From: Caecitellus pseudoparvulus
Lineage: Eukaryota; Protista; Bigyra: Bicosoecida
DNA length: 64,000 nucleotides
Assembly: GCA_965644315.1 (NCBI GenBank)
Contig: CBFFRQ010000096.1
Coordinates: 186,001-250,000, forward strand
Reading direction: 5' to 3'
The notes under the pieces are model-generated. The model did no database searches. It was not told the DNA's origin and saw nothing but the letters and a program-made list of their open reading frames with translations. The first letter of the stretch is position 1. Each line of letters opens with the position of its first letter. Shown piece by piece: positions 1-64,000 of this stretch. A program made the translations under genes and the position numbers.

Positions 1-2164
1 CCCCCTCATGACGGCCTGCGGCAAGGGGCACGCCGACGTCGTGAAGGTGTTGCTGGCAGCGCACGCGGACGCCAACAACGGCTCCTCAGACGGCTGGCGC
101 CCCGTCATCTCAGCCTGCGACAACGGCAACGTGCGCTGCCTGCAGCTGCTGCTGGATGCGGGGGCTGACCTGAACTTCTTCACGAACCAGGAGACAGGCT
201 TCACGCCCCTCATGAAGGCGTGCTCCAAGGGCAGTGCGGAGTGCGTGCAGGCACTCATCGCCTCGGGCGCCAGCGTGGACGCGGCGAACTTGAAGACGGG
301 CTGGCGGGCCATGATGAACACGGTGAAGGAGGAGGGGCGGGAGGAGTGCCTGCAGCAGCTGGTGGCGGCGTCAGCAGAGGTGAACTTCACGACGGAGAAC
401 GCCGACGCGTGGTGCCCCCTGGCCAAAGCCGCCAAGGAGGGGCTGCGGGACGCCGTGCGCATCCTGCTGTCCGCTGGCGCAGACGCCAACCTGACGCACA
501 AGACGTCAGGCCTGACGGTGCTGATGGAGGCGGCGTCTGCGGGGCACGTGGACGTCGTGCAGGAGTTCATGGCCTTCCGTTCCCGCAACGGCATCGACCT
601 GGACGGCACCTGCCGCAAGACGGGCAAGACCAGCATGGCCTACGCCGCCGAGCGTGGGCACACGGGCGTCGTGCTGTCCTTGCTCAACGCGGGGGCGGAT
701 CCGGACATTGGCGCCAAGCGGGGCGTCTGCCCCATGCAGCTGGCAGCCGTGAAGGGGCATGTGGATGTGGTGCAGGAGCTGCTGAGCCGGGGCGTGTCAG
801 CGCGCCAGGCCATGGACATGCGTGGGTACACGACGCGAGTGCCCACACACGTGCAGACGTGCCTGACCTCTCGAGTGGAAGCGGAGTGTGGCGCGGAGGC
901 GGACGCCGCCGCCGCCGCCCTCCTGGCTGAGCTGGAGGAGGAGGAGGCGGCCGAGAGCGCCAAGAAGCAGAAGGCGGCCCGCAAGCGCGCCAAGCGCAAG
1001 GAGAAGCGCGAGGCAGAGAAGCACGCTGCTGCCGTGCAGGCGCAGAAGCAGGCCGCCGCCAAGGCGCAGAAGCAGGCCGCTGCTGCAGCTGTCAAGGCGC
1101 GGGCTGCCGCGGCCAAGGCGGCCAAGGCACCGCCGGCCCACACCGCCCAGCCTGCGCCCCAGAAAGCCAAGCCCGCACCGGCACCTGCCCCTGCGCCCTC
1201 TTCCCGGTCCTCTGCAGGCCAAGGCTCGGCGCGCAGTGGGGCGTCGTCCTCCCGCCCCTCGGGAGGGGGTGCTGCCCGGACACGCCAAGCCCCTGCTGCT
1301 GCGCGCACCGACCGCACAACGCCTGGGGCCCAAGCGCAACACGCGACCGCCGCAGCAAGCAGCAGCGGCGGCAGCAGGGGCAGTGGTGCCTCGCGCCAGC
1401 GCAGCTCGGCAGGTGCTGCTGCCACCTCCAGGGGAGGGCCTAGCAGTGCTGGTGGCAGCCGCGGCGCGAGCCGGTCCTCTGGGGGCGCCTCAGGCTCCAG
1501 AGCAAGCGGCAGCTCTGCCAGCGGCGGTGGTGGCGGTGATGCTCAGCGGAGGCAGGGCAGCCGGCCTGCGGCCGCCTCCACCCGGGATGCAGCGCGGCGG
1601 CAGGGCGGTGGCGTGCGTGCCCCGGCAGCACCCTCCGTGCCCGCTGCCAGCCAGCCAGTGCCCGCTGCCGGGGACGACAGGGCGGACTTCCTCATGGGGC
1701 TGGGCCTGGGCCTGTCGGGGACGCCGCTCATGATGGACCTAGGCAGCGAGCAGGGCCTGCACTCCAGCTCCTCAGCCGCCCCTTCCGCCAGCTCAGGCGG
1801 TGGGGGGGAGCACGGCGCCTATGGCGGCCCGCAGACCTCATCCGGCTTCAGCAGCGGCATGGGCGGGAGTGACGGGTACTCCCTGGGCCTGGGCAGCATG
1901 CAGCTGGGCGGGCAGGGCCAGGGCCACTCCTCTGCGTCTGGCGGGGGGGGCGGCTCCCTCGGCCTGGGCAACGTCCCCAGCTTCGGCGGCTGGCAGGGGG
2001 GCATGCTGAGCATGGGGGCTGGGCAGGACCACGAAGGCGGTTTCGGCGGCGTGCCGCTGGCCAGCATGGGCCAGGCAACGGGCGTGTGGAGCCCCCCCTC
2101 CGGCAGCTCCACGGGCGCCTCGGCGGCGTCCTCCCAGCAACCCTCAGGGGGGCAGGGCCGGTGA
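1..2164 (+). CDS. Ankyrin-repeat protein with coiled coil and low-complexity tail (5' truncated by window edge)
   Basis: About 8 ankyrin repeats (PLMxAC..G....V..LL..GA) run from the window edge. They are followed by an AAALLAELEEEE...KKQKAARKRAKRKEKR helix and an S/G/A-rich tail, with TGA at 2162-2164. Confidence 0.85.
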   Translation, partial: PLMTACGKGHADVVKVLLAAHADANNGSSDGWRPVISACDNGNVRCLQLLLDAGADLNFFTNQETGFTPLMKACSKGSAECVQALIASGASVDAANLKTGWRAMMNTVKEEGREECLQQLVAASAEVNFTTENADAWCPLAKAAKEGLRDAVRILLSAGADANLTHKTSGLTVLMEAASAGHVDVVQEFMAFRSRNGIDLDGTCRKTGKTSMAYAAERGHTGVVLSLLNAGADPDIGAKRGVCPMQLAAVKGHVDVVQELLSRGVSARQAMDMRGYTTRVPTHVQTCLTSRVEAECGAEADAAAAALLAELEEEEAAESAKKQKAARKRAKRKEKREAEKHAAAVQAQKQAAAKAQKQAAAAAVKARAAAAKAAKAPPAHTAQPAPQKAKPAPAPAPAPSSRSSAGQGSARSGASSSRPSGGGAARTRQAPAAARTDRTTPGAQAQHATAAASSSGGSRGSGASRQRSSAGAAATSRGGPSSAGGSRGASRSSGGASGSRASGSSASGGGGGDAQRRQGSRPAAASTRDAARRQGGGVRAPAAPSVPAASQPVPAAGDDRADFLMGLGLGLSGTPLMMDLGSEQGLHSSSSAAPSASSGGGGEHGAYGGPQTSSGFSSGMGGSDGYSLGLGSMQLGGQGQGHSSASGGGGGSLGLGNVPSFGGWQGGMLSMGAGQDHEGGFGGVPLASMGQATGVWSPPSGSSTGASAASSQQPSGGQGR

Positions 2165-2306
2165 GGCCCCCACGCCCACCTCCAGGTCAATGCAGACTCG
2201 TGGACGGGTACTTCCATAACTAAATCACCCGTCCCCGCAACCTCCCTCGCACGGCTCGTCTTCAGACTCCCGCGTGTTTCAGCAGGCTCCCGCACAAGGC
2301 ACCGCC

Positions 2307-3111
2307 ATGCGCGTCTTGGCGGGGCTTCTCGTGGCTGCGGCAGCTGCTAGCAGCGCCGCAGCGTACTCTGCAGCAGTGTCCGATGTGGGTGTCGGCAGCT
2401 TTTGCCACACCCTCGCCAGCCACATTCCCCATGGTGCGTGCCGCGCTGGGGAGCGCAGTGCACTGCACTTGCCCAAGCACACCCCACGCAGCATGCCATG
2501 CACTCCCCTTGCCCGCAGAGTGCAAGGCCAAGTCGGACTGCCACTCCATTGACTGTGCATTTGACATTCTGCACCAGGACATCCATGTGGACGTCGATTT
2601 CAACGTGAGAGGCAGCCCTGGTCCATGTGCCGCGGCGACCGCAGCCCAGCTGCCTTGCTGCCGCGCTCCCTCGCAGGTGTGCTCGAACCCTGTGAGCTTG
2701 ACGCTGTCAGTGGCCGACGAAAGTCACCACCTGCACTGGAGTCACACGTTCTCAGCGAGCGAGTCCGTGTACGTGCCTGGGCTCAGCATCGACGTGCCAC
2801 ACCTGGGCTCAGCCGGGGTGAAGGTGGGCGTGGAGGTGGGCGGGGCCAAGCACGAGCTGGACGTCTCCATCACCCTCACGGCCTGTGTGCGCGTGGGGGG
2901 AGAGGAGGTCCCCGTCGCTCACCGGGCACTGCGTGCTCCAGTGCCTGACGCGGGCGAGCTTGCCCCCGCCACTGAGGCAGGCGACTTGGGCTTCGACAAG
3001 TGCTTCCCGAACCCCCCTCTTCGAGTGGTCAAGTTCCACGCGCTGAACTTTTCCTGGGTGCACTGCCGCGCGGAGGACGCCCCTCTTGCCTTGCCAGAGA
3101 GTGACGTGTAG
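2307..3111 (+). CDS. Small secreted Cys/His-rich protein of unknown function (3 exons)
   Basis: Signal peptide MRVLAGLLVAAAAASSAAA from ATG 2307. GT-AG introns at 2434-2518 and 2605-2676 join the frames (…HIPH-E-CKAKSDCHSIDC…DFN-VCSNPV…). Confidence 0.7.
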
Positions 3112-3484
3112 AGCCAGTACATCGCGACACTGCCGACAGCCCAGCACAGCGCCGCAGCAGAAATGTGACAAGCTGGGCCGAGCGGTCTGGAGTGGACTCT
3201 ATGTGTGCCACGCATCGCATGCAAACCCGCACGCCGGCGGCTTGTGAGCCCCCAGCGTGCTTCGAAGGTCCCCTGCGAGGCGAAGCACAGGAGGCCTTCG
3301 ATATCTGTGCGTCGGCGCACTCGTGGCCAAACGCCAATTCAGAAACTAACAATCACCTCAGCACACCGGAATGCATACCTTGGGCACCGCCCGTGCCTTT
3401 GCATGCCGCCCCTGAGCCCCCCCTCCCAAGCAAGGCCCTCGACGCCTGCAGAGGAGCAAGCAGTGTTTCACCCCGAAACGCAGA

Positions 3485-5299
3485 ATGAGCACGACGCCCT
3501 ACCAGCTCCTGCCCTCTGACGGGGATGGAGCTGAGCACAACAAGCCCAAGCAAGCACAACCAGACCGTGCCGTCCGCTTCGAGCCTGCAGTCCCTCAAGC
3601 CCTCGTGGCGGACCCGAAACTCATGCGGCCTCTGGCCTGGTCGCGGCCCAGCCGAGGGCCATACTCTCGGCCCCGCCCGCGCGGGACGGCTTCCAGCCTG
3701 GGCAGGCAGTTCAACGGCGTGGCACAGGTGCCCGTCGTCGTGCGCCCCCCCCTGCGCCACCGCTCGGCGCGCATCCCCACGCAGTCCACGCGCCGTGACC
3801 GGGAACGCAAGCAGCGCCGGCACCGCTCTCGGCGCTACGCCACCTCTGGCAGCGAGGAGGAGGGGCACCACGCCCGAGGCGCCACGTGGGGAGGATGGGA
3901 AGCACACCCTGAGGACGAACCCCTGGACCCCTCTGTCTCGCGGCGCCTCACCGCCATGTGCCTGGCTGAGGAGATGGACACGTCGGCTGTGCTGGCGTGG
4001 TTGCGGCGGGCTGTGGGCGCCTTGCCCCTGCAGCTCACGCCAGGTGTCCCGGTGAAGTGGACCTTCACCATGGTCACGGATGTGCTCCTGGCCACGGCTG
4101 TGCCCAAGAGCGACGCTGACGTGGAGGCTGTGCTGGACCGCATGGACCCCCCCCTGCCCTCCCGCGGCCTCGCGCGCAGCGCAGGCAGCCTCAACGCCCT
4201 GGATACGGAGGGAGGCGATGCCGAGCAGGGCTCTGGGCTGCACACACCCACGTTTGGCGACGTGGAGGGCGCTGACCGGCCCCCCGTCGTGCTGCCCCTG
4301 CACCCTCGCCGGCGCATCCCCTCCAGCCTGAGCCCCACCCCCCTGCCAGATGGAGATGCAGAGGGGGCGGCGGTGGACGGCAGCAGCACCGCTGGGCACC
4401 TGGCTGCACCCTGGCATGGGCCAACGGATGGGGAGAAGGAGTCGGACGTGGACGCCGCCGCCACCCGTGCTGCACTGGAGGCGCAGCTGGCTGCGGAGGC
4501 GGCAGCACGGGAGGAGGAGCGCGTGGCCCGCGAGGCGGCCTTGCGGGAAGCCCGTCTGGGCGCGGTGCGGCGCGAGGCCAGCGGGGACGTGCTTATCTTC
4601 CCCTTCGGCTGCACGGTCACGTGGGGGCTGACAGAGGAGCAGGAGCACACCTTCCTGGCGGCACTGCGGGACGCACAGCTCCTGGTGGCGCCCCTCGCAG
4701 AGCCGGAGGAAGACGACATGATGTGGCACTACTGCACCAACCCCCGGGCGGACACGGAGGGGGCAGGGGAGACCTCCCTCAGTGGGGACGACGTGGAGCT
4801 CTGCTCCACCTGCGCCTCTGAGAAGCTCGCAGCCTCCTACGCCTTCGCCCAGAGCACCAAGCTGTCCGTGTCGGAGCGGCAGGTGGACGCGGAGATCGAG
4901 CGCACGAAGCACGTGCCGGTGACGCTGGCCCGCACCGGCAAGATCCCCCTCTCCGCCTCTGCCATCTCCAAGCAGACCGGCGTCCTCTTCATCCTGCGCA
5001 GCAGCGTGAACCTGACCTCTGACATCCTGGACACACCGGAAGTGTTCTGGGATGACGACAGCTTCGAGCCGACCTACGAGCTGGCCACGGCGTACCTGGA
5101 CCTGTCCACCCGCGTGGACATCGTCAACACGCGCCTGGACATTCTGCGCGAGCTGCTGGACATGCTGTCGTCCCAGCTGGAAGTGGACCACTCCGTGCGC
5201 CTGGAGTGGATCGTCATCTGGCTCATCGTCGCAGAGGTGGTGCTGGAGCTGGCATCCATCCTGTGGGACCACTTTGACCGACACAACGAGGAGTTCTGA
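3485..5299 (+). CDS. RMD1: RMD1/DUF155 family protein
   Basis: Motifs IFPFGCTVTWG, EKLAASYAFAQSTKLS, DILDTPEVFW, YLDLSTRVDIVNTRL and a C-terminal TM segment RLEWIVIWLIVAEV. Long low-complexity N-terminus and internal insertion. Confidence 0.85.
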   Translation: MSTTPYQLLPSDGDGAEHNKPKQAQPDRAVRFEPAVPQALVADPKLMRPLAWSRPSRGPYSRPRPRGTASSLGRQFNGVAQVPVVVRPPLRHRSARIPTQSTRRDRERKQRRHRSRRYATSGSEEEGHHARGATWGGWEAHPEDEPLDPSVSRRLTAMCLAEEMDTSAVLAWLRRAVGALPLQLTPGVPVKWTFTMVTDVLLATAVPKSDADVEAVLDRMDPPLPSRGLARSAGSLNALDTEGGDAEQGSGLHTPTFGDVEGADRPPVVLPLHPRRRIPSSLSPTPLPDGDAEGAAVDGSSTAGHLAAPWHGPTDGEKESDVDAAATRAALEAQLAAEAAAREEERVAREAALREARLGAVRREASGDVLIFPFGCTVTWGLTEEQEHTFLAALRDAQLLVAPLAEPEEDDMMWHYCTNPRADTEGAGETSLSGDDVELCSTCASEKLAASYAFAQSTKLSVSERQVDAEIERTKHVPVTLARTGKIPLSASAISKQTGVLFILRSSVNLTSDILDTPEVFWDDDSFEPTYELATAYLDLSTRVDIVNTRLDILRELLDMLSSQLEVDHSVRLEWIVIWLIVAEVVLELASILWDHFDRHNEEF

Positions 5300-5479
5300 G
5301 CCTGGCCAGGCGCACGAGCTGCCCGTGGCGTCAATTCCCCCGCCACCGGCAACCGCGGCATGAGCAGGCTATGCCTCGCTCGCGTGCCATCCAGCACACC
5401 TTTGGCTGGAATGCACACACTGCACGTGTGACTGCAGGGAGGCGCCCAGAGCAGCAACAATTTCCGCATCACACTCCAC

Positions 5480-5755
5480 ATGGACGGCGCAGGGATGCCC
5501 CCAGAGAAGCTGGCCCGCATGTGCAGCATGCTGACGAAGCGCTACCAGCGCTGTGTCATGAGCACGCTGGCCTCTGACCCCTTCCAAGTCACTGAGAAGT
5601 GCGGGGGCATGTACCTGGACCTCACCGAGCTGTGCGGAGTGGTGGTGCGTGAACCAGCGGCACACAACGCACGCTGCCCTCCCCGACCCCTGCGCGCCCT
5701 GCCCCGAGCACAGGAAGGCGTGAAGCCCCCCGCGCCAGCTGGCCCCGACTCTTAA
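5480..5755 (+). CDS. Small twin CX9C/CX10C (CHCH-like, Mdm35/TRIAP1-like) protein
   Basis: 91 aa, with C-SMLTKRYQR-C…C-GGMYLDLTEL-C spacing and GC3-rich coding-like codon usage. Confidence 0.5.
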   Translation: MDGAGMPPEKLARMCSMLTKRYQRCVMSTLASDPFQVTEKCGGMYLDLTELCGVVVREPAAHNARCPPRPLRALPRAQEGVKPPAPAGPDS

Positions 5756-5766
5756 TGCATTCCCCC

Positions 5767-8170
5767 TCAGAACTTCCACGTGGACTTCTCACCGCAGGCC
5801 CATGGGAACTTGTCGCGCAGCGCTCTGGGGAAGACCTTCTCAATGGGGCACTCCACGTGCTTGCACCAGGCCACCGTGATGCGGGGGTCCATGTAGTTGA
5901 TCTTGGCCGTGCCCAGCGCCACCGTCTTGTTGTCGTCTTTGTTCTTCATGTCCAGCTTGCTCTTCCGCAGGCGCTGCTCGAACGTGGCGATGCGCTTGGA
6001 GAGGGTCTCCGGCGACGGCTGCTTGGAGAACAGGTGGCTCTCTGCGGCCCGCTTGGCCTTCTGCTTCTCCGTGGGCTTGGTGCCCTTGGGGATGACGACG
6101 CTCTTGAGCTTGATGTCCTTGCCTGCCTTGCGCGCCTTGAGGTGCTTGCGCAGCTCCGCCACCTGCTTCGTCAGCAGGGCCACGCGGTCCTGCAGCTTGC
6201 CAAAGGTGGCGGCAAAGGACTTCGGCACCGTGCGTTGATGGTTGCACAGGATGGACACCTCTCGGTTGGCCCGGTTGTACTCGACGGCCTTCTCCGCGTC
6301 GGTGGCGGAGATGGGCAGGTCCCATGGCAGCTCCTCCTGCAGCGTGATGCTGGCGTTGTACGTGCGGAAGACCTTCGCAGACAGCCCCGGCATGAGCTTC
6401 TGCAGCTCCGAGTTCAGGCTGCTGGGCGTGAGCTTGTCGAACAGCTCTGCGGCGCCGTCCTTGCCCCTGGCGAAGCGCTTCAGGTTCTTGAACACCTGCG
6501 CCCCCACGCCGCCGTACCGCGCCAGGTCGATCGTCTGGAAGTACCGCATGCTGTCCTTGCCCAGGAAGTCCAGCGTGATGCGGCGGTCCTCGCCGTCCCC
6601 TGCTGCAGTGGCGGCGGCGGTGGCGGCTGCAGCAGCAGCGGCTGGCGTGGAGGGGGTCTGGCTGGCCCCCTCGTCATCCCCCTCGGCGTCCTCTGGCGGC
6701 GGCTCACCGAAGGTGATGTGCTCCACGCGCAGGGAACAGCAGCCCACCGTATCGGCCTCGTCGTCGTCCTTCTCGCCACCCACACGCAGGGCCAGGCGGT
6801 CAATGACCCACATGGCCGTGCCGGCCTGCGCCTCAAACGGGTCCTTGGACGGTAGGGCGGCCGTGTAGTGCTCCCGCACCTTGCCGATGTACGCCTTGAG
6901 CTTGCGCGCTTTCTCGTACTTGTCCCGGTCAGACTTGCCCTTGAAGCCCGAGGACGCCGCCAAGTACACGTACTTCTGCGCCTTCATCACGTTCTCCTTC
7001 CAGTAGGCCAGCCAGGTGACGGTGGGGTCGTGCACAACCGCCTTCCACGCGTGGCCAGGAGCAGGGCAGGGTGGCACGGGGCCCAGGTCGGAGGTGTTGA
7101 TGGTGATGCGCTCCGCGGGCACGCGCTGCTTGACAGTGCCCGTCTTGGGGTGCTGGCCGCGCCCTCGGAACAGCCCCGGCGGCTCAATTGTGAAATTGCC
7201 CACCCGCTGCACGTGCCCATCCACCAGGGCGAAGCCGTGCTTCAGCACCAGCGCGTCCCGCACCGCCTTGTCGGCTTCCTTCTCCTCCTTGCTGCGGGCC
7301 TTGCGCGCCTCCCGCTGCTTCAGCACCTCCGCTCGCAGGGCGTCCCAGCCGCACTGCTCGAAGTCCTTCACCACGTGCCCCTTGCCCAGCGCCGCCCGGA
7401 AGTCGGCAAAGAAGTTCTTGTTGAAGCGAGGCGCGACACTGGCGTCGCCCAACTGCGGCCCGTCCAACGGCATCTGGGCGTAGAACGTCGCCAGCTCCTC
7501 CTGGGCCGGCGTCAGGTCCACTGGCTCGCCCCCATACGTCAACTTCACGCCGTGGGCGGTGTAGTCGTCGGGGAAGACCACGCCAGTGTGCTCCAGCGTG
7601 CGCCACTGAACGCCGTCAGGCAGCTCATCCTCTTCCCACCACTTGTGTGCCTTCATGGCCGCTTCAATTTCCTCCAGGGGCTTCAGCTCCTTGACCTGCG
7701 CGGGCAGACGGCACGCCTGTGAGGGCAGAGTTTCACCAGCACGTTACCACGCTCCAACGCCTCACCTTGCCAGCCTTCACCTCGGCCGCCTTCTTCGCCG
7801 CAGCCTTCTTCTTGCCTGCTGCAGCCTTCTTCTTGCCTGTTGCTGGCTTCTTGCTGGCACTAGCTGCCTTCTTCGCTGGCGCCGCCTTCTTTGCAGCGCT
7901 GGCAGCCTTGGACGGCGTCTTGCTGCGGGGTTTCTGCAGCGGCAGCGGGCACCATGCGGCGTGATCCAGCCACCTGCACGCAGCTGCGCAGGGTCGCAGC
8001 CGTACCTTGGCAGCAGTCGGGGCCTCTACAAATGCCTCGTCATCCTCAGAGCCGGGTTCCTTGTACGATGCTTGGCTGCGGCGGCGCTTGGTGCCCCTGC
8101 CCTTTGAACCGCCGACAGCGGGCCCGCTGGCGCCCAGGGAGTCCAGCGTCACGTCATCGCTGTCAGACAT
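5767..8170 (-). CDS. TOP1: DNA topoisomerase I (type IB), 3 exons
   Basis: Motifs EPPGLFRGRG, LRVGGEKD, DTVGCCSLRVEH, FLGKDS, AKVFRTYNAS, LCNHQR and catalytic GTAKINYMDPR. K/A-rich N-terminus from ATG 8170; introns at 8005-7934 and 7765-7696. Confidence 0.97.
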
Positions 8171-8385
8171 GGCGGCAGGGGGTGTGCAGGGTGGACAGAA
8201 GGACCGGGGGGCGCTTTGTGTGCGGGATCGTTCACGGTGCCCTCGCTGGCTTGCTCGGCTGGCAGCGCGGAATGTGGCCCAACTACCAGGCTGTCGCGCG
8301 GTGGCCAGGCGGCCACTCAGCGCCTTCCCCTGCACTGCAGGTGTCTGCAAAGCATGTACATTCAGCGCACCTCCTCCGCCCCCAC

Positions 8386-9218
8386 CTACCCACAACACGA
8401 CCCCTCCATGGTGCCTTGTGGCTGCGGTGCAATGGACACGGTGGGCGCCGCCTGTCCTGGGTCCCGGGGCCGTGTCGCCGCTGCCAAGGAGGCATCTCGC
8501 AGGATAGCCCGGACCAGCGCCGTGAAGGCCTCCTGCACGCCCTCCCCTGTGCGCGCCGACGTCTCGATGACGGGCATGCCGTGGCTGGCGGCCCACTTCG
8601 TTGCCGCGTCGGAGGACAGCACCCGGTTCTCCTTCTTGTCGATCTTATTCGCGACGCCGACGAACTTGGGCGCCAGGGCCAGGCTGCTGCAGTGGTTCTG
8701 GGCCCGCTCCAGCCACGCCTCCGCCGCCGGCACGCCAGCTGGGTCGGTGACATCCAGCACCACCATGACGCCGTGGGCGCCCCGGAAGTACTGCCCCACG
8801 ATCGCGTCGAAGCGCTCCTGGCCTGCCGTGTCGTTCACCTGCAGCCGCACGCGGCGCCCGTCAATGGTCATTTCCGTGGACTGTGCTGGGCCAGGGCGAG
8901 TTGCAGGTGGGGAGCCAGGGGCGCGTTGTGCGCGGTTCTGCGGCTCACGCACGTGGCTGTCCGTCGTGATGGTGCTCTGCTGCAGAGGATCAAAGGTCCC
9001 CTTGATGAATTGCCGCAGCAGACTTGACTTGCCCACAGCTGGGCAGGAGCAGCGCCGGCAGGCGTGGCGAGGTGCAGCTTGGCGTGGCCAGAGTCGGTGC
9101 CTTTGCGAGGGCGCGTTCACTGGCGCGCCCGGGTGCTTGTACACCACTCACCCATGGCACCAACCAGGATGATGGTCATGACATTATCGAAAGGGTTCAG
9201 CTGTGACGCCGCGGCCAT
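8386..9218 (-). CDS. Divergent Rab family GTPase, 3 exons
   Basis: Spliced P-loop GAMAVGKSS, DTAGQERF, YFRGAHG, NKID, ETSA and C-terminal CCG prenylation motif. Introns at 9151-9039 and 8952-8881. Confidence 0.9.
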
Positions 9219-9408
9219 GCCGGCCGGCGTGCCTCGGCGGCAGTCGTTTCAACTGCGTTTCGCGCGAGACGCCGCGGACAGGCGTGGCCAATGAGCTGGC
9301 AAAATATCTGCGACCGCTTGCCAAGCGAAGCTGTCCTTCCCGGCAAAACAGACAAGGCTCCAGGTTTTGAAGAGGTTTTTTTTTGCGAAGAGGGGTCCGT
9401 CGACAGAC
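9219..9408. promoter_or_regulatory. Probable bidirectional promoter between Rab and NAPE-PLD genes
   Basis: About 190-nt head-to-head gap, AT-richer than flanks, containing CCAAT and a T9 tract. Confidence 0.5.
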
Positions 9409-10814
9409 ATGGCTGCCACACTGTCACGGAAATATGCCGCTTTCGCCGCCCGTTGGAAGCTGCCCAGCCTGCCCTTGCGGCTCAGCGGCCGGTGTCTGAG
9501 CACTGCCCGACCACATGTAGATGAAGCAAGCGGGAAATTCCGTACTCCCCCTGGGTGGAGCTCGTACAAGAGCACTCACCCGCTGGAGTTCCTGCCGGCG
9601 TGCGTGCAGCGTGGGCCGAAACACGAACGGCTGGCCGCCACCCGCACGGCGCCTTCCGCAGGTTACCCGAGTGGGAGTGGGCGCGCTCCCGCCCTGTGGA
9701 GCAGCGCGTCATTCCGGTGGACGATCGCATCTTGGAGGGGTCTGGCCCCCCCCTGTCTGCCACTTTCCTGGGCCACGCTAGCTTCTTGTTGCAGGTGGGC
9801 GAGCAGCGCATCCTCACCGACCCAGTGCTGGGCGACGGCTCAGGGTGGCTGGACTGGATGGGCAAGTCCCGCTTCACGCCGCCGGCGCTGGGGCCTGCCG
9901 AGCTGCCCCCTCTGGACATCGTCCTGCTTTCCCACGCACACTACGACCACACCGACCTGCCCACACTGAAGGGCATTCTGCAGGCACAGACACAGCACGA
10001 CCGACCCCTCAAGTGGGTGGTGCCGCTGGGCCTCAAAGCCCTGCTGGTGGACTGGGTGGGCGTGCCAGACACCGCCATCGTGGAGCTGGATTGGTGGACG
10101 GCGACCTCCCTGGATGCCCAGCCGGACCCCGTGCCGCTGCCGGCCGAGTGGGCCCATTATGCGGACCGCTCCGGCGCACCACGGTCAGCGGACGCCGGAA
10201 GCGACCATGCGTCCTGCCAGGCCGAAGCAGAGCGCTCCCAGCCCACCAGTTCCGACCTGCCGCCCTGCATCGTGGCGGTGCCTGCACAGCATGACGCCGC
10301 CCGAACTGCATGGGATCGCAACGACACGCTGTGTGTGGGGTACGCGCTGGTGTCCCCCCATGGGCGCCTGCTGTTCACGGGCGACACGGGGTACAGGGCT
10401 GTGGAGCGGGGCGTGGCGCCACTCTCCGCAGAGGAGGACGCCGCCCCCGTCTGCCCCTCCTTCCGGGAGGTGGGTGACCGCCTAGGCCCCTTCGACATGG
10501 GCCTGCTGCCCATCGGCGCGTACAGCCCCCGGTGGTTCATGTCCCGTGTCCACACATCCCCGGAGGATGCTCTGGAGGTGCACCTGGACACGCGCTGCCG
10601 CCGCAGCGTGGGCATGCATTGGGGATCCCTGCCCCTCACGGATGAACCTGTCGGCGAGCCACCCTTGCGCCTGGCAGCAGCGCTGGAGGCACGGGCCTTG
10701 GACCCGTCCACGTTTGTGGCGCTGGATGTGGGGGGGACGCTGACGCCGGCAGGGCCGCTGTCCCCCGACCACCTGCACCAGCCACGCCCACCCATCGTCC
10801 CCCCCGCCCACTGA
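9409..10814 (+). CDS. NAPE-phospholipase D / FMP30-like metallo-beta-lactamase-fold hydrolase
   Basis: FLGHASFL, LTDPV, SHAHYDH (HxHxDH), GDTGY, LPIGAYSPRWFM, MHWG. Intron at 9600-9661; Arg/Ala/Ser-rich N-terminus. Confidence 0.85.
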
Positions 10815-10835
10815 GCCCGCTCTGCACTGCATTGC

Positions 10836-12681
10836 TCAGGCGTCTGCCAGCCACTGCTTGATGTAGTTCTTGGCATCTGCGCGGCCCTGCGTCAGCTGTG
10901 GCGTGTCAGAGGCCTTGGCGCTGCCCAAGTCTTGGCAGTGGGACATGCCGGGGATGAAGACGGCTGGGCTCGAGGGCGACAGCGTGTGGTGCACTGCCAG
11001 GTGGTGCCAGGGGTCCACGGAGCCGCTGACGTACACGACTCGGTCGGCGACGGTGGTGTTGCCGCCGTAATACGCGTTCGTGAAGTCGATGCGGGAGGAG
11101 ACGTTGGAGGCGGACACGGCATAGTCCAACACACAGACGTCCGTGAAGTAGTCCAGCCCGACGCTGTCGGCGCTGCCCTGGCCCCGGAAGACGCAGGAAG
11201 ACCCCGCCTCACACGTCTGGAAGTAGCCGAACTGGGTGCAGGTCTGGTAGTCTGCGCGAAGAAGTGGGGGACGGGGGGTGCTGAGCACAATGCAGGCGCG
11301 TGAGCCGCGGCGCAGGGTACGCACACCAAGACCGGACGCCGACGCCATCACGCTCTGCGGCGGTGGATGTGACGTCTTGCTCGTCCAGCAGCGCCTGGTA
11401 GGACGCGTTGACGCAGGTGGCGGGGCAGGCGCCCGTCTGCGTGAAGGTGGTCTTCATGTACCACAGGTTGTACGCTGCGACGGCCGCCGTGCCTCGCGTG
11501 TTGCCCATGGTGCTGCACAAGCCGGCGATGGTGAGGCCCGGCGTGGGCAGTTGGTTGTCGTACTGCACGGCGTAGGCGATGTTGTTGGTGATGGCGGAGA
11601 TGACGTTGTCGGTGTCCAGGGAACGCGGGGCCACGCTGTAGTCGGGGCAGAGGCAGAACTGCGTCGCGACAGCGGCGCGCGTGGAGGCGTCTGGGCTGGT
11701 GACTGCGTCCACGATGGCGGTGAAGGCGTCCTCCAGGGCTGCGACGCACTGGGGGGAGCCCCCCACAGCCTCATCTGCGAGGGACGCCGCCACGACATCC
11801 ATGTACCCCACGAAGTCCTCCTGCGCCAAGACGGGCCCGCTGGAGCTCCACGCCGCATGGATGATGTCTGGGTACTTCAGGCGGGACCATGCCGCGAGGG
11901 CACCAGGGTAGGAGCCGCCGAAGGTGACCTTTTTCAGGGCGCTGATGCGAGGCTCGTTCAGCAGGGCAGGAAGCGCAAGGATCCAGGTGGACAGGTCAGC
12001 GAGCGCTTGCTGAGATGACAACCACTGCAGACCCGAGGGGGTCAAGTGTGCCTCTGGCTGGGACTGGCCGTAGTACTGTGCCGGGCAGGCGACGCAGGCG
12101 TGTGCTGTGGTGGCCCGGACTGTGCGCCCTGGGGCTGAGCACCAAGTTCCGCAGACAAGCACTTACCCGGTGCTCCAACGCGACGAGCAAAGCGCCAGTC
12201 TCAGAGGCCAGGTCATAGATCACTCCTCCCGCGATGGAATAGGGGGACAGGGCAGCTGTCGAGAGGGGCGTGGAAGTGAGTGAGCAGGGCAGCGGAGGCG
12301 CAGAAGTTCCCCCTTCGCCGGGCATGCGCTGCGTGGAAGTGGACGCCACTCACCCTCGCCGCCGATGTACACGAAGACGGGCCCAGTGCCGTTCCAGAAC
12401 TGGGAGTTGACGTAGAACCGCTGCTTGAACGTGTCCGTCACGATGGCGTTGAAGTGGTCCAGCGTCTGCTCGTGCCACATGGTCTGCACGCCGCGCACAC
12501 GCTCAGCAGGCGTGGCGGCCTCCGTCAGCAGCTGCAGCATGTGGCTGCCGCCTTGCAGGTGCCGGCCGTGCTGTGTGGGGTCGTTGATGACGGCATGGAT
12601 GCGCTCCGTGGCGGACAGGGACCCGGCTACAGCGTGGGAGGCTGCCGCCAGCGCCAGCAGCACTGTTGCTGCGCACCGCAT
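10836..12681 (-). CDS. Serine carboxypeptidase S28 family (PRSS16/PRCP-like), secreted/lysosomal, 4 exons
   Basis: Signal peptide, QTLDHF, QRFYVN, GGE, LEHRYYGQS, QALAD, nucleophile motif GGSYPG, WYYQTCTQFGYFQT, GSVDPW, SHCQDL. Introns at 12353-12256, 12166-12076 and 11324-11252. Confidence 0.92.
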
Positions 12682-12925
12682 GTTGGCGGGTGCAGTGGGA
12701 AGGACAGCCCTCGTGGAGGTGCACCGGGCCACTGAATACAAGTGAGTCGTGTGTGGGCTGGGGCGCCAGAACTGAGGCCCTGCAGGTGTGCGTGGGGTGC
12801 TGGATTTGCCGCCCGTCGCACCTTGCCTGATCACTGCCTGCCACCGCCACACAATCCCACGCTTGCCGCCCCTTCCTGCGTGGGCCCCCTGCATCCAGTC
12901 TTTGGCCCAGAGCACCCCCTCTGAG
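12682..12925. promoter_or_regulatory. Probable bidirectional promoter between S28 peptidase and HGSNAT-like genes
   Basis: Head-to-head start codons only about 244 nt apart. Confidence 0.5.
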
Positions 12926-14567
12926 ATGGCTGCCGAGTACAAGCCAGTGCCCAGCGCTGGGGAGCTGGAAGCGGCGCAGCCCAAGCACGCTGAGGCTGCC
13001 TCCGGCAAACCCCTCGCACAGAATGGCAGCTCTGGTGCGAGCACCAAGGCGAAGCCCGCGCGCATTGCCAGTGTGGACATTGCCCGCGGATTCACGATGT
13101 TCTGGATGATCATGGTGGACAACCAAGGCTCCCACACGCCGTCAGACATCTGGTACCCGTGGAGGGAATCTGAGTGTGCGTCTCGTGCAGTGCACTTGGT
13201 GCAGCGCCAGGCGCCGACACGCCCCTTGCTCACTGTGCTGCACAGGGAACGGTCTCGGCCCGGCAGACTGTGTCTTCCCTGCATTCCTCTTCCTGGCAGG
13301 CTTCTCCATCACCCTGGCCCTCACCCGGTACCGCGCAGCGTGGGCCGTGGGAGGCGAGCCCCAGCGGAAGGCGGTCTGGTCTGTCATGCTGTGGAAGGTG
13401 GTGCCCCGCTTCCTGAAGCTCTTCGCCATTGGCGCCTTCATCAACCTGTGGGCGGGCGGCTTCAAGGTGCAGCACTGGGTCGTCATGGGCGTCCTGCAGC
13501 GCATCGGCGTCTGCTACCTCGTCCTGGCCCTGGCCTACGTCTTCCTGCCCTCCATCTGGGCTGTGCGGGGGCTCACCCTGGCCTGCCTCGCCCTGTACGC
13601 CTGCATCATGTACGCCGTGGACGTCCCTGGCTGTGGTCGGGCGGACCTCTCCCCTGCCTGCAACGCCGGGGGCTGGGCGTCGCGCCAGCTGTGGGGGCCC
13701 TCCCATGTCCCCTCCGACGGCACCATCCCGGAGGCGCTCGTGTCCACACTGGCCGCCATGGTGACGACGGAGGCGGGCCTGGAGTTCGGCCTCATCATGC
13801 GCGAGGCACGTGGCTCACACCCCTACCGCCTCCTGCTGCTGTGGGGCATCACTAGTGTCTTGTACGCTGCGCTCGGCGGCGGGCTCTCCCTGGCCGTGCC
13901 CCTGAACAAGAAGTTGTGGAGCCCCCCCTTCGCCCTGGTCGTGTCTGCCGTGGCGGGCTTCATGCTGTGCATGTGGCTGTTCATCGTGGACCTGCGCTGC
14001 GGCCTGGACGTGCCACCCCGCTGGTGGACGCTGGAGTGGATCTATCCGGAGCGGCCGCGCCCTCCCAGCCCAGGCCGCCCGGCAACGCCGCCCTCCCGCT
14101 CCTCCTCCCTGAACGTGCGGGGCAAGTCGACGAAGCAGGAGCTGAAGCAGCCACTGCTGGCTGCGACGCCCACCCCGCCGTCGCCTGCTCTGGACTCCCT
14201 CCCCATCACCGGCCCCACCTCCCGCTGCTGCGGCTGCCCTTGCTGCGCCTGTTGCGACAGTGCCACCACTCTGAGCGTGTATCGGGCGGCAGTTGCAGTG
14301 GGTGACGCGTGTGTGGTGCAGCCCCTGACGTGGCTGGGGCGCAATCCGGCCCTTACGTTCATTGCGATGGTGGCGCTGGAAGTGCTGCTTATGGACACGC
14401 TGAAGGATGGCGGCACGCCCGTGTGGACCAAGTGGTACGAAGAAGGCTTCGTGCCCGGCTGCATCAACCGGCAGGCGGCCTCCTCCGCCGTCGCCCTCGT
14501 GCATGTGGCACTGTGGGTGGCCATCTGTGGCGTCCTGCACTACTTCAAGATTTTCATCACCCTGTGA
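12926..14567 (+). CDS. HGSNAT: Heparan-alpha-glucosaminide N-acetyltransferase-like membrane protein (2 exons)
   Basis: RIASVDIARG, WNGLGPADCVFPAFLFLAG (across intron 13176-13245), GVLQRIG, PLNKKLWSPPF, LGRN and multiple TM helices. Confidence 0.85.
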
Positions 14568-14611
14568 CGCGCGTGTGGCGCGCGCACACACCGCCAGGTG
14601 CAGGGGCATGG

Positions 14612-17119
14612 CTAGTTGGGCGCATCAAAGTGCCCTTGGCAGTTGCGGATGGCGTACAGGGGCTGGATCATGAAACCTGCCAGGAAGGACAGCCCTGTCA
14701 TGATGATGCGCATCATGGCCGGCGACGCCCGCATGCCCAGCACCAGGATAGGGGACGTCTCGTCCGACACCTTGATGGCTCGCTGCAGCGTGGCCAGCGT
14801 GCAACTGGCGTCCCGCAGCTCCTGCAGCAGGCAGCGCATGGAGGCGTCGTCCGTGCGCTGCCCGGCCCGCGCAAAGATGCTGGCTGCCATGCCGCCGCCC
14901 ATCGTCGTGCTGCCGTCTGCGCCCTCGATGGCTTGCAGCACGCTGGAGGCGGCGTGGGTGGCTTCGGCAGCGGTGGAGGCCCGGCGCTGCCTGGCCGGGG
15001 CGCCGGTGCCGGCCGAGCTGGGAGGCGGCGCTGCGCCAGTGGAGTTCTCCAGGACAGTGGCCACGTCCCGCGCCAGCTCGTCGATGTCCACTGCGGCGAG
15101 GACGAAGGCTTCCTCCTGCAGGGCACGCTTCTCGTTGGCGTCGGAGCCGAGGAGGACGATGACGATGATGACAGCCAGGACGGTGCCCAGCAGCAGCAGC
15201 ATTTGGATGTACAGGACGTCGTTGGACATGTTGCGGCAGAAGGCGGCGCCCTTGTCCGACTGCAGGTAGTAGGAAGACAGCGCCGTGACGCCCATGAACA
15301 GCACGAGGACGGCACAGGTCGAAATGTAGAACTGCAGCCGCGTGTAGAACACCCGCCCCGTGTCAGCCAGCAGGGAGCGCAGGCGGTACCAGGCAAAGGC
15401 GTTCACCTGGCGGGACATGTCCACGATGGGCGGCAGCACCAGGCGGCGGTAGTCGCCCCCACCCGCCCGCACAGACTGCAGGAGGCGGGCCACTTGGCGC
15501 CCGGCGGGCGTGGCCAGCACGGAGTCGGGGAGGACGTTGGCGGACCAGTCCTCATCCTGCTCAATGAGTTTGGAGATGATGGTGGGCTGCGTCAGGCGGG
15601 TGAGCTTGGCGGCCACCACATCCCGCCGCCACATGTCCAGGATGCCCGTCATGAGGAACTGCACCAGCGCGTGCAGGTTCAGCCCCAGCAGCACGACGAC
15701 GCTGACGCGCACGATGACGAAGCTGGGGCTTTGCATGTCCTCCCAGCTGACGTTGTACGCCATGAAGATTGCGAAGATGACGGCGTTGGACAGGACGCTG
15801 ATGGTGATGCTGAGCACGTGGAAGGGCGTGAGATCTTTGGGGCAGGAGCTCAGCATGAGGGCCAGCGCCATGTCCCGGATGCTCACGCGCTTGGTCGTCA
15901 CGTCAGCATCGTCGCTGGATGAGGCGCACTCGTGCACCGTCTTGGCTCGGCTGCGCAGGGCGCCCACCGCGTCCGCTGCCCCAGCCTCATCTGCCGGCCG
16001 CCGGGGTCGCAGCACGGGCCCTGCCCGCGGGTTGTCTGACGCGTGGATGGCTGCTGCGTCCAAGGAGGACAGTGCGGCGCCTGAGATGGGGTTGCCCGTT
16101 GAGGGCGAGGTGGGCCCACCCCGGCGGCCGAGGCTGGCCAGCATGCGGAAGTCGGCGACATGCTCCGCTGACGTGGCCACGGCGCTGCTGATGCTGGAAA
16201 GCGTGTGCTGGACGGAGGACTCCAGGCGGCTGTCGTACAGGAAGGCGTAGTTGTCCATGTTGATGTGGGCGCGGCGGGCGGCCTGCTGCAGCTGCTTGTC
16301 CAGCACCTCCACCGGCGGGTTCAGCCAGCCAGACACGAACATAATGCCGACGTTCATGGCCTGGGCTTCCCGGGCGTCAGCCTTCGTGAACTTTATCCAC
16401 CAGCACGTCGGTACGTAGGCGTACTTGGCTGCGATGCTGACGTTGCGCAGGAAAATGCAGCCCAAGATGATGCCGACTTCGGCAGGCTGCAGCAGGCCTG
16501 TTGCGCGTGTCGGATCGTCGGACAATGAAAAGGCGAACAGGATGTACAGCAGCATGGCTGGCCCAATCAAGTTGGCCAGGAGGCCTACGGGTGACGTGAA
16601 CCAGACCAGGAACAGCTGTGACGGGATGCACGCGCGCGAGGGGTGCGGAGAACGCGCCAGGGCAAAGCCGCGGCCCACGTTGGAAGCACGCCACAGCTCG
16701 CACGCACGTTCACGACGGTTTGCCAGCCATCAATACAAACGACAAAAGGAATGGAAATCGGGTAGAACAGGTGGTAGAGGAGGAGCTTGAAAAACCGGCC
16801 TGCAACACGACCATCAGCGGGGAGCGGGTAGTGTTTGCGGAGCATGGAAGGGGCGGGATTCTGTGTTGGCCACAGCACGCTTCCCGTGCCCGTACCTGCG
16901 TGAAACACCACAGCACACTCTGGATCTCGATTGTAGCGCGCCGTCCGCGACCGGGCGATGATGTCAGAAATGCTGCGCGCGGGAGGCAAGCAGGGAAGGC
17001 GTTGAGTGGCACGTCAGGCCAATTTCCGCTGGGTCACGCCAGCCGCACCTTTGAGACTCCGGCGTCGCTGGCGCACTCGTGCCGACACTCAAGGCTGAGT
17101 GAGCCCCTTGCATCTCCAT
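14612..17119 (-). CDS. PHTF-like multi-pass membrane protein (7TM ion channel superfamily candidate), 3 exons, ~779 aa
   Basis: Exons 17119-17049, 16972-16708 and 16615-14612 join in frame via GT-AG introns. C-terminal motifs [21 protein letters not shown] and [12 protein letters not shown] resemble PHTF [21 protein letters not shown] and [12 protein letters not shown]. Confidence 0.65.
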
Positions 17120-17349
17120 GGTAAGAGGCCTGTCGCTCGGCAGTCGTGCTGGGCGGGAGGGGGCTGGCTCGCCAGGAAAGCTTCCCGGCGCTTGCTCAAA
17201 GTGTGCGTCGCGAGACGGCCTGCGCCTGCTCACGTGCAGCTGCGGCGTGATCAGGACGCGGGCAGAGGCAGCAAGTGATGCTCGTAGCAAGGTGAGGGTG
17301 GATTGCATTTGTCCGGCAGCAGGAACTGCCGCCCCTGCACTTGGGCGCC

Positions 17350-19512
17350 TCACTCTCCCAACAACAGCGTGACCTGGTACAGCATGCCAAACAGCGTGTC
17401 TGCGGAGCACTTGACGACACCGATGGGCAGCCACGACGCTCCGCTGCTGCGGCCAAACTTTGCGCCCTGCAACACCACACAGTGCAGCACAGCTGCCGCC
17501 AGCACCGCCAGCGCCAGGTGCAGCGCGGAGCTGCCCCACCGCCAGGGGCACTCCGCCCAGGCCAGGCGCCGGTTCGCCTCCCGTGGGTCCAGCACGTGCA
17601 CTGCGCGGGGCGCGGGCACCTCCCCTTCCAGTGCCAGCACGACATGCTCCTTGGTCGGCACAGTGTGGGGCAGGCACGTGCGGAGCAGGAGCAGGGTGAG
17701 CAGGGGCAGCGCCCCCACGACCGCCACGACAGGCCAGTGCGAGGCGAGGGCCGTGACGAGGGGCAGCAGCAGGAGCAGCGAGCCCAGGCCGTACAGGGCC
17801 CACTGCAGGATGTACGCAGGCAGGAGGAAGGACAGGGACGCCAGGAGCGTCGTGCCACCCACGGCAGACACGAGGCAGGGCGGCGCCAGGTACAGCGTGT
17901 GCCAGCCACAGGTGCGCCCCAGCACGGCGGTCACCACGCCGTGGGCCAAGCCCTGACTGGGCGCAGCGCCACCTGAGCAAATGCAGGGTTGCAGCCACCG
18001 CCTGTGTGCGGCCAGGAAGCCCCCCCCCACCACCGCCACCACCATGCATGCCAGGGACAGCACCATGGCAAAGTGCCGCCGACGGTCTGATGTGAAGGCG
18101 GCCATGTCCCGGTGGTGTGCCAGGATGTCGTTGGCACGGGCCTCCGTCGTGGCTCGTGCCTGCCGCTCCAACTCCGCCTGCACCTCTTGCATGGCGGACA
18201 CGCCGTCCGAGGCGAGGGTGCGGTGCAGGTGCGCAGCAGCAGCAGAGCGAGCGTCGGCCGCCTCTTGGCTCTCACGGTGCATGGCTTCCGCGGCGCGCGT
18301 CTGCTCCGCCGCCACGGTGCGGTGCAGCATGCCGTGCAGGAGGGCGGAGTACTCCAGCTCCCCCCGGCGAGCGGCGTCGGGCACCAGTGCCAGGCCGGCC
18401 TGCCGCAGTGCCTGCAGGGTGGTGTCCGGCACTGCCCCTTGCAGCGGGGAGAGAGCTCCGGAGGGGGGTGCGGGGGGGCCTCCCGGGGAGTCGGACAGCC
18501 GGCGCCGCAGGGTGGCTGCTGTGCTGGGGGGCGCAGTGTCCTCTGTGAAGGTGAAGCTGGCAGACTCCAGCGGGCTGGGCGTGCCGTCCACTGAGCCAGG
18601 GTCTGCCGTGGGGTCCCCCATGCCGATACTGCCAGAGGAAGGCACGGGTGGCAAGCCAGACGGGCGCACCTGCCGCCCGCCTGGCCCACAGAGCGGTTCC
18701 CCTGTGCTGTGTTCCCGATCCAGGCCGCGCGCAGCCGCTGCACCAGCCTGCGCCGCCAGGCCCCGGGCAGTGTCAGACAGGCTGCGCTGCAGGGTGGCCA
18801 CCTGGCCAGCATCCTGGGGCAGGGGGGACACGGCACTGAGCTCGCCCAGCACCACGTCCACCTCCTCCCGCAGGCGCCGCGTGACTGTGGCATTTTCACC
18901 GGCAGCTTGAGAGCAGAGGCCACGCAGGCTGTCCACCCGAGCCTGCAGCTGCTGCAGCCGTCCTTTGGCGGAGGCACCCGGTGGCTGTGCGCCCAGGAAG
19001 TACCTGGACCCCAACGCTAGGAGGAAGAGGGCCAAGGCGACGCTGCCAGCCAGCACAGCGTCCACGTCCAGCTGCCCTCCCTCTCGAGCCATTGCTTGCG
19101 GCAAGGGCAGGGCTGCTGCTCCACTGGGCAGGTGCTCGTAGGCGAAGGGGAGGGCCTCCTCTGCCACGGCACCTGCCGCGGGATCTCCCAGCCCACTGGA
19201 GAATGGGGTGGGTGTCGCAGTTGGGGGTAATGCAGGCAGAGTGCCTGGTGCCGGCAATGTTGCCGGCAGGGAGGGAGACGTCGCGGATTCCTCCACACTT
19301 AGTTGAACGGGGGCTTGCACCGCTTCGACTGGGGCCTGAGGCAAGTTGAGTGGGGGAGAAGCTGTGCCAACTTCGTCTTGCTCTGCTTGGCTGGCAGTGC
19401 GCCCGCCAGGGGCCTCTTGCTCCTGCTCCAAGTCCTCCCACACTTCATGGGCGTCGGCCTCAACGCCGGTGAAACGCTCTGCAGGTGCATGCAACTCCTC
19501 CCACTCCTCCAT
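17350..19512 (-). CDS. Uncharacterised membrane protein (TM, coiled coil, C-terminal multi-TM region)
   Basis: Long ORF with likely start MEEWEE at 19512 and hydrophobic segments near both ends. The 3' end might be spliced. Confidence 0.6.
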   Translation of the reverse strand: MEEWEELHAPAERFTGVEADAHEVWEDLEQEQEAPGGRTASQAEQDEVGTASPPLNLPQAPVEAVQAPVQLSVEESATSPSLPATLPAPGTLPALPPTATPTPFSSGLGDPAAGAVAEEALPFAYEHLPSGAAALPLPQAMAREGGQLDVDAVLAGSVALALFLLALGSRYFLGAQPPGASAKGRLQQLQARVDSLRGLCSQAAGENATVTRRLREEVDVVLGELSAVSPLPQDAGQVATLQRSLSDTARGLAAQAGAAAARGLDREHSTGEPLCGPGGRQVRPSGLPPVPSSGSIGMGDPTADPGSVDGTPSPLESASFTFTEDTAPPSTAATLRRRLSDSPGGPPAPPSGALSPLQGAVPDTTLQALRQAGLALVPDAARRGELEYSALLHGMLHRTVAAEQTRAAEAMHRESQEAADARSAAAAHLHRTLASDGVSAMQEVQAELERQARATTEARANDILAHHRDMAAFTSDRRRHFAMVLSLACMVVAVVGGGFLAAHRRWLQPCICSGGAAPSQGLAHGVVTAVLGRTCGWHTLYLAPPCLVSAVGGTTLLASLSFLLPAYILQWALYGLGSLLLLLPLVTALASHWPVVAVVGALPLLTLLLLRTCLPHTVPTKEHVVLALEGEVPAPRAVHVLDPREANRRLAWAECPWRWGSSALHLALAVLAAAVLHCVVLQGAKFGRSSGASWLPIGVVKCSADTLFGMLYQVTLLLGE

Positions 19513-19831
19513 AGCGGACTTTTCCGGGCTGTCTGGAAGCCTTGAGGTGCCTTCGCGGTGACGAGTGCCTGCTGCGCGTTTGAAGCAGCGGACTTTCCTG
19601 GAAGACGAGCCAGCGGCGCTGCGCAGTTTCTTGTGGTCGCCAGCACGCCTTGGCGTCACGAAGCCCCTGACGCCACAGGCTGCGCAGGGTCGGGTGCAAA
19701 AGCTGTCAAGTGGGACAAATCTCTCATGAAGCATTCCACTTTCGTTTTATTGTGGGGCTCTGCATCGATGAGGCCCCTCGCCTGTGGGTTGCCGGGGAGC
19801 TCTCCGACCTACACACGGCCTTGCCCGAGAC

Positions 19832-21139
19832 ATGGACATTGCCAGGCAGACCCCAGCCATCACGCGGTGGGTGGCCTCTGTGAGTCTGGCACTAGCCGCA
19901 TCCTATGCGGATAGCAAGCCTTCCGAGTGACGCCGACCCCCCGCACACGTCCGCACAGGGCCAAGATCTCACCTGCATCCAGCATCTGGGCTTGCCCAAG
20001 CTGCGCCGCGTCCGGGAGCTGGACGTATCGCACAACAGACTGTTGTCTCTCAGCGAACTAGCAGAACTCCCCCGTCTCACCAAACTGGACGCTTCCCACA
20101 ACTCCCTGTCGGCTGCTCTGGGTGAGTGCCGCCTTGCAGCAATGTGCGAAACGCTCTCGAAACGCTCCCATGTCCATGCTCGTGCCCTGCGCCCCCTGCT
20201 GCGTTCAATCCAAGTGCGTTCACCGCCCTCCGTGCCCGGTATCCAACCTGCGCAGATTTTGAGTTCGTCGGGGAGCCAGACGACGATGCCGTGGAGGCAG
20301 TGGCCACTGGCTCCAGCTCCTGCTTGACGGAGGTGAACTTGGCCCACAACAGCATCAAGCGCCTGAGGGAGCTGGGAGCCCACCAACACCTGCGGCAGCT
20401 GAACCTCGCACACAATGCCCTGTCCGAAGTCACGGGCCTGGCATCCCTGCGCCACCTGGCTGTCCTGGACCTCCGCCACAACGGCCTTGTGTCCATGCGG
20501 GGCCTCAGCGGGCTGACCAGCCTGCAGGCCCTGCACCTGGACGGCAACAAGCTGCAGTGCCTGGGCGGGCTGGACGGCATGCAGCTGCTGCACACGCTGA
20601 CGGTGTCTGGCAACGCCCTGCGCAGCCTGGAGGGCGTACAGGGCGCCAGCCTGCTCCGCACCCTGGATGCCCGTGACAACAGCATGGCAGACCTGTACAG
20701 CGTGGAGCCCCTCATGCAGCTGCCCGTGCTGGGCGACCTGCACATCAGTGGCAACGTCTTCCTGCTGCGCACCCAGCAGTGTCGCCTGCGCCTGCTCTAC
20801 CGGCTGGAGGGGTTGGCCAGCCTGGACGGGCAGCCCGTGACGGCGGCAGAGAAGGTAGCGGCCCGCAACCTGCACGGGGCTGACCTGGATGAGCGCCGGG
20901 CGACCTTTCACGCCATCCTGCCGGACCAAATGTTCACCAACACGCTTCCCTACATCGACGTGGAGGAGGAGGCACGGCACAGCGAGGAAGCGTACCTGGA
21001 GCGCATGGCCTTCCACCTGGCGACAGAGGCCATCGAAGAAGGCGCAGCGCAGGCGCAGGCGCTGCAGGATGCCCTCCTGCAGCCCCGCGTGCGGTCGTCG
21101 CGCAGGGCTTTGGCAGGCGCTGGCGCCGCACAGGCGTAG
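19832..21139 (+). CDS. SDS22-type leucine-rich repeat protein (LRGUK/LRRC23-like, probably axonemal), 3 exons
   Basis: About 8 LxxLxLxxNxL repeats and an LRR cap RLRLLYRLEGLASLDGQPVTAAEKVAA. Introns at 19880-19958 and 20122-20255. Confidence 0.8.
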
Positions 21140-21292
21140 GCAAGGGGCCGTCCACTTGTCAAGCTTCGCCCCTACGCCGCTGACTACACAATGCAGCATG
21201 TGTGACTTTGTCCTTCCTGCAGTGCTCAGGCGCACTGCTCCCTCTGCTCCCTCGCAGGGGCTCTGTGCGGCGTGGTCTTGCTGCGGTAATTG

Positions 21293-22234
21293 ATGGACCA
21301 GGAGGAGACACCCCGCCGTGTGCGCCGGGCGCTGCGGCGCCTCCTGCACCTGCACTCAGAACTCGATAGACTCGCGTGTGCCACACGGTACTTGGACGCA
21401 CTGCACCATGCATTTACTGGCGCCATCAAGCCTGTCTTCGACGTGCAGTACTCGTTGACACTGCACGCCGGCGCTGGTCCGGCACTTGCTGCTGTGTGGC
21501 GGCACAGCGCCGAGACATCGCCAGAGACCCCAGGGGTGCACACCCTGGTCCAGAGCAAGTGTGGACGTGTTTTAACAGGCCGCCTGGCGGGCTCCAACAG
21601 CGTGCAGTGGCCGGCCCTGGCCCTGCACGTTCCCGTGCAATGCGTGCCTGGCCTGGCCATTGTGCGACCGCTGGCCCCGCCAGCCCACCCTCTCTCCCCC
21701 CTCCATGCCCTCTGCGCCTTGCACGTGGAGCCAGACAGTGCCTGTGCGTGCCAGGCTGCCGCGCCTCGGGCGCTCTCTGCGTCCCGCGCAATTGCCGCGA
21801 CGTTGCCAGCGCGCGTCGGCGGCCACCGCAGCCACCTCGGCCGCCTCGCCGCCTCCCTGCCCAGCTGCCCCGCGCTGGGCCAGGCAGGCGACCCACCTGC
21901 ACTGTGTCTGGCTTGGCACGTGGCGCGAGGTGGGTGCTGCTTTGCGCTGCAGCTGCGGGAGCTGGTGGCCCGCCCCCTGCCGGGTGGGGAAGCGCAGTCC
22001 GTGGTGCAGGCGCTGGGGGCGCAGGGCGTAGCGGCAGCCAGGAAGGGTGGGACAGCTGCTAGTCGTGACCTGCACGTCTCTGTGTTGAAAGCCAGTGCGT
22101 GGGTGTGTGGAGGCCTGACTGGGGCGGAGCCGGGGGAGGGCAAGGCGCCGTTGGAGGCGATGCTGCAGGACGCCCTGACGGCTGCCGTGGCCCTGACTGC
22201 CTCCACGGACACACAATACAGTGCGGATGACTGA
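21293..22234 (+). CDS. Hypothetical protein
   Basis: 313-aa ORF from ATG 21293 (in-frame TAA just upstream) with coding-like composition and no recognisable motif. Confidence 0.5.
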   Translation: MDQEETPRRVRRALRRLLHLHSELDRLACATRYLDALHHAFTGAIKPVFDVQYSLTLHAGAGPALAAVWRHSAETSPETPGVHTLVQSKCGRVLTGRLAGSNSVQWPALALHVPVQCVPGLAIVRPLAPPAHPLSPLHALCALHVEPDSACACQAAAPRALSASRAIAATLPARVGGHRSHLGRLAASLPSCPALGQAGDPPALCLAWHVARGGCCFALQLRELVARPLPGGEAQSVVQALGAQGVAAARKGGTAASRDLHVSVLKASAWVCGGLTGAEPGEGKAPLEAMLQDALTAAVALTASTDTQYSADD

Positions 22235-22581
22235 CTGAGCTGGCGGGAGCGTGGCGTGGGGGCTGCTGTGGGTCCCTTGCAGGCTCTCCGCGGCCTGTGA
22301 CGCGAAGTTCACAGCACCACAGCCCACGGCCCCCAAAACACCACCCAACACTTCATTTGCTCATCTCTGTGCGAATTGGTATGTACACTCGGCATGCAGC
22401 TGGGCGCTGGCGGCCGCACCAACCTCCCGCCGCGCCTTGGCGCAAGGCGCCTCGTAGCCCGTCACAGTCGCGCAGCTCAAACCAGTGGGGAGTGTGAGGT
22501 GGCGCCCAGCGCAAAGCTGCAGAGTGAAGCAGCACCAAGACGGGCGCTGGAAACGAAAGCGAAGCATCTAATCCTCCTACC

Positions 22582-25500
22582 ATGGAGTGCATTGTCCACG
22601 TCCTGCACTTGGTGGAGGCACTGCAAACAGGTGAGAAGCGTTTCGCGTGGTGGAGTTTCGCTGCCGCACGGCACACCCATGCACGCGCACGCCCACAGAT
22701 ACAGACGAGGCTGAGGTCATGTACACACTGCTGTCTGGCTCGCACTCTGTGACTGGCCAGGCCGCCCTGCCCCGGGGCCTGTCCATGGTGCAGCACACGC
22801 CGCCGGTGGCTTTGCAGCTGTCTGAGGCTGCCGGCAGCACGGCCGCTGTGCGGGTGCGCCTGCCTGGAGGCAGCACAGCCACTGCTCGCCCCGTGCGCAA
22901 GCGCACGGACAAAGTGCAGTGGTGTGAGCTCACCGCCTCTGGCGGGGGCGCCTACGTCGGCAGCATGCTGTGCACGTTCACGACCAGCGCGTCACCCTCG
23001 TCCCCTCGCCGGGCACGCCACACAGCAGCCATGCCTTCCTCGGGGGGCCAGGGCTGTGACGACATGCGGCCGCGCCTGGCCTGGCACAGCCTGCCGTCCT
23101 GGACCAAGGGCGTGCTGTCCCCCCTGCCGCAAGAAGGGGAGGTGGCCCGTGCCCGACTGCGCCACCGCCTCGTGGACTATGCCGCGCTGGTCACGGACAC
23201 GCCAGGCGCCGTGGCGCTGCTGCACACGCGCAGCGGGGCTGCCCTGCACCAACGGCGCGAGGAGGGCAACCCCGCAGTGCTGTGGAGGTGGCCCCCCCCC
23301 GCTGAGGAGGGGGCTGCCGACGGGGGCCTGCCCCCCTCCGCCGCCCCTGGCTCCTTCAGCGACACGGAAAGCGACAGCACCTCCACCAGTACCAGCAGCA
23401 GGCACGGCATGACCTCTGACGGCAGTGTGGGGCCTGGTGCCGCCGACAGCGCGGGGGGCGGCGGCCGCTGCCCCTCCCAGCTGCTGGTGCGAGGCGGGCA
23501 CGCCGACACACCCTTCCCAGAGGCACTGCACTTGTTCGCGTTCGGGGACGGCGGCGGGCACGCGCCGCCCGGCACCCTGCACACCTTCGCCCTGCACGCG
23601 GAAGTGCCCCACTCCCACACCATCTCCCACGGCGTCGCCATCGAGCTGCCCCGGGCATCGTCCTGTGCGCCAGACCCCGCCGCCCTGCGCCGCGCCGGGC
23701 TACATCTAGGCGCCCTGCCCCGCCTCCGCTTCGTGCTCATCACGCGCCGCGGCTGCGTGGGGGAGCTGGCGACGCTGCTGCAGGACGCCCTGGTCTGCGA
23801 CCTGCGCCGCCGGGCGGCTGGGCTGCCCCCCCTGTGGATCGTGCCATCCGCAACAGTGTCCAAGCACAGCCGTGCGTGGCGCAGGGGGGGACCCCGCCCC
23901 CTGCCCCTCGCGCACAGGTGCAACAGTGACGCGGGGCCCACCCTCACCTCCCCTGCTGGGGTGCAGGGCCACGTTCCGGAGGCGTTCCCCACTGCGGAGA
24001 GTGGGCCCAGCTCCCCGCGCCGGCAGCGCATGCGGTCTCCTGTACGGGCCAACGGTGGGGAGGGCCTGTCCCAGCACCGCAGAGGGCATGACCAGGGTGG
24101 ATCAGGCGGCATACAGGTGAAGGTGGGCGCTGGTGGCCGGGTCATGTTCGTGGCGGAGGCCAGTGCCGTGGAGGAGGGGGGGTCGACCCCCCCTCTGGAG
24201 CCACCCGGCGCCCCCCCCACTCTGCCTCCGGCCCCTGCCGCAACAGCACACGCACCCCCGCAGGCACCCTTCCGAGGCGCATCCGCCTCTGCCGCAGGCC
24301 TCGAGGCCGGTGCGGAGTTGGCAGACTTCACGACACCCAGGTACACGGACGGCCCAGTGGGGGGGCTGTGGGGGGGTGCTGACCTGGCCCACGCCGCCCC
24401 CCCCTCACCCCCAGACCACACACCCCCTGCCCTGCTGCTGACCCCCGCCGCTGCCAGCGGGCACTGGGTCCAGTGGCTGGCCACCGTGCCGCCCACGCCG
24501 CCTGGCGCAGTGCCCACCCGCCTGCACCTCCCCACGCCCTCCGCCCTGCAGCGCTTTGCCTGTGCGGGGCAGGGCTTGCCTCCCCTCTCGCCGGCAGACT
24601 TCGTGGCCGTGCAGCTGCCGGGGGATGGCGTGCTGCCGCTGCCAGCGCTGGGCCACCGCGCCGCCCTGGCCGCCCTGGCGCCAGATGTCCTGCTACGGGC
24701 GGTGGAGTTGCTGGCCCAGGAGGCGCAGGTGCTGGTGGTGGGCGCCAGTGCGGCGCAGGTGGTGGCGGTGTGTGAGGCCCTGCCCACGCTCCTGGCCCCC
24801 CTGCACTGGACTGGCAGCCACATCCCCCTCCTCCCCACCACCTTCATGGACGACTTGCTGCAAGCCCCCATCGCCTTCCTGTACGGCGTCACGGCTGCAG
24901 CCCTGCGCCGGGCCCTGGCCCCCGTGCCTGCCGCCCTCTCCTCGCACCGGCGTGCAGGGCGTGACGTGAACCTGGCCCGCCTCGTGGACTGCCCTGGCGC
25001 CGTGGCGTTCATGGTGGGGGCGGAGGGGCCTCGCCTCTTGCCCGTGGCGGGCGTCAGCATGGGGGAGATGTTTGCAGAGGCGGCCTGCCCCGGCCGCGTG
25101 CGCCGGCGACACCTGCACTCCAAGCGGCACCCCCCCATGTCTCCTGCAGGCATTGCAGCCCGCACGGTGCAGAGCATGCAGAGTGGCGAGGGGGTGGCGG
25201 GGGGGGGTGGCGGCGAGGACGTGCAGGCCAGGGACCGAGCCCTGTCCCTGGATACCTTCGACGCCCTCTCCTCCACGGTGTCCTCCTCGCATGGCGGCCT
25301 GGGCACCGACGCCTCCACCTGCCACGCACACGTGCTGGACCTGGACGCAGGCGGCTTCGTGCAGGGCGGGCTCCGAGGCTGGGCCTTGCACCAGGCAGCC
25401 ACCGGCCGCTGGGCGCCGCCCCTCCCGGCCGAGTGTGAGTGCCAGTGGACAGTGCGCATGACCAAGCGGGTGGCGGCACCTCGCGCGCCGCCGCCTCGCG

Positions 25501-28500
25501 ACCTGCCTCAGCGCAGGTGGCCGCCCCGCCACCCTGTGCCCGAGGGCCAAGTGCACGTCGTGCCAGCCGCAGCCGGTGCCGGTGCACATGGCGCCGACGG
25601 CAGTGCCAGGGAGGAACAGGATTCCAGCGCTCTGAGCGAGCAGTTCCTGCCGCACTGCGTGGCGCTGCGCAGCACGCTGCTGAAGGCGCCGGAGCTGGCC
25701 AGCAGCCCGCCAGTGCTTGCTGGCGCCGCGGCGGAGTTGGCGCCCCTGCATGCCGCTGCGTCGCATGCTGCAGGTGCATGGGGACCTCAACATGACCTGG
25801 CTGTTGCTGGCATCATGCTGCGCTTCATGTGGCACCTGCTGCGAGGCATCAGTGACGTAGCGTGGGTGCCCGGCGGAACGCGTGTGTCCTCCACCCGCTT
25901 CGCGATCCTGAAGCGGAAGGAGCTGCAGCTGGCGCAAGAAACGGAACACATCTGTATTCAACAGCTGCCCTTCATGAGTTCTCGACGGCTGCGACGAGCG
26001 CAGGCCTTCTTCCGCGCCTTTGCGGGCTCACAGGCGGTGGGCTCGTTCCTGGAGCGACACTCTGCAGTGCACAGCAGCACACTGTGGGAAGGCCTCCTGC
26101 GCCTGACTGCCGACCCGTCCGATGCATCGGCAGAGCAAGTGGGCGGTGCCTGGCGTGCGCCACGGCTGGCCATTCCGCCCCCTCGCCCTGCCGAAGGCAG
26201 CAACGGCTCGTTGTGGACTCCTGCGCGGCAGCAGGACTCTGGGGCCTTTGGGGAGGATGCCCCATTCAGCTCCAGCGCCTCCCCCGCCGATGTGTCGATG
26301 CCCCTTCAAGACGGCCACTTCACTGTGGACTTGAACGGCTGGGTGACGGCAGCGGGGGTGGTGGCGGGGCGCACCCCCCGTGCAGTGCCCTACGCCACCC
26401 TGGACTTCACACTGGGGCACGTGCAAGTGCTGGGGCACCGCAGCAGCATGCAGCGGTCAGCCCGCATGAGCTTGCCAGGCCCTGGCGCGGCGCCCCCCCG
26501 CAGACGCACCCCCGCCACGTGCCCCTCCTTCGACTGGTCCGCCTCGGCAGGCATCTGGCCCGCCCCAGACACCACAGGCCCTGGCTTCCTCGGGTCGATG
26601 GGCAGCCTGGGTACAGTGCACTTCCTGCCCCTTGCGTGGGACGTGTTCCCCTTGCCGCCACTGTGGGGTGGTGGGTACCGCGGTGCGCTGCGGGATGTGC
26701 CGGGCCAGGCGGGCTTCCTCGCCGAGGCGCCAGCTGTGACGGCGGCCGCCTGGGCAGCCCACGCAGCCACCAGCCTCCGGGTGGCGCAAGGCACGTCCAC
26801 GCACGGCGTGCTGCTACGACCGCCCAGTGCCGGTGGAGACCCCCCCTCCACACCCCTGCACCTGCAGGCCCACAGCCGCCTGGCCCAGGGCACATCCTGG
26901 CGCCATGCGGCCTGGGCAGCCCTTGCCTCGTGTGGAGACTTGGCGTCCTGCCTGGCGCGAGGGCAGCCAACCCATGGCCTGGTGTGGCGTGGCGCCTGCC
27001 ACCTATGGCCGCCGCCGCCTGGCGCGACCTCTGGCATCCACGCCATGGCCCAGGCAGCAGAGGCGGCGGCAGGGGGGGGGCATGGCTTGCTGTCCCTGCC
27101 CCACGGCCCAGGCAGGGACGGCGCGGCACAGCTGGAGCTGCCCATGGCTGGCGTCGGGCAGGCGCCGCGCATGCCGTGGCCCAGCGCCGGGCGGCTGCTG
27201 GGGCGTCCCTGGGAGACGGAGGCGCCTGTTGCCGTGACCGCTGGGTGGGGGGAGTTGCGCCTGCCTTGCACAGAGGCATCCCCGTGCGGGGAGGCGGCCT
27301 TGCAGCGCCTGCAGAACTTTCACGAGGCGCTGCCGGTCCTGGCCATGTCGCGGCATGTGGTGTCGCGGCACCCGGCCGTGCGATCTCTCGTCGCGCTCAT
27401 GGCAGCCCTGCTCGCGCCCACCAAGGACGACTTGCAGGCGCAGGGGCAGGCCGATGCTGCCGCGCCTGCCATGGCCGACGTCGTCGCGGCACTGGCCAGG
27501 GGTGGCGGCGTGCCGACTCCAGTGCCCGGTGGACCTGGCGTGGCCACGCACGACCTCAGCTCGGACGTCTCAGGCCTGCCCCTCTCTGTGCGCCTGCGCA
27601 TGGTGTCCCGGGCCCGGGCCGCCCACGCTGCTGTGGCCGCGTCCACGCCCCTCCTCGTCGAGCTCCGCGAAAGCGGCGCCGCTCTAGGACCCCTGCACCC
27701 CGGCCTGCACGCCGGGCTGGGCAAGGTGCTGCAAGGCTTCGCAGATGCCACTTGGCGCGTCGCCTTTGTGCAGATGCTGCAGCAGCACGTGCTGGTGCTG
27801 CGCGGGCACTCCCGGTCCACGGCCGTCGGCATCGTAGCTGGCGCTGAGCCTGGATCCGCTGCTGCAGCCATCGCCGCCGACCCCCGCGTGTCTGCCCACG
27901 AGGCGCCTGCCCTGGACATGGGTGCAGGAGAGCCCTCGGCGAGCCTGTTGCCGCAGCTGGGCTTGGGTGTGTTCCGAGCGCGGGCGGAACACCTGACGCC
28001 CCTCACGATGTGGGGCCCAGGCGCCGCCGCCATCACCCTCGCCGCCCGCGTCCTGGTCACGGCGTGTGTGTTGGAGGGCGACTTTGACACGGCGGCAGCC
28101 ATGATGCAGGTGGCAGACCACCTGCACGTGCACTTTGACCCTGCCTGGCTGAGCGCCCTGCAGTCCTCTGCCCTGGCGGCCGGCGCCCTGCCCCCTGCCA
28201 CGCCGACCGAGGGCGAGCGGGCCTTGGGCAGCATGGCAGACAAGGCCAGCCCAGGGGATGCCATCGCAGCCCTGGCTGCTGTCGCGACGCGCCAGCTGTC
28301 CACACTGCCCTGGCCCGTGCTGCTGAGCCACACCTGCCCGCCGTGGCAAGCCGTGCTGGCCAGCGCTGGGGCGTGGCGGGGGGAGGAGGGCGGCGGGTCT
28401 GCCGCGGACCATGCGGCAGACCCGCTGCAGCCCCCCCCTCGCCCCCTGCGCTTCACCCTGTCGGCACACCTGCCCTCCCTTGCCCACGGCGTGAGCCTGC

Positions 28501-31334
28501 AGCGCCTGCTGGTGCTGGAGGCAACAGCTGCGGGGCACAGCGACCCCTTCTGGGACGCCGTCATGCGCAGCACGTTCGCACCCCACATGCGGCGCGTGGG
28601 GCTGACGACGCCGCCGGCGACCCCCGAGTCCCCCACTGCCCCAGGCCTGGAGGGCCTGTTCCTGGAACAACTGCACCCCCTCGTCGCGGCGGGGGCACCA
28701 CCACGCGTGCTGTCCCAGTGGGCCGCCGCCCTGCCCCTGCCCAAAGACTCCGTCGTCGCCCTCAGCGCTGCCGTGGCCAGCGTGACGCAGGGCGAGGCTA
28801 GGTCACACCAGGCGGCAGTGGCGCCACCCTCCGCAGAGTCGTCGCCAGGCCGGCCCCGCAGCAGCTCCGCAGGGGTAGTCCACGACGAAGCGGAGGGTGG
28901 GCCCACCCCCCGCTGCAGGGCGTCCTCTGCACTGCCAGCCCCCGTCGGCTTCAGCGTCACCCGCCCCGCCGGCGCCCTGCACAGCAGCCACACGGGCGTC
29001 AGCGTTGCCGGCGCCGCATCGGGCAGCCCGGAGGCGGTGGATGTGGCAGCAGTGCTGCAGCGCTCGCCCGTGCGGCAGGACCCCCTGGCAGGGCGGCACA
29101 CGGCCTTCCCCGCCACCCCGTGGGCCCACCTCCCCCCTGCCCCTGACGCTGACCTGCGCTCCCCCGTGCTGCGTCGACCCCACTGGCTAGGTCTGCGCAG
29201 CGTGCTGGATGCTCTCGGGCGCCTGCACCCCCCCTCGGCCGCAGAGGGCGCAGTGACACCCCACACGCCCGGCCGTGCCTACGGCACTCTGCTGCGGGGC
29301 TTCAGCCCCGCCAAGGCTGACCCAGGCAGCAAGGCGGTGACGCCTGGCTCGCCGCCCCCTCCTCCGCGCCAGTGGGTGCTGCCTGACACGCCCTGGATGC
29401 CCAGTGGGCCCATCGCGCCCCAGGACCTGCAGCTGCTCTGCCACAGCGTGAGCCTGGCGCAGCAAGGCACCGCCATAACCTGCGTGGACATCTTGTCAGC
29501 CGGAGCGGCCAGCCTCCCCCGCCTGCCTCGTGACGCCTTGCCGGAGCAGGCAGCCGGCATGACGGAGGTGGTGCTGGCGGGCACGAGCACGGGAGCCTGT
29601 GTGCTGTGGGACGCCGTGACAGGGCAGACGCTGCAGGAGGCGTGGAGTGCACACACAGGCACGGTCGTGGGGGGGCGCCTGTTGCGCCTGGCAGGGGAGG
29701 GGCCCTCTCTCCCCCCTGCCCTGCTCTGTGTCACGGCGGGGAGGGCGGGCTCCGTGGCGGTGTCCCTGCTGCCACATGCGCCACGAGAGCACACCTTTGC
29801 GAGGAGTGCCAGCGGTGAGGGTGACGGGGCCGGGCGTGGCGGGGGCGCCCCAACGACGCCCATTCCGGTGGTGGATGTGGGCGCTGCGCCCCCCACGTCA
29901 CAGCTCACGTGTGCCCAGCTCCCGCCAACCCACCCACTCACGCCGCCTGGGCAGGATGCCTCCAGTGCTGTTTCCCTGCGAACCCGCCTGGGGCGCATGT
30001 TCGGCGTGCGGGCGGGCGGGGTGGGCACCCCCCCTTCCGCGACGCCAAGAGGGGACAGCACACCGCCACCTGGCATTCTGTGTATGGACGCGGCATGGCT
30101 GGACGCCACGGGCGCCCTGCTGTCCACCCATGGACCCGGTGCACCCCAGGCCCTGGCACAGCCGCGGGCATGCCTCCTGGCCGCTGCAGGGCTGACGTCA
30201 GGGGAAGTGGCTCTGTGGACAGTGACAGTGCGCCGCAGCGACGGTGGGGAGGGGGAGGGGAGCCACTCGCCCCGGCGCCGCAGCAGCCTGCGCCTGTGGC
30301 GCGGCAAGGAAGCCTCCACACCGCCGCCTTTCCACATCAGAGCCCCTGCGCCGCTGCTGTGCAGTGGCGGGCACGCTGAGGACAGCTCCGTGCAGGGCGT
30401 GGCGCTGGCCACACTGCAGGTGGGCACTGCGCCAGTGGTGCTGTCTTGGGATCGTGCGGGGGTGGTGTGTGCCTGGTGCAGCGTGACGGGGGGGCTGCAG
30501 CAGATGTGGCGTGCGCACAGCCGCGCCATCATCACAGGCCACGTCTTGGACAACCCGTACAGCGACGGCTGCCTCCTCGTCACAGGTGGGCTGGACGGCG
30601 TCGCGAACGTATGGGCACTGAGTGCGCTGGGCACCGCCGCCCCTCCCGCGCCAGGTGCCGTGCCGCCCGCTGAAGGCATAAACGTCCACCATGCTGCCAG
30701 CCTGGCCTGCGGTGCCCCCGTGTGGGCGGCCACGTCGGGCTCGCTGCCGGCGCTGAACCGGGTCGTGGTGGCGGTGGGTACGGAGGCAGGTCGCGTGCTC
30801 ACCTGGGCGTTCCGCTGTGTCTCCCCCGCCACCACCATCCTGGGATCCTGGGCCAGCACCGTCGCACACCAGGCAGCAGTGCTGTGCTGCCACCTGCACG
30901 CCCCCTCGGGGCTGCTGGTGACGGGCTCGCAGGATGCAGCGGTGATGCTGCACAACGTCGCACCTGCGTTGGGCGCCAGCGGTGAGCCGGCTGCCACAGC
31001 GCCCACAGTGCACTGGTCCCTGCCCAGTGACAGTGGCGAACCAGCCCCTGGCCGAGTGCAGTGCTCTGGCGAGCCCGTCTGGTCCACGCACGACTCAGAG
31101 GGCGCAGCGGAGGAGGGCGAAGGCGTTTCCGGTGCAACTCTCGCCCTGCGCCGCTCCAAGGCATGCCACTTAGCCCAGGTGTCCTCTGTCCACCTCGTCC
31201 CAGGTGGCGTCGTCAGCGCGTCGTGGGACGGCAGTGTGAAGGCGTGGCATGCCCTCACAACTGACGCCGCTGGCGCCTTGGCAGCTCGCGAGGCGGCCCG
31301 CTTGCGAGCGGCGCCTGGCACATCTGAGGGGTAG
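22582..31334 (+). CDS. Giant DENN-domain and WD40-repeat protein (Rab GEF; DENND3/SCD1-like architecture), ~2900 aa
   Basis: cDENN core LLAQEAQVLVVG…VCEALPTLLAPLHW…HIPLLP…LLQAPIAFLYGV, and WD40 repeats (AH…LLVTGGLDGVANVW, LLVTGSQD, VSASWDGSVKAW). Exon 1 is 22582-22630, intron 22631-22698. Confidence 0.8.
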
Positions 31335-31404
31335 CACGATCACGTCACACGCCGTGGGACGGAGATGATGGTCTGCATTTCACATGGGTGCGCCCAGCCT
31401 GCCT

Positions 31405-33261
31405 TCAGCGCGCGCTGGCCAGCAGGCGGTGCATCTGCTCCTCCTCGTCACGCCACTGCTCCCGGCCAGTGCCGTCCCGCCGGGGACCACGGGCGGTGAG
31501 GGTGAGGCCAGCGGCGGCCGCGCCGCGCCCCCGAGCCACCAGCTCCTGCGCCACCTCCTCCAGCACACTGTCGTCGTCCTCCACCTCTGCCAGGCGTGCT
31601 ACCGCCGCAGCGCGCTTGCGTGCCTCCTCGCGCTCTGCGACGTGGGCCTTGGCGGCACGCTGCTTGTCCAGCTGCCGCGCAAACCACTCCTTGCGCTTGA
31701 GCGCTGCCAGGCGCTCCTCCTCGTCCTCCTTCTCTGCCGCAGCTGCACGGGCCTTGAATACATCCTTCTGCCGGGCCTCTGCCTCCTTGTCCTGCTCCTC
31801 TGAGCGTTTCTTAGCCGCCACCTGGGCGTCCAGCGCCGCGCGCATGGCTGCGCGCTCCTGCTGCTTCCACACGCGGTCTTGCTCCTCTGCAGCCTTCACG
31901 CGCTCCATCATGGCCTCGTACTCGCGGCGCACACGTGCCTTCTCCTCCTCAGAGCGACGCTTCTCCAACGCCTTGCGCTGGTTCGCCATTTGGTGCATCG
32001 TGTCGTGCCGGCGGTAGACGGCGGCGATGGCAGCTTCACGCGCCTCCGCCTGCTCGTCCATCATCTGGTTGTACGCAGCCAGCAGCTTCTTGTCCTCCTC
32101 CTGCTGCTTGCGCTTCAGCGCCTTGGAGTCCTTCAGCCGCCCCTCGTTCGCCTCCATCAGCTTGCGCACCTCCTGCCGCCGCTTGCGGTAGTGCGCCTTG
32201 TCCTCCTCCTCCTCCGCAGCGGCAGCAGCGGCAGCAGCCTCCACCAGCGCCCGGTCGTGGGCCAGGGACGCCTCCTTCTCTGCCTTCAGCTTGGCCTGGT
32301 GTGCGGCGATCTGGGACATGCGGTCTTCCCTCTGCGCCGCCTCCTTGGCCCGAATGCCCTTGCGGATGGCCTCCTCGCGCGCATTCTCCTCGGCCGCGCG
32401 CTCCTCCTCGATGCGCCGGAACTCCTCGTCTTCCATCTTCTCCTGCTCCTTCATCCACTCCCGCTCCTTGCGCATGCGCTCGATGTCGTCCAGCATGGCC
32501 TGCTGCTTCTGCCGCCGGCGCTGGGCCTCCGCACGCGCTGCGCGCCGGGCCTTGACCTCCTGGATCACGTGCTCCACCACCTCCGGCTCCGGGTCCGCCA
32601 GCACCTCATCCCGCACCGCCTCAATGAGCGGCTTGTCGGTAGGGCGCTGCCACGTGCGCCGTGCCGAGGCGCCAGGCGGCACGTGGTGCAGGCCCCCCGT
32701 GTGCGCCATGCCCAGGTGGTCGGCACGGTGCACCCGTGGCACGGTGGGCAGGGACGCCACCTCCTGCTCGCCGCCTGCACCGCCCTTGCTCTCCTGCACA
32801 CCCACGTGGAACTCCGTCACCGGCTCGCCCCCTGCGGGGGAAGGCTCTGCGAAGCGCGCGCTGCGCCCCCCGCTGTGCGCCGGCTGCTGGCGGGCTGAGC
32901 CACGGGAGGCTCCGCGGCGACCACCGCCGCCACGCCGGCCAGACTGCAGCGCGTCCAGGTCCACGTCCCGGCCAGAGGGAGGTGGCACCTCGTCATACAC
33001 GTCTTGTTGGTGTCCATGCCGTGCGGGCTGGTAGCCCACGCCTCGTCGGCCCGTGGACATGAGGCTGCCGCCTGTGGAGCGCAGTGCTGCCGAGCCCCGG
33101 CTGGAAGCAAAGCCGCCACCCCGGCGAGCTGAGCCGCCGCCCTTGCCTCGGGACCGTGAGAGCTGGTTGCTCAACTTCTGTTGGAGAGCCTTCAGGGCTG
33201 GAGCGTTCACCTTGCGCCCCGCAGCGACGAAGGAAGCCACCTGCACAGGCAGCGGAGGCAT
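31405..33261 (-). CDS. Long coiled-coil (trichohyalin-plectin-homology-like) protein, probably ciliary
   Basis: E/R/K/Q/A-rich heptad region of about 400 aa after a low-complexity N-terminus; likely start MPPLPVQ at 33261. Confidence 0.7.
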   Translation of the reverse strand: MPPLPVQVASFVAAGRKVNAPALKALQQKLSNQLSRSRGKGGGSARRGGGFASSRGSAALRSTGGSLMSTGRRGVGYQPARHGHQQDVYDEVPPPSGRDVDLDALQSGRRGGGGRRGASRGSARQQPAHSGGRSARFAEPSPAGGEPVTEFHVGVQESKGGAGGEQEVASLPTVPRVHRADHLGMAHTGGLHHVPPGASARRTWQRPTDKPLIEAVRDEVLADPEPEVVEHVIQEVKARRAARAEAQRRRQKQQAMLDDIERMRKEREWMKEQEKMEDEEFRRIEEERAAEENAREEAIRKGIRAKEAAQREDRMSQIAAHQAKLKAEKEASLAHDRALVEAAAAAAAAEEEEDKAHYRKRRQEVRKLMEANEGRLKDSKALKRKQQEEDKKLLAAYNQMMDEQAEAREAAIAAVYRRHDTMHQMANQRKALEKRRSEEEKARVRREYEAMMERVKAAEEQDRVWKQQERAAMRAALDAQVAAKKRSEEQDKEAEARQKDVFKARAAAAEKEDEEERLAALKRKEWFARQLDKQRAAKAHVAEREEARKRAAAVARLAEVEDDDSVLEEVAQELVARGRGAAAAGLTLTARGPRRDGTGREQWRDEEEQMHRLLASAR

Positions 33262-33802
33262 GGCGCAGGTGCAAGAAACGGCCACTTCACCACCGCGCAG
33301 CCACAAAGCCGCGCTCGGCACGGAGCAGCGCCACCGCGAGAGGAAATATGCAGTATACAAGGCCCCTCGAGGGGACGACCCTCTGCCTCCCAGGGGACGT
33401 GGCCAGTGCCGGCCTCAAGAGAAAACGGCAGCAACGTCGCTGCGACCCACCTCTCGCTCGATGGCGTCCACGACTTCAGGCCTGCGGCAGAGCGATACAA
33501 CAGGTGCCAGCCCATGGCTTCAGCGCACAGCGACGTGGGCTGCACGCACGAGTCTCCGAACTTGCGGGACAGCGTGCCTCGCAGCGCCGCCCCCAACTGC
33601 GCCCGGCGCCCGCTGGCAGTGCTGCGCCCAGACATGTCCATGGTGTCGCAGGGAGGGGAAATTCGCCAGCCAGCAGAAACAGGCCCAATAGCCTGCACTG
33701 GTCGTGTCGAAGATGCCGTGCAAGTGCTCGGCCGTGTCGTGGTATTTGACCCGCTTCCGCGAATTGCATTCCGCTCTGCATCACACTCACGGCTACCAGG
33801 CG

Positions 33803-34360
33803 TCAGCGCGCAGCACGCAGCAGCACCATGACACGCCGCCCCCGACGCAGCACCGTCCCGTGCCACACTGCATCTCCCCGCAGCTCCCTCGCTCGTGGCG
33901 TCGCTTCCAGCGCCCGTCGCGGCACCACCGCACGGTCCCCCTCCAAACTCAACAACAACGTCAGGCAATCACCTCCGCTTGGCATGGCCGCACAAGCCAG
34001 GCTGTCCACATCCAACGTGTGACCAGACAAGTGCCTGCCTTGCACTGGGGTTTGTAGCAGCAGCGCTACCGCTTCAGTATTGCCAACGCAAACCACCGAC
34101 CTGAGCATGAGCTGCGCGTAGTAGTGCGTGGGCCCACCAAGAGTCACTGGTTGGATCAGAAGAGCTGTGAGCGTGTCCAGGTGCCCATTTCGTGCGGCTG
34201 CCTCAGCTGAACTGAGCAAGATCGCGCCAGGCTCCTTCCCTGCCTTGGCCAGGCTGCCGAGGCTCCGCAGCATGTCGGCAGTGTCGCCTTGCCCCGCCGC
34301 ACTCAGCACGGATATACGGTGCCAACCACCGCCAGTCAAGCTGTTTAGCACACCAGCCAT
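33803..34360 (-). CDS. Small intronless degenerate ankyrin-repeat protein
   Basis: Ankyrin-like units AAGQGDTADMLRSL, AARNGHLDTLTALL, VCVGNTEAVALLL and GGDCLTLLLSLEGDR; likely ATG at 34360. Confidence 0.55.
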   Translation of the reverse strand: MAGVLNSLTGGGWHRISVLSAAGQGDTADMLRSLGSLAKAGKEPGAILLSSAEAAARNGHLDTLTALLIQPVTLGGPTHYYAQLMLRSVVCVGNTEAVALLLQTPVQGRHLSGHTLDVDSLACAAMPSGGDCLTLLLSLEGDRAVVPRRALEATPRARELRGDAVWHGTVLRRGRRVMVLLRAAR

Positions 34361-34869
34361 GCAGCTGGAGCGCTTGTGTGGGCAGCCCGCTGGGTGCACG
34401 CCCCTGGGCGTGGCACAGCAAACACGTCCAAGACTCCTTGCCGCCTACTCTGTGCTGTCAACTTGGACCGTGGGTGCGCTTGGAAAAGCAGGTGAGGGAC
34501 AGGGGTTCTGGTCATGCAATATCCCGTTTCGTTAGGTTGGAGACTGTGAGGCTCGCAGGATTTTGTGCCGGACAACGGCACAGGTGAGGACAAGTCCCGC
34601 AGGCGAAGATGTGAGCCAGCGGCGCCACGCCCCCTCGCCCAGCCCCCCCAAACGGCCAGGGCAGGATATTTGGCACTTTCTAAACCCCACCGTCCAAAAG
34701 CAAGTAGCTGCTTGACTGGGATTCCTGCCCCAGCATGCTCTTGCGCCCTGCCCACCGTGCTGTGCAGCGTGCTGTAAGTGTTGCTGCAGGGAGCATATTC
34801 CGCAGCTCCACGCGTCTGCCTTGTGGGGCCGGCCATTCAATCCAACGAGTGCACCCAGCGAGTTTCACC

Positions 34870-36555
34870 ATGGCGAGTGCCACTAAGAAGCAAGCTCCTC
34901 CCATGTGCGTCCCTGCACGACCTGCCTCCTCGCCACACCAGCGTGCTGGGTGCCGTGAACGAGGCTGTGCGGAATTCTGGGCATCCACACACGCTCTGCC
35001 CATGCATTGCAGGGACGAGCAAGATGCAGAGCACCGGGCGTTGGTGTGCGACATCTGCGCCAAGTTCTACAACTTGGGCTGGTGCACTGGCACCGGTGGC
35101 AGCATCAGCATCAAGGACTTGAAGCGCGACGTCGTGTACATGGCGCCGTCAGGCGTGCAGAAGGAGCTGATGCAGCCCCAGGACATCTTCGTGCTGGACC
35201 CCGCCGACGGCAGCCCCCTGCACACGCCCCCTGCCAAGGACGGCGTGCCTGCCAAGCTGTCCGAGTGCGCGCCGCTGTTCCAGTCGGCGTACGACCTCAT
35301 GGGGGCTGGTGCCGTGCTGCACTCCCACGCGCTGGAGGCGGTCATGGTGACCCTCACGTGCGGGGACGAATTCCGCATCACGGGCCTGGAGATGATCAAA
35401 GGCATCAAGGGCCACGCGTACCACGACACACTGGTGGTGCCTGTCATCGAGAACACGCCTCGGGAGTGCCAGCTGACCGCCTCCCTGCAAGCCGCCATGA
35501 AGGCATACCCCAACACGTATGCAGTGCTGGTGCGCCGCCACGGCATCTACGTGTGGGGCGACGACTGGAAGGCCGCCAAGCGCCACGCCGAGTGCTACCA
35601 CTACCTCTTCAAGGCGTACCTGGACATGAAGGCGGCTGGGTTTGACCCCACCGCGCCCCTGGCTGGCGGCGCCGCAGCGGCTGTGGAGACGGCCCTGGGC
35701 GGCACCAAGCGCCCTCGTCAGGCAGACGCTGGGCCCACACATGGAGCAGAGCACGCAAAGCGGCCTGCCACCTCAGCCCCTGCACCCGGCTCACCCTCTG
35801 TCGTGCTGCTGGACATTGAGGGCACGCTTGCGCCCGTCACCTTCGTGACGAAGACGTTGTTCCCGTTCGTGACGGAACACGTCCAGGAACACCTGGAGGC
35901 CAAGTGGGGCAGCGAGGAGGTCGCGAGCGACGTGCGCGCCCTGGCGGCACTGGCTGCCGAGGACAGTGCCGCTGGTTTGCCGGGTGCCGTGGCCATTCCC
36001 GCTGACAAGGTGGAGGCGGCGCTGGCGGGGGACGCGGCGGCCAAGAGCGCCGTGCTGCCTGCCGTGGTGGCCAGCGTGAAGTGGCTGGTGTCCACAGACC
36101 GCAAGGTGGGCGCGCTGAAGACGCTGCAGGGGCACATCTGGCGTGGCGGGTACGAGGCCGGCACGCTGAAGGGGGAGGTGTACGAGGACACCAAGGCTGC
36201 CCTGGAGCGCTGGGTGGCGGCGGGGAAGAAGGTGTACATCTACTCCTCTGGCTCCCGCGAGGCGCAGCGCCTGCTGTTCAAGTACTCTTCCGCAGGCGAC
36301 CTGCGGCCCCTGCTCAGTGGGTACTTTGACACCACGTCTGGCGGCAAGAAGGAGGCTGCGTCATATCACAACATTGCCCTGTCCCTGGGTGTGGACAGCC
36401 CAGCTGACATCCTCTTCGCCACGGACATCCATGCCGAGGCTGTGGCTGCCGCAGAGGCAGGTGCCGTGCCAGTGCTGCTCAAACGCCCTGGCAACGCACC
36501 ATTGCCAGCTGACCACGGCTTCCGCACCGCCAACACCCTGCTGGAACTGGCATGA
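34870..36555 (+). CDS. Fused methylthioribulose-1-phosphate dehydratase / enolase-phosphatase E1 (MtnB-MtnC; methionine salvage)
   Basis: MtnB motifs GWCTGTGGSIS, APSGVQKE, SECAPLF, HSH, VRRHGIYVWG. HAD MtnC motifs LLDIEGT, LQGHIW, YIYSSGSREAQRLLF. Intron at 34905-35012. Confidence 0.93.
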   Translation: MASATKKQAPPMCVPARPASSPHQRAGCRERGCAEFWASTHALPMHCRDEQDAEHRALVCDICAKFYNLGWCTGTGGSISIKDLKRDVVYMAPSGVQKELMQPQDIFVLDPADGSPLHTPPAKDGVPAKLSECAPLFQSAYDLMGAGAVLHSHALEAVMVTLTCGDEFRITGLEMIKGIKGHAYHDTLVVPVIENTPRECQLTASLQAAMKAYPNTYAVLVRRHGIYVWGDDWKAAKRHAECYHYLFKAYLDMKAAGFDPTAPLAGGAAAAVETALGGTKRPRQADAGPTHGAEHAKRPATSAPAPGSPSVVLLDIEGTLAPVTFVTKTLFPFVTEHVQEHLEAKWGSEEVASDVRALAALAAEDSAAGLPGAVAIPADKVEAALAGDAAAKSAVLPAVVASVKWLVSTDRKVGALKTLQGHIWRGGYEAGTLKGEVYEDTKAALERWVAAGKKVYIYSSGSREAQRLLFKYSSAGDLRPLLSGYFDTTSGGKKEAASYHNIALSLGVDSPADILFATDIHAEAVAAAEAGAVPVLLKRPGNAPLPADHGFRTANTLLELA

Positions 36556-36591
36556 TGGCGGGGCACAGTGCAATGCATTGAGGGTGCAGGG

Positions 36592-39500
36592 TCACCCCAC
36601 GCGGCGCGTGAGGGCCGCGTCACCTGCGATGGTGATGAGGTGGTACACGTGGCCGGCGGCAGAGCCCTGTGACTCCCGCGGCACGATGCGAACGGACAGC
36701 AGTGCGTTGCCGCCCAGCGCCAGCACTTGCGCCCTGGCCAGGCTTTGCACCTCCTCAACAATGCTGCGCAAGAACTCCTGGGGCCGCGTGCTGACGTCGC
36801 GCGTTTCACGCACCAGCACGAATGAAACGCGGCCGACATACGCCTGCACTGCTGTGCCTGGCACGAAGGACATGGGCGTCACAACGACCGGCACGTGTGC
36901 AGCAGCAGCAGCAGCACTTGGGGACGGCACAACTGGGGATGCAGGTGCTCCAGGGGCTTCTGCTTCGCCGGCGCCCCCACCCTCTTCCGCGAGTTGCATG
37001 AGCCGCGTCAAGCTGCTCGCTGGCCCTGTCGTGGCTTGCTGCACAGTGGCCGCTGCGGCACGAGCCAATGCCGTGTCCTGGTCGGCCCCGGAGGCAGGCA
37101 GACCGGCTGGAAGGCCCGCCTGTGGCTGTGGCTGGGGCGTGGCGCTGGGCACCACCGCCGCTGTGAGGAGCAAGTCCACCACCCCTGGCGCAGGCAAGTC
37201 CACGTGCATGCGCGCACTGACCACCTGCACAGGCGGCGGCAGGGGCAGGCTGGCCATGAGCTCTGCGTAGGACGCCTCCCACATGGCAGACAAGATGTCT
37301 GTGGGAGTGATAATGACATCCCCGCCGCCCCCCTCGGATGCTGCGCACTGGTACTGCTGCAGCAGCTCACCCAGGACCGATGTGGCGCTGGTGCTGCCGT
37401 GGGGCGAGGCGGTGTCCCCTGACCCGCCTCGCCTGTGTGCGTTGGGCTGGTGGGAGTGCCCCATACCCGCCTCGCTGCCCCCCTCCCCGCCACTGCCGCA
37501 GCAGCCACACAGGCGCCGCCACAGGGATGGCTGGGGGGGCGGCGGGGGGGGCGTCAAGGTCAACACAGCCACCGGGCCGCCGCCGCCGCCGCCCCGAGCT
37601 GGAGCTGCCAGTCCTTCCAGCTTGGCGGCGATGGCAGCCGCGCGTTTCGCAACTTGTTGCCGCAGGGACGCCTCCACGTGCGCCGTGTCGTAGCGCCGGA
37701 ACAGCGACACGTACCGGACGGTGGGTGGGGGGTGCCCAATGCTGGTCCTCCCGTGGGCGGCCCGAGTGGTGGCCAGGCTGACGGGGGTCACCCGTGTCCG
37801 GTCCGGCGCCGTGGAGGACAGGGGCGGCGTGGCCTGACCACCTGCACTCCCCCCGCCTCCCAGCTGGGGCATGCGCAGTGCCTGTGACGCAACGTAGTTG
37901 GCGTAGGTGACGTCCAGCACCCGCCGACGCCGCTCTCGCTTGCGCAAGCGCTTGACTTCGCGCAGCAGGCGGTGACCGTACCAGTGGGGGGCCCAGGCCA
38001 GGGTGGAGGGGGGCGGGGGTGGAGCATGGCTGGGGCTGGTGTCCAGGGGAGGAGGGGGGGTGGCATGCCCCTCCTCGCCGCCCTCCAGCGGGCCGCGTTG
38101 CAGAAGGGACAGGATGGGTCCACCCTCTGGAGTGGGCGGGCCTGGCGCCGCCACTTGCGCCTCGCCGTCGGGCCGTGGCGTGGGGGCCTCCGTCACGGCA
38201 GGAGGGGGGGGCTCCGGGAAGGGTGTGGGGGCCTCCGCCGCGTCGGCAGGGGGGCTGACAGCGGGCAGGCGCACGGTGAGGCCGGTGGGCGGGGAGGTGG
38301 GCCCACTCTCCTCCACCCACTGCGCAGGCTGTGGCAAGTGGTCGGGGACGTGCCCCCCCACCAGGATGCTGGAAAGGGGGGCGCCATCCGTGCTGACCAG
38401 GGTGACGCCGGGGGGTGGCGGGCGGTCCCCCGCTGCCGCCACCCAGTCCTCCACCTGCTCGTCGTCCATCTCAATGACAAACGCCTTGGAGCGCGCGCCG
38501 CCCTCGCCCCCCTGCACGCGGAACTCCGGCACGACGGAGTCCAGCCCCTCCGAGTCCGTGGAGTGCCGTGAGTCCTCGCTGTCGGACGCCGTGAGGCTGG
38601 AGCTGTCCGAGCCAAACACGGGGTCCGACGCACCCAGGTCATCCGACTCTGAGGAGGACGACGACGACGACGACGACGACGACGACAGGCCCGAGGAGGA
38701 GGAGTCGGTGGAAGAGTCGTCGTCACTGCCATCAGCACTGCCGCCGCCGCTGGGCTCGGAGCCGGTGCCGGAGAAGATGCTGAGAGCTTGCTGCCGGGTG
38801 GTGCGGCGCCGGGACTGCTTCAGGGGGAAGTAGTGCGGGAACAGCCACGCCGCGTGCAGGCGTGGCAGCATCTCTGCGGCCAGGTGCACTTGGACAGCCC
38901 CCCACCAGGGCGCATCGCCCACCCCTCCCACGCCGTCGCCCCAGGCGAAGGCGCCTTGCAGGGCAGTCAGCGTGGAGGCTTGGCTGGGGGGGGAGGGCAG
39001 GGGTTGTGCCGGCTGCAGGGCGGGGGACGCCACCAGCTGGGAGCGAGAAGGGGTGGAGGGGGGGTGCGCGGCTGCCGCAGGTGCTGTCGCGAGGGGGGTG
39101 GCGGGGGAGGTGGACCCGGGCCCCCCCTCCAGCAGCCCCCCCGACGGCAGCACGGGCGCTGACATGGCCCGGGTGGGTGCTGCGCCCCGCAGCTGCGTGG
39201 GCACGATGCGCAACAAGTGCCCGGAAGCTGCACCCCCAGCCCAGGCGTCCACGTCACACAGCGCGTACATGTGCCGGGCAGTGGCGCCCTTAGCCCGGAA
39301 GGCTTCCCAGCGGCTGGTGAGGGCTTGCCGCATGCGGATCCACAGCCACTTGCCCAGCAATTGCTGGAGAGCGCCCTGCCCCGACTCCCAGCCATGGCGG
39401 TGTGTGGCCAGGGGCAGGGGAGGGGGGGGGGACCCTGCCACTACGCTAGGCGGGGCGAGGGGGGAGGCCGCCGCCGCCCCGCCGGTGGTGGGGGCAGGGG

Positions 39501-42469
39501 GGGGCGGCCTGCCCAGTGCCGCAGCGGCCACGGCCGCCCACGCCGCCTGGTCTGGGTGCTCCACGCGGGGGGGGGCTACGGCGTCGTGGGGGGGGCTCAC
39601 CGTGGCCAGCGCGCTTTCGAGGGCCCCCAGGAGACCCATGTGGGGCTGCGGCGGCCCCGCCCCCGCCAGGGACACCTTCACCTTGCGGGGCAGAGGCAGG
39701 GCGTCCACGCAGACACCCGTGGCGGACAGGGTGGCGATGATGACGTTGTTGCGGAAGAGCAGCTCGGAGCGCAGGGCGAAGCCGGCGTTGACGCCTGCCT
39801 GACGCAGCTTGGTGATGAGCTGCTGGTGCACGGCCTGCTCCACAAAGAGCAGCTCCCGGGACAGCACGGCGCAGAGGGCTTCCCCAGACGCCTTGTCCAC
39901 GCTGCGCATGACGCGTGCCTCCACCAGCACTGGCTGGCCAGACATGGGCAGCAGGTGCGGCACCTCCGTCGTGGACAGCAGCATTTCGTGCACGTAGCCA
40001 TTGCCACAGCAACGGCACTGCTGCAGGCTCATCTGGTTGAACACGGCGCTGCGGTGGTGGAACGGCACGTGCAGCACGGAGCAGGGGCGCTGCCAGCGCC
40101 ACTGCCACCCCCACTGCAGAGGCTCTGTGCTGGAGGTAGGCAGGCTGGGTGGCACGGCCCCCGTGCTGCCTGCCCGGTCAAGCGTGCACGCTGCTGAGAC
40201 GACGCCTGCTAGCGCGACGTCCACGCATTCGTTCTGCCAGGCCCGGCCTCGTCGGCCGTCCACGCGTTTTAAATTCCGAACGCGCGCCGCCGTGCCCGTC
40301 ACCGACAACACCGCCGCGTCCTCAAAGATGTGCACGTCCTCCTTGTACCCCAGGACGTGGGAGCAGCGCAGGTGGTATGCGTGAGCGCGCAGCTCTGCAC
40401 GCAACTCAGACCACCACCTGTCACGCGTTTCCCGGTCAGCGACTCCTGCCCGCATGCCGCCCAGGAACTTCACTGCCCGCACTGCCACCATGCCGCCCAG
40501 GGACACGCGCGCGTTGGGGGGCAGGTGTCGCAGCGTCAAGATCTGCACATCCCCTGCGTGCTGCACCTTGCGCCGCAGGCGGTGGCGGCTCCACAGCCCG
40601 CGGCGTTTTGGCGTGTCTAGCAGGGGAGGCACGCCTGTGCCAGCTTGGCCGCCGCCCGCCCCCGGCGCCACCGCTGAGGGCCGAAGTGTCGCTGCCCCTG
40701 TCCCTGCCAGGGTGGCCAGTTGCTGGCCTGCTGCCGATGCCGCCAGGGCTGCGTGCACATGGGCCCGCTGCAGGAGGGCAGGGGCGGAGGGGGCGGCATA
40801 GGCTGGAGCCTGGCCCAGCGCCACGCCGGACGCCGGCAGGGTGAGCAGGGGGGGGAAGGGAGGGGTGAACACCTGCAGTACCGGTAGGAGGGGCTGTGTC
40901 GTGGAGGAGGAGGAGGAGGTGGTGGTGGTGTCGGCCCACTGCATCGTGCTGGGGGGAGGGAGGGCCACCGCACCCCCCCCTGACGTTGCCATGAGGGGGG
41001 TGCCGGGCAGCGGCGGGGGGAGGGAGAAGGCATAAGGGGAGGGTGAGGCGGGGGGTGGCAGCGCCCCCGCGTCACCCGCCGACCCTTCAAGTTGCCCTTC
41101 CAGGGCCTCCCGTTGCCGCAAGTACTTGCGCCACTTTGACAGCAACTTGGGCCCGCTGCGCAGCGCCTCCTTGTGCAAGTGCCGCAGGAGGTACCAGAAG
41201 TACCGCCGGTGGCGATACTGCATGTGGGCGGGGGAGGTGGTGCCGACGAGGCCCCCCCCCAGCGGCTGCAGGGAGGGGGGGAACCGTACGGACACCACCG
41301 CATCCCGCATGCGCGCCACGCCGGACTGGAAGCCCGACTCGGGCAGGACAGAGGCCCAGTACACCCCCGCGGCACCCTCCCCCAGCGCGGTGCAGCACAC
41401 CTCCACCCCTGGCAGGGCGGGGTGCACTGCTCGCAGGAGGGGGGCGAGCCCCTGCCCAGCCGTGGCACTGGCGGGGAGCAGACCCCCCTGCCCCAGGGGT
41501 GGACTGCCCTGGGGCGTGGCGCCCCGTGCAGAAGCAGGCAGGGAGACGTCTGGCACCACTTGGCTGTGGCGCACCAGGCGTACGGCCGTGCCGTACCCCC
41601 GCACGACCACCCCCGAGTCCCCCTCCACATCCACGTCCTCTGTGAACCCCAGCACGGCGTTGGCGCCCACCTCCGCCGCCTTGTGCCGGATGCGCAGGCG
41701 CATGTCCTGCCCCATGCGCGTCAGCTGCAGCTGCCGGCGCTGGTTGCTGGCGCGGGAGGTGCGGAAGCTGTCGGCCAGACCATACTCGGGGTCGTGCCCC
41801 ACCACCAGCTCCTCCACGAAGCCGCGCACCCACACCTGGGGGAACACCGCCGGGTCCACGAAGGAGGACGTGAACAGGTCCACCTTGCCCCAGTCGGGCG
41901 ACGAGAAGGCGCGCAGCGTCACCTCCAACCACACCTCCCCCACCACACCGTCCAAGCTGTCCATGGCGGGGAACCACCCTGCCAAGTTGGCGCCGCCGAA
42001 GAGCGGCGCTGGCAGGCTCATGCTGTCGGGGGGCAGCGCGGGGGGTGAGGCAGCGCCCTCCAGGCGGGGCGCGATGTCCACCGTCGAGTCCGCCGGCGCA
42101 GCCAGCGCCCGCGTCACGAGGCTCTCTAGGGGCAGCACCACCGTCACTTCGCTGGCGCCGGAGCGCCGCCCGCCGTGCCCCAGCACGCGCACGCGCAGAG
42201 GGTCCTGCAGCAACGCCTCATCATCGTCGATCTCCAGACGGGACGTGAAGTCCCACCGGTGGTCTGTCGGCTGTGCCGCGGGAGGAGAGGGAGAGGGCGT
42301 GTGTTGCTTCGTGGGCGCCAGCCAAGCACCGCGCTCCACACACCTGCCGCAAGACCTCCGACTTCAAGCAGTTGTCTGCCAGGTCAAGCACGACTTGGCT
42401 GGACTTTCCGAACTCGGAAGCGGGCAGGCCTCTCGCCTGCACCACGCTGACCTTCACCAGGTACGGCAT
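36592..42469 (-). CDS. C2CD5: C2 domain-containing protein 5 (CDP138) homologue with YbjQ-like domains
   Basis: N-terminal C2 domain MPYLVKVSVVQARGLP, plus GFVEELVV..DPEY...FRTSRASNQRRQ, GANAVLGF…EGDSGVVVRGYGTA, ETRDRWWSELRAELRAHA and GGNALLS. Intron at 42343-42271. Confidence 0.85.
38657..38686. repeat. (GAC)10 microsatellite encoding poly-Ser in C2CD5
   Basis: Ten perfect GAC units, read directly from the sequence. Confidence 0.9.
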
Positions 42470-42775
42470 TCTGCCTGCGGAATTCGAACTGCACCCACAA
42501 CACCAAGCAGCGCAGGCACTGCGAGACACTTGCCCAAACGTACTGCCGCGCCGCCCAGTTGAGTTGCAGGTGCGCGCGTCGGCATGACACCCTTTTGAGT
42601 GGGTTCTTGTCAAGTGTTTTGCTTCTTCGTGCTCCTTGGGCGTGAACAACTCGCGGAGGGCATCAAGCTCAATCGAGATCTACTTAAAGGCTTTCCTCGC
42701 CTCCAGTCATTTTTCTCAAGGGGAATAGCCTCTCATAGCGTGCCTTCGCGAAGCCCCGTTCAAACCCGGTGCAGC

Positions 42776-44071
42776 ATGGCAGCAGATGACGACGGGGATG
42801 AGCTGACCCTGTTTGTCGGCAGCGTACACAGGTGAGCCAGGCGACTTGCGGTATTTGGTTGCCGCGGCTCACACACAGCACCCTCCTGCGCCTTGCTCTC
42901 ACTCCCGCGCTGCAGCCGTGTGACTACTGAGCTGCTGGCCGAGCTCTTCTCCTTGGCTGGGCCTGTGCACAGCGTGACGCTGCCGCCTCGCGAGGGCGCC
43001 GCAGATGGCTCCCACCGCGGCTTTGGCTTCCTGCGCTTCTGGCCCAGCCCGCCGGGCTGCGCCTCCCCCCTGCCCTATGCCGAGGCCCTCTTCAACCGCC
43101 TGCACCTGTATGGGAAAGCCCTGGCCGTGCGGCCACTTCTGGCCGGCAGCCCAGACACGTGGCAGGGCGAAGTGCACGTGAGTGGCCTGCACCCGACAGT
43201 GGACGCTCAGCTGCTGCGGGAGCTGTTCACAGCAGCGGGGCCCGTCACTGATGTGCGCATGATGGCCAAGGGGCCAGGGCCTCCCTTCGCCTTCGTCAGC
43301 TTCCCGGCCCTGCGCCACGCCGCCCGGGCCAGCCGGGTCCTGGACGCACTGCCTGTCTTCGGCTCCACGCTGCATGTGGTGGTCAGCCGCCACGCGCGAT
43401 CTCGGGTCGCTGCGCGCGCCGCCATCCGCACCCACATGCTGGGCAGTCCCCCCGCGCCAGGCGCTGGAGAGCAGCTGGACAGCACGGATGACGAGGGGGG
43501 CAGTGACGCGGATGAGGGGGGCGGGGACACGGCCGCTCCCCCGGCCCTGTCCATGGTGGGCCCACCCTCACCGCCCCCCTCAGAGGACGACATGGAGCTG
43601 GACATGCCCCCTATGCCCGCTCCGGTCCCGGCCCTGGCAGCGCCTCTCACCCCTCCCAGGCTGCTGGGGCTAGCGCGGGCGATGAAGCGTGCGATGCGCG
43701 ATCGCGTGCGCTTGGAAGCCGCTTGGGGGGCGGTGGCCCAGAACAGCGCACGGTGCCAGGCAGAGCACCCGTCCCTCCCACCGGCACGTCTGCGCATCGC
43801 GGGCGCGCCGCACGGCCCCCTTCCTGCCGATGTGCACTATGCATTCGAGCAGGCAGCCCCGGGCGGAGGCCCAGAGCGATCTGGGGTGGTGCTTGGCTGT
43901 GTCAACGCACGAAGGGCCGTGCAGTGCCTCTTGGCCGGGCCACCCCCGCCGCCGCCAGGCGAACGCGGCAGTGGCAGGGTGGGTGGCGCCAAGCGAGGCA
44001 GAGAGGCGGCGCCGTCCCCCCCACCTCCCCGAGATCCCCGCCTGGCCCGGGCTCGGGGCGGGTACGACTGA
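42776..44071 (+). CDS. Two-RRM RNA-binding protein (divergent SF3B4/RBM7-like)
   Basis: RNP2 LFVGSV and RNP1 RGFGFLRF, ELFSLAGPV, LYGKAL, a second RRM (VHVSGL…FAFVSF) and a Pro-rich tail. Intron at 42832-42915. Confidence 0.75.
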
Positions 44072-44072
44072 C

Positions 44073-45828
44073 TCAGCTGCCTGGCTCTGTGGCCGGGGCG
44101 GGCGTAGGGGCGCCGCCCTCCTCACCGGCTCCCTCAGCGGGAGGGGACAGCCCCGCCTTCTTGCGGAAGGACAGGGATGACCTGCGCAGGAGGTCTGCGC
44201 TCTTGGCCAGGATGTCCCCCCCACCGCCCTCCTCCTGCTCAGGCAGCTTCAGGCTCTCCCGGCGCGTGCGCTGGGACATGGAGGCGGCGCGGCGTATGAC
44301 GGCGTCCTCCACCTCCTCGTCGTCGCCCCCCTCCATCGTGGCGGTGGAGGCGGTGGAGGCGGAGGAGGCCGCACGGGAGGTGGGCTGGGCAGAGCCTGAG
44401 GCGCCGTCGTCTTCGTCCTCCACCTGGACATCCACCAGCCCCCCCCCCTCGGGGCCCGGAGACAGGTCCAAGTAGTCCTCGTCATGCTGCAGGGCCCTGC
44501 CTGCTCCCCGGGCGGAGGCCAGCGCTCCACCACGCTTCCCACTGCCGCTCCGGCTCGCTGTGCGCTGCAGGGTGCCGCGGGCTTTGGCCAAGACATCCAT
44601 GTGCTTGGCTGAGGCGGGGCTGGCGAGGGGTGTCGCGCCACCGCCCTCCGCTCCCGAAGCAGGGGAGGGCGGGGGCGCCTGGATGCCAGGCGGCGCCTGC
44701 CCCGCCTTGGCTGCCTCCACAGCTGCCTTGGCAACCTGCGCAAACTCGGAGGTGGTGACCCCCCCCGCACCCCCCCGCATCTCCGGCAGCGTGGTGGACA
44801 TGGGCCCGCTCTCCGACAGGCTGAAGCTGCCTGACGCAAAGCCCTCAGTGGAAAAGCCAGAGCCCCCCAGCGGCCCATCCCCACCCCCAGCAGCAGTGCC
44901 GGCGCCGGGTCCACCCCCCCTCGCCCCGGCACTGCTGCGCGTGCGCCTGTGCCGGGAGCTGAGGGAGCGGCTGCGGTACTTGTCCAGGTACTTGTCCTTG
45001 ATGGCCTCGATGGCCATGCGCGAGGAGGAGCGGGAGATGGCCCGGAAGGACTCCTTGCGTGTGATGCCGCCGCTGTCCCCGCCCGCTGCCGCGTCAGAGG
45101 ACAGGCCGCTGTCCCCTGTGGCGACACCGAAGCTACCAGCCGATCCGGGCCGCCCGGGGGTGCTGGCGGCAGTCAGGCGGCGGCCTCCACCGCCCAGGGC
45201 TGGGGAGCGCCCTGCAGCCGCTGGGGAGGGCGTGTCCCGGGGCGGTGCGGGTGACGTCAGCGGACTGCTGCCCACAGGCCCATCTGGGGTGCCTGCTGAG
45301 AACGAAACCTTGGACCGCATGCTGCGGTGGCCGACGCCGACGCCAGGGGGCAGAGCAGCACCCCCTTTCCCCACCGGGCTCCCAGTCTTTAGCTGGGGCA
45401 CAGGCAGCAGAGCGGTGTATGCGGCCGCCACATGCTGCTGCAAGGACGCTAACACAGCCTGGCTCTGCACAAGGAATGCAAGCAAGATGTGAGGTGCAGG
45501 CCACATGGTGCAACGCCTGCCCAATGCAAAGGCACTGGCAGCAGGCTGCCAGTTGCTCGCGTGCGATGCTGTCGCAGCGACGGGCAGAAACGCGTACCTT
45601 GGCATCCTGCACCAGCTGCAGGGCTGCAGTGAATAGGCCATCTCGAACGGCATGCACCTGATTTCTGGAGTACTGCTTGCCTAGAAGAGTCTTGGCAGCC
45701 GTCACAAACGCTGCGCTGCCCTCTACGTCTTCGTGAAAGGCTGCTCCCGCAGCAGCTGCCAGCGCTTCACTTTGAGTGTCGCTGAGCACCTCCCCGGTGG
45801 CGCCGGGGCTGCCTTCAGGGCTGGCCAT
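44073..45828 (-). CDS. Hypothetical, largely low-complexity S/G/A-rich protein (2 exons)
   Basis: Helical N-terminal exon from ATG 45828 joined in frame via intron 45597-45465 to a long S/R/G-rich ORF. Confidence 0.6.
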
Positions 45829-46370
45829 GGCGCGATGGGGCAGCAGAAGTCACGGTTGGTGCGACGGGCACCCTCTGTCCTCGGGTAGTTGAGGCAGAGC
45901 CTGCCTGGCCCTGTCACAACACCTCTGCGGACCAGTCGGCTTGGCAGGCCGGAAGCCAGTGCAAGCTCGCCGCCGCAGACCTCCACAGCAGGGAAGAACC
46001 TGCACAGGGCGGACGCCTCTCACCTGCAGCTACACCTTGGTGTCTTGTCTGCTTGTTAATTTGACTCCCCACTCTCTGTGTCAGCATCCCTGCGCCTCCA
46101 CATGTGTCTCGAGCGTGCTCAGTTTGAGGCTCTCCCGGCACCCCCCCCTCCACCCCCCTGCAGTGGACCAGAGGGTGTTCTAAGCATTCAGCCATCCTGG
46201 CACAAACCTCACCGAGACCCAATCCCTTCTCCATTCCGCGCAGGCAGCAGCAGTGCTCCCTGCATACGCTGGCCTTGCTGGTCAGCTTCCCCTTGCACTG
46301 CACAGAGCACCTGTGCACCGCGCAGCTGAGAGCTTCCCCGCACCGAAGTTCCCTTCCAACTCAAGGCAAC

Positions 46371-49300
46371 ATGTCCGACTTTCGCAACATCAAGCTGCTC
46401 CTGTGGAGGCAGTGCCTCTCCAAGCGCCGTGCGCCGTTGAGCGTTTGTTGTGAGGTCAGTTTCACCCCGCCACCACCACGTCACCCAACCGCTGCACCGA
46501 CCGCCTACATGCCCCGGCACAGATCTTCCTGCCCATCATCTTCACTGGAGCTCTAGTGGGCATCTTTTCCATCATCACCGTGAGTCCAGGGCCCGCTGTG
46601 GCGGCCTGCACCCCAGCCCCCTGGCACTTTCCCGGCGGCATCCGAGGCTGTGATTGTCCGCTGCCGTCTGCGTCGCCATCCCGGAGCCCCACTGATTGAA
46701 GGAGCTCTGTCATGTTTCCATGTTGTATTTTCATCCTATGCCTGCCGTACCACGCCTTGGCACGACCTGTGGGTCTCTCCAGCACCTCATGATGGTCCAG
46801 CCTGCACCACCGGGCGTTTCTCCCCGCGGATGGCTCTCCGAGCTTGGCTGGCTTCGCACTCCCGGTCACTGTCACACCCATGTCACTCGCTCCCGCAGGT
46901 GACCGACGAGCCAACCCAGACTGGTGTCCTGGGGAAGAACGCTGTAAGTTTGCCCCCCTAGCCCTGTTCTGGCCACTGCAGACGTTTCCCAGTCTTTTCC
47001 GCTCGGGCCTCCCGCTCCCTTCCGCTACTCATGCACGTCCGCTCCCGTCCCTCAACAGGTCCGCGACACTGTCCTTCCCCTCCAACTGGTTCCCTGGCGA
47101 TTCGACGCTGAGAACACCCGCATTGCCTTAGTCGATGGCGGCGTTGGCAGCGCTTTCCTGGACAACTTCTCGGATTGGGTGGATGGTAGGTTGTGAGGCC
47201 CAACACGCCCCCCTCAGGACAGATCCGGCTCACACGCGCCTCCACACGGCTCACCCGGCCAACCTCTCCCTGTGCAGAGCAATACCCCGGCATCAACTCT
47301 TCCCTGCTGACTCAGGCCTCCCAGCTGGCATGGACCCCGCCCAACGGGCCAACGTACCCTGACACGCTGCCCCCCCTCGGTGAAATCCCTCCGATGTCCC
47401 GCATTTTCAAGCGCTTCGGCAGCCTGGATGAGCTGCACAAGTACGTGGAGGACCCTGCCTACTCAACTGACAACGACATTTCCCTTATCTACGGTGCCAT
47501 CGTGTGGAACTCCGCCGGCCCTGCCTTCGACTACGAGCTGCACTTCAACCGAAGCTCCACCCCCGACACACGCTTCCCCGTCTTTTCCTTCGTGCCTGGC
47601 CTGCTATCGTGGCAGAGGGAGCTGACGCAAGGTGTGTCACTGTACGATGGCGTCGCTGACATTGGGCAGGAAGGCCTGCTTGGCGCCGGCGCACCTGGTG
47701 CGCTCTCCTGGCAGCAGCTGGTGGCGCGGTACACCGTGCGGCAGAACGTGACCACCGCGGCTCGTTTCGGCGCGCCCAGCCCCACACAAGGCAACGATGT
47801 CATCGGCAAGGTGTGGGATGCCGCCATCGGCTCCGTCACTGCGAACCTTTTCAACACAGAGGCCACCGGCCTGCAGCGCCTGTCCTCGTACTCCACCATG
47901 CGCCAAGCTATGTCGTCCGTGAACGAAACGCAGGGACTGGGTGGCGCGCTGGACGCCCAGCTCATCAACCTGTTCAAGGCGGAGGCGCTGCAGCCCACTG
48001 ACGTGGAGCTTGCCGTGTTCCCCGTGGAGGCTTACACGAACAACCCCTTCTACGCCAACGCGGGGCCCACCTTCGGCCTCTTCTTCATTATCTTCTTCGC
48101 CCTGCACGTGCTCTTCTTGACGCGCGGTGTTGTGGCCGAGAAGGAGACCAAGCTGCGTGAGGGCATGCGCATGATGGGCCTGCACAAGAGCGCCCTCTTC
48201 ACCTCCTGGGCCCTCTCCTACATCATCCTGGAGGCGGTGGTGTCCCTGGCCATGACCGCCATTGGCGCCTTGGCAGTCTGGCCCAACTCTAACTTCGGCG
48301 CCATCTTCGCCCTCTTCTTCTTCCTTGGCTGCTCCGTCATCTCCTTTTCCTTCCTCGTCTCCGTCTTCTTCTCCAAGTCTCGCCTGGCCTCCGTCCTGGC
48401 CGGCGTGCTCTTCTTCGCGGGATACTTCCCCTACACCGGCTTGAACGCCGACGCCTCCACTGGCACCAAGGCAGCCGCCGCCCTCCTGTCCCCCTCCGCC
48501 TTCATGCTGGGCTTCAGCAGCAACCTCATGACCCTGGAGAACGCTGAGGTGGGCGTCGTGGACACCACCATCGACACCCTCATCGAGAACTGGTCGTTCT
48601 CCCTGTCCCTGCTCATGCTGGCTGTCGACACGGCCCTGTACGCCATCCTGGCTTGGTACTTGGACGAAGTGTGGCCCACGGAGTTCGGCGTCCCACGCCC
48701 CTTCTACTTTCCCTTCACCGCCGAGTACTGGCGCGAGGCCTGTGCCTGCTGCTCCTCTCACACCCGCGTCGCCGACAGCGAGTCACGTGAGGACCACGGG
48801 GACAAGGACGACCACGCCATCACTGGCAGCGACCTTGTGGAGCCTGCTGACAGCGAGCTGCGCGGCAAGGCTGCCGACGGCAAGGTCGTGAAGATTCGGG
48901 GGCTGAAGAAGGTCTTCTCCACGCCCGACGGAGACAAGGTGGCCGTCGCAGGCCTGGACATGACCATGTACGAGGGGCAGATCTTCGTCTTGCTGGGGCA
49001 CAACGGCGCCGGCAAGACCACCACGCTGTCCATGCTAAGCGGCCTGCTGCCCCCCACAGAGGGAGACGCCAACATCTACGGCAAGAGCGTGCGTGGAGAG
49101 CTGGACGCAGTGCGCGCAAACATGGGCGTATGCCCTCAGCACGACGTCCTGTGGGACGACCTCACCGTGAAGGAGCACCTGTACATTTTCGCGGGCATCA
49201 AGCGCATCCCGGAGGACAAGGTGGAGCAAGCCATCACCGACGTCATCGCGGAGGTGGGCCTGACAGAGAAAGTGGACTCCTACTCCTCCACATTGTCCGG

Positions 49301-52300
49301 AGGACAGAAGCGCAAGCTGTCTGTCGCCATCGCCCTCATCGGCGACTCCAAGATCGTGTTCCTGGACGAGCCCACCTCAGGCATGGACCCGTACTCCCGC
49401 CGCTCCACGTGGCAGATCCTGAAGAACTCCCGCGCTGGCCGCATCATGGTGCTCACGACGCACTTCATGGACGAGGCTGACATCCTGGGCGACCGCATCG
49501 CAATCATGGCCGACGGCAAGCTGCGCTGCCTGGGCAGCCCCATGTTCCTGAAGAAGCAGTTCGGTGTGGGGTACAACCTCACCCTCATCAAGCAAGACGA
49601 CAAGGCCTCCTCCTCCAACGTCAAGACCCTCGTCAAGAAGCACGTTTCCGAGGCAGAGATGTACTCCTCGGCCGGCCGCGAGATCTCCATGCGCCTGCCC
49701 CTGAAGCAGTCCGCTGCCTTCCCCGAGCTCTTCGACGCCCTGGACTCCAAGCTGGACGAGCTGCGCCTGGAGACGTACGGCATCAGCGTCACCACGATGG
49801 AGGAAGTCTTCCTCGCCGTCGCGTCGGGAGACCACGGCAAGGCTGAGGAACAGGGCGGCGCCGCAGCTGCCACGGCACCAGCCGGCGGTGCGGCCGCCAC
49901 GGAGGCCACCCCCCTCACCCAGGCCGCCTCCACCCGTGCTGCCACCGGCCTCAAGCTGTCCGACGTCCGCAAGAAGTCCCGCTCCATCCAGCAGGGCGCC
50001 TTCTGCCGCCACTTCTCTGCGCTCTTCCGCAAGCGTGTCGCGTACTTCCTGCGTGACTGGAAGTCCATCGGGCTGCAGATGGTCATCCCCATCCTCGCAG
50101 TGCTGGTGGGCCTGTCCATCGCCAACACGGGGGCAACCTTCAACCTGCCTGACCTCGAGATGACACTGTCTGCCCAGTACAACCGCGGATCAGATGGCTC
50201 GGCACTCACGCAGCCCATCCCGTACTTTGCCCAGAAGGCCACTGGCGGAGCCTACGAAGACCTGTACGTGAACCCTGCAGCTGACACATCCATCACGGGG
50301 GTGTTCTCTTCCTCAGTGGCGCCCTCTGCTGGCGAGTTCCGCCAGAGCAGCGCTGTGGTCAACGATCAGTACGACTTCTTCTCTTCCTACGTGAACTCCA
50401 TGGGCTGCTTCGACGGCGTCAACACCACTGAAACCTGTCGCCAGAGCCTGCCGGAGGTGAGCTCCCTGGACCCCATCATGCTGAACATGTCCACTACCCT
50501 CCTGGACATTAAGGACAACTTCGAAGCGTCCATGTACGGTGCGTACGTGCTGGGCGAGCCTCACTGGGCTGCCTCCACCGGCGCCGCTAACCCTCCTCTG
50601 GCCTGGGGCGTCATGAGCAACTCCTCTGGCACTTACGCCTCTGCGACGTACTTCAACTACCTGACAGAGTTCTTCATGCGGGACGCCGACGATGCATCGC
50701 GCCTGTCCTACACCTTCGGCGTGCTGCGATTCACCAACCGCGAGCGAGAGAACCTCGAGCGCGTCACCGGCCTCGTCGCTGCCATCATCACCGTCATCGG
50801 CTTCACGTTCGTCCCAGCGTCCTTCGTCTCCTTCGTCGTCAGCGAGCGGGAGGTGGGAGCCAAGCACCAGCAGCTCATCTCTGGCGTGTCCATCCCTGCT
50901 TACTGGCTCAGCACATGGCTGTGGGACTACCTGACCTACCTCGTGCCGGCAGTGGGCACCATTTTGGTGGCTGTTGGCTATGACATCAAGAACTTCATCG
51001 GGGATGAAGACGACCGCCTGCCCGCCTTCTTGCTTACGTTCGTCGTGTACGGCGTCATGGCCTCCAGCTATGCCTACATGCTGAACTTCCTGTTCAAGTC
51101 CAGCTCCCGCGCCCTGACCATTCTGATCATGCTGGGCTTTGTGGACTTCATCCTCGTCCTCACCGAGTTCCTGCTGGGCCTCTTTACCGACACTTGCGAA
51201 GCTGCCCGCGCCTTGCGCTATGTCTTCATGCTGTCCCCCGGCTTCGGCCTGGGCAACGCCCTGCTGAAGCTCAGCAACCTGTCAGGGCTGAAGGTGTTCG
51301 AGGCGCTATGTGATGGTGGCGACGTCGCTGCTGCCACGCAGGACCCCTACACCGCGCTGGACATGCCAGCAGTCGGCGAGAACCTGACCATGATGGCCTG
51401 CCTGGGCGTCTTGTACTTCATCATCGCCGTCGGCATCGACACGGCACAGTCCTACCCTTCCATCACAGTCGCCGTTGTCTCCGCCCTGCGTCCCTTCCAG
51501 AGCTGCCTGGGTGCGTGCATCGCCCCCGAAGTGCCTCTCACGGACAAGGACGTCTCAGACGACCAGGACGTCATCGCTGAGAACCGGCGCTGTGAGAAGC
51601 AGGTGGAGCAGCCCACCGATGACAACGACGTCATCCTCCTCTCTCACATGCGCAAGGTGTACCCTGGCGGCAAGGTGGCTGTGCGTGACATGTCCTTCGG
51701 CCTCCCCGTCGGCCAAGTCTTCGGCTTCCTGGGCATCAACGGCGCCGGCAAGACCAGCACGCTGAAGATGCTCAGCGGCGACGTCATCCCCACGGGTGGC
51801 AAGGGCACCATCGCCGGCTACGACATCGTCTCCGAGCAGCCAGACGTGCGCCGCCTGCTCGGGTACTGCCCCCAGTTCGACGCCCTGCTGGCACTCATGA
51901 CCACTCGCGAGCACTTGGAGCTGTTTGCACGCATCAAGGGTGTGCAGGAGGCAGACGTGGACGCTGTTGTGCGCGAGAAGATGCAGCAGATGGGCATCGA
52001 GCAGTACGAGCACAAGAAGGCGGGCACGCTGTCCGGAGGCAACAAGCGCAAGCTCTCTGTCGCCATCGCCCTCATCGGGAACCCCCCCGTGGTGCTGCTG
52101 GACGAGCCGAGCACTGGCATGGACCCCGTCGCCCGCCGCCAGATGTGGAAGATCATCGAGGAGGTCGCTACCCGCCGCAAGGAGAGCAGCATCATCCTCA
52201 CCACGCACTCCATGGAGGAGTGCGAGGCGCTTTGCCAGAAGGTTGGCATCATGGTGGGCGGCAAGTTGCGCTGCATGGGCTCCATCCAGCACATCAAGGA

Positions 52301-52952
52301 CACCCATGGCGCTGGCTACGTCTTGCAGGCTGGCATGCGCAGCGTGACTGCTGAGGAGGTGCAGGCCACGCAGGAGCGCATGCAGGGCACCCTGACCAAC
52401 CTGGGCGTGCAGCAGTCCATCCTGCCTGACCACGTCCTGGCCCTGTGCAAGGCCCTCGGCAATGGGGACATGGCGCGGGAGTTCTCCCCCACTGGCTCTG
52501 CGTGGGCGCTGCATGCCGCCATGTCTCGCCCTGGCTCCAACGTCACCCCCGCTGAGTTCGCGCAGTGGTGGACGGAGGAGACGTACGTCAACAACTTCAC
52601 TCGCTACATGACCACCGAGGCGTTCCCTGGCTCCGCCCGAGTGGAGCGCCACGGGTCCAAGCTGCGCTTCCAGCTGCCGCCCCAGACGGAGCCCCTCGGC
52701 CGCCTCTTCCGCCGCGTCGAGAGCCGCAAGGACGAGATGGGCGTATCGGAATATTCCCTGAGCCAGACAACCCTGGAGCAGGTCTTCAACCAATTCGCCT
52801 CTCAGCAAGAGGAGGAGAAGGGTGTGGCCCGTGGCATGGAGGCCGGCGCTGCTGCGGCCGGCGCAGGCAACGCGGCCGCTCCTGGTGCTGCTGCTCCCGT
52901 CGTCGCGCCCAACCCCATGATGACCCCCAGCAAGCCCAAGACGGAGGTGTAA
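46371..52952 (+). CDS. Full-size ABCA family lipid transporter (5 exons)
   Basis: N-terminal LLLWRQ…KRR, EKETKLREGMRMMGL, two NBDs (GHNGAGKT/LSGGQKRKLS/LDEPTSG and GINGAGKT/LSGGNKRKLS/LDEPSTG) and TLEQVF. Introns at 46455-46522, 46580-46898, 46944-47058 and 47186-47277. Confidence 0.95.
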
Positions 52953-53239
52953 GCCCTCCCCCGAGCCACCACTTTGGTGGGCTCCTTTCATGTTTCCTGG
53001 TTTGCCGCACTGCAATGCATCGGCACTTGGTGAGCGCGCTCAACCTGCGCCACTCCACGCATGGGAAAGGAGGCCCGAGCTCATGCCTGCAGTACTCGCT
53101 CAAACGCGATATGGAATCACTTCACCCCCCTCCCAGACCCTCATCGATTCACGATTTGCACTGTGCTCTGCGCTACAGCCATCGGCCAGTGAAGTGCCCC
53201 ACCGCAACACGCCTTCAGCCCACTCTGCCCCTGAGCACC

Positions 53240-54926
53240 ATGGCTGCTGCTGCCATGCCCGTCGTGGGCCTGTACGGCCTGGCCGTCATGGGCCAGAACT
53301 TGGCCTTGAACATCGCCGAGAAAGGCTTCCCCATCGCAGTGTGCAACAGGTCACCGGAGAAGGTGAGGGTGTGCCCATCAGCTGGTCCAATTCCGCAGGG
53401 AATCCTCCGAGGGTTTTGCACTCCCCTTCACTGCTCCTGCGCATCCCCAGGTGGCTGTCACTGTGGAGCGTGCAAAGGCAGAAGGAGATCTGCCCCTCAC
53501 CGGCTACACAGACGTGAGCAGAGCCTGCTCGGACATGCGTGCCTTGTCTCGTGCAGTGTCACTCCTGGCGCTGGCCACGCCGCACAGGTGCAAAGCTTCG
53601 TTGGCGCCATTGCCAAGCCCCGCAAGGTCATCATGCTGGTCAAGGCTGGTGCCCCGGTGGATGCCACCATTGACCTGCTGAAGGAGTACCTGGAGGTGAG
53701 AGGGCGCCCAAGTTGCGTTTCCCGACTTGCCCGGACACGCCTCCGCCCTTCATGCCTTTGCGTAGCCCGGAGACGTGCTCATTGACGGCGGCAACGAGTG
53801 GTTCCCCAACAGCATCCGACGCGCCAAGGAGCTGAACCCCAAGGGCATTCTGTACATGGGCGTGGGCGTGTCAGGGGGCGAGGAGGGCGCTCGCAACGGG
53901 CCGTCCCTCATGCCTGGCGGGCCTCGTGAGGCATACGATCTGGTGGAGCCCATCCTGACCAAGGTGGCAGCTGTCACGGACTCTGGTCCCTGCGTGACGT
54001 ACCTCGGGGAGATCGGCTCCGGCAACTACGTCAAGATGGTGCACAACGGCATCGAGTACGGCGACATGCAGCTGATCGCAGAGGCGTACGACATCCTGAA
54101 GACGGTGGGCGGCCTGACCAACCCGGAGCTGGCTGCCGTCTTCGACGAGTGGAACAGCCAGGAGCTGGAGTCCTTCCTCATCGAAATCACCGGCGCCATC
54201 TTCAAAAAGAAGGACGACCAGGGCGGGGACGGCTTCCTCGTGGACAAGGTCCTGGACAAAACTGGCATGAAGGGCACTGGGCGGTGGACCGTGCAGGAGG
54301 GCGCCGAGCGCAGTGTCCCCGCACCCACCATTGAGGCGGCCCTGGACGCCCGCTTCCTGTCTGGGCGCAAGGAGGAGCGCCTGGAGGCGGAGAAGGTGCT
54401 GAGCGGGCCTTCGGCCCTGCCCACTGTGGACAAGCAGCAGCTCATCGAGGACGTGCGCGCTGCACTGTATGCCAGCAAGATCTGCTCCTACGCCCAGGGC
54501 ATGAACATCATCAAGGCGGCGTCCCAGCAGCTGGGCTGGTCCGTGGACCTCGGCGAGTGCGCCCGCATCTGGAAGGGCGGCTGCATCATCAGGGCCGCCT
54601 TCCTGGACCGCATCAAGGCTGCGTATGACCGCAACCCTGACGCCGCCAACCTGCTGGTGGACCCCGACTTTGCCGCAGACCTGAACACCCGGCAGCAGTC
54701 CTGGCGCCGCGTCGTCGCGCTGTGCATTGGGTCTGGCGTCCCTGCGCCCGCTCTCAGCGGTTCCCTCGCATACTTCGACGCGTACCGCCGGGGGCGCCTG
54801 CCTGCCAACCTGACGCAGGCCCAGCGTGACTTTTTCGGAGCGCACACCTTTGAGAGGACGGACATGGAGGGCACCTTCCATGCACAGTGGTCGGATGCCA
54901 CTGGCTCAGCAGCTGCCGCGGAGTAG
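53240..54926 (+). CDS. PGD: 6-phosphogluconate dehydrogenase, decarboxylating (4 exons)
   Basis: GLAVMGQNLALNIAEKGF, IDGGNEW, GVSGGEEGAR, VKMVHNGIEYGDMQLI, KGTG, GCIIR, QAQRDFFGAH. Introns at 53362-53450, 53514-53587 and 53696-53765. Confidence 0.97.
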
Positions 54927-55103
54927 GCTTCTGGGCAATGCAACGTTGTGCTTGGCTTGCTGCCTCGTGAGCTGACGGTCACAGTTGCTGGGCCCCACTA
55001 AAACTCCACAAACCACAGAGTCCTCCTCGCACAGCTGCACGACGCAGTGCTTGCATCGCTCACTGTGGTGCCCTGATCACGCACGCACGCCTCGCCTGCA
55101 GCC

Positions 55104-56765
55104 ATGTCCGGCGGGGAACCCAGCAAGCCGACCGAGAGTCTGCCCGACGCGGCAGCGCCAGCAGCTTCTGAGCCCGCACCCGCTGCAGCTGGGGAAGGGC
55201 TGGGAGGCGACGACATCTGGGGTGACGGGGAGGAAGATGACCTGCCCGCTGAGATTCTGGAGCTGTCAGATGAACAGATCAGGCAGCGTGTGCGCATGCT
55301 GGATGTAAGGCGACGCTGCGGAAATCGCCCCAACGCCAGCGGCGCAGGTCAGCACGCCTTGCTCCTGCACAGGGCAACATTCGCATCATGAAGCAGGAGC
55401 GGGCGCGCCTGATCTCCGACATGAAGAAGCAAGACGCCATCATCAAGGACAACAAGGAGAAGGTCAAGCTGAACAGGACGCTGCCGTACCTGGTGGCCAA
55501 CGTGGTGGAGGTGAGGGTGCTGGCGTCTCGCAACGCTGGCGTGCGCCACGGTCTCCCGCCCCTTTGCAGCTGCTGGACCATGAAGAGGAGGATGATGGCG
55601 AGGACAAGACAGTGACAGACGGAAGTGCACAGGGTGGGAGCAAGACTGCAGTCGTGAAGACCACGACGAGGCAGGTGCGTGCTGTGCCCTTGCCTTGTCA
55701 GTATCGGCGTGGTGTGGGGGGAAACGCAAGCGTGAAACGCCGGCAGCTGCGTCGCAAAGGGCAGGCTTCCCATGCAGTCCAGGCATTGTCCACGATCGCC
55801 CCCCTCCCCTACAGACTGTTCATTTGCCGGTCATTGGGCTGGTGCCGTCCGAAGAGCTCTCCCCGGGTGACTTGGTGGGCGTCAACAAGGACAGCTACCT
55901 GGTGCTGGAGAAGCTGCCAGCTGAGTATGACAACAGGGTGAAAGCCATGGAGCTGGACGAGAAGCCGTCAGAGACGTATGCTGATGTGGGAGGGTGCGAG
56001 AAGCAGATCCAGGAGCTGCGCGAAGCAGTCGTCATGCCCATGATGGAGGCTGACAAGTTCACCAAGATCGGCATTCAGGCCCCCAAGGGCGTCCTCCTGC
56101 ACGGCCCACCTGGCACAGGCAAGACGCTCCTGGCCAGGGCCTGTGCAAACCAGACCGATGCAGTGTTCCTGAAGCTGGCAGGGCCGCAGTTGGTGCAGAT
56201 GTACATCGGTGACGGCGCCAAGATGATCCGCGATGCCTTCGACTTGGCGAAGGAGAAGATGAAGGAGCTGGAGAAGCGTGGGGCCATCATCTTCATCGAC
56301 GAGATCGACGCCATCGGCACGAAGCGTGTCGACAGCGACAAGGCTGGCGACCGCGAGGTGCAGCGCACCATGCTGGAGCTGCTGAACCAGTTGGACGGCT
56401 TCGGCAGCAACGAGGTCATCAAAGTCATCGCCGCGACGAACCGCCCTGATATCTTGGACCCCGCGCTCTTGCGCTCTGGCCGCCTGGACCGCAAGATCGA
56501 GCTGCCGCTGCCCACAGAGGAGTCCCGCATGCATGTCCTGCGCATTCACTCGCGCAAGATGAACGTGGACATGGAAGATGTGAACTTGCGGGAGATCGCT
56601 CGGTCTTGCGAGGACTTCAACGGTGCCATGTTGAAGGCTGTCTGTGTGGAGGCGGGCATGATCGCCCTGCGCAGGGACGCCACGCTCATCAAGCATGAGG
56701 ACTATGTGGAGGGCATTTCGGAGGTGCAGATGAAGAAGAAGCAGGCTCTGAACTACTATGCTTGA
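55104..56765 (+). CDS. RPT5: 26S proteasome AAA-ATPase subunit 6A (4 exons)
   Basis: [68 protein letters not shown] and C-terminal HbYX motif YYA. Introns at 55304-55371, 55511-55569 and 55675-55813. Confidence 0.97.
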
Positions 56766-57053
56766 GGGGGAATGCACTTAGTGCACAGTCTGCTTTTCAT
56801 GCACATCTCGCATGCTGGATCCCTTGGTTTCTCAGCTTGCGACGTGGTGCCTTGGCACGCTGATTCTTCACGCAACTAAACCACAACTTTCGCTTGGACC
56901 CAAACCAATCGTTCCACAACGGAGGAAAGGCGACGAGCATCGGCTGTTTGTTTGACATTGAGAATATTTCCAGGCGCTTCCCTTTTACCGGAATTCTTCT
57001 CGTGTGGGAGAGGCTCGCGGTGCCCGGGTTGGGTTTCATGCGCGTTTCGCACC

Positions 57054-60000
57054 ATGGCTCTGGTGCGCATGATGCGCAAGCGCCAGCTGGAGCCTGAGAG
57101 TGGGCACCCCGCATGTGTGAACCGCCGTATTCCCAAAGCTGACACGTCAATCGCCCCTCTTGCTGCGTTCTCCAGCGCTCCCCCGTCAGCAGCACTGTTT
57201 GCCGGAGCGATTGTGGGCCGAGGGCTGCTTGCGGCCGATGGCAGGCTTGCGGTGCCACGGGCGCCTTCCGGTAGCCTGCACCGCATCGAGCTCAGCGTTC
57301 AGCGCGAGCCAACGAATGAGTATGACCCCAACGCGCTGCTTTGGTGCTGTGATGCAGGCCCCATGGGGTATGCCACTCGCACCTTGGCAGCGGCGGTGAC
57401 TCCCTTGCTCAGCGCGAGCAAAGTGCGAGTGGTGGGGCTGCTTCGGACACAGCACGCAAGACTGGCAGCTGCTGACACAAAGTGCAACATTGCAATGGAC
57501 GTTGTGGTGCACGTCGTCTGCCCATCCATCCTGCAACGCCTGCATGCGGCAGTGGAGCCGTCCCCAGGCAGGCCGCCTCTGGATGTGTGCGTCGCCAGAC
57601 TACGGGAAGCGTGGCTGCACGACGGCGCCCCTTTCATGCCTGCCCGTGCTCCGATGGGCGCGACAGGCGTTGGCGCGCTGCCTCCCTCAGCGAAGCGGAG
57701 GCGCAGCATGGCCAGCGTCGTGGGTGGCGTACAGCAGCAAACCCCCAGCCCCACCATCCCAGGAGGCAACCAAATGCGCCTGACAGGGAGCCTGTCGGGG
57801 CGCCGAGGACCAGCAGTGCAAGCAAGCTCGTGTGATGTGGCACGCCACTTCCCCAAGCGCGTCCTCGTGCTGCTCTTCTCCTCTCCAGGCTTGTCAGTGC
57901 GAGATGTCGTGCTGGGCGCCAGGGGTGTGTGCCGGGCGTGGCGTGATGCAGCAGACAGCCCTGACTGTGCGCCAGCACGCCGCGCCTTTGCCTTGCTTCA
58001 CCACACGTTTTCAGGGGCCACTCCTTCACCGACAGCCGCTCCGGGAACCGCGCTGGCTGCCGCCGTGCCGGTGGCCACCGCAAAAGATGCCCGCCCACCT
58101 TCCCTGCCTGCGTGGGCGTCGGAGCCCCTGCCTACCAGCTTCGAGACTCTCATGCGGTGGGTGGCGGCTGCACAGCCGCTGTCGTGCGACATGGCTTGGC
58201 TCGTGGCGCAATGGGCGACAGGGCAGTTCCCTGTGCAGTCTTCCGGGCCTGCGGCAAGCCAGGCCGTGCTGCTTCGGCGCATCATGGAAGCGGCCTTGGA
58301 GCAACTGCCCCCACTCAGACGAGCGGTGGGCGGCTGGGCGGCCATCTGTGCCATGCTCCTCTTCACGACTGAAGACGTCGCCCGGCGCTTGCTGTGGGTG
58401 CTCTTCACTTGCCCCGCGAAAGTGTCGCATTCTGCAGCCGCGGCAGGGTTGCGGGACTTTCCCTGGCGCCAAGATGTCATTAACGTTGTGTACTTGCTGC
58501 TTCTTGCTTTGAGCTCGCCTGAGTGGCTCAGGGTAGGGCCGACTCCGGGGGGCGTGACCGGCGGCTCATTCGGTGAGCTTGGCCGCACGAAAGCACTCTT
58601 AACGTTGGAGGCGCGGGAAGACTTAGTGGCACGGTCCAGAGTCATGTGCCATGCCCTGAACGTTGGCTCCACAGTGGCAGTGGCAGGTTCGGTGGGCCCG
58701 TATCCTTCCTTTGACAGCCCAGGGTGTGTTGTTGCCGGTGTCCCGCCAGACATGTGCTCTACCATGGCTCGGGGAATGAGCAGGAAGCTGCATGCCCCCC
58801 CCCATGACCTGTGCCAGATACCGAACAGCTCTACTCATATTCGCCAGCGTGCCAGTCCAGTTGTCAGAGCCGTGAGACACCAGCATCCTGCCGCTGAGGA
58901 TGAGGAAGACGGGACGCTTCAGCGCGCCGCAACGTCGACAACCCCACGCAGTCTGCTTGACGTGCTCCGCGTTCCGGACTCCTACCATGACTTGCTGGCT
59001 CGGGCAGACGGCCGTACCCAGTTCTTGCTAGCATGCATGCGTTCAGCTGAGAATCCGCTTGGCGGTCTGGCCTCATCACCGAGCTCCCGCGGAGCCTGGG
59101 CCTTGAAGGTGTCCCCTGCTGCCACTGGGGAAACAAAGTCCCACCGCCTCACCGAGGAGCAACTTAGCATTGTGCAAACAGACGTCGGCCCAGGCCAGCT
59201 CCTACGAGTGTTGGCGTTTGCTGGCAGCGGAAAGACCACAACCCTCATCGAGTATGCGACAGCGCGCCAACACAAGCGCATGCTGTACTTGGTGTTCAAC
59301 GTGAGCGTAAGGGAGGATGCCGAAGGTCGCTTCCCCCCGAATGTGACTGTGAAGAGCATCCATCAGTTGGCGTTTGCTGAAGTCGGCAGGCGGTACTCCG
59401 GCCGCCGTCAGCTGGTCAGCGAATTGTCAACGAAAATGATCACTAGAGCGCTGGGGCTGGGCAGCGGTAGCGGCATGTTTGAGCTTGCAACGTGGGTCAA
59501 AGACACCGTCCTCCAGTTCTGTCACAGCGTGGACCGAGCGATGCACTTGCACCACCTTCCGGCAGCGGTCGCTGGCCGGCTCCCCACAGGCTTCACCCTG
59601 CAGCAGGCGCTCCGGATGGTCCCCAAGCGCCAGCCCGGTGATGCGCCCAGCCGGCAGTCATTTGATGCACGCCATGTTCTTGGCTTCGCGCAACGTCTGT
59701 GGGACGCAATGGTGGACCTGGCAGACCAAAGTGTCAGCATGACCCACGCAGGATACCTGAAGTTGTTCCACCTCTCAAAGCCTGATCTCGGCAAGCATTT
59801 TGCCGCGATTCTCCTGGACGAAGCACAAGACTGTGCGCCAGTGGTGGCAGACACGGTGCTCTCCCAGTCATGCGGAGTTGTCCTCGTGGGCGATCCACAC
59901 CAGTCTGTGTACTCCTTCGCCGGCGCGGTGGACACGCTGTCCGCCAGCTTCAGCGCAAGTGCGAGTGGCCGAGCTGGATGGGACCCTTTGCACGGGCGCA

Positions 60001-61722
60001 CAGTGACCGTGCGAAGGCTGACAAGGTCGTTCCGCTTTGGTCCGAACATTGCCCGTGCTGCGGCCAGCATTCTGCGTTGCCGTAAGCTGGAGCCGGAGCC
60101 TCTAATCGGTTTGCCGCTGGCACTCAGAGAGGATCGTGTGCGCCTGGAGACGCCGGCACCCATGCACTCTGCTCAAGGCATGCTCCCACCGCGCATGGTT
60201 GGTACTATGCTTGCATCACAGCGCATCGTCTCAGCGATCGACTCACCCTTGCACCCGTGGCTCCTGCATGCTCGTCGAGCAGGGTTCCTCCGCCGTCTCC
60301 TCAACGCCAGCGACGTGCAGCGGGTGCTTGCTGCGACAAAGGAAGGCAAGGAGGCACCTGAACTATCGGGGCCCTCTGCGTCCACGCCATGGACGGTGGC
60401 ATTGCTTGCTCGCGGGAATGTGACGCTCATGTTCCTCGCTTGGCAGCTGACTACCCTGTGTGTCGACAGCAGCAAGCCAAGGCACCTGCCTCCTCACCCC
60501 TCTTTGCTGCAGAAGAAGTATGAAAGGGCCCATCGCGATGGCTTGAAGTCAGTTGCCATTGCCAAGCCTGTGCACACTGGGCGCTGTCCTCGAATCGGAG
60601 TGCTGGGGATGAACGATCGCAACCCCGCCGACCACGCCTTTGGCATGCGACAGCTTGAGGACGTGTGCTGCCTGGCCCTCAAGGTGAAGTCGTTGATCGA
60701 CTCGCCACTGATCCGCGCGTTCAACTCGTAGGTGCCCACATGTTCCCGCCTTTGCCTACTGCTCGCCTTCGCACGTCGCCCCCCCACTCCTGCGCAGGCT
60801 TGTCGCTCTTCAGGCCTTTGCAGAGGCCACTGGTCGTGTTGCGATGAAGAGTCAAGTTGCCCTTGTCTCCGAAATGGGGCCTGCTGTCGTGCTAAGCGTC
60901 ATTTACCGCGTGCGCTGGGCACTTGTTGGGCCTGGGGAGGGGCCCGACATCGTGCTGGGAACTGTGCACAAGGCGAAGGGGCTGGAGTTCGATGAAGTCA
61001 TTCTGGCTGACGACTTTGGCGATTGCGCGGTCACAGTGGCCCACGCACAGTTTCTGGGACTGACTCTTTCCTTCTCGAACTGGAGGGAAGAGCAGAACTT
61101 GCTGTACGTGGCATCCACACGAGCCAAGCACCAGCTGTGGGCCAACAATGTCCTCACGGAACTGCTGCTTGCGTGCCCCAGCACTTCGTCTCCCTGTCTC
61201 GTGGCCACTGACCCCAGCTGCAAAGCCTCTGAGCCAAGTGCGAGCGGGGTTGCTCGCAACGCGATGCGGGATTGCACCAGGCCCGCCATGCTCTCGACGG
61301 GCTTCCATGCAGTGCCACCATCTCATGCGCACGTGCACTTGCTTGCCCCCCCGCTGAAAGGTTCCGAGTCTCCCTCACCGTCCATACATGTCATTCCTGT
61401 TCAAGGCCCGCTTCCGCTGCTCTGTGAGCTGCACAACCTTCGGGCTGGCGCGGGGGCATGTGCATCCTTGGTGAGTGCCATGCTGCGCCAGGATGGCCTC
61501 CACCTCGCGGGGAAGCCCGGACCTGAAGAGTCCTTGGAGGGCATCGACTCCATGGAGTTCATCCCAAGGGACCGCCCAGCCCGCGTGAGTTCGGGAAGTG
61601 CAAGTGAGTTGGAGGGTGAGCGCCCAGCCTCCAGTGCAGACAGCCAGGTCACTGAAGCGGAAGGCAGTGAAGCATCGGTCATCATCATTGACGACAGCGA
61701 AGAGAGTGACTCCAGCGTCTGA
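57054..61722 (+). CDS. FBH1: FBH1-like F-box DNA helicase (UvrD/SF1A) with N-terminal HIRAN domain (2 exons)
   Basis: HIRAN-like REPTNEYDPNA…GY, F-box-like FPKRVLVLLFS…VCRAWRD, and helicase motifs LTEEQ, AFAGSGKT, YLVFN, LDEAQD, VGDPHQSVYSF, LTRSFRFG, TVHKAKGLEFD, EEQNLLYVASTRAK. Intron 60728-60797 joins the two ORFs in frame. Confidence 0.85.
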
Positions 61723-61889
61723 GCCCAGGGCTTTGGCAGGGCTTGGCCTGTTCGTGCTTTGCGGTTCAGCCCACCAATCGCCAAGGTCCACGTGCACCCA
61801 CAATACACACACTCACTCAATCACATCGTCGTCGGGACAGTGCACGGTATGTTCATTTGTGGTTATCGAGCACTGATTTCCTTGTCGCC

Positions 61890-63098
61890 ATGCAGGCAGT
61901 GCGGCGCGCTCTCGGCCGGGAGGTCAAGGCTGGCTTGGCTTCATTTTCCGCAGCAGCAGCCCCTGCTCGCTCAAGCAGCACAGCAGCCGGAATCCCCTTT
62001 GTAGACGTGCACACGCACGTGTACTTGCCACGATACTTGGAGATGCTCCGGTCTCGGGGCACAGTGCCCAAGGTTCAGACGGTGGGCGGGGAGGACCGCC
62101 TCATCATCTTGCCTGGTGAAGATTCTGTTTCCACCACGGCAGCTGGCAGGCCAGTTGGCGGGGAGTACCACGACCCTGCCCGCAAGCTTGCTTTCATGGA
62201 CACTCACGGCATCGATATTTCGGTGCTTAGCTTGGCAAACCCCTGGCTGGACTTTTTGCATGCTGGGGAGGCCGTTCCGCTGGCCAGCCACCTGAACGAC
62301 GACCTGGACGCTGCTTGTGCGGCTTCAGGGGGCCGCTTCTACGGATTCGGAGTGCTGCCCATGCAAGATGTAGACGCTGCGTGTGCGGAGGTGGAGCGCA
62401 TCGCTGCGTCTCAGCACCTGCGTGGGGTCATCCTCAGCACGCACGGGCGTGGCCAGTGGCTGGACGACCCTGCGCTGCTGCCGGTGTACAAGACGCTGGC
62501 CACGCACAACATGCCGGCTTTCATCCACCCCCACTTTGGCGTGGGGAATGCCGAGTTTGGGGAGGAGTACGGCCACACGCTCTTCCTTGCCCTAGGCTTC
62601 ACGTTTGAGACCACCACCGCCATCTGCAGGCTCGTGTGCTCTGGCCTGCTCGATGAAGTGCCAGACTTGAAGCTGCTGCTGGCCCACGCAGGGGGCACGT
62701 TGCCGTTCCTTGCTGGTCGCCTGGACAGCTGTGTGGCGCACGACCTGACCATTGCTGATCGCCTCAAGCATGAGCCCTCTCACTACCTCAGGCAGTTCTA
62801 CTACGACTCTCTCGTTTACCACCCTCCGGCACTGGAGGCCACAACTGCCTTCGTGGGGGCAGAGAACCTCATGTTCGGCACAGATCACCCTTTCTTTCCC
62901 GCTCCTGGCGTGTCCAGGGAGCCCATTGGCCCAGACACGACGGTCACCAAGCTGGACACCGCCAAGTGGATGAGCACGACGAAGAACCAAGATATTCTGA
63001 CGGGGTACATGTCCGAGGCTCGGGGCTCCGCAGTGGCTGCCGGCGTCGCAGGCGGCAACGCAGCACGCATCCTGAACCTCACCATGCCTTCTGCGTAG
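61890..63098 (+). CDS. Uracil-5-carboxylate (isoorotate) decarboxylase, amidohydrolase-2/ACMSD family
   Basis: VDVHTHVY, GRP, FMD..GI..SVLSLANPW, FIHPH, YGHTL.LALGF..ETT, LLLAHAGGTLPFLAGR and MFGTDHPFFP match fungal IDCase motifs as recalled. Confidence 0.85.
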   Translation: MQAVRRALGREVKAGLASFSAAAAPARSSSTAAGIPFVDVHTHVYLPRYLEMLRSRGTVPKVQTVGGEDRLIILPGEDSVSTTAAGRPVGGEYHDPARKLAFMDTHGIDISVLSLANPWLDFLHAGEAVPLASHLNDDLDAACAASGGRFYGFGVLPMQDVDAACAEVERIAASQHLRGVILSTHGRGQWLDDPALLPVYKTLATHNMPAFIHPHFGVGNAEFGEEYGHTLFLALGFTFETTTAICRLVCSGLLDEVPDLKLLLAHAGGTLPFLAGRLDSCVAHDLTIADRLKHEPSHYLRQFYYDSLVYHPPALEATTAFVGAENLMFGTDHPFFPAPGVSREPIGPDTTVTKLDTAKWMSTTKNQDILTGYMSEARGSAVAAGVAGGNAARILNLTMPSA

Positions 63099-63247
63099 GC
63101 ACGGGGCGAAGTAATGTGCCATAGCATCACGTGGCGGTGTGCTGGCCTCGCAGAGCAGGAAGCACCACAGCAGTCAGGGCGGGTGGCAGAAAAGTGCATT
63201 TCAGTGGAACAGCAATGCAGTAAACAAACGACAAGACGCGGTCCCCC

Positions 63248-64000
63248 TTACCCGATGACAGTCACCTCCTCATCCTCATCGTCCTCGCTGCCGCCCTCCA
63301 GCGCCTCCTTGAGAGCTGAGAGCAGGCCCTCCACGTCGTCATCGTCACTTTCGTCGGCAATGCGGTCGCCGTACGCCGCCATAAAGCGGGTGAACCCTTC
63401 ATCGACGTCGTCAGCATTCTCGCGCTCCCGCTCGATTTCAATAGCCACGTCGATGGTGATGCCGACAAACACCTGGCTGAACAGCACCGCCACCAAGGCA
63501 ACGTATGCCATGAAGTAAAATGCCGGGTTAATGCTGTTGGAAGCATCTACCAACGCGTACATGATGTCATTCCAGCTCTCAGCCAGCATGAGAACGTAGA
63601 GCGTGCTCATGGCAGACTCGAACGTGTCGAAGTTGGCGTTGCGCATGATCCCCACGACAGAGGGAGGCAAGTCTGACATGAGCCCGGCAAAGGCCCAAAT
63701 GCCAAGCACAGCGAAGGCATACATGACAAGCAACAGCAGGGCAAGGATGGAGAGGAACTTGTGAGCTTGTGCGATCAGCCCAAAGACCAATGCACGTGTC
63801 GCATGTACGACAGAGAACAAGCGCAGGACTGGCAGGACCATGGACAGGCGGGCCAAGTCGTTCACTTGCAGTGTCTGCAAGGAGTCCGCGTCCACAGAGT
63901 CGAGGCGAGCTTGGAATCCACCTGTGCTGGAGGTGGTCACGAAGAGACTTGCCAGAGCCACGATGATGGTCAGTACGATGATGAAGAAGTCGTAACGGTT
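63248..64000 (-). CDS. Voltage-gated cation channel superfamily protein (TPC/Cav-like), C-terminal part; runs off window
   Basis: S4-like LARLSMVLPVLRLF, S5 YAFAVLGIWAFAG, pore NFDTFESAMSTLYVLMLAESWNDIM, S6 FYFMAY…VFVGITID and an acidic tail. Confidence 0.8.
   Translation of the reverse strand, partial: NRYDFFIIVLTIIVALASLFVTTSSTGGFQARLDSVDADSLQTLQVNDLARLSMVLPVLRLFSVVHATRALVFGLIAQAHKFLSILALLLLVMYAFAVLGIWAFAGLMSDLPPSVVGIMRNANFDTFESAMSTLYVLMLAESWNDIMYALVDASNSINPAFYFMAYVALVAVLFSQVFVGITIDVAIEIERERENADDVDEGFTRFMAAYGDRIADESDDDDVEGLLSALKEALEGGSEDDEDEEVTVIG

Follow-up and report, generated by a model that had tools for sequence, protein, structure and literature searches.

The single FBH1 in the genome of the marine protist Caecitellus pseudoparvulus is a protein in which a HIRAN domain is followed by an F-box, an FBH1-type helical domain and an SF1A helicase, with a SIM-like motif at the C-terminus. 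It is encoded on the forward strand of the window (the whole stretch of DNA analysed, 64,000 nucleotides) by a single gene, 57054-61722, with one predicted intron. The earlier note had read HIRAN, an AKRRR motif, an F-box and an FBH1 helicase in one polypeptide; this reading is borne out by the gene itself, in which the basic motif is likewise present, and by its intronless single-ORF orthologs. The features are collected in Table 1.

Table 1. Coordinates of the HIRAN-FBH1 gene and of its features in the window
Feature	Position	Strand	Remarks
Exon 1	57054..60727	+	1224 codons + 2 nt; HIRAN, F-box, helical N-terminal domain, most of the helicase
HIRAN	57165..57623	+	aa 38-190 by structure; Pfam core aa 80-152
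NxYDxN loop	57315..57332	+	N88, Y90, D91, N93 match HLTF N91, Y93, D94, N96 (pairwise alignment)
AKRRR basic motif	57690..57704	+	candidate nuclear localisation signal; AKRAR or KRAR in orthologs
F-box	57846..57989	+	aa 265-312
FBH1-type helical N-terminal domain	58101..59120	+	approximate boundaries; long low-confidence insertions
SF1A helicase, first part	59148..60727	+	Q motif 59148, Walker A 59214, Walker B DEAQD 59817, motif III 59889, motif IV 60024, motif IVa 60408
R779-R780	59388..59393	+	counterpart of the human FBH1 junction-binding pair R447-K448 in subdomain 1B (alignment to 9xzj)
Predicted intron	60728..60797	+	70 nt, GT-AG, phase 2; would remove the TAG and restore the frame, colinear with intronless orthologs
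Exon 2	60798..61722	+	rest of the helicase and C-terminal region; PF13361, PF13538 above cut-off
Exon 2 helicase motifs		+	motif V 60961-60993, motif VI 61099-61128
SIM-like motif	61678..61710	+	C-terminal; acidic run preceded by four hydrophobic residues

The frame opened by the ATG at 57054 ends at a TAG (60729-60731), and a second frame, 60799-61722, contains helicase motifs V and VI. Two splice donors lie nearby. The one at 60732 was rejected, as it would leave the stop in exon 1, and the predicted intron was preferred because, of the two, it alone bypasses the stop and brings the frame back into register; this intron is also found in strain contig L007. Exon 1 aligns over its full length with the intronless orthologs P0002 and P0003 at 40% identity. 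These two syntenic orthologs, found in the same gene order, hold the complete architecture in one intronless ORF, and the fusion is considered real for this reason. The spliced protein was searched exon by exon, and the intronless orthologs were used as a proxy for the whole. An artefact was nevertheless considered, in the form of separate HIRAN and helicase genes, a chance profile match or a pseudogene broken at 60729, since the frame of the L006 copy is broken between the F-box and the helicase. This break, however, adjoins a run of eight C. HIRAN to motif IVa share an uninterrupted reading frame in the Caecitellus gene, and each of P0002 and P0003 is complete as a single ORF. Both HIRAN and helicase are borne by transcript-derived homologs in EukProt and MMETSP, and the predicted intron is in the appropriate phase with canonical splice ends. 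The artefact is largely refuted and must be regarded as highly improbable.

The HIRAN domain had been placed at about 57190-57440. It is present there, but it is longer (Table 1), and it is recovered by both of the checks suggested at the time, a Pfam search and an AlphaFold model. PF08797 (HIRAN) is matched by exon 1 at 26.8 bits and by residues 1-200 at 30.4 bits, in both cases above the cut-off of 24.7, and the AlphaFold2 model (pLDDT 81.9) has the six-stranded barrel fold. This model superposes on the HIRAN of HLTF (4xzf) with a Z of 12.2 and an rmsd of 2.7 A over 118 residues, as against a Z of 3.4 for the next unrelated fold, and its Foldseek match has an E of 5.6e-6. The domain is under purifying selection in the ortholog comparison, in which HIRAN and F-box are far more conserved than the linkers and synonymous sites are saturated. 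A linker of about 75 residues separates it from the F-box.

The identity of the protein is FBH1, human FBH1 being its best match by sequence and fold. As announced in the earlier note, the SF1A motifs from Q to VI are all present, and a motif scan finds them intact. The best PDB sequence match is human FBH1 9xzj (E 1.2e-48), and the Foldseek search with an ortholog model gives an E of 5.9e-32 for FBH1 versus 1e-13 for UvrD. This ortholog model, whose input alignment contained animal FBH1s, matches the FBH1 fold with a Z of 29.3 from the F-box onward, 687 residues aligning to the full chain 9xzj_F versus 481 to the helicase-only 9xzm_F. The structural alignment begins at residue 136 of human FBH1, the start of its F-box. 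An F-box indeed lies upstream of the helicase, as reported in the earlier note, and it is 79-89% identical among orthologs. Its profile PF12937, however, reaches 14.9-18.8 bits in the Caecitellus protein, below the cut-off of 24.3, and 22.9, 23.2 and 24.5 bits in the orthologs, only one of which exceeds this value. The helical domain is found between F-box and helicase; in the ortholog model its folded parts have a pLDDT mostly of 60-90 and its insertions are below 50. Two other identities were rejected. SNF2 and RING matches are absent, in disagreement with Rad5/HLTF, and the genuine Rad5 is encoded elsewhere, on G000:C19. PF00580 scores 38.8 bits on a short stretch, in disagreement with Srs2/UvrD; the separate Srs2-like helicase that the genome encodes at G000:C68 covers the whole model with 186 bits.

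The R779-R780 pair is invariant in four orthologs and is not universal in the wider subfamily. In human FBH1 the corresponding R447-K448 bind the fork junction, and loss of the pair hurts reversal far more than unwinding (PMC12946210). At the C-terminus, a pattern scan reveals no zinc-ribbon CxxC pairs, whether in exon 2 or at the ends of P0002-P0004. The zinc ribbon, an accessory feature of FBH1, occurs in Hondaea and in the majority of the other HIRAN-FBH1s; in several animal-type matches it is undetected as well. An APIM and a canonical PIP box (QxxLxxFF pattern) were not found in the Caecitellus protein. The SIM-like motif is kept at the C-terminus of four orthologs, the surrounding tail being about 41% identical, and its pattern, defined after being seen, occurs in fewer than 2 per 10,000 tail shuffles. 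It is conserved, yet it was absent from the earlier note's description.

The HIRAN of HLTF holds the primer 3'-OH by means of D94 and pinches two bases, Y72 and Y93 stacking (PMC5773155; residue numbering of the 3'-end pocket from PMC4666394). N88, Y90, D91 and N93 are invariant in four orthologs; across 33 HIRANs fused to such helicases, D91 is invariant and N88 almost so. The position that we take to match Y72 of HLTF, from our own alignment and the HLTF numbering as we assume it, is a leucine in all four members of the clade. Most other HIRAN-FBH1s have Phe or Tyr there. The 3'-OH pocket thus appears only partly intact in the clade, with N88, Y90, D91 and N93 kept and one stacking aromatic lost. 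A HIRAN that no longer reads 3' ends, kept for protein or general DNA binding in an otherwise ordinary FBH1, would account for this apparent loss, for the replacement of H110 by Tyr or Phe (as in most relatives), and for a conservation (62-66% identity among orthologs) lower than that of the F-box or helicase core. The HIRAN of the genome's Rad5 is devoid of the NxYD loop, so that HIRAN folds can persist without it. However, N88, Y90, D91, N93 and R109, which line the 3'-OH pocket, are invariant in four species in which synonymous sites are saturated, and such a loss of 3'-end reading is judged unlikely.

From motifs and folds we infer that the protein may bind 3' ends and Skp1 and remodel forks. 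The most likely reading, considered somewhat probable, is that HIRAN-FBH1 grips the nascent leading-strand 3'-OH while its motor works on the lagging template, which would ease fork reversal. The F-box would place the enzyme in an SCF complex. The SF1A motor would load onto single-stranded lagging-strand template at a stalled fork and move 3'-5', and R779/R780 would hold the branch point in the manner of the human pair. HIRAN, on its linker, would capture the nascent leading-strand 3'-OH through N88/Y90/D91 and fray the end. The enzyme would probably also strip or ubiquitylate Rad51, and its SIM-like motif would probably recruit it to SUMOylated fork proteins, replacing the missing APIM. According to a 2026 preprint, the barrier to reversal by FBH1 is the nascent leading-strand end; since human FBH1 is limited by the opening of this end, an added HIRAN would pick out forks whose 3'-OH is free and accelerate their reversal. 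Counted in favor of fork reversal were the HIRAN profile and fold, the single-ORF orthologs, the conservation, the FBH1 fold and the kept junction pair, as well as the invariance of D91 taken with 3'-OH binding by D94 of HLTF, and the presence in the genome of genes for Skp1, cullins, RecA-family recombinases, PCNA and SUMO. Counted against it were the leucine at the Y72-matching position, the F-box score of the Caecitellus protein and the undetected zinc ribbon, which in human FBH1 bridges SKP1/CUL1 and the helicase. In the human structure, moreover, the fork junction faces away from the SCF body, so that HIRAN must reach round, and a 3'-end reader on an anti-recombinase might equally act on D-loops or resected ends.

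This last objection corresponds to a role in recombination control, in which a HIRAN binding 3' ends would load the helicase on 3' single-stranded tails or on the invading 3' end of a D-loop, with Rad51 filaments stripped or D-loops unwound as the outcome. Many related FBH1s start with Fx[ST]A motifs, which resemble the Rad51-binding FxxA motifs and would favor such a role; a conserved N-terminal FxxA is, however, absent from the Caecitellus clade. FBH1 is well established as an antagonist of Rad51, motors of the SF1A type load onto 3' tails (PMC12946210) and the C-terminal SIM recalls Srs2 (PMC6356670), whereas the fork-junction pair is invariant in the clade and the genome has its separate Srs2-like helicase. 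Recombination control is held to be rather unlikely, although the two roles are not mutually exclusive. The natural fusion offers a direct test of the leading-strand-barrier model for which existing assays suffice, since HIRAN would bind exactly that end.

Searches for homologs by shared words, with the N-terminal 330 aa or with a subfamily alignment as query, matched only the clade itself and Hondaea. The uniqueness that they would suggest was overturned by a full HMMER search, in which HIRAN is joined to FBH1 in at least 14 other eukaryote-type clusters, including Hondaea, the dinoflagellate Polykrikos and transcriptome entries. Eukaryotic HIRAN-FBH1s form one group in a helicase-only tree (80/92), and HIRAN-bearing FBH1s constitute a wider and apparently ancient subfamily that spans stramenopiles, dinoflagellates and other eukaryotes. 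The enzyme had been proposed as undescribed. No paper describing HIRAN fused to FBH1 or UvrD was found in a literature search (the 2006 survey by Iyer et al. might list it), but the architecture recurs across eukaryotes rather than being a one-off, and GenBank/UniProt already include the Hondaea member under the plain label FBH1.

A bacterial family has HIRAN fused directly to a related helicase. Scanning GTDB genomes with the bacterial alignment yielded 80 related helicases, none with HIRAN nearby, and an AU test did not decide between one and two origins for the fusions in eukaryotes and bacteria (p 0.162). It is conceivable, if doubtful, that HIRAN-helicase is the ancestral FBH1, a bacterial mobile-element fusion having been acquired by eukaryotes, F-box and helical domain inserted between its two parts, and HIRAN later lost in animals and fungi. 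On this view the human enzyme would be a reduced form of FBH1, and its slow leading-strand step a consequence of losing HIRAN. The HIRAN-FBH1 subfamily itself shows that the usual architecture of FBH1 differs outside animals and fungi, and it raises the question whether the pairing arose in bacteria.

Among known systems, the Hondaea fermentalgiana protein (GBG31563.1 / A0A2R5GSE2) falls in the same tree group, with HIRAN at 39.9 bits, an F-box-like segment and the FBH1 helicase. It differs by a kept zinc ribbon and an absent SIM pattern, and no paper was found on this entry, labelled F-box DNA helicase 1. In plants, FAN1 (PMC4402529) and TDP1beta (PMC5704218) similarly carry HIRAN on a repair enzyme whose animal ortholog is without it, the partner being, however, a nuclease or phosphodiesterase and not a helicase; HIRAN is not detectable in the FAN1 of the Caecitellus genome. 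Srs2/PARI share a UvrD-family core with a C-terminal SIM-like motif, but the Caecitellus protein has an F-box and is far nearer to FBH1 by sequence and fold. Human FBH1 (FBXO18), fission-yeast Fbh1 and the SCF-FBH1 structure 9XZJ (PMC12946210) agree with the Caecitellus protein in the order and fold of F-box, helical domain and SF1A helicase, and the junction-binding basic pair and Walker B DE are common to the human and Caecitellus proteins. A folded HIRAN, however, takes the place of the disordered human N-terminus with its PIP box. APIM is not kept, zinc-ribbon CxxC pairs are undetected in the Caecitellus clade, and the Caecitellus protein, with its long insertions, reaches about 1530 aa; its SIM-like motif contrasts with human FBH1, which is described as lacking a SIM (PMC6356670). 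HLTF/Rad5 (HIRAN-SNF2-RING) likewise combine HIRAN, an ATP motor and a ubiquitin-ligase module in one chain, and their HIRAN fold has the N91, Y93 and D94 equivalents, but the motor is a SNF2 double-stranded DNA translocase with a RING instead of an SF1A single-stranded DNA translocase with an F-box adaptor, and Rad5 is encoded separately in the Caecitellus genome. FBH1 and HLTF have been seen as separate routes to fork reversal, a nascent-strand-unwinding helicase and a HIRAN-steered SNF2 motor, respectively; the HIRAN-FBH1 subfamily unites the HLTF-type reader with the FBH1 motor.

The window (G000:C96:186001-250000) carries a real, and apparently undescribed, variant of the FBH1 helicase. 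Its open frame of 1224 codons ends in a TAG, and a downstream frame carries the C-terminal end of the helicase. Excision of a predicted GT-AG intron would remove this stop and restore the frame, from which splicing is presumed; an alternative nearby donor fails to remove the stop and restore the frame. Two orthologs, P0002 (1686 aa) and P0003 (1698 aa), are each encoded by one intronless ORF and share ~40% identity with the window's protein along their length. In tblastn searches their residues are spread over the two exons, with the break falling at the predicted junction. The presence of HIRAN, F-box and helicase in one chain, as claimed in the earlier note, is confirmed by these two ORFs. 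The spliced protein was searched one exon at a time, and the orthologs were used for whole-protein analyses. A third copy, on the contig stretch L006 (GCA_024449685.1), possesses all the parts and shows a frame break between the F-box and the helical domain. This break, adjoined by a run of eight C, is most likely an assembly error, and because of it the HIRAN is missing from the called protein P0004. With these interruptions on one side and the intronless ORFs on the other, an artefactual HIRAN-FBH1 gene is considered highly improbable. The N-termini of P0002, P0003 and the L006 copy share a conserved MxLRAFLKR, degenerate in the window's protein, which we take to resemble a truncated PIP motif.

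Coordinates of the features (window positions unless a contig stretch, L0xx, is named)
Feature	Position	Remarks
Neighbours upstream and downstream of the FBH1 gene	47193-56765 and 61890-63961	housekeeping-like appearance
ATG of the open frame	57054	
Degenerate N-terminal motif	57054-57083	
Predicted intron	60728-60797	70 nt
TAG	60729-60731	
Downstream frame	60799-61722	
Frame break of the third copy	L006:7740-7830	
Rad5 gene	L011:2949-7358	G000:C19
FAN1 gene	L022:1451-5998	G000:C18
Srs2-like helicase gene	L023:1864-5556	G000:C68
Direct-fusion loci	L024:2462-5512; L025:8001-12485	
Direct-fusion clusters		P0120, P0127, P0130, P0131, P0139, P0140, P0150, P0153, P0158, P0164, P0175, P0176, P0186

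Domain content, identity as an FBH1 and conservation were read directly from the computational tools. The HIRAN proposed from the sequence was borne out: matches to Pfam PF08797 reach 26.8-30.4 bits in the window's protein and 36-45 in the orthologs (cut-off 24.7), and a model of residues 33-209 (pLDDT 81.9) matches the HLTF HIRAN with Z 12.2 and an rmsd of 2.7 A over 118 residues, unrelated folds giving Z <= 3.4. Among the orthologs, the HIRAN has a pN of 0.21-0.24, synonymous sites being saturated. The FBH1-type helicase has human FBH1 as its best PDB match (E 1.2e-48). The F-box lies below the Pfam cut-off (24.3) in the window's protein, but scores 22.9-24.5 bits in the orthologs, where identity amounts to 79-89% in this segment, 82-90% in the helicase core, 62-66% in the HIRAN and 26-40% in the linkers. 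A model of P0002 residues 250-1420 aligns with the human SCF-FBH1 chain 9xzj_F over 687 residues (Z 29.3), from the F-box at residue 136 onwards; with a helicase-only chain 481 residues align. This difference indicates that the F-box and the helical N-terminal domain are FBH1-like in their predicted fold, a match that the animal FBH1s in the input alignment of the model may favour. Motif scans found no APIM, canonical PIP box or zinc-ribbon CxxC pairs. A SIM-like C-terminal end is present in four of four orthologs, with a tail identity of only ~41%.

In HLTF, D94 contacts the 3'-OH, and Y72 and Y93 pinch the terminal two bases (PMC5773155). By direct alignment, N88, Y90, D91 and N93 correspond to HLTF N91, Y93, D94 and N96 (numbering of PMC4666394) and are invariant in the clade formed by the window's protein and its three orthologs. 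R109, the K113 equivalent, is invariant likewise. The position which, by our own alignment, we take to be that of Y72 seems to hold Leu in every member of the clade; it is Phe or Tyr in most other helicase-joined HIRANs. Since the four aligned residues are kept but the Y72 position is Leu, the predicted 3'-end pocket is mostly, not entirely, HLTF-like. That this HIRAN has stopped reading 3' ends is possible but not probable, the kept residues weighing against it. Fork reversal by human FBH1 requires R447/K448 (PMC12946210), whose counterparts R779/R780 are clade-invariant. The activities of HIRAN-FBH1 are all ones that we infer, and on balance a mechanism is favoured in which the HIRAN, by a ~75-residue linker ahead of the F-box, would bind the nascent leading-strand 3' end at a stalled fork and fray it, thereby aiding fork reversal. 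Alternatively, the HIRAN may serve to load the enzyme onto 3' tails or D-loops, which is possible but less probable. The fork-fraying mechanism is open to direct experimental test.

The source genome, G000 (30.6 Mb in 215 contigs), is eukaryotic, GC-rich and intron-poor, has an 18S gene of ~1697 nt and is contained in marine metagenomes. No second FBH1-like gene was detected in it. Neighbouring genes in the window encode an ABCA-type transporter, 6-phosphogluconate dehydrogenase, a proteasome AAA ATPase, an amidohydrolase and an ion-channel-like ORF (minus strand). The order ATPase-FBH1-amidohydrolase is kept in three related species, the amidohydrolase being seen where the contig extends far enough. 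In the product of the separate Rad5 gene (HIRAN-SNF2-RING) the HIRAN lacks the NxYD loop, and no HIRAN is detectable in FAN1, so that FBH1 may hold the only HLTF-type 3'-end pocket of the genome; an NxYD-type HIRAN profile matched this single gene in G000, where further matches may be concealed by introns. The genome also encodes Skp1, cullins, PCNA, SUMO and RecA-family recombinases. The separate Srs2-like helicase carries a C-terminal PIP-like QxxLxxFL and no obvious SIM, and FBH1 the opposite, lacking a PIP but ending in a SIM-like motif; these proteins may share out between them the pair of targeting signals known from Srs2.

With a profile spanning HIRAN to helicase, full HMMER searching produced 7388 matches, of which the best 150 were examined; this selection, and a profile favouring HIRAN-bearing matches, allow no frequency to be derived. 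In at least 14 eukaryote-type clusters among these 150, an FBH1 helicase is preceded by a HIRAN that exceeds the Pfam cut-off, and in another two by one that passes a local profile. Named carriers are Hondaea fermentalgiana (GBG31563.1) and Polykrikos kofoidii. Other eukaryotic clusters come from the EukProt and MMETSP transcript sets, so that in those species one transcript carries both HIRAN and helicase. A local iterated profile detected the F-box in 11 of the 16 eukaryotic clusters; the other five, where it detected none, make up the Polykrikos group (P0112/P0258, P0113, P0116, P0117, P0124). This group, which keeps HIRAN, helicase and zinc ribbon, may therefore have abandoned the SCF complex. 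P0112/P0258 ends in a SIM-like motif. Up to three copies of Fx[ST]A, resembling Rad51-binding FxxA motifs, lie at the extreme N-terminus of P0113, P0116, P0117, P0124, P0258, P0005, P0008, P0014 and P0122; no such N-terminal conservation is seen in the window's clade.

At least 13 further clusters among the best 150 of 7388 lack an F-box and join HIRAN straight to an FBH1-like helicase, to which FGE-sulfatase, Lcl (Lcl_C), TPR or zinc-ribbon domains are often added at the C-terminus. L025, the single long contig examined, is bacterial and mobile-element-like: its gene adjoins IS66, RadC, DUF932, a second UvrD, a PD-(D/E)XK nuclease and SSB, neighbours which suggest that this fusion sits in a mobile element. 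No published description of this bacterial family was found; the helicase may serve in defence or be connected with conjugation.

In a tree built from 274 helicase columns only, excluding P0192 (long branch) and P0156, the 16 eukaryotic HIRAN-FBH1 rows, the window's included, fall into a single group (bootstrap 80, SH-aLRT 92; unstarred, with a bootstrap that had not settled). Animal-like FBH1 (98/87) and a second F-box group without HIRAN (100/97) are separate, and the bacterial fusions fall apart from this set among HIRAN-less bacterial helicases (93/91). Quick trees intermixed P0192 or the HIRAN-less group with the set. That eukaryotic and bacterial fusions with HIRAN belong to a single clade was not rejected by an AU test (p 0.162). 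One old eukaryotic subfamily is the simplest reading; the pairing may have been acquired from bacteria or may have arisen on two occasions.

The suggestion that the architecture was undescribed holds in that no paper on HIRAN-FBH1 was found in the literature searched, which excluded the 2006 HIRAN survey; its distribution is wider than supposed, and it was already in public records, unremarked. A precedent for a HIRAN joined to a repair enzyme is provided by plant FAN1 and TDP1beta.
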